IMG/VR virus record: IMGVR_UViG_2757320708_000001
Span: 1-36,391 of that record
Source of the DNA: a virus
DNA: 36,391 nucleotides
Strand: one strand, 5' to 3'
Every line of letters starts with the position of its first letter. Within the stretch, counting starts at the first letter, position 1. Positions 1 to 36,391 of this stretch are shown piece by piece. Made by a program: the position numbers and the translations under genes. The notes beneath the pieces were generated by a model. That model saw only the letters and a list, made by a program, of their open reading frames with translations, was not told the origin of the DNA and did no database searches.

Positions 1-485
1 TTATTAATTCTAGCAAACCAAAACCTCAATTTAAAGTTAGAAAGTTACTAAACATATTGTTAATTTGTTATATTTATTCATTTCGTTATGTGTTGTTAGT
101 TTTTTGCGTTTAGTGTTGGAGAAATTGGAAGTTTAGAAAGAAAAGTTTATATACCAGAAGAAAGCATTTAATAATGTTAGTGGGCATTATCTTTCTTCTT
201 ATTATTATTTTTTTATATATATTATTATTAACATTTAAATTAGATAATTATATAACTACATAGTTAGTATATTATATAATTAGCTAACTACTAATTAGTA
301 GTTTATAATTAATAAATTATAGTCAAACCCAAAATAGGTTTTTTTACGCGATTTCACCGTTACAAAACAATTTATCTCTACAGCGTTGAAAGAAATTGGA
401 GATGCAAAGTTGATACGTTCTCTATAGAGAGAGATGATGGAGAAGAAACGAAAAATAGAGATCTAAAAAAGGAGAGAAAAATTTA
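1..485. repeat. Left inverted terminal repeat, inner part only (outer ~600 bp missing from the window)
   Basis: The reverse complement matches 35009-35493 (coordinate sum 35494) at both ends and at the internal stretches I compared. The match breaks at 486/35008. Confidence 0.95.
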
Positions 486-495
486 TAAAGGAGGA
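447..495 (+). promoter_or_regulatory. Early-type BRE/TATA promoter of ORF 522; 49 bp identical (inverted) to 34579-34627
   Basis: GGAGAGAAAAATTTATAAAG about 35 bp upstream of the ATG. Exact 49-nt match checked by eye. Confidence 0.75.
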
Positions 496-521
496 GAAAG
501 ATATGATATAATGGTGAAAAG

Positions 522-860
522 ATGAAACATTTGACTGATGAACGAATCAGTGAATTAATAAAACAAGCAATACAAGAAGGAAAAAATGATTCAAGATACT
601 ATCTCATAATTAAAGAGTACAAGGGAAGAGATGGGCATGTAAAGATTAGACAAGTTTATGGCGAATATGAAATGATATTGATGAATATTAATGATGCTGA
701 TGATAATACAAGAGAATTTGAATATGCTGTTATTCCCAAGAGTGATACGGTAATATTGCTGGTTGAAGAAAGAATTAAATATAATTCACAGAGCCAAAAA
801 CATCAAATAGTATACGTTTTCAATTTCTTTACCGGCTGGAAGTCATTAAGTCTATATTAA
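522..860 (+). CDS. Hypothetical protein (112 aa), first gene inside the ITR
   Basis: Clean ORF with a GGTGA RBS, an upstream promoter and a downstream T-tract. Confidence 0.8.
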   Translation: MKHLTDERISELIKQAIQEGKNDSRYYLIIKEYKGRDGHVKIRQVYGEYEMILMNINDADDNTREFEYAVIPKSDTVILLVEERIKYNSQSQKHQIVYVFNFFTGWKSLSLY

Positions 861-974
861 GTTAATTGTTTTTTTTATTTTTATTTTTATTATCTTCTAT
901 TTTATATTTTCTATTTTGAGATAAAAATTGATAATATAAGATAAAAAAGTAGATAGATAGAGAGATAAACGTTT

Positions 975-990
975 AGAGAAAACTTTAAAT
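975..990 (+). promoter_or_regulatory. Conserved early promoter AGAGAAAACTTTAAAT (BRE+TATA)
   Basis: Identical at 975, 1685 and 2883. Variants at 3979, 33673, 33602-33617(-), 31576-31591(-) and 35005-35021(-). Each lies about 30-55 bp upstream of an accessory ORF. Confidence 0.8.
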
Positions 991-1021
991 ATAAGTTTAG
1001 ACATATATATAATTGAGAGTT

Positions 1022-1249
1022 ATGAAGATTCAAATTATTGATGTAAAATTTCATGACTTTGAAATAGTTCAACAAATGAACAATTTTGCTTTAGCTAAAT
1101 GTAATTGTTGTTCAAAGTCAAGATTTGCGGTTTATAAAATTTCAGAAAAAAATAGATTTTTTTATTATCATGGATTTGATCAAAAATATGCACAAAAATT
1201 ATTTTCTTCTCTCGTTTCTCGTTTTAATTCACAACAACAAATTCAATAA
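1022..1249 (+). CDS. Hypothetical protein (75 aa, CNCC motif)
   Basis: ATG 1022 follows the promoter at 975 and the ORF ends at a T-rich terminator. Confidence 0.7.
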   Translation: MKIQIIDVKFHDFEIVQQMNNFALAKCNCCSKSRFAVYKISEKNRFFYYHGFDQKYAQKLFSSLVSRFNSQQQIQ

Positions 1250-1412
1250 TTTTTTTAACTTTTTTCCTTAATTTTATTTTATTTTTATAATTTTATATTT
1301 TAACTTCCTATTTTTATGTTTATTATCTTCTATTTTTATCAATATTTTTTTTCATGTTTGGGATAATAATACTAACATTTTAGGAAATTCGTAAATCTAA
1401 AATTAAAGATAC

Positions 1413-1428
1413 TTTTAAATTTGTCATA
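1413..1428 (+). promoter_or_regulatory. TATA followed by GTC(AT) promoter class
   Basis: TTTTAAATTTGTCATA here, with similar elements near 2096, 3262, 7594, 8317, 12311, 15963, 16771, 20930, 26731 and on the minus strand near 4773, 7209, 16756, 28808, 33108. GTC after TATA is a described SIRV promoter feature. Confidence 0.7.
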
Positions 1429-1458
1429 TAACGTATGATGATTTGTAGATGATAAAAA

Positions 1459-1647
1459 ATGACAAGAGTACATAAATTAACTGCTGAGCAGAAAAAAATT
1501 CTAGAAAGAATGAGAAATAGGATAAATTATATTATTGAAACTTATAGTGAGTATTTGAATGCATTATCTGAATTTGATAGAACTGGTGTATTAAAAATTC
1601 ATGGGAAAGTCATTTATGAAAGAAAGTATAATGATCATGAAAATTAA
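1459..1647 (+). CDS. Small conserved crenarchaeal-virus protein (62 aa, probably SIRV2 ORF62a-like)
   Basis: The RMRNRINYII...FDRTGVLKIHGKVIY pattern is familiar from ligamenviral small proteins (recall). Promoter TTTTAAATTTGTC upstream. Confidence 0.7.
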   Translation: MTRVHKLTAEQKKILERMRNRINYIIETYSEYLNALSEFDRTGVLKIHGKVIYERKYNDHEN

Positions 1648-1736
1648 CATAATTGTAAGTCGAAAAATGAAGACATGAAAAGATAGAGAAAACTTTAAAT
1701 ACTTTTGAAGACAGATGTAAAAATAGTGAATAAAAA

Positions 1737-2015
1737 ATGAATGCATTCGAAATCTTGCAAAAAGCAAAAGAAAAAGGAGAAGTTTTTTTAGTTTCACTTA
1801 CGCCTGAAGAGTTGAAAAGTACAGGATTTGAAGAAGAAAAAGAATTTTTTAATTTTCAGTTTGTAGATATTTTTTTAATATATGACAACGGTTACAAGCT
1901 AAAATATATTTTTGATGGAGATAATAGCAATTTCCTATATGAAAGTGAAAAAGATGTTGGCGGATATATATATTTTTTGGAAGTAATTAATGCGTATCTT
2001 AATGCAAGTAAATAA
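1737..2015 (+). CDS. Acidic hypothetical protein (92 aa), anti-defence candidate
   Basis: ORF behind the consensus early promoter at 1685; rich in E/D/F/Y. Confidence 0.75.
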   Translation: MNAFEILQKAKEKGEVFLVSLTPEELKSTGFEEEKEFFNFQFVDIFLIYDNGYKLKYIFDGDNSNFLYESEKDVGGYIYFLEVINAYLNASK

Positions 2016-2133
2016 TTTTTTAAGTTATTTTTTTTATTGATTATTTTTCTCAGATTCATTTTAATATTTCAGGATTAACATTTATTAAGAGAAACATAAA
2101 TATGTCATAAATATAAAAGAAAATCGATATATT

Positions 2134-2658
2134 ATGAATATAGTTTTAAGAGAATTTGATAAAGAAAAATTTAATATAAATATCACTGCATGGTTAGATA
2201 TTGATAATGATATTCAAAGTTGTTATACAAATTTTAAAGAAATTACGATAGTTACAATAATTCAAATGATTTCTGAAATTGTAGAAAAAGATGGCTGGGA
2301 TTTACAATATTTTGAGAAAGATGAAGAAGAAAAATTATTTAATGCATTTATGAAAAATTCTAAAATTACAGTAAGATTAAATAAAAAGATAGATGAATTA
2401 AATTATGTTTTTGAAGAAACTATTGTTGAATTTGATTTTCCAGAAATTGAGAAAAAGAGAATTGCGGAAATATATTTGAGTAATATACTTAATAATCTTT
2501 ATTATTTTGATGAATGTATTATTTATAATTTAGATGAAGGAGATATTAATTTAATACCAGAAGTTTTAAGTGATGAAGTTTATCAATTATTAAGTCCTGA
2601 TGAAATAAAGGGAAAATTTAAGGAAAAGATAGAGAAAATTATTAGTGACAAAGAATAA
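2134..2658 (+). CDS. Acidic hypothetical protein (174 aa)
   Basis: Long ORF in an AT-rich context, strongly D/E-rich, with a TGTCAT promoter motif upstream. Confidence 0.8.
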   Translation: MNIVLREFDKEKFNINITAWLDIDNDIQSCYTNFKEITIVTIIQMISEIVEKDGWDLQYFEKDEEEKLFNAFMKNSKITVRLNKKIDELNYVFEETIVEFDFPEIEKKRIAEIYLSNILNNLYYFDECIIYNLDEGDINLIPEVLSDEVYQLLSPDEIKGKFKEKIEKIISDKE

Positions 2659-2673
2659 ATATGGTGCAGAAAT

Positions 2674-2835
2674 ATGAATTTAAATGCTCCATTGGATCCA
2701 ATATGGCTTTTGGTTATTGTTGGAATTTTTTATGAATTATTATTTATCTTTTTCTTATTGGAATTAAGACAGATAATGAAACGAATTGAAGAAGAAGAAT
2801 TAGTCAGAATGTTAAAAAAGAAATATAAAAATTAA
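2674..2835 (+). CDS. Small single-pass membrane protein (53 aa), not in the ORF track
   Basis: My translation is MNLNAPLDPIWLLVIVGIFYELLFIFFLLELRQIMKRIEEEELVRMLKKKYKN. GGTG RBS at 2663; hydrophobic helix followed by a charged tail. Confidence 0.6.
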   Translation: MNLNAPLDPIWLLVIVGIFYELLFIFFLLELRQIMKRIEEEELVRMLKKKYKN

Positions 2836-2934
2836 ATAAATTTTCACTAAAAACATGGCGTAAGCTACAAAGATAAAAGTTTAGAGAAAACTTTAAATAT
2901 GAGTTTTTACATATGTTATATTGGTGATAAAAAG

Positions 2935-3102
2935 ATGAAAGTCGTACAAGTTCAAAACACAAGATATTTCATTCAAGACAAAGATGATTTAATAAGCGTA
3001 ACTCATGAGTTGGCAAGGCAAGGCTATAGTATAAGTCAAATAGCTCAAGTGTTAGGAATAAGTGAACGACAAGTAAGAAAGTATTTGGAAGATTGTTGGT
3101 AA
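2935..3102 (+). CDS. HTH DNA-binding protein (55 aa), SIRV2 ORF83a/gp01 family short form
   Basis: HELARQGYSISQIAQVLGISERQVRKYL is an HTH. GGTGA RBS before ATG 2935 and consensus promoter at 2883. Confidence 0.85.
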   Translation: MKVVQVQNTRYFIQDKDDLISVTHELARQGYSISQIAQVLGISERQVRKYLEDCW

Positions 3103-3306
3103 GCTAATTCTTTTTTTAATTTTCAATTTTCTCTTTTTCTTTTATTTTTATATTTATATTTTTGTTGTCTTTGTTTTCTATCTTTATCAATAATTTTTCT
3201 CAAATTTCAAATAATAATTCTACTAGTTTAAGAAGTTTATAAACCGAAAAATAAAAAAAGTTATATATTTGTCATATCTAGTTAGTTGTTTTTTGGAGGA
3301 AAGAAA

Positions 3307-3759
3307 ATGAGTGAAAATAACCTTATAAATGAGATAATTAACAGTTTGGAAGTTTTAAAACAACAAATTGATGAAATTAAGACAAAATTAATATCTACAA
3401 ATCATGACAAAGATATAGAAAATGTTTTTGAAAAATTAAGAAAAATTGCAGATGATCATTTAATTAATGCTATAATTTTTGTTTCAAACAGTGAAGTAAA
3501 ATATATTGCAATTCGTTCAGATAGCACTGGATATAAAACTCTTGTCATTTTAAATAATAAGGCATATTATTTCTATGAATATTCAATTATCAAAGGAAGA
3601 TTACAATTAAGATATTTCAAAGAATATGATATTCCAGAAGATATTATAAAAATATTAGAGAAATTGCCAGAGTCGAATATTGATTATGCAGAACCGAGAT
3701 ATTTCAAATTATATTATATTTTGAAAAAACATTATTCAATAGATTTAATTAAAGAGTAA
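3307..3759 (+). CDS. Hypothetical protein (150 aa), paralog of 32611-33075
   Basis: GGAGG RBS before ATG 3307. Shares FEKLR, IIFV...VKYIA and EYxIPEDII...PES...PxYFKxYYxLKKxY with the right-arm ORF. Confidence 0.85.
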   Translation: MSENNLINEIINSLEVLKQQIDEIKTKLISTNHDKDIENVFEKLRKIADDHLINAIIFVSNSEVKYIAIRSDSTGYKTLVILNNKAYYFYEYSIIKGRLQLRYFKEYDIPEDIIKILEKLPESNIDYAEPRYFKLYYILKKHYSIDLIKE

Positions 3760-4027
3760 TGTCAATTTTATCTTTCTTTTTTATTTTTCGATTTTTTCAT
3801 TTTTTACGTAACATTTTTCTGCTTCTTATTTTGATGTTTTGCCAAAATAAAGTTAATTTTTTTCTTTTTTAGTTTTAACTTTCTATTTTTTATTTTTATG
3901 TTCCATTTTTTTCACTTTTGATATATTATTTCTAAACTGGAGAAATTAAAAAAGCGTAAGATAGAAACGTAAAACTGTAGAGAAAACTTTATATATAAGT
4001 TTTTACATAATAGATATTAGTGATAAA

Positions 4028-4276
4028 ATGAGTCAAGTAGAAAAGCAAAAAGTTAAATTAGGTAAAAAAGAAAAAGCGGTTTTAGATTTTTTGAAATCGT
4101 ATCCTCAAGGAATATGGAAAGATGAGGTTATTAGACATTTTTCATGGGCATCAAGATATGACTCTGTAATGAGTAAACGTTTGCACAATCTGCAGAAAAA
4201 AGGATTAATAGTGATAAAAGCAGAAGTTAATCCTTCCTCTGGAAGGTCAAAACAAAGAGTATATTTAAAACAATAA
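4028..4276 (+). CDS. Winged-helix DNA-binding protein (82 aa)
   Basis: KEKAVLDFLKSYPQGIWKDEV...SKRLHNLQKKGLIV...GRSKQRVYL fits a wHTH pattern. Promoter at 3979. Confidence 0.75.
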   Translation: MSQVEKQKVKLGKKEKAVLDFLKSYPQGIWKDEVIRHFSWASRYDSVMSKRLHNLQKKGLIVIKAEVNPSSGRSKQRVYLKQ

Positions 4277-4309
4277 TTTTTTTCTTTAAGCTTTTTCTTT
4301 TTTTTAGTT

Positions 4310-4501
4310 TTATTTTAGTTCTCTAATTAAATTTTCTATCTCACCTATTATATCTTCTATTTCTTCAATTTTTGCTTTTTCAAAATTATGTTCTTCATAA
4401 TTTTCAATAAGTTTCATAATTTCTTCTAATTTTTCTTTTGCATTTTGCAATTCTTTTATTGCATCTTCAAGATCTGATATTATTTCATCATAATCTATCA
4501 T
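4310..4501 (-). CDS. Acidic coiled-coil protein (63 aa)
   Basis: Heptad I/L pattern; 3 bp downstream of 4505-4771, so probably the same operon. Confidence 0.7.
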   Translation of the reverse strand: MIDYDEIISDLEDAIKELQNAKEKLEEIMKLIENYEEHNFEKAKIEEIEDIIGEIENLIRELK

Positions 4502-4504
4502 TTT

Positions 4505-4771
4505 TTACACCTCTTTTATAATTTTTGAAACTTTTCCAATTGTTACATTTATTGTATTGCCAAAAGTTGAAAACCAAATTTCAAAATTTAATAGTTTATT
4601 ATCAATTTCTAAATAACCAGCAATTTTATTTTTATTTTTTGTATAAAATATTATTCTTGGTTTTTCGTTAAAAATAAAAGCTTTATTTAGTAAATTTAAA
4701 ATATCTTTTTCATTCATATTTTCAACTTTGTTTTTTATTTTTTCCATTTGTTCTAAAAATTTTTCACTCAT
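4505..4771 (-). CDS. Hypothetical protein (88 aa), positionally like SIRV2 ORF84a
   Basis: Follows the Cas4-like gene and has a TATA/GTC motif upstream. Confidence 0.7.
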   Translation of the reverse strand: MSEKFLEQMEKIKNKVENMNEKDILNLLNKAFIFNEKPRIIFYTKNKNKIAGYLEIDNKLLNFEIWFSTFGNTINVTIGKVSKIIKEV

Positions 4772-4823
4772 ATGACATCAAATAATCATATAAATTATGA
4801 CAAATAAAAATCTTTCTATTTTT

Positions 4824-5441
4824 TCAGAATAAAGAGCCAAAACATTTTGCTTTAAATTCACAATTTTTACATAAATAATTATTTGCTCCTGGTATAGTTT
4901 TATAATCTTGTGATTTCATAAATTCTTTAAATTTCTTAATCCAATCAATTGTCTTTTTTGTATATTCATCTAATACTTTTTTGTCTATTTGAAATTGTCT
5001 AACTTCTTTATTTATTCTATTTAAATATATAATGTATACGTTATCAATTTTATAGTTTTGTTGTTGTAGTAAATAATAGTAGATTGAGACTTGGTAAAGA
5101 TGATACTCCTTTATATTAAAGTAATTACTTGTAATAGTTTTTAATTCTATAAGATCATTATTGCAAATTAAGTCAATTCTTCCAGAAATTTTTATATTTT
5201 CAATTTCTCCTTTTATTTCAATTTCTGCTTTACAATTTAGTTTTTCTTGAAAATAATGTTCTACTTTTTCATGATATTGTTCTCCTAAATCTAAAGTAAT
5301 TTCATTTACGGCTTTCTCAAATTCAAATTTTCTACTAAAATAGCTTTTTCTAAAGCAAATTCCAATTTCGCTAGGAAATATTGTATCTTCTGGATATTTC
5401 ATTTTAAAGCTTTGTTTTACAAATTCTTCATAATTTGTCAT
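4824..5441 (-). CDS. Cas4-like RecB-family nuclease (SIRV2 ORF207/gp19 homolog)
   Basis: PSEIGIC, SGRIDL..ELKT, QVSIY and C-terminal [10 protein letters not shown] give the four-Cys Fe-S arrangement. Confidence 0.92.
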
Positions 5442-5443
5442 TT

Positions 5444-6751
5444 TTAACCACCTAAATTACTAAATCTCATTAAGTTTATTATTCTATTACAAATTTCTTC
5501 ATTTTGTACTTTTCCAATTTGTAGATCTATGTCTAATGCCTGTAATAGAATTTGAATATCGATACTTTGCTCTTGTCTTCTAGATTCTAAATTATTGCAA
5601 TTTACATAGTTATTAATACTATTTATTTTCTGTTGAATTAATTCAATTAAAGCTTTCAAAATTGATGGATAGAGAACTCTTGCATTTATAATTTTATCAT
5701 AAGTTTTTTTAATTGCTAATTGAATAATATGAATTCTATCTAATATTGCAGATGTAAATATTTGATAATTTTGTAAATAATCTTCTATATCTGGATTTAC
5801 TAATTTATTAATTGTATAAGAATATGGATTTCCAGCGTAAATAATTGGAATACATTTTTGAATAGTAGCAGATTTTGACTCTGTTCCAGCACCTCTTGTC
5901 CAAATACAATTTTCAATTCCAGTTGATAGAGTTGAATTTATAGTATTTAATTCTTTTGTTGAAAAACCATCTTTCCAATTTTGAATTTCATCAAATATCA
6001 ATCCATTTGATAAAAATACAGCTCCATACATATTATTTCGGGCATCATAAACTAGATTTGCATAAGTTGGAGCTTCTGTATAATATCTAAAATTGAAAAC
6101 TTCTTGTAAAATCATAAAAGTTGTAGTTTTTCCAGTTCCTCTGTTAGAAATTTCAATATAATTAATTTGTCTTTTTGTAATTGGAGATTTGAATAATGGA
6201 AATAATCTAGGGAGAAAGAGAAATATATCATTTATTTCCATTTTTGATGGATCATATCCAAAACTTTGCAATAAAAGTGCATAAGTTGAATATTCTGAAT
6301 TTGCTAATTCAAATAATTCTTTTGCAATTTCATAATTGTTGGGTGGCTCAATTGAATAAATATCGCTAATGTACCAGTCTTCTATACCTTTCCTAATTTT
6401 AACAAACATATAACTAGTTATCAAATTATAGAAATCTTCAGGATTATCAGCTATAAAATGTGGATCGAAATTTGCAGTAAAACCATTTTGAAATTTTGCT
6501 ATTATTTCATCATCTTTAACTTTAAAATTAACAATTTTCGAAATAAACTTAACTTCATCATTATATAATAAATAAGACTGAAAATATTGTTGATCAATTC
6601 CGCGTTTGTAAGCTTTAAGAATTTCAACTTTTTTTGAGTCTTCAATTTGTTTTCCAGATAAAATTATATTTAAAACTCTTTCTGTATCTCTTGGATTATA
6701 AAAAAAAGAATGAGATTTTATTTTTTCAAGAAGTTGAGTTGAACTACTCAT
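5444..6751 (-). CDS. AAA+/P-loop ATPase, putative helicase (SIRV2 ORF436/gp18 homolog)
   Basis: Walker [10 protein letters not shown], Walker B LIFDE, and AILDR arginine-finger region. Lies between the SSB and the nuclease. Confidence 0.9.
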
Positions 6752-6776
6752 AAAAAAAATCGTAACTTATGACATT

Positions 6777-7178
6777 TTAAAATTCGTCTTCTACGTTTTT
6801 CTTTTCTCTTTTTTTCTCTTTCTTTTGCTCTTTTTGACTTTCTGTATCTTCTTCTAATTCTAATTCTTCCTCTTGAACTGTATTATTATTCCTTGGTGTG
6901 AATTTTACATATTCGTTTAATAAGTCAGCATATTTATTTAAGAATTCTGCAATTAATCTTAAATCTTCACTGTCATTTGCAGTTATTCCAAGTTGTTTCT
7001 TAAAATTGTTTTGTGAATGAATTGTCATACTGTATCTTACTTTATTATCTTGCGGAATTGCATTTAGTTGAACCACTAGTCTTTTTAGACCTTTGATTTT
7101 TAAAATTCTTGAAGCTATTTTATTATTTTCTTTAGCTTGTTTACCTAATTCATCTATTATTTCTTTGAGGGAACTCAT
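6777..7178 (-). CDS. ssDNA-binding protein (SIRV2 ORF131b/gp17 homolog)
   Basis: ASRILKIKGLKRLVVQLNAIP core with an acidic, low-complexity C-tail; first gene of the gp17-18-19 operon. Confidence 0.85.
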   Translation of the reverse strand: MSSLKEIIDELGKQAKENNKIASRILKIKGLKRLVVQLNAIPQDNKVRYSMTIHSQNNFKKQLGITANDSEDLRLIAEFLNKYADLLNEYVKFTPRNNNTVQEEELELEEDTESQKEQKKEKKREKKNVEDEF

Positions 7179-7278
7179 GTGTTTCTCCTAATTCAAAACT
7201 TATAATATGACATATTTATATATTTATAAAAGTAGAGGCTATGATATTTAGAAGTTAAAAAAGAGGAGAAAAAAATAT

Positions 7279-7551
7279 TTAAATTAACTTAAAGAATATA
7301 GATCTTATTAATTTAGATATTTTCATGTTATATTTATTTGCTAATTCTTTAAGCTTTTGATAGTATAGTTCATCAATTGTGAAAAAAACACGCTCATCAT
7401 AAATTTCGTTACTTTCAATTTCTTTGAATTCCCTTTGAGAATTTAGAATTCTGTCAATTTCTTGTTTTATTAACTCTCTTTTTTCGTAAAAAACATTTTT
7501 ATACTTTGATGGTATACGTAATTCGATATACTTATTTCTTTGCTTTTTCAT
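7279..7551 (-). CDS. Tandem ribbon-helix-helix protein (90 aa)
   Basis: Two strand-helix-helix units: YIELRIPSKYK... and RVFFTIDELYYQKLKELANKYNMKISKLIR. Confidence 0.7.
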   Translation of the reverse strand: MKKQRNKYIELRIPSKYKNVFYEKRELIKQEIDRILNSQREFKEIESNEIYDERVFFTIDELYYQKLKELANKYNMKISKLIRSIFFKLI

Positions 7552-7622
7552 AATTTTAGATATTTTAGAATACTATAAAAAGATGACATATACATTTAAA
7601 TGTCAGGTTTTCAATTGCATAT

Positions 7623-7967
7623 GTGAATTGTGAAAAAGTTTTCATTTATCATTTTCTTTACAATTATACATATTTTGTTACTATTGCTACAAATTATCGC
7701 TATAATGATACGATAAAAATCTATAAAAAATTTCGGCAATATATTTATAATCATGATAAAAATTCTCATTTATTTAGCGTAAAAGAGTATACAACAAAAT
7801 TTCATGGTCTACATTATCATGTTTTAGTTTTCACGAATAAACGACTTGATTATTCTAGAGTTCATAAACATATGCCTCCACATTCAGATATCAGAATTGA
7901 ATTAGTTCCAAAAACAAAAAAAGATATAAAAAAAGTTTTAGCTTATATGACTAAATCTAAAAAATAG
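7623..7967 (+). CDS. rep: HUH replication initiator Rep (SIRV ORF119 family)
   Basis: Motif I FVTIATN, HUH motif GLHYHVLV and catalytic YMTK. GTG start, probably leaderless. Confidence 0.9.
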   Translation: MNCEKVFIYHFLYNYTYFVTIATNYRYNDTIKIYKKFRQYIYNHDKNSHLFSVKEYTTKFHGLHYHVLVFTNKRLDYSRVHKHMPPHSDIRIELVPKTKKDIKKVLAYMTKSKK

Positions 7968-7968
7968 A

Positions 7969-8256
7969 TTATTTACTTTGTGACTGTTGCTGAGAACTTT
8001 GCTTTTTCTGTGCTAATGCATTTACATCTGAAAGAGTATCCATATTCAATAATGCATTAATTCCAAGAGTTGTAGTATCTTTTATACTCTCTACTGCCGA
8101 AATTGTAGATTTTGTCATTTGATCGACTGCTATTTGGAATGATTCATTTGCTTGCTTTTGATTGTAGAGATATACTATTTCTCCAACTACATATGATCCT
8201 ATTAAAACTCCCATTAATACTAGAAATCCTTCAATTGCATATTGTATTGTTGACAT
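7969..8256 (-). CDS. pvap: Virus-associated pyramid (egress) protein PVAP/P98
   Basis: N-terminal TM helix followed by GEIVYLYNQKQ...DQMTKST..AVESIKDTT..GINALLNMDTL, which matches SIRV2 P98. Confidence 0.92.
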   Translation of the reverse strand: MSTIQYAIEGFLVLMGVLIGSYVVGEIVYLYNQKQANESFQIAVDQMTKSTISAVESIKDTTTLGINALLNMDTLSDVNALAQKKQSSQQQSQSK

Positions 8257-8354
8257 TTCAATTTTATTATATGCAAATTACTTAGTAATAAAGTTTATGC
8301 AAAAAATCGAAATATATAAATATGTCATAATGTATGTTTATAAACTGAGGAAAA

Positions 8355-8516
8355 ATGATGGAGAAAGGGAAACCTGAAAGAGTTGTATTTGGAATTAATA
8401 TAGATAAAGAATTAAAGAGAAAATTAAAAGTATATTGTGCAAATAATGGCATAACATTAACTGAAGCTATAGAACAAGCATTGGAAGAATATCTACAAAA
8501 GAGGCAACCAAAATGA
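8355..8516 (+). CDS. svtR: RHH transcription regulator SvtR homolog (53 aa), not in the ORF track
   Basis: My translation [53 protein letters not shown] matches SvtR (VFGIxxDKxLKxxLKVYCAxN). Confidence 0.88.
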
Positions 8517-8659
8517 GAGTAATAACAGTAAAAATTGAAGAAGATCTTTTGCAAAAACTTGATAAATATGCTATGAATCATAAATTAAACAGATCTGAAG
8601 TAATTAGGCAAGCGCTAATGGAATTCTTGAGACCAAATACTACAACATATGATAGTTAA
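8513..8659 (+). CDS. CopG-like RHH protein (48 aa), not in the ORF track
   Basis: [39 protein letters not shown]...; ATGA overlap with the svtR stop codon. Confidence 0.85.
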
Positions 8660-8714
8660 AAATAAATTAATATATCTTTTTTTATTTTTCATTTTCTGAC
8701 AAATATATTTTCAT

Positions 8715-8957
8715 TTATCTCTTCTTTTTTAATCTTTCAATTTCAGCTTTAAGTTCATCAATTTCATCATAAATATCTGCAAAGATATCATAAATTACTA
8801 CATATATAATTGCAAAAATTCCAGATGCAAAAAATGTTGATATTATAACTATTGGCATATTTTTTACAAGAATTCCTAATGACATGACTATTAAAGCTAA
8901 AGACATTAAAGCTAAAAAAATTAAGAAAACTATTATTTCACGAAATTCTCTTTCCAT
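8715..8957 (-). CDS. Two-TM plus coiled-coil membrane protein (80 aa)
   Basis: Two hydrophobic helices, then EIDELKAEIERLKK. Confidence 0.75.
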   Translation of the reverse strand: MEREFREIIVFLIFLALMSLALIVMSLGILVKNMPIVIISTFFASGIFAIIYVVIYDIFADIYDEIDELKAEIERLKKKR

Positions 8958-8969
8958 TTTTTTTCGTTT

Positions 8970-9245
8970 TTATTTTTCGTTTTCTGACAAATTTATTTCT
9001 TGTCTTCTTTCTCTTTTTAATCTTTCAATTTCTAGTTCAAGTTTATTAATTCTTGTATCTAAATCATCTACCAAATCTATTATCCAAGTAAAAATTATTG
9101 CTAACAAAATTGATGCAATTGCGGAATATAAAACTATATTTTGTAGATTTTTAGATAAAATTCCTTCAGAAAATATTAAAAGTATATTAAGTATTACAAT
9201 TGAAAGAATTATAGAAATATATAACCTAAAAGCTAATTTACCCAT
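8970..9245 (-). CDS. Two-TM plus coiled-coil membrane protein (91 aa), paralog of 8715-8957
   Basis: Same architecture, ending RINKLELEIERLKR. Confidence 0.75.
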   Translation of the reverse strand: MGKLAFRLYISIILSIVILNILLIFSEGILSKNLQNIVLYSAIASILLAIIFTWIIDLVDDLDTRINKLELEIERLKRERRQEINLSENEK

Positions 9246-9300
9246 ACTTTGTCATTCTTATTTTTCGTTTTCTGACAAATTTATAAGTTTCTATTTCAAG

Positions 9301-9435
9301 TCATTTTGAAGACTTAGGCTTATGTTCTTGATGAAGTTCATAATAAGCCTCAATTAACATTTTTCTGAATTCTTCTAAATCTTCTTTACTTTCAATTACT
9401 AAAAACTTTTCTCCATTTTTTTCTTCAATTCTCAT
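9301..9435 (-). CDS. Small hypothetical protein (44 aa), not in the ORF track
   Basis: MRIEEKNGEKFLVIESKEDLEEFRKMLIEAYYELHQEHKPKSSK, with AAAGTTTTTTAAATGTC promoter motif upstream. Confidence 0.6.
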   Translation of the reverse strand: MRIEEKNGEKFLVIESKEDLEEFRKMLIEAYYELHQEHKPKSSK

Positions 9436-9491
9436 ATATGAATATTTGTTATTAGACATTTAAAAAACTTTACTTTATCTTTAATTCTGAA

Positions 9492-9803
9492 TTAAAGAAT
9501 TTCACCTTGTTCAGTTTTATCGACTTTACCACAAATTACAGTAATATTAAACATATTTCTATTATATCTCCAATTTACTTTTATTAATTCTGGTCGTCTG
9601 AAAGTTTTAATTATATAATTTACAATTCCTAGACCTCTTTTTTCATAAAATTTTATTGTTACATTCATTATAATTTTTATAGTTACTAAGTTTTCATCTT
9701 CTAAAACTAAATAATCATAAACATTATCAGAGTAACGATTTTTTAACCATTTAAAAATTTGAACTACATATTTTCTACATTCATATTTGACAAGATCATT
9801 CAT
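9492..9803 (-). CDS. Conserved hypothetical protein (103 aa, probably SIRV2 ORF103c-like)
   Basis: Size and position, divergent from the MCP gene. Confidence 0.7.
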   Translation of the reverse strand: MNDLVKYECRKYVVQIFKWLKNRYSDNVYDYLVLEDENLVTIKIIMNVTIKFYEKRGLGIVNYIIKTFRRPELIKVNWRYNRNMFNITVICGKVDKTEQGEIL

Positions 9804-10051
9804 ATTTTAAATTTCATGATCTGACAATTTAATAGTTTTTTTAAAAATAGAAGATAGTATATTAGATGATTAATAATTCTCTTAATTATTGTAGTATTTT
9901 AGTTTAAAATCTTGTCAACTCATATACATAATATAATGTATATAGCTTTGGTTTTGAATTTTACGCCAATTTCATCAACTTATATACATTATATAGTATA
10001 TACGGCGTGAAAATTTATATTGTAGCAATTTTAAATATTAATTGACCAAAA

Positions 10052-10456
10052 ATGGCAAAAGGAAGAACACCAAGATCCTATAGTCAAAGGTATGCAAAAT
10101 GGTCAGCTAAATTTGCATCATTTTCAAATCCTACCGTAGCATCTACTATATTATCAAATGTTGCACCAGTTGCACAACAAAATTTCCAAACAAATGTTCC
10201 AAAATTTACTAGCGTAAATGAACAAGTTTCTAGCGTATTGTCAGAATATGGAATTACTGGTCCTAACAGAGCCATTTACCAAGGCTTTGGTTTGAAGGTA
10301 GCTAGAGCTTTAAATAGGTTGGGAGGAGGGCCAGCACTTGTTAACATGATAAATGGTTTGAAAGCATATTATATTTCAGCATTTAATGCTAATCCTACAG
10401 TATTAGATGCAGTTACTAATATAATTACTGGATCTCCAACTGGATATGTAAGCTAA
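10052..10456 (+). CDS. Major capsid protein (134 aa)
   Basis: MAKGRTPRSYSQRYAKW...GITGPNRAIYQGFGLKVARALNR is the rudiviral MCP. Confidence 0.98.
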   Translation: MAKGRTPRSYSQRYAKWSAKFASFSNPTVASTILSNVAPVAQQNFQTNVPKFTSVNEQVSSVLSEYGITGPNRAIYQGFGLKVARALNRLGGGPALVNMINGLKAYYISAFNANPTVLDAVTNIITGSPTGYVS

Positions 10457-10567
10457 AAAATTATAGAATATCTTTTAAGCTATTTTATTTTTTTATTTTT
10501 TCTTTTTCAGAACTTTAGTTCAAATTTAAAATTTTAAAAAAATCACTTTTAACTTTTTAACTTGAAA

Positions 10568-10738
10568 TTAATCATTATCATCAATTTTTGTTTCTATATA
10601 CTCATAATTTGTTTTACTTATTCTTTTACAATCACTAATTTTTACATTAGGATGATGTTTTTTCAAATGTGTAATCATAGCTTTTCTAGTTCTCGTTAAA
10701 TGTTGACAAATTGGACACTCGAACAAAAAGATGCCCAT
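10568..10738 (-). CDS. C2H2 zinc-finger protein (56 aa, SIRV2 ORF55-like)
   Basis: FECPICQHLTRTRKAMITHLKKHH; start taken at MGIF. Confidence 0.8.
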   Translation of the reverse strand: MGIFLFECPICQHLTRTRKAMITHLKKHHPNVKISDCKRISKTNYEYIETKIDDND

Positions 10739-10774
10739 GATATTTTTTAATGTCATGACATTTAAAAAATTCAC

Positions 10775-11782
10775 ATGAAAACTACAATTTTGACCATGAA
10801 CTATTCCTCAATTCGTAATGTTTCAGAGGATATTGCACAAGTTTTACGAAAAAATGGAGAAATTGTAACAATTTCAACAAATCCATATTTAATTCCACAA
10901 TCTGATAAATTAATAATTTTTATGCCTTTCCATCCACCATCTCTAAATCCATATTTGTATGCATTTAGAGAATTTAAAGGTAAGAAGTATTTTTATACAA
11001 CTTGTGATGGTTTACCTAATACAAATATTGTAAATCAATATCTATTAGAAAATATAATATTTATTCCAAATTCAAAGTTTACAGCTCAAAATCTTCAAGA
11101 AGTTGGTCTTCAAACTGATCTTCCAGTTTTCCACGGTATAAATTTTGAAATTGTAGAAAAAGCTGAAAAATTAGCTATTCAATTAAAGCAAAAGCTGGAT
11201 AAAGATTTTCCAAATTCCATAAAATTTGGAATTGTAAGTGGTTTAACTAAAAGAAAAAATATGGATCTTATGATAAGAGTTTTCCAAGAAATAAATACTA
11301 AAATTCCAGAATTAGCCAAGAAAATCCATTTCTTTGTAATTTCTCATAAAGCATTTAAAGATTTTGAAGTTCCTGAAAATGTGCATTTTGTTTCAGAATT
11401 TGGTCTAAATCCAAGAGAATACATTTTTGCATTCTATCGCTCCATGGATTATATGATAGTTCCTTCTGGAACTGAGGGCTTTGGACTTCCAGTTTTAGAA
11501 AGCATGGCCATGGGAACGCCGGTCATTCATCAACTTATGGCACCGTTTGATGAATTTACCTCATGGCAGTGGAACCTTTTGATTAAATCTTCAGAAGTTG
11601 AAGAATATTATGATAAAACGCATGGGCAAAAATGGAAAATTCATAAATTTGATATTCATGACATGATAAATGCAATATTAATAGCTTCAGAACTTCAAGA
11701 TAGAGATGAGAGAAATAAAAATTTAAGAGAGTTAGCAAGAAAATATAATATAGAAAATTTATATGTCAGATTTTTAGAGTGA
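10775..11782 (+). CDS. GT-B glycosyltransferase (ORF335 homolog)
   Basis: KRKN and VPSGTEGFGLPVLESMAMGTPVI GT4 signature. Confidence 0.93.
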   Translation: MKTTILTMNYSSIRNVSEDIAQVLRKNGEIVTISTNPYLIPQSDKLIIFMPFHPPSLNPYLYAFREFKGKKYFYTTCDGLPNTNIVNQYLLENIIFIPNSKFTAQNLQEVGLQTDLPVFHGINFEIVEKAEKLAIQLKQKLDKDFPNSIKFGIVSGLTKRKNMDLMIRVFQEINTKIPELAKKIHFFVISHKAFKDFEVPENVHFVSEFGLNPREYIFAFYRSMDYMIVPSGTEGFGLPVLESMAMGTPVIHQLMAPFDEFTSWQWNLLIKSSEVEEYYDKTHGQKWKIHKFDIHDMINAILIASELQDRDERNKNLRELARKYNIENLYVRFLE

Positions 11783-11845
11783 CTTCAAGAGCTGATTAAT
11801 CGAAAAATTTATATGCTTTATATGATATATAATTATAGTGAGAGT

Positions 11846-11971
11846 ATGGAGGAAGTAATAATTGAATGTAAAGGTCTTACAAAGTTTCATGTAAAGAAAA
11901 AGAAAGGTATACAAATTAAAAATATAATAAATATGTGCAAAGATTATGGCTTGGAAGTGAAGGTGTATTAA
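11846..11971 (+). CDS. Small basic protein (41 aa), not in the ORF track
   Basis: MEEVIIECKGLTKFHVKKKKGIQIKNIINMCKDYGLEVKVY, ending 3 bp before 11975. Confidence 0.5.
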   Translation: MEEVIIECKGLTKFHVKKKKGIQIKNIINMCKDYGLEVKVY

Positions 11972-11974
11972 AAA

Positions 11975-12274
11975 ATGCCAAAATTCTATTATTGCTTTTT
12001 ATGTAAAACTACACTTGTTGGGAAAAAAGAATTCAAAAAACATGCACAGATACACTTTAAAAATAATAGATGTCCATATTGCAATATGAAAACTAAAAAT
12101 TTATCAATACATTTAGCATATTATCATTTACAATTTAGAAGAAAAGCAGTCTTATTAAGGGATTTAGCAATATTGTGCAAGGAAGCAAATACTACAAATA
12201 TTCTTCATGATAAAGATTTAAAAATTGATAATTACATCAAATTCAATATACAAAGAATGATGAAAAAGTTATAA
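11975..12274 (+). CDS. Double C2H2 zinc-finger protein (99 aa)
   Basis: CFLC...HAQIH and CPYC...HLAYYH. Confidence 0.8.
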   Translation: MPKFYYCFLCKTTLVGKKEFKKHAQIHFKNNRCPYCNMKTKNLSIHLAYYHLQFRRKAVLLRDLAILCKEANTTNILHDKDLKIDNYIKFNIQRMMKKL

Positions 12275-12350
12275 TTCTTTTTTTTAATACTATTTCTTTT
12301 GTCGAATGCTTTATATCTGTCATATTACATGTTTTTATTTACGTGAAAAA

Positions 12351-12551
12351 ATGGTAAACAAAATAGACATAATAAAAATTCACATATTATCTAAATTAGA
12401 ATATGAATTAATAAATGAAATAGTACAGAATAAAGAATTTGATGATAAAGACATAGTTGATATTTTAATGTTAATAAAAAATATTTTAAATGAAATTGAT
12501 ACGACTTTAACAATTTTAATAAGAACAACACAAAAAAATAACAATTTATAA
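12351..12551 (+). CDS. Hypothetical helical protein (66 aa)
   Basis: ATG 12351 follows a TTATATCTGTCAT promoter. Confidence 0.6.
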   Translation: MVNKIDIIKIHILSKLEYELINEIVQNKEFDDKDIVDILMLIKNILNEIDTTLTILIRTTQKNNNL

Positions 12552-12567
12552 ACTTAGAGGTGTTAAA

Positions 12568-12891
12568 ATGGAGATTATAAAAGATTATGCTTTAGATAAT
12601 TTAGATATAATGATAATTTTATCTATAGGGAAAAAAGGAAATTCAAGTAAAAAAATTCATGAAACAGTTATAGAACTTTCGAAATTATTAAATATAAAAA
12701 TTGATTGTATTGATAATTATTGTGAAGATGTTGCAGAAAGGATAAATTCTCCATCAAGAATTCCATTTTGGATTAAGGTCAATTATAGATATAGATTGAA
12801 CAAATTAGGAAGAATAGCATATGATATAATAATAGAAAAACTAAAAGAGAAAAAAAGAGAAGATATGTTAAAAATATTAGAAAAACTTTAG
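12568..12891 (+). CDS. Putative winged-helix protein (107 aa)
   Basis: GAGGTG RBS. The SKKIHETV...YCEDVAE...YRLNKLG pattern is wHTH-like (weak). Confidence 0.65.
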   Translation: MEIIKDYALDNLDIMIILSIGKKGNSSKKIHETVIELSKLLNIKIDCIDNYCEDVAERINSPSRIPFWIKVNYRYRLNKLGRIAYDIIIEKLKEKKREDMLKILEKL

Positions 12892-13109
12892 CTCAATTTC
12901 TTTTTTATTTCTTCAATTTGTTGTTTTAATTCATTCTGATTTATTTTCAACTCTTCAATTTCTATTTTTAAATTTTGTAGTTCTGAATTAACTATTTCTT
13001 TAACTGCGTCTCTTAATGCATTCTTAATTTTTAAATAAAGTTGAACAATTGCAAATAATGTAGTTACAAATGTTGAAATTATAGTTAAAACAAGTGTATA
13101 CTCACTCAT
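12888..13109 (-). CDS. TM-anchored coiled-coil protein (73 aa)
   Basis: N-terminal hydrophobic helix followed by heptads. Confidence 0.8.
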   Translation of the reverse strand: MSEYTLVLTIISTFVTTLFAIVQLYLKIKNALRDAVKEIVNSELQNLKIEIEELKINQNELKQQIEEIKKKLS

Positions 13110-13470
13110 CTTTGATCCCTTGTATTTCTTCTTCTAGATTATCTAAATTTGTATTTTCATCATTTTTGAATTTCTGGTAAACAGAATCAACTTGTTTCGC
13201 GTAAGGTTGTGGATAAACTACGCGAAAATCTGCGATATCAATTCTACCAGTTTTAGGATCTTTTGCAATTAAAAACTGGAAATAAAAAGTAAATCCGGGG
13301 ATATATAAATCTACAATCATGGGCAATTCTGAATTTTTCAAAACAATAATTGAATGAGGTAAATATTTACTAAGGCCATAAATTTGACCTTGAAGTTCTA
13401 GTTCTCTAATTTTGTCTATCGCGATTCTCACGGGACCGAAAATATTCGAAAACTCATCTTTAATTTGCAT
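13102..13470 (-). CDS. Conserved rudiviral hypothetical protein (122 aa)
   Basis: Overlaps the 73-aa gene by 8 bp; palindromic element upstream at 13522. Confidence 0.8.
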   Translation of the reverse strand: MQIKDEFSNIFGPVRIAIDKIRELELQGQIYGLSKYLPHSIIVLKNSELPMIVDLYIPGFTFYFQFLIAKDPKTGRIDIADFRVVYPQPYAKQVDSVYQKFKNDENTNLDNLEEEIQGIKDE

Positions 13471-13619
13471 GTTTATTTATTTCATAAAACAAGAATAAAT
13501 AAACTCAAAGCAAATTTGCTATATACATAATATTATGAATATACATTTGTTGATGAGTACGTAAAGCATGAGCGAAAACTTTTTATATTTCGAAAACCAA
13601 TATTATCTTGGTGAAAGGA

Positions 13620-13973
13620 ATGAGAAGTCAAAAAACACAAAACAAAAGTCAAAACAAGTTACTTTTTTGTAAATTATGTCCTTTTGTAGCCGAATCTTAT
13701 GAAGAATTAGATCATCACATAAAAATGAGTCATTCTTATGATGATGATATTGAGGAAGAATTTACGCCAATTTTTGTAGATAAAAAAACCTATGAAAAAA
13801 TGTTATATAATGATTATTTAAGAATTTGTAAAGGAGGAGGATGTATTATTAGACCACAAATTGATTTTGAAGATGACAAAAATGAAGTAAGAAGATTGTA
13901 CAAAGAATATTGTGAAACTTGTGAATTAAAGAAATTATTACTTTCTGAATTAAAGCAAAATGGAAAAATGTAA
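13620..13973 (+). CDS. C2H2 zinc-finger protein with extra Cys motifs (117 aa)
   Basis: CKLCPFVAESYEELDHHIKMSH, later CKGGGC and CETC. GGTGA RBS before ATG 13620. Confidence 0.75.
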   Translation: MRSQKTQNKSQNKLLFCKLCPFVAESYEELDHHIKMSHSYDDDIEEEFTPIFVDKKTYEKMLYNDYLRICKGGGCIIRPQIDFEDDKNEVRRLYKEYCETCELKKLLLSELKQNGKM

Positions 13974-14099
13974 ATTTATTAATTTTTTATTTTTTTATCT
14001 CTAATTTTTTTCATCTTTGTATTAATATTTCAGCTTTTTGAAATAAATAAAGCAAAAGATTTTCATATTTCAAAAACATATATCATATCAGGGATAAAG

Positions 14100-14237
14100 A
14101 TGAGCGTAAAAGAAATTGAACAACAAATAATTAAGTTAGCACATGAGTTCAGTAAAAAGTATGGACAAGAAATACTAGAATTAAATGAATATGAATTAAC
14201 AGCATATATAAATTCAAAGTTAGATTATGAATTTTGA
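14100..14237 (+). CDS. Small hypothetical protein (45 aa), not in the ORF track
   Basis: MSVKEIEQQIIKLAHEFSKKYGQEILELNEYELTAYINSKLDYEF, with promoter-like tract upstream and T-tract downstream. Confidence 0.55.
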   Translation: MSVKEIEQQIIKLAHEFSKKYGQEILELNEYELTAYINSKLDYEF

Positions 14238-14287
14238 AAATATTTTAATTTTTATCAATTAAAATTGTTAATACTTTTATCTAAATC

Positions 14288-14446
14288 TTAAGTTAATATT
14301 TTTAAAATTTTTTTCTTATCAATCTTTTTATCAGTTTTGCAAGGTATATAAAATCCTTCATGTAAATCATACGGTTCACCATACCATAATTTTTTATTCA
14401 AATTACATGGCTCAATATTCCAATCTTTTTTCTTTTTAATTATCAT
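14288..14446 (-). CDS. Small basic protein (52 aa), not in the ORF track
   Basis: MIIKKKKDWNIEPCNLNKKLWYGEPYDLHEGFYIPCKTDKKIDKKKILKILT, starting 13 bp after the ORF488 stop. Confidence 0.45.
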   Translation of the reverse strand: MIIKKKKDWNIEPCNLNKKLWYGEPYDLHEGFYIPCKTDKKIDKKKILKILT

Positions 14447-14459
14447 GTTTATCAATTCT

Positions 14460-15860
14460 TTATCTTTCAGCTATGTTTTTAAAGTTTTTGTAATAGAAGA
14501 TTGGCTTATATTGTTTGGCTTTTGCAGACTTTTGAGCTAACTTAAGCGAATTTTCAACTTTTGCTTGACCTTGTAATTTCTCTCCAAGTTGTTGAGCAAA
14601 TTGCAAATCAACATTTGAAATTCCATAAAATGACCACTTATTCTTCCAATAATTCAAAAATTCATTATAAGGAAGTGTTCTTTTTCCAGTTGAATAACTA
14701 TAATTTTGTTGATAAGGATATCTAGCAATTTCCAAAATTGCTGAAGCTACCATTTTAGCATACCATATATTAGAATATTTCTTGTTTACAATTCTTTGGA
14801 CTTGTAAAAATTGTTCATATGAAACTGCATAATTTTCAATTTCAGAACTGTAAGTTATGTTTATTCCTCCAGGAGATGGGTCATATAAATGTTGTTTAAA
14901 CAAACTTCCAAATATTGAAATTACAGTTTTATCAGCAGACAAAATGGAAACTAAATCTAATTGTGTGATATTGTTTGGATTAAATTCTGGAATTAGAATT
15001 GATAAATCTAAAGGCGAATAATCTAATATCATTCCGAAAACGTTAGCAAAATTTTGTAAAATCATACCGTTTTGTAACTGGACTTTATACTCTGGACTTT
15101 CTTCAATTTCTGGAGCTAAAACACATCTGTCTAACCATCCAACATCTAAAGCAAATCCGCTATTAATTATATCATTTAAGTTAGGAATAAATGAAACTAT
15201 GAATTTTGCTAAATCTGGAAGTTGATTATAGTTTAAATTTAAAGCATTCAATAAATCACCAACTCCAGTGTCTTGAATATTAGAAAGTGAATAATTATCA
15301 ACATTTGGAATTTGAGTATTTCCAATTCCTAAAGTTTGTAAGTTAATACTAATATTTGAATAACTTAAACTATTAAAATATTGTTCTATTTTTTCACATG
15401 CATTATTTCTGTTAATAATTGTATTTGCTGACTGAAAAACACTTAAGTCAAAATATGTCTCATCAAAAACTGCAGGCTGATATAAAATTGAACAAAGATT
15501 TACATAATTATCATAAAGTTGTGTAGATTTGTTTATAAAATCAAGACCAGAAGTTTGACCATAAATTCCACTTTGACCTAATTGTAGAAAACTAAATGAA
15601 TTTGTATTTGGATTAAATATTGACATTGCTAAATTGTTTAATGCGGAAAGTAAAGATGAAATAATTGTAGCATATGCAATTCCATAATTAGTATTTATAC
15701 CTTTAGGAACTGAAATGTTCTCAAGCGGTGTTGGTAAAACTGATGAAACTCCAGCGTTAAACATTTGCGAAAAAGCGGGAAAAGTATTTCTATTTAGTAC
15801 TTTTTGATAAAGATGATATTTCATTTGTGCAATTGATCTTTGTCCTACTTTCCTACCCAT
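14460..15860 (-). CDS. Minor virion structural protein (SIRV2 ORF488 homolog)
   Basis: MGRKVGQRSIAQMKYHLYQKVLN start, size and position. Confidence 0.85.
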   Translation of the reverse strand: MGRKVGQRSIAQMKYHLYQKVLNRNTFPAFSQMFNAGVSSVLPTPLENISVPKGINTNYGIAYATIISSLLSALNNLAMSIFNPNTNSFSFLQLGQSGIYGQTSGLDFINKSTQLYDNYVNLCSILYQPAVFDETYFDLSVFQSANTIINRNNACEKIEQYFNSLSYSNISINLQTLGIGNTQIPNVDNYSLSNIQDTGVGDLLNALNLNYNQLPDLAKFIVSFIPNLNDIINSGFALDVGWLDRCVLAPEIEESPEYKVQLQNGMILQNFANVFGMILDYSPLDLSILIPEFNPNNITQLDLVSILSADKTVISIFGSLFKQHLYDPSPGGINITYSSEIENYAVSYEQFLQVQRIVNKKYSNIWYAKMVASAILEIARYPYQQNYSYSTGKRTLPYNEFLNYWKNKWSFYGISNVDLQFAQQLGEKLQGQAKVENSLKLAQKSAKAKQYKPIFYYKNFKNIAER

Positions 15861-15994
15861 AATTATTATATTTGTAAAAGTCAAAATAAAAACTTAATTC
15901 TAATATACAATATAATGTATATCAGTTTTACTCTTTGATCTCATCATATTCAATTCATAAAATATATATTTGTCATATTTTGAGTTACAAATAT

Positions 15995-16453
15995 ATGCAG
16001 TTACAATTTAGAATAGAAGAAGCGAAAAGTAAAGAATTAATAAAATTTGTAAGAATGCTTATTGACTTTTACCATTTTCAAGGAATGCCTTTGGGCGGTG
16101 GAGCTGGAAAAAATAGCAGATATTTTATGTATATTGCTAACGACAGTGAGCAAGATTTTATTGTAGCAGTGGCATGGTTACATGATAACACGCCATTTCG
16201 TTACATAGCTCAAGAATACAAAATTCCAGATAATAGAAGTTATTTTATTAGAAGAGTTACAAAAACAGCTCCTGGAGATTATGACATTAATTTTCTAGTT
16301 GATTTAGCTAAGAAGTTAAAAAGTGATGGATTTGAAGTACTTTGGACACTTGGATTTCCAGATCATTCAAATGCACTTTACAAGAAAGCTGGATTTCAAG
16401 AAGTTGGGAAAACAAATAGAACTGGACATCCAATTTTCATTAAAAAATTATAA
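15995..16453 (+). CDS. Putative GNAT-like acetyltransferase (ORF154 homolog)
   Basis: FIRRVTK and NALYKKAGFQEVGKT GNAT motif B. ATG 15995 follows a TATA-GTC promoter. Confidence 0.8.
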   Translation: MQLQFRIEEAKSKELIKFVRMLIDFYHFQGMPLGGGAGKNSRYFMYIANDSEQDFIVAVAWLHDNTPFRYIAQEYKIPDNRSYFIRRVTKTAPGDYDINFLVDLAKKLKSDGFEVLWTLGFPDHSNALYKKAGFQEVGKTNRTGHPIFIKKL

Positions 16454-16729
16454 CTTATGTTTTTTAATTTTTTTTGCTACATATACAGATTCAATTATTG
16501 CAAGAAGTGTTTCAAGTTGAACATCATTATCGATAAGTACTCCAAAAAGATAACCAAAGAAAATAATTAAAGAATCCATACTTATTTTTTCATCTTTGTA
16601 GCTTTCTAAAAGATCATAAAAAGCATATTCTAGATAACTTACTTGTTTTTCTATAATTTTAAGTGAGTTTTCATCTGGATGAAAAGTTTCTTTAAAAACT
16701 TCTATTATTTTCTGTAAACCGGGATCCAT
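16448..16729 (-). CDS. Hypothetical helical protein (93 aa)
   Basis: ORF with its own promoter (TTTAAATTTGTCAT read on the minus strand). Confidence 0.7.
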   Translation of the reverse strand: MDPGLQKIIEVFKETFHPDENSLKIIEKQVSYLEYAFYDLLESYKDEKISMDSLIIFFGYLFGVLIDNDVQLETLLAIIESVYVAKKIKKHKL

Positions 16730-16801
16730 ATATCATCAATATAAAAATTTTTATATGACAAATTTAAACATATATATGTCATAATTTTTAAGTTTAATTT
16801 G

Positions 16802-17185
16802 ATGAATTTTAGACAATCTGGAAAATATTATGAATATAAGACACTTAATTATCTTGAAAAACATGGATACAAAGCTATAAGAATTCCAGTTTCTGGAACT
16901 GGAAAACAGCCAATTCCAGATATTATAGCAACTAAGGATAATACAATTTTTCCAATTGAAGTTAAATCAACTTCACAAAATTATGTTGTAGTTGATAATT
17001 TTCAAATTGATAAATTGTTTAAGTTCTGTGAGATATTCAATTTTTGTAATTGTAAACCGTTAATACTAGTTCATTATAAAAAATATAAAAATGTCATAAT
17101 ATATAATTTGAGTCAAGATGTCAGAACAAAAGAAAAAATCAAATTTACCTTCAGAGCTAACAGCAAAACTGTATTTAGCACTTGA
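16802..17185 (+). CDS. hjc: Holliday junction resolvase (Hjc family)
   Basis: GKYYE, RIPVSG, PDIIATK and IEVKST PD-(D/E)xK motifs. Confidence 0.95.
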   Translation: MNFRQSGKYYEYKTLNYLEKHGYKAIRIPVSGTGKQPIPDIIATKDNTIFPIEVKSTSQNYVVVDNFQIDKLFKFCEIFNFCNCKPLILVHYKKYKNVIIYNLSQDVRTKEKIKFTFRANSKTVFST

Positions 17186-17327
17186 CGATTTAACTATGGC
17201 ATTAGCTACTTGTGATAGTGAAGAAATTAGAAAAAGTGAAGTTTTTCAAAAAGCTCTAGAAGTTGTAAAAATTGTTAAAGAAATGAGAAATGCTAAAATA
17301 AAATCTGATGAAGAAGAAAAAGCTTAA
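17118..17327 (+). CDS. Conserved protein (SIRV2 ORF69 homolog)
   Basis: 69 aa, overlaps the 3' end of the resolvase gene by 68 nt. Confidence 0.8.
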   Translation: MSEQKKKSNLPSELTAKLYLALDDLTMALATCDSEEIRKSEVFQKALEVVKIVKEMRNAKIKSDEEEKA

Positions 17328-17741
17328 ATTACTATTTTTTTCAAGTTAAAGAGATATCAAGTTTGATATAACTCTTTTCATCTAAAATTTTTTTCTTTAT
17401 AAATCTCGTTACACTCTTTCTTTGCGTAAAATTACGTTAAGAAAAATAAAAATATCGAGAGATAAGAGTTTTAAAAGATTTCTTGTAAACTAACGCGTTT
17501 GGTTTATATACTCATCATTACAATTTCTTAGCAAGATGATGAGAAAAAATATCATCTGGAGAATTGAAAGAAAGAGATTATAAAAAATAGTGACAAAAAA
17601 TGTAAATAAAAAAATCGAAAAACAAAAAAGTTTTTACTTCTTCAGTTGAAAACTTCAAAAAAAGGAAGAAGATTTTTACATAAAACAATTTTTACTTTTA
17701 CAACAACATTTATAATTTTATAATATACACATGATAATAAT

Positions 17742-20700
17742 ATGAGTTTCTTATTAAATCTTGGAGATTTAGGTACATTTTTTTCAGATGAGCTAACAGC
17801 ATTAGAGAATTTTGCAAATTTCTTAAGCTCTGATTTTATAAACTTTTTTAGTGCAGTAGTTAATGATATTGAAAATGTTGTAAGTTTCATAGGTCAGGCA
17901 ATTAGTGATATTCCAACTTTTATGCAAAAAATTGCTAACAATTTCTTGACGATTTTGCAAAACTTTGTACAAACTGCAATTCCAGTAGTTTCAGGATTTT
18001 TAACATTTCTTGAACAACAAATTATAAATGTATTTCAAGATTTGTCTTCTTTAGCTTCTACATTTATAAATGATGCATATTCATTTTTACAAGGTGTTGT
18101 AAATGCATTTGCAAATTTAATAAGTACAATAGTTCAAGATTTTCTAAATAATTTTGGTCAAAATATGAAACATATTAGTTCTGCAATTTCTCAAGTTACT
18201 CAATTTTTAACTCCATTTATCGCTCCAGTCACTTTAGGAAAATTTTTGCCAGCAATAATAGATAAATTAGCTGAAATTTTGCCAGAAGTTGAAATTGATT
18301 TAGCGCCAGTTGGCTTAGGCGGAAAAATTCCAATTAACTTTGGAGAAATTGTAAAAGCGTTTGCTGAAACTTCAGTTGACTTTTTAAATGAAGTAAGAGT
18401 AGAAATACAAACTACGCTTAAGGAGTTTATAAAAGAGCCATTTATTTCAGATTTTAAAATTACTGCGAGAGAAATATTTAATGAAATTGGTCTTGGAGAT
18501 TTACCATTTGCAGATCCTCCATTTAGATTAATTGCAAATTGGGTCGGTTCAAGATCATTTTCTGAAATTAAAGACCATCTTAAAGAAACAATTCTATTGA
18601 CTGGATTTCCAGCATGGTTTACTGATGCTTATCTAGAATCTCCAGTTGATGATTTTATACCAAGAAATCCGTTATTTAGACCAGTAAATATAAGAGATGT
18701 AATTTTAGCTTCACAATATGGAATTTTAGACTTTAGTGCAGTTTCTCAATATGCAGAAAATAATTTAATAACTCCAAAAACTGCAAAATTAATGTATCAA
18801 AATGAGACTGCGAGACTTTTACAAAGAGCAGTTGAAGAGGGAATTAGACAATTTGTAGTTACTCCTGAAAAAGCTTATCAAGAAATAATACAAAATGTTA
18901 ATTTAGCTGGTAAAGATTTATATCTAAAAGTTTTCTCTCTTGAGTACAATTATTCAGTTCAAAGAATTGTTAGACAGTTTTTAAGATCACTTTTATCAAG
19001 AGCTTTAACTAATTTTGGAAGACCATACATTGATCTAAAATTCCTAGAATCAACAGTTCAAAAATTATTTAAAGAACTAAATTATCCTGAAGAAGTTCAA
19101 AATGTTTTCAACATAATGATTGAACAATCTCAAATAGTTTATACTAATCAATTACTTTTGACACAATTAGAACAACTTACCAGATTAGGAATATTTGACG
19201 AAAAGAAAGTAAAAGCAGAGTTAAAAGCTAATAACTTTAATGAACAGATAGCACTTACAATTTTGAATTATGAACTTCAATATGTACAATTACAATATAT
19301 CTTGAAACAATACCAATTCATGTTACAAAATTATATTATTAGTACAAAAGATGCAGAAAATCAATTAAAGAAATTAGGCTTTGATTCATCTATAATTTCT
19401 GAGATAATTTTTGAATATCAAACAGCTCCATTAACAAAATATCAAATTAGCCAAATTGAAAGTTTGGCTAGAAAAGGATATTTATCAGTTGATGAAATTA
19501 AAAAACAATTACATTCATTAGGCATAATTAAGGAATTTGAAGACATATTTATCAATTACACAAGTCAAGAAATTCAAATATCAACAACTTTAAGTATTGT
19601 AAAAGAACAATTAAGAAACTTCCTAATAGATTCGAAAACTGTAGAAAATGAATTAAAAGCATTAAAAATTAATGATTATTTAATAAATGAGATAATTCAA
19701 GAAGAATATAACATAAATATATCTAAATTACAATTATCATATTTAGAAACTTTAGCTAAGAATTTATATTATGATCAAAATCAATTAGCCGGAGAATTAG
19801 CAAAAATTCTAAAAGATAAAACTGCAATAGATCTTTATACTCAAAAATTCTATTATGAATATGTATTTCCAAAAATTGTCAGTTATCACGTTAGTTTAGC
19901 AAGACATGGAATTTCCTCAAATATTTCAAACTTGCCAAAAGAAATTGTAGATTATGAAATTAATCCAGAAATCCAAATTTTCCAACTTACAACAGAATTA
20001 GAATATATAAAATCATTATTAAAAGATTTACAAATAACTCCAACAAATGCTGAAAACGAGTTAATAAAATTAGGAATGCAAAAAGATTTAGCTAATTTAT
20101 TTGTGCAAACTTATATTCCAACACTTTACAGTTTACATACAATTATTGGAAATATTATAGAAGGTCAACTTTACAAAGTTGGAAAAATTCCAATTAATTT
20201 AGGAAATGCAGAAACGCAATTAAGACAATTAGGAATTCCAGAAAACCAAATAAAAATAATTATTGAACAATATGAATCTTCATTTGGCTTAGAAATTTGG
20301 AGAAAATACTTACCTTCACTTTCTCAAATTGAAACTGCAATAAAATATAACTTTCCAATTAACCAATTAGTTGAATATTCATTTATACCATCTGAATTTC
20401 TTAACTTATATTCTAATTTATATCAATATGAATTAATTGGACAATATGTACAATCTTTGAGAAATGAATATATTCAACTTCTCACTTATGGAGTTCAAAA
20501 TATACAATTAGAGAATTTGCTAAAACAATATGGAATAAATCAAGTCCTATTAGAAGTTTTCAAATTATCAGCACAAATTAGAAAATTATTAATGGCTTAT
20601 CAAGAACTTTACATCACTCCATCTAAAGCACTCACAATTAGCGAATATATTAGCAATCCAAATCAACTTTTACAAAAAGTATTTTCCGAATTTCAAGTAC

Positions 20701-20918
20701 CAACAGATTTACAAAATACTTACTTAGAATATGCAAGAAATAGGAGACTTAGAACGTACGTAAATGAAATAATTTCAACAATCAATTTGTTATTTGAAAG
20801 ACAAAAAATAGATCTAAATACGGCTCAACAATACTTACAACAATTAAAACAATATGGTTTAACAAATGAAGAAATTCAATTAATCTTACTTAACTGGCAA
20901 TTAAGAAGTAACTATTAA
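17742..20918 (+). CDS. Large virion terminal-fibre protein (SIRV2 ORF1070 homolog)
   Basis: 1058 aa; helical N-terminus, conserved position, internal helical repeats. Confidence 0.9.
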   Translation: MSFLLNLGDLGTFFSDELTALENFANFLSSDFINFFSAVVNDIENVVSFIGQAISDIPTFMQKIANNFLTILQNFVQTAIPVVSGFLTFLEQQIINVFQDLSSLASTFINDAYSFLQGVVNAFANLISTIVQDFLNNFGQNMKHISSAISQVTQFLTPFIAPVTLGKFLPAIIDKLAEILPEVEIDLAPVGLGGKIPINFGEIVKAFAETSVDFLNEVRVEIQTTLKEFIKEPFISDFKITAREIFNEIGLGDLPFADPPFRLIANWVGSRSFSEIKDHLKETILLTGFPAWFTDAYLESPVDDFIPRNPLFRPVNIRDVILASQYGILDFSAVSQYAENNLITPKTAKLMYQNETARLLQRAVEEGIRQFVVTPEKAYQEIIQNVNLAGKDLYLKVFSLEYNYSVQRIVRQFLRSLLSRALTNFGRPYIDLKFLESTVQKLFKELNYPEEVQNVFNIMIEQSQIVYTNQLLLTQLEQLTRLGIFDEKKVKAELKANNFNEQIALTILNYELQYVQLQYILKQYQFMLQNYIISTKDAENQLKKLGFDSSIISEIIFEYQTAPLTKYQISQIESLARKGYLSVDEIKKQLHSLGIIKEFEDIFINYTSQEIQISTTLSIVKEQLRNFLIDSKTVENELKALKINDYLINEIIQEEYNINISKLQLSYLETLAKNLYYDQNQLAGELAKILKDKTAIDLYTQKFYYEYVFPKIVSYHVSLARHGISSNISNLPKEIVDYEINPEIQIFQLTTELEYIKSLLKDLQITPTNAENELIKLGMQKDLANLFVQTYIPTLYSLHTIIGNIIEGQLYKVGKIPINLGNAETQLRQLGIPENQIKIIIEQYESSFGLEIWRKYLPSLSQIETAIKYNFPINQLVEYSFIPSEFLNLYSNLYQYELIGQYVQSLRNEYIQLLTYGVQNIQLENLLKQYGINQVLLEVFKLSAQIRKLLMAYQELYITPSKALTISEYISNPNQLLQKVFSEFQVPTDLQNTYLEYARNRRLRTYVNEIISTINLLFERQKIDLNTAQQYLQQLKQYGLTNEEIQLILLNWQLRSNY

Positions 20919-20961
20919 ACAACTAAATAAATAAATTTGTCACATTTTTAAACTAGAAATT

Positions 20962-21777
20962 ATGAGCGTTAATTTATGTCATTATGAGGCGGAAAATATA
21001 AGTTATAAAGATTTAGAAAATCTTCAAGGTATGATATATTATGAGATAAAATATGATGGAACACATATTTGTTTAAAGTATGAAAATGAACTAAAAATTA
21101 ATACTAGAAAAGATATACCTCATGATAAAACATTTCAGAATTTGTTTTATCAAGTTCCAAATATTGATGAAATTATAAAATATATAAAAGAACATAACAA
21201 TTATATAATACATGGGGAACTTATACATAAAAAGACATCAGCATTACAGATTCACAAAAATGAAACTCCAGAATTTATAATTTATGATGTTTTTGATAAA
21301 GAAAATAATAGATATTTAAATCCATTTGAAGTTGATAGTGAAATTTACGAATGGTATCCAGAAATTTGTTTAGATTTAGATGATTTACTTGATATTATAA
21401 CTAAAGAAAAACTTGAGGGCTTAGTAGCTAAAATCTATAATCCGAAATTTGCAAATTGTGAAGAAGGCAGAAATTTTAACATGTGTCTTTTCAAATACAA
21501 ACCATATTTTTCAACTTTAGGAGTAATATTTAAACCAATTAGGAGAGAAATTGATGTTAGACAATTAGCGTTTCTTCTCGGCGAAATAGATAATGATTTA
21601 AAGAATAATAAAGATGAATGGTATAGAAATCATCCAGAACTTTACAAGTTCTTTATCGAAAATAAAGATAAAATAATACAGATACTACAAAACGAAAACT
21701 TCATATTACAAATTGAAGAAAATACACATTTAGACATTAAGAAAATTAAAGAATATATTACAAATTTCAAAAGATAA
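20962..21777 (+). CDS. ATP-dependent ligase-type nucleotidyltransferase, probably an RNA ligase (271 aa)
   Basis: Motifs in order: I EIKYDGT, Ia NTRK, III IIHGEL, IIIa FIIYDVF, IV EGLVAK, V FKYK. The C-terminal domain looks helical, with no OB fold. Confidence 0.85.
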   Translation: MSVNLCHYEAENISYKDLENLQGMIYYEIKYDGTHICLKYENELKINTRKDIPHDKTFQNLFYQVPNIDEIIKYIKEHNNYIIHGELIHKKTSALQIHKNETPEFIIYDVFDKENNRYLNPFEVDSEIYEWYPEICLDLDDLLDIITKEKLEGLVAKIYNPKFANCEEGRNFNMCLFKYKPYFSTLGVIFKPIRREIDVRQLAFLLGEIDNDLKNNKDEWYRNHPELYKFFIENKDKIIQILQNENFILQIEENTHLDIKKIKEYITNFKR

Positions 21778-21796
21778 CAACATTTAGACCAAGCCA

Positions 21797-21816
21797 TATA
21801 CATAATATTATGTATA
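21797..21816. promoter_or_regulatory. Perfect 20-bp palindrome TATACATAATATTATGTATA upstream of ORF564
   Basis: Self-complementary; related copies at 13522, 15904, 9923, 9983 and 26673. Confidence 0.7.
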
Positions 21817-21858
21817 AGCTATGTGTGTTTATTTCTGTCAAGTTAATAATTTTTTCAT

Positions 21859-23559
21859 ATGAGCTTACCATACAAAGTACGTTTTAAGTTACCGTTAGAA
21901 TTTCTAACGTTACAAGACTGGAATAATTTTGTGCAAAATTTGTTATTTATAAATCAATATGGTTCAGCAAAGCTATTACAATATTATCAAAATGGGAATT
22001 TTCAAAATCTAAATGATGTAATTGCTGACTATTTATTTGTTTCAGCTTTAAAAGTAGCTGGATATAATGTTCTTCATAATTTATCACAACCACAAGCTTA
22101 TACATTTGGGGAAGGAAAACAACAGCCATTTGAAAGCATGGCAAATAAACCAATAATTCAACTGAAGCCTGTAATATTTCCAATTCTAAATTTTCAGATA
22201 CAATTATCTAAAGTTAGTAAACAATTGCAATTATTAATTCCTAAACTAACAAGTAAAATTATAACTCCAAACCAAATTGCTGGAACACAATTCCAATTTT
22301 CTGGGAGTGCAAATTTACAACAAATAACTTCACAATATTTAGATCCATCATATTTACAAACTTGGAGAGAAATAATAATACAAAATTTAGGCAGTTCTGC
22401 AGTTCAAATTAATAATTCTATCTATTTAATGCCTAAAAATTGTTTAAAGATAACTGTAAGTTCACCAAGTGAAATTCAATTAACCGCACAAACTCCAACT
22501 TTGCTAAGTGAAGAAATTGAATTTGTTGGAATTCCAATAACATTTTATACAATTACGATAACAAATTCACAGAGTGATCCAACTCCATCTCCATTCCAAC
22601 AATTACTTCAACTTAATCTTTCTTCAATTTTATCAAGTTCTAGTCAATTATTAAATTTAGAATTTTGTTTAGATTCACAATGTAATACTCCACTTTACGC
22701 ATGGATTGAAAGTTATACTTCTGATTTATCAAGTGTTTATATTTGGATTAATTTGCCAACTTCAATACCAGCAAATTCATCAATTACAATTTATATGTTT
22801 ATAAGAAATTCAATTCAATATCCTTATACTGGAATGAGACCAGATTTATCCGCGAGTTATGCACAATATGATAACGGAAAAAATATATTTTTAATTTATT
22901 TTAATGGCAATGAACCATTATCTAATTTTAATAATCAAGGAAATTCATTAACTCAAATATCTACAACCGGACCGTTAGGAAATACAATAAATGCAATTTA
23001 TATAAGTGGTTATAATTCACATTTTGGATTTGTATATACTGCTAAGTATATATCAAATCAAGCAGTAATTGCAGAATCATCAGTGATAGATCTAGGAAAT
23101 CAAACAGGTGGATTAAATGCAGATAATGGATTTTCTTCTATAGTTGATAGTACTTCAATTGGTAATTTAAATGCAATAAGTGTGGATATGGGGTATTCTG
23201 GTTCTTATTTTTCTAATGATTATTTTATAAGTGGAACTCAAACTTCTGATTTAAACCCAGCAGGAACTGCAGTATCACAGTGGCTTTATGCATGGGTCGT
23301 ATATTCTGGAACATCAAGTACTTCATGGTATGGATGTATAGCACCTCAACTTTATAGCTCAACTAATGGTTATTGTGGTACAGTTGGCAATAATCCATTT
23401 TCTAGTTCTTCTCAATTATATTTAGGTATAATTGGTAGTGTAAATTCTAGTTATCAGTGGCAAACTGCATGGAATTTTATGAGGTTAAGAGCTTATCCTC
23501 CAAATAACGTAATGCCTTCAAATTCTCAACCACAAAAGACAATAGTTCTAGTCACGTGA
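21859..23559 (+). CDS. Minor virion protein (ORF564 homolog) with a DUF2341-like domain and beta-rich C-terminus
   Basis: MSLPYKVRFK start; ITITNSQ...PLYAWIE...IWINLP..IPANSSITIY pattern. Confidence 0.88.
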   Translation: MSLPYKVRFKLPLEFLTLQDWNNFVQNLLFINQYGSAKLLQYYQNGNFQNLNDVIADYLFVSALKVAGYNVLHNLSQPQAYTFGEGKQQPFESMANKPIIQLKPVIFPILNFQIQLSKVSKQLQLLIPKLTSKIITPNQIAGTQFQFSGSANLQQITSQYLDPSYLQTWREIIIQNLGSSAVQINNSIYLMPKNCLKITVSSPSEIQLTAQTPTLLSEEIEFVGIPITFYTITITNSQSDPTPSPFQQLLQLNLSSILSSSSQLLNLEFCLDSQCNTPLYAWIESYTSDLSSVYIWINLPTSIPANSSITIYMFIRNSIQYPYTGMRPDLSASYAQYDNGKNIFLIYFNGNEPLSNFNNQGNSLTQISTTGPLGNTINAIYISGYNSHFGFVYTAKYISNQAVIAESSVIDLGNQTGGLNADNGFSSIVDSTSIGNLNAISVDMGYSGSYFSNDYFISGTQTSDLNPAGTAVSQWLYAWVVYSGTSSTSWYGCIAPQLYSSTNGYCGTVGNNPFSSSSQLYLGIIGSVNSSYQWQTAWNFMRLRAYPPNNVMPSNSQPQKTIVLVT

Positions 23560-23567
23560 GGTCAAAC

Positions 23568-23732
23568 ATGATGTTCTTTAATTCAAAATTAAGTTCATTC
23601 GGCTTTAATTCAGAATTTAAAAATCTCCAGATTTGCCTCATACCGAACAAGTGCAATTTTGGAATTGATAATATAAAAATTATGAATATAGTTTTAAATC
23701 ATTTATTCAAAATTAAGCACGTAGTGATGTAA
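23568..23732 (+). CDS. Small hypothetical protein (54 aa), not in the ORF track
   Basis: GAGGT RBS; the ORF fills the gap between 23559 and 23735 almost exactly. Confidence 0.5.
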   Translation: MMFFNSKLSSFGFNSEFKNLQICLIPNKCNFGIDNIKIMNIVLNHLFKIKHVVM

Positions 23733-23734
23733 AA

Positions 23735-25270
23735 ATGTCTTCAACTTACTGCGTTCAATTACCAGAAAATCTTTTATTATTATCTATGACTACAGTAAAT
23801 CCTATAAACTTTACATCTTTGCAATTTTCATTAAGCGTAAATTCGCTAGTTATATTTCTATTCTCAAAATATCCTTTTAATTCTGGTTATTACAATAATT
23901 TTTGTATAAATCAAGATGAGTTTGGATTTGCACAAGTTGGACAAACTTTCAATATAGATCTATCAAATTATCAAGGATATTATATGCTAATTTTAATTTA
24001 TCCACAAGGAATTAATTTAAAGAGTTCTAAAAGTTGTGTCTCGATTCAAGGTTTAACTATGACTTTTCAGAATACAACAATTTCACCAATTACAAGTGAA
24101 ACTGTAATTAATAATTTTGATGGTCAAGAAGAAACCGGATTTTGTACATGTTATGATGGTCAAAGTCATGTAATAGAAATTCTATGTAATAATTCAAATT
24201 ATGTTTCTGCTATTTTATTAAATAATTTAAATAATCAATTACTAATAATGACTTGTCAAGGATTTGTATATGAAAATAATACAACTGTAGGATTTATAAC
24301 GCCAAGTACATGTGGTACTTTTGGTTCATATTTAACAGCAGAAATAACATTTATTGCAAATCAATCAGTTATAGATTTTCTAAATAATAATAATATCTCT
24401 TATAATATTTTATCATCTACTGAATGTCAACCAACTTATAAATTATTACCATGTACTTTACCATGTAAATCGTTTTACCAAATTACAAAATTATTATCTC
24501 CACCAACTAAATATTCTATAATATCTTCAAAATTATGGAATGAAATTGTACAAGACCTATATCTAACTTATAGTGTATTTAAATATATTAATTATTTAAC
24601 ACAATATGCATATTTAGACTATATATATCCTACAATTTTAGACTTTTATAATTTTTATGAAAACTTTCAACCATATCCATTTACTCAATTATTGTATGCA
24701 CAAAAAGGAATTCCATTAACTGTAAACGATTTTAACAAATTAATAGATGCAATTGTAAAATTAGCAAATGAAAATGATATAAAATTGAAAAAAGGACTTT
24801 CTTATGTTCAGCGTGATCAAGTCGTAAGAGCTTCACAATTTGCAAATATAGTTTATAATGTTAATCAATTTCTAACTTTTAATTATAATCAATATTTTCT
24901 ATTAGATTGTAATGGATCAATTTTCTCGAATTTATTGAATAAACAAAATGCATTTTTAAATGTCATAATTAATAATTTAGTAACTTCACTTAATATTCCT
25001 TCAAACGTTTATATTAAAAACTTATTAATATATACTTTAAATCAAACTATTTATAATTATGGTGTAATAGATAAATTAATAATTAATATTAATAACGGCG
25101 AAATTTATCTTAATGGAAATTCATTTATAAATTTTCTACTTATAACTGACAATAATAATAATATTTATGTAAATGATAATTCAGTAATAAACAATTTAAT
25201 TTGTATTAGTAATACTGGCACTATAAATATCTCATCAAATGCAATAATTAAAAATAATCAATGTGCTTAA
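23735..25270 (+). CDS. Putative virion/adhesion protein (511 aa; C-half probably ORF309-like), with a C-terminal Asn/Ile beta-helix-like region
   Basis: Position after ORF564, W/F-N anchor motifs and NxIxI repeats. Confidence 0.7.
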   Translation: MSSTYCVQLPENLLLLSMTTVNPINFTSLQFSLSVNSLVIFLFSKYPFNSGYYNNFCINQDEFGFAQVGQTFNIDLSNYQGYYMLILIYPQGINLKSSKSCVSIQGLTMTFQNTTISPITSETVINNFDGQEETGFCTCYDGQSHVIEILCNNSNYVSAILLNNLNNQLLIMTCQGFVYENNTTVGFITPSTCGTFGSYLTAEITFIANQSVIDFLNNNNISYNILSSTECQPTYKLLPCTLPCKSFYQITKLLSPPTKYSIISSKLWNEIVQDLYLTYSVFKYINYLTQYAYLDYIYPTILDFYNFYENFQPYPFTQLLYAQKGIPLTVNDFNKLIDAIVKLANENDIKLKKGLSYVQRDQVVRASQFANIVYNVNQFLTFNYNQYFLLDCNGSIFSNLLNKQNAFLNVIINNLVTSLNIPSNVYIKNLLIYTLNQTIYNYGVIDKLIININNGEIYLNGNSFINFLLITDNNNNIYVNDNSVINNLICISNTGTINISSNAIIKNNQCA

Positions 25271-25339
25271 TATAGAACTTTTACATATTCGGTTTTAATT
25301 TTAAATTAAAAAGTTCTAAATTTGACCTCATAATGCTCT

Positions 25340-25822
25340 TCATAATTTGCAAAATATAAATTCTTTATTATCATCAGTTATAAAAGTTAGAACTGTGCCG
25401 TATAATTTTCGCATTAAATCAAAACGGTTCTCTGTCCAATCATGAATAGCTATACAATATTGTTTGTATTTTTGTAATTGAGAAAAATCAAGTTTACTTT
25501 CGCATCCCTCACAATCCATAACTAAAATATCAGCATTTGGATATTCTTTTCCAGTCCATTCGCCGTAAACTTCAACTTTATCACATATTTGAAATTCTTT
25601 ACAAACTTTTTCTTTAAATCTTTTATTCAGCTCATCACTTTTTTCATAACCAATTATTTTCTTTGCACCTTTAAGAAGAAAATACAAAGCAGAACTTCCA
25701 CAATCATTTCCAATTATTATAATTGTTTTATTTTCAACTTGCAATTTTCCATATGCATAATCAAACTCATGCCAATAACAACACTCTAATTTACAAAAAT
25801 AATCTTTATAATTTATACTCAT
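25340..25822 (-). CDS. SAM-dependent methyltransferase (ORF158a homolog)
   Basis: IIIIGNDCGSSALYF...IIGYE motif I/II and FkbM-like MDCEGCE. Confidence 0.85.
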   Translation of the reverse strand: MSINYKDYFCKLECCYWHEFDYAYGKLQVENKTIIIIGNDCGSSALYFLLKGAKKIIGYEKSDELNKRFKEKVCKEFQICDKVEVYGEWTGKEYPNADILVMDCEGCESKLDFSQLQKYKQYCIAIHDWTENRFDLMRKLYGTVLTFITDDNKEFIFCKL

Positions 25823-25824
25823 GA

Positions 25825-26628
25825 TTAAATGACCTCAAACAAAGCATAAACTTTAGCTTTCCCGGTAGCCCATGCGTAAACATTTGCAGGATTATTTACA
25901 TGTATTTCCAAACTATCATTTTGTAGAATTGGAAAATTATTATATAATTGATTTCCAATATAAACTATATAATTACTAAGATTTTGTAAAATTATTCTTA
26001 CAGTTTCTATAGATGGACCGGAATAAAGTGGACTTGGAGTTGTAGAAACATCAAGTTGAAGACCTTCAATAGTCGGCGGTGATAAATACAAACTTAATTT
26101 ATTTATTGTATTAGCTAAACCAACTGTAGCTAAATATACATAGTCAAGTACATATTCTATAGAATTCGCAATAACATAAATTGCATTTTGTAATGAAATT
26201 CCTAATTTTTTAGAAATTGAATTTATCAAAATATAAAATGACTCATAAAAGTTATCAAAATTTTGTGTAAGTGTATTACTAATTTGATTAGGTAATTTGA
26301 TAATTGAGTAATATAATTGTTCATTTGAATATAAAATTAAATTTATTTGTTGTTGAGCAGTTGAAATAAATCCAGCGATATAAATTGGATCTAGTTCTGT
26401 TAAAACTGGTTGTCCAGCTATATAAATTTCATCATAGAAAAATCCAGAACTAGCATTTATTGAACCTGGAATTGTTAAATTTCCATTTTTTAGAATTGAA
26501 GTAACTGCATTTCCACCAGTTTCATAAAGTTGAATTAGCAAAAGTGATGCAGTGTTCCACATGGAAGAAGTAAGTCTTTGAAACGGTGAAGCTAACAAAC
26601 TTGAAATTGATGTATATGTAATGCTCAT
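25825..26628 (-). CDS. Conserved rudiviral protein (ORF269 homolog), probably structural
   Basis: Size and position; N-terminal RLTSSMWN motif; C-terminal beta domain resembling ORF564 residues. Confidence 0.8.
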   Translation of the reverse strand: MSITYTSISSLLASPFQRLTSSMWNTASLLLIQLYETGGNAVTSILKNGNLTIPGSINASSGFFYDEIYIAGQPVLTELDPIYIAGFISTAQQQINLILYSNEQLYYSIIKLPNQISNTLTQNFDNFYESFYILINSISKKLGISLQNAIYVIANSIEYVLDYVYLATVGLANTINKLSLYLSPPTIEGLQLDVSTTPSPLYSGPSIETVRIILQNLSNYIVYIGNQLYNNFPILQNDSLEIHVNNPANVYAWATGKAKVYALFEVI

Positions 26629-26759
26629 ATGTTTATATACTTAAATTGTAGTAAAAATAAACTCATAACTTATATATCATATTATGTATATCACTTGATC
26701 TAATTGTCCTCGTTACGAATTAACAATATTTTAATTTGTCATGAACTGGAAAAATAATT

Positions 26760-27365
26760 ATGAAAATCTTTACTTTTGCAGGTTATACAAAGCATTTAGA
26801 AGAATTAGATTTTGATTATGTAGTTGTGGACAAAACTTTTAATGATTTAACTCCCCAGTTAATCGATAAATATTCAGATAAAATAATCTGGAATGAGACA
26901 AATAGTAACATAAGATGGATCAGAATTGCTAAACAATTACTTAAAATTCTAGAAGTAGTTAAAGATTTAGATGATGATATATTTGCGATAATTGATAGTG
27001 ATCTAATAGTTCCAAAAATACGTGAAATTGATCCACAAAATAAAATTTTGACTTTATGCTATTGGCTCTATTACGAGTGGGCTAATGAAATAAGACCTTT
27101 CTGCTCTGGAACAAACTACATTTTCAATAAAAAACATATTGTAATTTTAGAAACTGCAATAAATGTTTATTTAGAAAAAGAATATTATAAAGAATTTCCA
27201 GTGGATATATTTCTACATGACCATATTTTGCATATAAATATATTAAAATTAGGAACTATACATTATGTAAAAACTCCTGAAGGAGAAAAAAGAATGGAAT
27301 TTACATTTGAAAATATAAATCAAGTATTTAAACATATTCCTGAATTTGTATTAATAGCATGGTGA
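26760..27365 (+). CDS. GT-A-like glycosyltransferase (ORF176 homolog)
   Basis: IIDSDL DxD motif; position upstream of the GT-B gene. Confidence 0.75.
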   Translation: MKIFTFAGYTKHLEELDFDYVVVDKTFNDLTPQLIDKYSDKIIWNETNSNIRWIRIAKQLLKILEVVKDLDDDIFAIIDSDLIVPKIREIDPQNKILTLCYWLYYEWANEIRPFCSGTNYIFNKKHIVILETAINVYLEKEYYKEFPVDIFLHDHILHINILKLGTIHYVKTPEGEKRMEFTFENINQVFKHIPEFVLIAW

Positions 27366-27372
27366 GGTTAAA

Positions 27373-28437
27373 TTGGAAAAGCCAATTTATTATGTTTACC
27401 CTCAACATCATGATGTCAGTTTCAAATTTATTGCTTTGCAACATATAAAAATGTTAAAAGAAAAATATACAGTTTATGAAATTCCAGCTTTATCATTCTA
27501 TCAATTTACCCCATTCAGAAATCCAATTTCAATTATTCATCCCTTCTTTTATTCAATGTGGCATTGGGGAAAAGTAGAATTCTCATTTTTTGAACAATAT
27601 AGAAGCCGTGTTTCAGCAATTATTGGAGTTGAAGTAGCTGACAGTGATAGAATTTCAGAAAAATTCATAGATTATGCTAATAATTACGCTGATAGACTAA
27701 TTGGAAATTCTGAATGGACATTAAACGCTTTTAAAAATTCTGGACTAAAAATTCCAATTTTCAAAGTTGTACACAATTTCAATTCTAGATTATTGGCAAA
27801 AGATAATGAGTTAAAAGTTGATGATCAAGTTAAATATATTGAAAAAGTTAAAAATGAAAAAAAGATTAAGTTAGTAATGATATCACTTTGGCACTCTGAT
27901 TTTAGAAAAGGTGCTGATTTATTTCATGTAATCGCTAAGGAAATACAAAAAGAAAGAGACGAGATTTATTTTTTAGTTAAATCTGGAGGGCCAAGAACAG
28001 ATTTTCAAGATTTGAGAATGTTTAATCTCACTGGAAATACAGATTTTGACAATATAGTTAAAATGTATAGAATTTCTGACTTATATCTTCTAACTAGCAG
28101 AGGAGGAAGTTTTGAATTAAATGGTTTAGAAGCATTTATATCAAAAATTCCAATTGTAGCTACAAAAGGTGGTGCATGGGAAGAATATTTTCCTAACAAT
28201 TTAAAAGATTTATTAGTAGATTCTTGTAGATTTCCAGATGTTCTTTGGAATAATCCAATTCATATTGGACAAGGAGTAGAAATGTGCATGGATAAAGCTA
28301 TAGATAAAATATTAGAAGTTCTGGATAAATTGGATGAATATAAAGCAAAAATTGAAGAAAACTATAACTTTTGGCTAGAAAACTTTAGTTATGAAACTGT
28401 AAAAAAACAATTATTTAACGCTTTGACTTTTACTTAA
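27373..28437 (+). CDS. GT-B glycosyltransferase (ORF356 homolog)
   Basis: RKGAD and SRGGSFELNGLEA GT4 motifs. TTG start after a GAGGT RBS. Confidence 0.9.
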   Translation: MEKPIYYVYPQHHDVSFKFIALQHIKMLKEKYTVYEIPALSFYQFTPFRNPISIIHPFFYSMWHWGKVEFSFFEQYRSRVSAIIGVEVADSDRISEKFIDYANNYADRLIGNSEWTLNAFKNSGLKIPIFKVVHNFNSRLLAKDNELKVDDQVKYIEKVKNEKKIKLVMISLWHSDFRKGADLFHVIAKEIQKERDEIYFLVKSGGPRTDFQDLRMFNLTGNTDFDNIVKMYRISDLYLLTSRGGSFELNGLEAFISKIPIVATKGGAWEEYFPNNLKDLLVDSCRFPDVLWNNPIHIGQGVEMCMDKAIDKILEVLDKLDEYKAKIEENYNFWLENFSYETVKKQLFNALTFT

Positions 28438-28788
28438 AAAATCATAAATTTTTAGTAATGCTTCAACATTTTCTTCTCTCTTTAACTTCTTTATCTCTCT
28501 TATTATTTCATCATAAATATTATTAATTTTAATCAATTCCAAAACTTCTTTAATTAGCAGAATTGAAAATCTATGAGATTGTTGAACTATAACATAAATT
28601 TTTCTTGCTAATTTTTCAGCATCAAATTTGTCATATTCAATTGAAAGTTCAACATCTGAATATTTTGCGGTAACATTATTTTCATAAAGAGTCAAAAAAA
28701 GTTTATATTTGTCTTCTACAATTACTTCAGCTTGATTATCATTTATCTTAACTATCACGTTTTCTCTTAACTTAAACTCCTTAGTCAT
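28411..28788 (-). CDS. Hypothetical protein (125 aa)
   Basis: ATG 28788 follows an AAGAAATATATATGTCAT promoter; the longer upstream start is improbable. Confidence 0.7.
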   Translation of the reverse strand: MTKEFKLRENVIVKINDNQAEVIVEDKYKLFLTLYENNVTAKYSDVELSIEYDKFDAEKLARKIYVIVQQSHRFSILLIKEVLELIKINNIYDEIIREIKKLKREENVEALLKIYDFLSKSQSVK

Positions 28789-28871
28789 CAATATAATATA
28801 TATTTTATGACATATATATTTCTTTAAATTTCGAGTAAATCTTAAATTGGTCATAATGTAGGAGCTATGAT

Positions 28872-30062
28872 ATGGAATTTAAAAGAGAAAGTTCAGGTAT
28901 AATAAAAAGCTTTTCAACATTAGATATTTTTTCAATTAATCTTTTGTATATGGGCATTTTGAGCGGTATAAGTTATCCATTATTTGTCTCTGAAATGATG
29001 AAAAATGTAAACTTATTAATTGCGGTTCTTATAGGCTCTGCTTTTGGAATTCCGTTACTTGTAATGTATTATTTACTGACTAAGAAAATTCCGTTAAACG
29101 GGGGCGATTACGCTTATATTCGCTCAACATTTTCTCCAAAGTTTTATACAATTTTTGGAATTTCGTTATGGCTGATTTATGTATTTTCAGCACCAGTTTT
29201 ATCAAACCTTGTATTGTTAAATTTCAATATTCCAATATTCGATAAGTTTTTAATTTCAGAACTATTATTTGGGACTGCGTTACTTAGTGTTAGCAAAAAA
29301 ACAATTTATGCTTATTTAGTAGACGGATTAGCAATTTTACAAATAATTGTTTCTTTAATTCTGCCAATTTCAAGTTTCCATTTCCAAATACAAAACTTTA
29401 CAATATCAAATACTTTACTTTCAGCTTTATTATTTGATTTATCTATGTTTTTGTTTTTAAATGCAATTAGCTATATAGCTGGCGAAACAAAAAACATAAG
29501 CAAAAACGCTAAAATCGGATATTTTGCAAGTTATTTAGTAGTTACTGTATTAGCAGTATTAGACAGTTATTCAAATTTAAATATATTATTTCTATTAATG
29601 CCAATATGGTTTATGAGTTATATTTTTGTAACTTCCATGATTCAAAGTAGATTAATTCAAAATTTAGCATTTGATAAAATCTTACCTGAAAAATTTGCAA
29701 AAATAACGCCTAATGCTTTACTGTTAATCTTTATCGCTGATACAATTGCAAACGTTTTAGAAAATCTATTTAATTTCTCAATTTCATTTGGTCTTGATGG
29801 ATTATTATTCATCTTCTGGAATTTTATAATTGTAAGTCTAGCATTTCTAAAATTGACAAATAAAAAACTATTATTTTCAATAGTAATGATTAGCCTAATT
29901 TTACAGATCTTCTTATTCTTTTATTTAGGAATACAAAATTCAATATTCTATAATTTTGTAATTGAAGGAAATCTCATATACGCAATATTGAGAATTGCAA
30001 TAATGCCAATTTTAGGAGGAATTATTTACTTGTTAAGGAGAAAAATTATAAACGCTGAATAA
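28872..30062 (+). CDS. APC-family amino acid permease-like transporter (SIRV2 ORF399 homolog)
   Basis: FKRESSG N-terminal motif, PLNGGDYAYI loop, about 11-12 hydrophobic segments. Confidence 0.88.
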   Translation: MEFKRESSGIIKSFSTLDIFSINLLYMGILSGISYPLFVSEMMKNVNLLIAVLIGSAFGIPLLVMYYLLTKKIPLNGGDYAYIRSTFSPKFYTIFGISLWLIYVFSAPVLSNLVLLNFNIPIFDKFLISELLFGTALLSVSKKTIYAYLVDGLAILQIIVSLILPISSFHFQIQNFTISNTLLSALLFDLSMFLFLNAISYIAGETKNISKNAKIGYFASYLVVTVLAVLDSYSNLNILFLLMPIWFMSYIFVTSMIQSRLIQNLAFDKILPEKFAKITPNALLLIFIADTIANVLENLFNFSISFGLDGLLFIFWNFIIVSLAFLKLTNKKLLFSIVMISLILQIFLFFYLGIQNSIFYNFVIEGNLIYAILRIAIMPILGGIIYLLRRKIINAE

Positions 30063-30064
30063 AG

Positions 30065-30967
30065 ATGAAATTGGTATTTGGCATTTCTAGTTCAAGAAGT
30101 TATTTTTTTAAAACTAATTTTCCAGTCTTAATTAATCAGTTGAGATTTAGAAAAAAAACATGGAAAAATGAAACTTGGGTTGATAGTGGCGGATTTCAAA
30201 TTATAATGCATAACTTAAAAATTTCTGTAAATGATGTCTTGCAAAAGTATAAAAGTGTTAATGCTTACGCATTTTTTTCTCTCGATATTCCTAGCGTTTT
30301 TGCACCTCTTGACAAACGGAATTTTGAATATTTTGAGTATCTCTACACAAAAATTGAATGGATAGAAAAAATTATACCAGTTTTACATATTTATCCACTT
30401 CAAGATTTGGATAAAGCTATTGATTTTTACAAACAATACAGTTATTATTTTGCAATTGGCGGAATAATGACTTCTAGCAAATTAAGAGTTTTACAATATA
30501 CATTTCCATGGATTTATTACCTAAAAAGAAAAGTATCTTATCTTCACGTTCTCGGTATATCATCTCCATATTTTTTACAAATTTTTAATAATATACAAAG
30601 CATGGATACCGCATTTTGTTCAATAATTTCAGCATTTAAAGAAATAATTTGGTTTGATAGTTCTAGGAGATATGTTGGAAATATGGAAACGAGAAGAAAA
30701 AAATATAAAATTACAAAAGACGAAAAAGAACAACTTTTTGAATTTCTAGATAAACATAACTTTCCATTTGAATATGATTTAAGTAATAGAAATATTCTAG
30801 AACTTATAAATGCATATATGTTATTATATAATAATTGGAAAATTAAGAATAAGTATACTGAATATGCAGAAAAACTTAGAAAAATGGGATTAGACAGTTT
30901 GACAAGCGAGTTAATTAGAAATTATAAAATTGCAAATGAAATATTAAAACAGAAAAGAGAAAAATAG
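30065..30967 (+). CDS. TGT-fold (queuine/archaeosine transglycosylase or DpdA-like) protein (ORF310 homolog)
   Basis: VDSGGFQ, SLDIP, IPVLH, AIGG, HVLG and MDT motifs. No CxCxxC zinc site. Confidence 0.85.
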   Translation: MKLVFGISSSRSYFFKTNFPVLINQLRFRKKTWKNETWVDSGGFQIIMHNLKISVNDVLQKYKSVNAYAFFSLDIPSVFAPLDKRNFEYFEYLYTKIEWIEKIIPVLHIYPLQDLDKAIDFYKQYSYYFAIGGIMTSSKLRVLQYTFPWIYYLKRKVSYLHVLGISSPYFLQIFNNIQSMDTAFCSIISAFKEIIWFDSSRRYVGNMETRRKKYKITKDEKEQLFEFLDKHNFPFEYDLSNRNILELINAYMLLYNNWKIKNKYTEYAEKLRKMGLDSLTSELIRNYKIANEILKQKREK

Positions 30968-30981
30968 AAGATAAAAAAATA

Positions 30982-31539
30982 TTAACTTAACAATTTGTCT
31001 AATTGCTCATCATAAATTACTTCAACCTTTCCATCTTTAATCACTATTTTACCTGACAAATTCTCGCCGAAATATTGTATCAAATATCCGTATCCAGCAG
31101 TTCTAACTCTACCGCTTATGCTATACTGAATTTCTACATCTCCATTACAATAAAGATGTTTAACCTCTCCGAGACTTCCTCTAGGACTTCTCAATATTTC
31201 AAAATCTTCACATTCACCGCTAAGCACTTTGAAATAAACACCACCTCTATAACCGCTTGGTAATTCAATAACATATAATGTATTTCCCGGTTCAAACTTT
31301 ATGATTGGAGTTCCCTTTTCTGTTACAACAATTTTTGCATTTGCTAATTTTACCGTAAACTCATTAACTCTATCAAATTCTATAAAACTTCCATTTTCAC
31401 CGCTTTCTACAAATCTTCCACTGAAATATATAACTCTTCCTCTAGCTCTATCACCAATTTCAGTTATATCCAATGCCTTGTCCTCAAAAAATGGATATTT
31501 CTCATCTTTTAAACTAACTTGAACTTTTAACTTATTCAT
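30982..31539 (-). CDS. Hypothetical beta-rich protein (185 aa) under an early promoter
   Basis: GGTGA RBS and consensus promoter at 31576-31591; Gly-rich LPSGYRGG and SPRGSLG motifs. Confidence 0.8.
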   Translation of the reverse strand: MNKLKVQVSLKDEKYPFFEDKALDITEIGDRARGRVIYFSGRFVESGENGSFIEFDRVNEFTVKLANAKIVVTEKGTPIIKFEPGNTLYVIELPSGYRGGVYFKVLSGECEDFEILRSPRGSLGEVKHLYCNGDVEIQYSISGRVRTAGYGYLIQYFGENLSGKIVIKDGKVEVIYDEQLDKLLS

Positions 31540-31798
31540 TCTCTTATCACCAATATCTATTATGTAAATCTTTGTATTTAAAGTTATCTCTTAATTTTTA
31601 CGTTTATATCTTACGCTATTTTTATCATTAAATTTCTTACTGTATAATTCCTCTTGATTTTAAAATATTATCTCAAAATTGAGAAAAAATAAGCATGAAG
31701 ATAGATGATAAAGAGTAGAAAAATAAAATTAATAAGTTAAAAATTATAGATTAACAAAAAGAAAAAAATTATAGATAAAAAACGATTAATTTAAAACT

Positions 31799-32521
31799 TT
31801 AATCAGCTTTATTTTTTCTAGGTCTTGGATGTGTAATTAGATAATATTTATTTCCGCTTAGCATAACCGAATTTTCTCCATGATCTGCTGATTTCATAAC
31901 AAATGTTGTAGAATTTTGAAGATATACTAAAAACGTAGTACCAGGTGTTGAAAATAAATCAGTAGCTAATACAGTATTTGAAAATTGTATTTCATGATTA
32001 TAAATTGTCAAACTGTTTACATGATTGAGACTAAGATTTAATTCGCTATTTGGCGATGGAACTTCATAAATTTCCAAATTGCCTTGATTATATGTCAAAT
32101 GAAATTCGTATAATTGACCTTTTATGAAATAATCATAAATTTCTATTGCATAATTGGTATAATTAATAAGCAATTTTTTAGAATTAAGATTTGAAAGTTC
32201 TATTTGTTTTAATATGAAGTTTTTCATATCATCTAAACTTCTTGTAATTTTATTTCTTCTATAAACTGAAATTATTGATGGAGCTGGCGTATAATATATG
32301 CCTTTAGTTTCATCTAATTGATTACCATCATACTTAAAACAACCGTTAAACGTTAATCCTGACCTAGAAATATATTTAGAACAATTTACATAATGATTTG
32401 AAATTAACGAAATTTTTGTAACTTGACCATTTGAATGTTTCAACATAAAAACGATTGGCAAATGAATTATTTGTTTTAAAATTTTTACTTCATATTTTTT
32501 TTGATCTTCAACTTGGGACAT
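31799..32521 (-). CDS. acrIIIB1: Anti-CRISPR AcrIIIB1 homolog (240 aa)
   Basis: Shares VNC..Y.SRSG.T..GC, GIY.TP..SIIS, IEIYD...KG..YEF, S.DH and terminal HPRPR...D with SIRV2 gp48 as I recall it. Confidence 0.88.
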   Translation of the reverse strand: MSQVEDQKKYEVKILKQIIHLPIVFMLKHSNGQVTKISLISNHYVNCSKYISRSGLTFNGCFKYDGNQLDETKGIYYTPAPSIISVYRRNKITRSLDDMKNFILKQIELSNLNSKKLLINYTNYAIEIYDYFIKGQLYEFHLTYNQGNLEIYEVPSPNSELNLSLNHVNSLTIYNHEIQFSNTVLATDLFSTPGTTFLVYLQNSTTFVMKSADHGENSVMLSGNKYYLITHPRPRKNKAD

Positions 32522-32610
32522 ACGACCTGACACCTGTAAATGAAAATATGCTATATGACAAATATAAAAATATCTTGAGTTTTCGATTTATAAAAAAGAA
32601 AAAAATAATA

Positions 32611-33075
32611 TCAAACTTTGACAAATTCGATTTTATAATTTTTCTTCAAAAGATAATATACTTTAAAATAGACAGGATCGACATGACTGACAATAGACTC
32701 TGGTATCATCTTCAACAAAACAATAATATCTTCTGGAATATTATATTCATTACCATAATATATAATTATTTTATTTTCTTTAGTTTCAAATCTATACCAA
32801 GAATACGCTTTTCTATAATCTATAACATAATTATGAGATCCATTATTCCACTCATCATATGCAATATATTTTACGCCATCATCATTAACAAAAATTATAG
32901 AACCAACATATCGATCATTTACGGTATTTCTTAATTTTTCAAATAGATATTCCTTTAACTCTCTATAATTGGCTTTTTGCATTTCATCCCATAACTGAAT
33001 AATTTCATATCTTAAAATCTCTAATTGATTTATTATTTGATTTATTTTCTCTAATTGTTGATCAAATTTATTCAT
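32611..33075 (-). CDS. Hypothetical protein (154 aa), paralog of 3307-3759
   Basis: Shared motifs listed under 3307-3759; GGTGA RBS and promoter at 33114-33130. Confidence 0.85.
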   Translation of the reverse strand: MNKFDQQLEKINQIINQLEILRYEIIQLWDEMQKANYRELKEYLFEKLRNTVNDRYVGSIIFVNDDGVKYIAYDEWNNGSHNYVIDYRKAYSWYRFETKENKIIIYYGNEYNIPEDIIVLLKMIPESIVSHVDPVYFKVYYLLKKNYKIEFVKV

Positions 33076-33252
33076 TTTCGCTTCTCACCAAATCAATTTG
33101 TGAGTTATGACAAATTTAAAACTTTCTTTATCTTTCGATTTATGAATTTCTTAAAATATTAGTATTAATATTACAAACATAAGAAAAATCAAGCATGGAG
33201 AAAGAAAACAAAAAACAAAAAAATAAAAAATAAAGAATACGAAAGAAAAAAA

Positions 33253-33567
33253 TTAGTATATATTCCAAATTAATAAAGCAATTAACTTTAATATTTCTTC
33301 CCTTGCACCCTCTGCTATCTTCTGATTATTTACCTCTTTGTAAACCTTATAAAGTCTTGCAATTTTTTGTAGCGTCTTAACAAAATCAATATCTTCTGGA
33401 TTTAAATAAGTAAAGCTAATTTCATTTTTCGTATCATTTACTACGACATATAGCTTTGAATATTCTATATGTCTTCCCTTAACTTGTTCTAACTGAATCA
33501 AAAAACTAATATTAACTTGTCCTTCCAACTTTTCTTTAAACGAATTTTGACTTTTTTCTTCCGCCAT
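33253..33567 (-). CDS. Hypothetical protein (104 aa)
   Basis: Consensus early promoter at 33602-33617. Confidence 0.75.
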   Translation of the reverse strand: MAEEKSQNSFKEKLEGQVNISFLIQLEQVKGRHIEYSKLYVVVNDTKNEISFTYLNPEDIDFVKTLQKIARLYKVYKEVNNQKIAEGAREEILKLIALLIWNIY

Positions 33568-33709
33568 TTTTATTCACAATTTTACATATGCATAAACTCA
33601 TATTTAAATCTTTCTCTATCTCTTTACTTCTTTATCTTTCATTTTTTTTATCTTCAACTTCTACAAATCTGTAGAAAACTTTAAATATCTAAATATCGAA
33701 AGTATACAT

Positions 33710-34078
33710 GTGAGTCAAATGAAAACACAAGAAAAAAACGAATGGTTGGAAAATACAAAGTACATAGTTAGAAAAATAAGCAAAACAGACATTAGAAATA
33801 CATTAATGTTTTTTTACGAGATGAATGAAGTACCTGAAATAATAATATTAAATAGAGGAAATATACATTTAGAAGGCTTCATAAAATTAAGCAAGAAAAT
33901 ATTTAAATTTGATTTGATATTTTTAAGAAAAGAAGAAAAAACCATATTAAGAGTATCATTACAATATGGAAAAGAAAAACTTGAGAAATCTGAAGAAATT
34001 TTTATTATAGAATATAATGACAGTCTTGAAATACAGCTTGCCGAAACTAAACAATATTTGTTTAGTGTATACTTCTAA
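33710..34078 (+). CDS. Hypothetical protein (~122 aa)
   Basis: Promoter AGAAAACTTTAAAT at 33673; GTG 33710 or ATG 33719 start. Confidence 0.75.
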   Translation: MSQMKTQEKNEWLENTKYIVRKISKTDIRNTLMFFYEMNEVPEIIILNRGNIHLEGFIKLSKKIFKFDLIFLRKEEKTILRVSLQYGKEKLEKSEEIFIIEYNDSLEIQLAETKQYLFSVYF

Positions 34079-34325
34079 CTTTTAATTTAAATTTATTTTT
34101 TTATACCTCATTTTTCTTAACTTCTCTATAATATTTCAAAACTTCTTTTATCTCTCTATCTTTCTAGATCTCTATCTTTCGTTATTTTTATCGTCTAATC
34201 CCTTACTTAGAAATCCTTCTTTATCCTGAAATAATAAAACGGAAATGAGAAAAATTTGACATAAAAATAACTAAAATAAGAAAATAAAAGCTAAAAGTTA
34301 AAAAAGAAAAATAAAATAAAAAAAA

Positions 34326-34559
34326 TTAATCTATATCTGACAAAAGGAAATACTTTAAACCGTCACGTTTAGCTTTTATTAAAGATGTTTTTCCTATTTC
34401 TTTAGCTTTCTTGCCAACTACAACTTTCCAATAATAATGTTCACAATTGTGATAACTTGCTAAATATCCATCTATCCTTCTTTCGCCTAGTTTCTTATTG
34501 CAAAGTAAACATATATATACTTCCCATCTTCCGATTATATATTTTTGTATCATTTTCAC
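34326..34559 (-). CDS. Small zinc-binding protein (77 aa; CxxC...HxCxH)
   Basis: CLLC and HNCEH; promoter identical to that of ORF 522. Confidence 0.75.
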   Translation of the reverse strand: MKMIQKYIIGRWEVYICLLCNKKLGERRIDGYLASYHNCEHYYWKVVVGKKAKEIGKTSLIKAKRDGLKYFLLSDID

Positions 34560-34772
34560 TCACATATAATTTTGCATGTCCTCCTTTATAAATTTTTCTC
34601 TCCTTTTTTAGATCTCTATTTTTCGTTATTTTTATCATTAGGCTATACAACATACGATTTCTCTATATTTAGTAATATTATCTCAAATATGAGAAAAATT
34701 GAGCATAATTACAGAAAATAAAAAATTATAAAACAGAAGAAAAATAGGAAATTAAAAATAACAATTAAAAAA

Positions 34773-34970
34773 TTAACTTAATGTGGTAATTTCTAAATAA
34801 AAATCTTTTCCAAATTGGTACAATTTTATATGAACTTTTCCTTGTTTCTCAATAAAAGAATAATAAAAGTCGGCTTCGCCTTTGTATGGAATAAAATTTT
34901 TGTCTTGTTGAAGCTGTTTTGCTAATTCATTTGCTTGTTTCTTGCTTATTTTTACTTTTGTGTCTACCAT
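34773..34970 (-). CDS. Hypothetical protein (65 aa), first gene inside the right ITR
   Basis: Promoter at the ITR boundary 35005-35021; followed by a T-tract on the minus strand. Confidence 0.7.
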   Translation of the reverse strand: MVDTKVKISKKQANELAKQLQQDKNFIPYKGEADFYYSFIEKQGKVHIKLYQFGKDFYLEITTLS

Positions 34971-35435
34971 TTTTCATTCACAATACATACTATCTCTAAA
35001 CTCATATTTAAATTTTTCTCTCCTTTTTTAGATCTCTATTTTTCGTTTCTTCTCCATCATCTCTCTCTATAGAGAACGTATCAACTTTGCATCTCCAATT
35101 TCTTTCAACGCTGTAGAGATAAATTGTTTTGTAACGGTGAAATCGCGTAAAAAAACCTATTTTGGGTTTGACTATAATTTATTAATTATAAACTACTAAT
35201 TAGTAGTTAGCTAATTATATAATATACTAACTATGTAGTTATATAATTATCTAATTTAAATGTTAATAATAATATATATAAAAAAATAATAATAAGAAGA
35301 AAGATAATGCCCACTAACATTATTAAATGCTTTCTTCTGGTATATAAACTTTTCTTTCTAAACTTCCAATTTCTCCAACACTAAACGCAAAAAACTAACA
35401 ACACATAACGAAATGAATAAATATAACAAATTAAC

Positions 35436-35560
35436 AATATGTTTAGTAACTTTCTAACTTTAAATTGAGGTTTTGGTTTGCTAGAATTAATAATTTAAAT
35501 AAATTATGAATATGTTTAGTAACTAAAAGTTTTAAATTGTGGGTTTGGTTTCCTACAAAT
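35436..35560 (+). repeat. Degenerate ~73-bp tandem duplication inside the ITR
   Basis: AATATGTTTAGTAACT...TTTAAATTG.GG.TTTGGTTT.CTA occurs at 35436 and 35509. Confidence 0.7.
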
Positions 35561-35663
35561 TATAAATTATAATATTATAGTTAGTAGTTATTAATATCCA
35601 CAAATTAACATTTATTACAAATTTCCAAAGTTTGAATTTGCAAATTTTATATTACAAATTTCA

Positions 35664-35905
35664 CTAAATGACAGATTAATTGTAATTTAGGAATTTAGAA
35701 AATTAGTATTTTTTATCATAGTTGGAAAATTATTTGGAAATGTAGAATTATTTGGAATTTAGGAATTTCCAATTTTTTAACTTTTTTGCAGAAAATGATA
35801 GATTATTTCAAATTTAGGAAATTAGGAATTTACAATTTTTCTCATTTTTTGCACAATTTACGCAAAATGACAGATTAATTGGAATTTTGGAATTTTGAAT
35901 TTTTT
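35664..35905 (+). repeat. Subterminal repeats: AAATGAYAGATTA x3, each followed by AATTT(A/T)GG-type iterations
   Basis: Copies near 35666, 35794 and 35865. AATTTAGGAATTTAGAAAATT at 35684 and AATTTAGGAAATTAGGAATTT at 35811 resemble the conserved rudiviral AATTTAGGAATTTAGGAATTT terminal motif. Confidence 0.8.
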
Positions 35906-36391
35906 GCACCGCTCCAATTAATATTTGGAGGTGTAGAATTAATTGGAATTTCCAATTTATTGCGAAAGTTGGGAAATTTGCGAAAAAAACGAAAAAAACG
36001 AAAGAAATTGGAATTTTCAATTTTTTGCATTAGTTGTGAAATTTTCGCAGAAAATGAAAAAAACTACAAATACCTAGTTAATATTCTGCAATTGCAAAGG
36101 CTTAATTAGGGAACTGTAGTTTTTTTCATTTTCTGCGAAAATTTCACAACTAATGCAAAAAATTGAAAATTCCAATTTCTTTCGTTTTTTTCGTTTTTTT
36201 CGCAAATTTCCCAACTTTCGCAATAAATTGGAAATTCCAATTAATTCTACACCTCCAAATATTAATTGGAGCGGTGCAAAAAATTCAAAATTCCAAAATT
36301 CCAATTAATCTGTCATTTTGCGTAAATTGTGCAAAAAATGAGAAAAATTGTAAATTCCTAATTTCCTAAATTTGAAATAATCTATAATTTT
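35792..36391. repeat. Fold-back palindrome: read-through of the covalently closed hairpin end or a concatemer junction
   Basis: 36115-36391 is the reverse complement of 35792-36068 (coordinate sum 72183; one mismatch seen at 35797/36386). The ORF track shows mirror-image ORFs. The central 46 nt are imperfectly paired. Confidence 0.9.

Follow-up and report, generated by a model that had tools for sequence, protein, structure and literature searches.

The window, by which we mean the whole 36,391-bp stretch of DNA analysed here and which is the complete genome of a rudivirus, a rod-shaped Sulfolobus virus, carries between two virion genes a stand-alone gene whose 271-aa product is, as judged from its motifs, a covalent nucleotidyltransferase of the ligase/capping superfamily with an intact predicted active site. 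On a modest balance of probability, we take this protein to be a compact polynucleotide ligase, ATP-dependent and of the RNA-ligase type, which would most plausibly reseal RNA cut by metal-dependent host nucleases. An earlier note, made from the letters of this DNA alone, had singled out the gene as an RNA-ligase-like insertion; that observation is confirmed, its interpretation is supported in part, and the protein constitutes an uncharacterised variant within the RNA-ligase-type enzymes. Among rudiviruses, homologues were found only in the Usarudivirus lineage, and they are named ‘hypothetical protein’ in GenBank and, by automatic annotation, ‘RNA ligase domain-containing protein’ in UniProt. 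The published descriptions of SIRV4-11 and of V3, V60, and V65 mention no ligase, and a literature search returned no description of the ligase-like gene.

Gene, promoter, and genomic context

The ligase-like gene sits among structural genes and not in the terminal accessory arms of the genome, with the following features in and around it.

20962-21777, + strand: ligase-like gene, ATG start, TAA stop, 271 codons plus stop
20924-20938, + strand: TATA-like A/T run of the gene’s own promoter, followed by GTC
20939-20941, + strand: rudiviral GTC element of the same promoter, 21-23 nt 5' of the ATG
20962-21507, + strand: nucleotidyltransferase (adenylyltransferase) domain, residues 1-182, with motifs I, Ia, III, IIIa, IV, and V
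21508-21774, + strand: all-helical C-terminal domain, residues 183-271, five to six helices in the predicted structure
17742-20918, + strand: upstream neighbour, homologue of SIRV2 ORF1070 (minor structural/terminal-fibre protein), 72% identity
21859-23559, + strand: downstream neighbour, homologue of SIRV2 ORF564 (DUF2341 structural protein), 71% identity
21797-21816: perfect 20-bp palindrome TATACATAATATTATGTATA, between the ligase stop and the ORF566 promoter

The position between ORF1070 and ORF564 homologues, to which the note had pointed, was verified, and in SIRV2 these two genes are adjacent, 121 bp apart. The same position between the P1070 and P564 homologues is held in 15/15 IMG/VR loci (Yellowstone isolates and metagenome contigs), and the gene is intact in 16/16 copies when the window is counted with these loci. 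At 23.8% GC, the gene is level with the genome as a whole (24.9%) and so is not a recent import.

Upstream of the gene, AAATTTGTCA is invariant in 16/16 copies, and a TTTGTCAT-type element also precedes many other genes of the same genome; a GTC after the TATA box is reportedly a promoter feature of SIRV1/2, described by Kessler et al. 2004. The TATA/GTC promoter proposed from the letters alone is borne out by the invariance of both the A/T run and the GTC across the 16 copies. These elements support a virus-type promoter belonging to the gene itself and, because the GTC lies only 21-23 nt before the ATG, a putatively leaderless or near-leaderless mRNA. A scan for sigma-70 promoters and terminators was discarded as unsuited to an archaeal virus, its counts being those of shuffled sequence.

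A palindrome like TATACATAATATTATGTATA stands at the same place in SIRV2, V3, and V65, all of which are without the ligase gene; because it is kept in ligase-free genomes, the palindrome belongs to the upstream region of ORF566 and marks the right edge of the indel. The promoter of the ORF564 homologue is also retained in genomes without the ligase gene (junction alignment of SIRV2, V3, and V65). In SBRV1 and SRV, the ORF1070/ORF564 junction is occupied by a different gene of ~525 aa (SBRV1 ORF523, L002:4189-5760; SRV ORF533, L023:2989-4590), and SBRV1 ORF523 is related to the C-terminal half of ORF511 of the window (23735-25270). At this junction, rudiviruses have undergone more than one rearrangement. 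The ORF1058 homologue is 1146 aa long in SIRV5, 1012 aa in two metagenomic viruses, and 1058 aa elsewhere (length-variant loci L008:2529-5966, L010:2940-5975, and L012:1098-4133). The loci with the short forms (L010 and L012), together with L007 and L015, have upstream sequence unlike that of the other copies, and in these four the ligase promoter may lie within the end of the coding sequence of the ORF1058 homologue.

Elsewhere in the window, the 414 bp at 17328-17741 hold no sizeable ORF where SIRV2 has ORF114 (DUF1874, AcrIII-1 ring nuclease), and DUF1874 was absent by tblastn from this genome and from all North American rudivirus records in the phage collection. A link between the ligase and the loss of AcrIII-1 (DUF1874) was rejected, as DUF1874 is missing clade-wide, with or without the ligase. 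On the minus strand, a 435-aa protein (5444-6751) encoded beside a Cas4-like nuclease has a match to PF13337, the BrxL-like Lon ATPase domain (E=9e-15).

Catalytic domain and conservation

The six nucleotidyltransferase motifs read from the translation in the earlier note were all located, in order, in the 271-aa protein.

Residues 30-33: KYDG, motif I, K30
Residues 48-50: TRK, motif Ia, R49
Residues 84-87: HGEL, motif III, E86
Residues 105-111: FIIYDVF, motif IIIa, F105/Y108-D109
Residues 152-157: EGLVAK, motif IV, E152 and K157
Residues 177-180: FKYK, motif V, K178 and K180

The protein passes the Pfam thresholds of two families from the same clan. The match to RNA_ligase PF09414 (E=6e-11, 43.2 bits vs a cut-off of 27) covers residues 27-167 and scores 44.9 bits in a six-frame scan of the virus’s own genome, whereas that to DNA_ligase_A_M PF01068 is weaker (E=8.7e-7, 29.3 bits vs a threshold of 26.2) and limited to residues 16-91, which correspond to positions 12-86 in a profile of 204. 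Profile-profile comparison with the phage PF09414 subfamily (proteins of ~280 aa) using hhalign gave 99.3% probability (E=8e-21, residues 19-162, 24% identity), with motifs I, Ia, III, IIIa, and IV lining up residue for residue with the phage profile. The PHROGs family of the protein is labelled function unknown.

A word-indexed search of 5.8 billion proteins matched 37 clusters, all 66-91% identical and ~271 aa long, that derive from SIRV isolates and hot-spring metagenomes. Residues K30, R49, E86, D109, E152, G153, K157, and K178 are invariant, and K180 nearly so, among 25 aligned viral homologues (66-91% identity). The ligase-like gene is kept under purifying selection, with a median pairwise dN/dS of 0.167 over the 16 copies (catalytic part 0.158, tail 0.182).

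Four cysteines, C6, C37, C166, and C175 (20977-20979, 21070-21072, 21457-21459, and 21484-21486), are also invariant in 25/25 viral homologues and are absent from the two more distant relatives described below (P0039 and a Sulfuracidifex metallicus copy). Between motifs IV and V, C166 and C175 lie on either side of a conserved EG-x-NFN loop, which is poorly modelled (pLDDT 32-34). The four may form stabilising disulfides or a metal site.

Fold and C-terminal domain

The adenylyltransferase fold is present in the model of the 271-aa protein. RNA ligases hold the top Foldseek ranks (Rnl3 2vug, Rnl5 5cou, and Rnl1 9do4), and the structural matches at the top include the archaeal Rnl3 structures 2vug and 5d1o, but the fold scores are tied, with the adenylation domains of LigD, Lig1, and Lig3 as close as those of the RNA ligases. 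In these models, the fold alone cannot tell an RNA ligase from a DNA ligase.

The helical look that the last ~90 aa had presented at first reading is reproduced in the structural model, where residues 183-271 are all-helical; modelled alone from 15 sequences, this tail has five to six helices with a pLDDT of 94.6 and a pTM of 0.86. The tail model shows no OB fold, the protein has no DNA_ligase_A_C match in Pfam, and the chain stops at residue 271; with a tail that is helical throughout, the protein has neither an OB fold nor motif VI.

Searches with the tail model returned nothing from the PDB using Foldseek, a best Z of 5.4 among 48,161 chains using VIA (the noise level for helical domains), and only its own family in the ESM Atlas and BFVD. 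The 271-aa protein had no match to PF18043 T4_Rnl2_C at E<=10, and the C-domain model found no Rnl2 chain in the PDB by Foldseek or VIA, but the two may still be distantly related. Sequence searches against solved structures, with the single protein and with the family profile, matched no ligase because the family is too divergent. As modelled, the tail domain has no known structural relative outside its own cluster.

Distribution among rudiviruses

Against 50,697 records of phages and archaeal viruses, tblastn recovered the gene only in SIRV4, 5, 6, 7, 10, and 11 and in isolate V60, and comparison of the flanking regions indicated its absence from SIRV1, 2, and 3, SBRV1, SRV, ARV1-3, SSRV1, and MRV1. 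This is the presence/absence survey across rudiviruses that the earlier note had called for, and no other rudivirus genus yielded a copy of the gene. From V3 and V65, two isolates from Yellowstone, gene and promoter are cleanly absent, the gap lying after the stop of ORF1058 and before the palindrome that precedes ORF566. When the upstream neighbour was placed in a maximum-likelihood tree, V3 and V65 fell within the ligase-bearing clade, V65 as sister to V60 with support of 100/99. From this nesting, the gene is ancestral to the North American lineage (Usarudivirus) and was lost or recombined away in some members.

Both V3 and V65 are plaque-forming lytic isolates according to their published description (PMC9319562). 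The gene is dispensable in culture, given that these two form plaques without it. An accessory gene that is under selection and has been lost in some isolates points to a conditional benefit.

RNA or DNA as substrate

The protein is probably an RNA-type rather than a DNA-type ligase: RNA-ligase families supply its best HMM, its profile-profile partner, and its nearest language-model clusters alike. The opposing reading, which we regard as unlikely, is a ligase that seals nicks in DNA or DNA/RNA hybrids for viral genome replication. Such an enzyme would close the nicks that remain at concatemer junctions and hairpin termini once the Rep nickase or the Holliday-junction resolvase has acted, or would join primed fragments. 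The DNA-ligase-like context of motif I (EIKYDG), the passing PF01068 score together with weak TIGR02779/TIGR00574 matches over residues 12-92, the equal closeness of the fold to the adenylation domains of LigD, Lig1, and Lig3, and the location of the gene in the core block ~3.8 kb downstream of the Hjc resolvase gene (16799-17185) are all consistent with such an enzyme. However, the protein has no OB domain or motif VI and its C-domain is all-helical, and to our knowledge all characterised ATP-dependent DNA ligases use the OB domain and motif VI for adenylylation; its RNA-ligase affiliations in the HMM, profile-profile, and language-model comparisons argue in the same direction. A replication role is further disfavoured because sister genera with the same replication genes (SIRV1/2/3, SBRV1, SRV, the ARVs, SSRV1, and MRV1) are without the gene and because two viable isolates, V3 and V65, have lost it.

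The fit to Rnl2/Rnl3/Rnl5-type enzymes suggested in the earlier note stands with respect to the RNA-ligase type, the best HMM being PF09414 and an OB domain being absent, but the domain layouts of Rnl3 and Rnl5 were not found here. The structure and HMM comparison that it proposed likewise gave a divided answer: the best HMM is an RNA-ligase family, but the fold was tied with LigD/Lig1/Lig3, and PF01068 also passes.

Proposed mechanism and role

Following the conserved chemistry of the superfamily, K30 would attack ATP to form a lysyl-AMP intermediate, the AMP would then be passed to a 5'-phosphate end, and a 3'-OH would attack the adenylated 5' end to seal the break, with motifs Ia, III, IIIa, IV, and V presumably holding the nucleotide and metal. 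Other RNA ligase clades draw their substrate binding from unrelated appended domains, and the helical C-domain, which replaces the OB fold of DNA ligases, probably binds the substrate here. Since the virus is without an end-healing enzyme, the substrate should already carry 3'-OH/5'-phosphate ends, and it may be structured or duplex RNA with a nick in it, or a duplex that contains RNA. Searched in all six frames, the genome gave no match to polynucleotide kinase (AAA_33), PNK phosphatase, 2H phosphoesterase, or RtcB, and Pfam scans of 20 larger ORFs found no end-healing enzyme, in agreement with the absence of a Pnkp-like gene remarked upon in the initial reading.

A lone ligase acts only on 3'-OH/5'-P ends, and metal-dependent nucleases leave such ends. 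A tRNA nicked once by a Toprim nuclease (5'-P/3'-OH) is resealed by T4 Rnl1 or Rnl2 alone, without healing (PMC12445682). The kind of ends that metal-dependent nucleases leave and this T4 precedent make the RNA-repair idea chemically coherent, and selection on an accessory gene is in keeping with it. We infer RNA as the substrate, and the benefit would most plausibly lie in resealing host or viral RNA cut by metal-dependent host nucleases; a repair or counter-defence role, coherent as it is, is a speculative candidate, and the place of the gene among structural genes, outside the terminal accessory arms, weighs against it. A bolder reading, which we hold as doubtful, is that the protein founds a new RNA-ligase clade confined to Sulfolobales and their viruses, with a helical substrate-binding domain, and serves as a one-enzyme RNA-repair counter-defence in which tRNA, rRNA, or mRNA nicked by metal-dependent host nucleases of the PIN/VapC or Toprim type would be resealed. 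RNA-repair anti-defence would then have its first example among archaeal viruses.

Remodelling rather than repair, in which the enzyme would circularise or join viral or host RNAs, shares the enzyme-class evidence of the RNA-repair reading (PF09414, Foldseek, and hhalign) and has archaeal Rnl3 structures (2vug, 5d1o) among the top structural matches, and archaeal Rnl3 enzymes circularise RNAs. We consider it quite improbable: the N-terminal and dimerisation domains that define Rnl3 are missing, K30 lies near the N-terminus, and no candidate RNA substrate was identified. The data here fit remodelling and repair alike. Highly improbable is a nucleotidyltransferase that stops at adenylylation, whether of a nucleic-acid end or of a protein, or a catalytically idle structural or regulatory protein. 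A C-domain without relatives gives no clue to a substrate and the gene stands between virion genes, two points in favour of this reading, but all residues for the three ligation steps are invariant and selection is strongly purifying, and we know of no PF09414 member that stops at adenylylation or acts as an idle protein.

RNA ligase clades are distinguished by the domains appended to a common catalytic core. Because the appended domain here is confidently modelled, conserved, and without a structural relative, characterising it would add a clade and a new substrate-recognition module. With this protein, moreover, a ligase from a hyperthermophilic archaeal virus would be studied for the first time, and a 33-kDa enzyme working near 80 °C could serve as a reagent; all thermophilic viral ligases characterised by the time of a 2023 review were Rnl1 enzymes of moderately thermophilic phages (PMC10423840). 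Natural isolates with (V60) and without (V65 and V3) the gene offer a ready test of the purpose of a stand-alone viral RNA ligase, a question also standing for T4 Rnl2.

Comparison with known ligases

An exhaustive HMMER search of 1.84 billion representatives gave 19 hits, 17 of them weak (E 1e-8 to 1e-3), with the family itself forming a single 50% cluster; PF09414 is carried by 8/10 of the weak hits that were scanned against Pfam. The two PF09414 relatives whose contigs were looked up both lie on contigs with tailed-phage-type genes, and in the ESM Atlas the clusters closest to the SIRV protein consist of tailed-phage RNA-ligase proteins with PF09414. These phage stand-alone proteins (P0041, P0043, P0045, P0047, and others; ~270-300 aa) are similar in size and have a homologous adenylyltransferase domain, and no end-healing partner was called beside the two genes with neighbours listed, although one of the two contigs has an RlaP (PF10127) gene ~6 kb away. 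They differ in belonging to bacterial tailed phages rather than to an archaeal rod-shaped virus, in motif I (KxDGSN vs KYDGTH in the SIRV protein), and in the region after motif V, which has no detectable relation to the SIRV tail. A C-domain common to both, suggested by a MAFFT alignment of GEIDND with GAIDK, was rejected at an hhalign probability of 0.1%.

The only relatives with both the catalytic domain and the helical tail are P0039 (321 aa, from a metagenome run) and a chromosomal copy in Sulfuracidifex metallicus (WP_277021376 region, locus L018:1842-2738). Both are 24-28% identical to the SIRV protein, with the FKYKP motif V included, have an N-terminal extension of ~65 residues, and fall below Pfam detection. 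In the S. metallicus copy, motif I is closely followed by an in-frame stop, and the opposite strand downstream encodes a 701-aa Ser/Thr protein kinase. The amidohydrolase gene upstream of it (L018:260-1430) is split in two, and both this gene and the ligase-like copy may be pseudogenes or assembly errors. The architecture thus has a cellular counterpart, though a rare one, in at least one genome of the Sulfolobales. Nothing was found in GTDB species genomes with a mixed family alignment, nor in JGI metagenome contigs scanned for the P0039 clade.

Among the characterised ligases, T4 RNA ligase 2 (Rnl2; 2hvq and 1s68) is ~15% identical to the SIRV protein and ~60 residues longer, with a C-domain that is unmatched here by HMM or fold. 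Enzymes of the Rnl3 clade (Pab1020/MthRnl) are homodimers of ~380 aa with an N-terminal domain, a nucleotidyltransferase domain, and dimerisation and C-terminal domains. The N-terminal domain is not present in the SIRV protein, in which K30 of 271 aa leaves no room for it, and only residues 1-164 align to Rnl3 5d1o. The Rnl5 clade (Naegleria and Deinococcus) has an N-terminal OB-like domain and no C-domain, whereas the SIRV protein has a C-domain and no counterpart to the N-terminal 138 residues of Rnl5, its model residues 2-164 aligning to 139-322 of 6vt0. The Rnl1 clade (T4 Rnl1, TS2126, and RM378) combines a PF09511 catalytic domain with a helical C-domain for tRNA specificity. ATP-dependent DNA ligases (PF01068 plus PF04679; LigD 1vs0, human Lig1/Lig3, and the Chlorella virus ligase) have the OB domain and motif VI that are absent here, and the residue five positions after the motif I lysine, which is R in DNA ligases, is H35 in the SIRV protein, Q in P0039, and N in the phage relatives.
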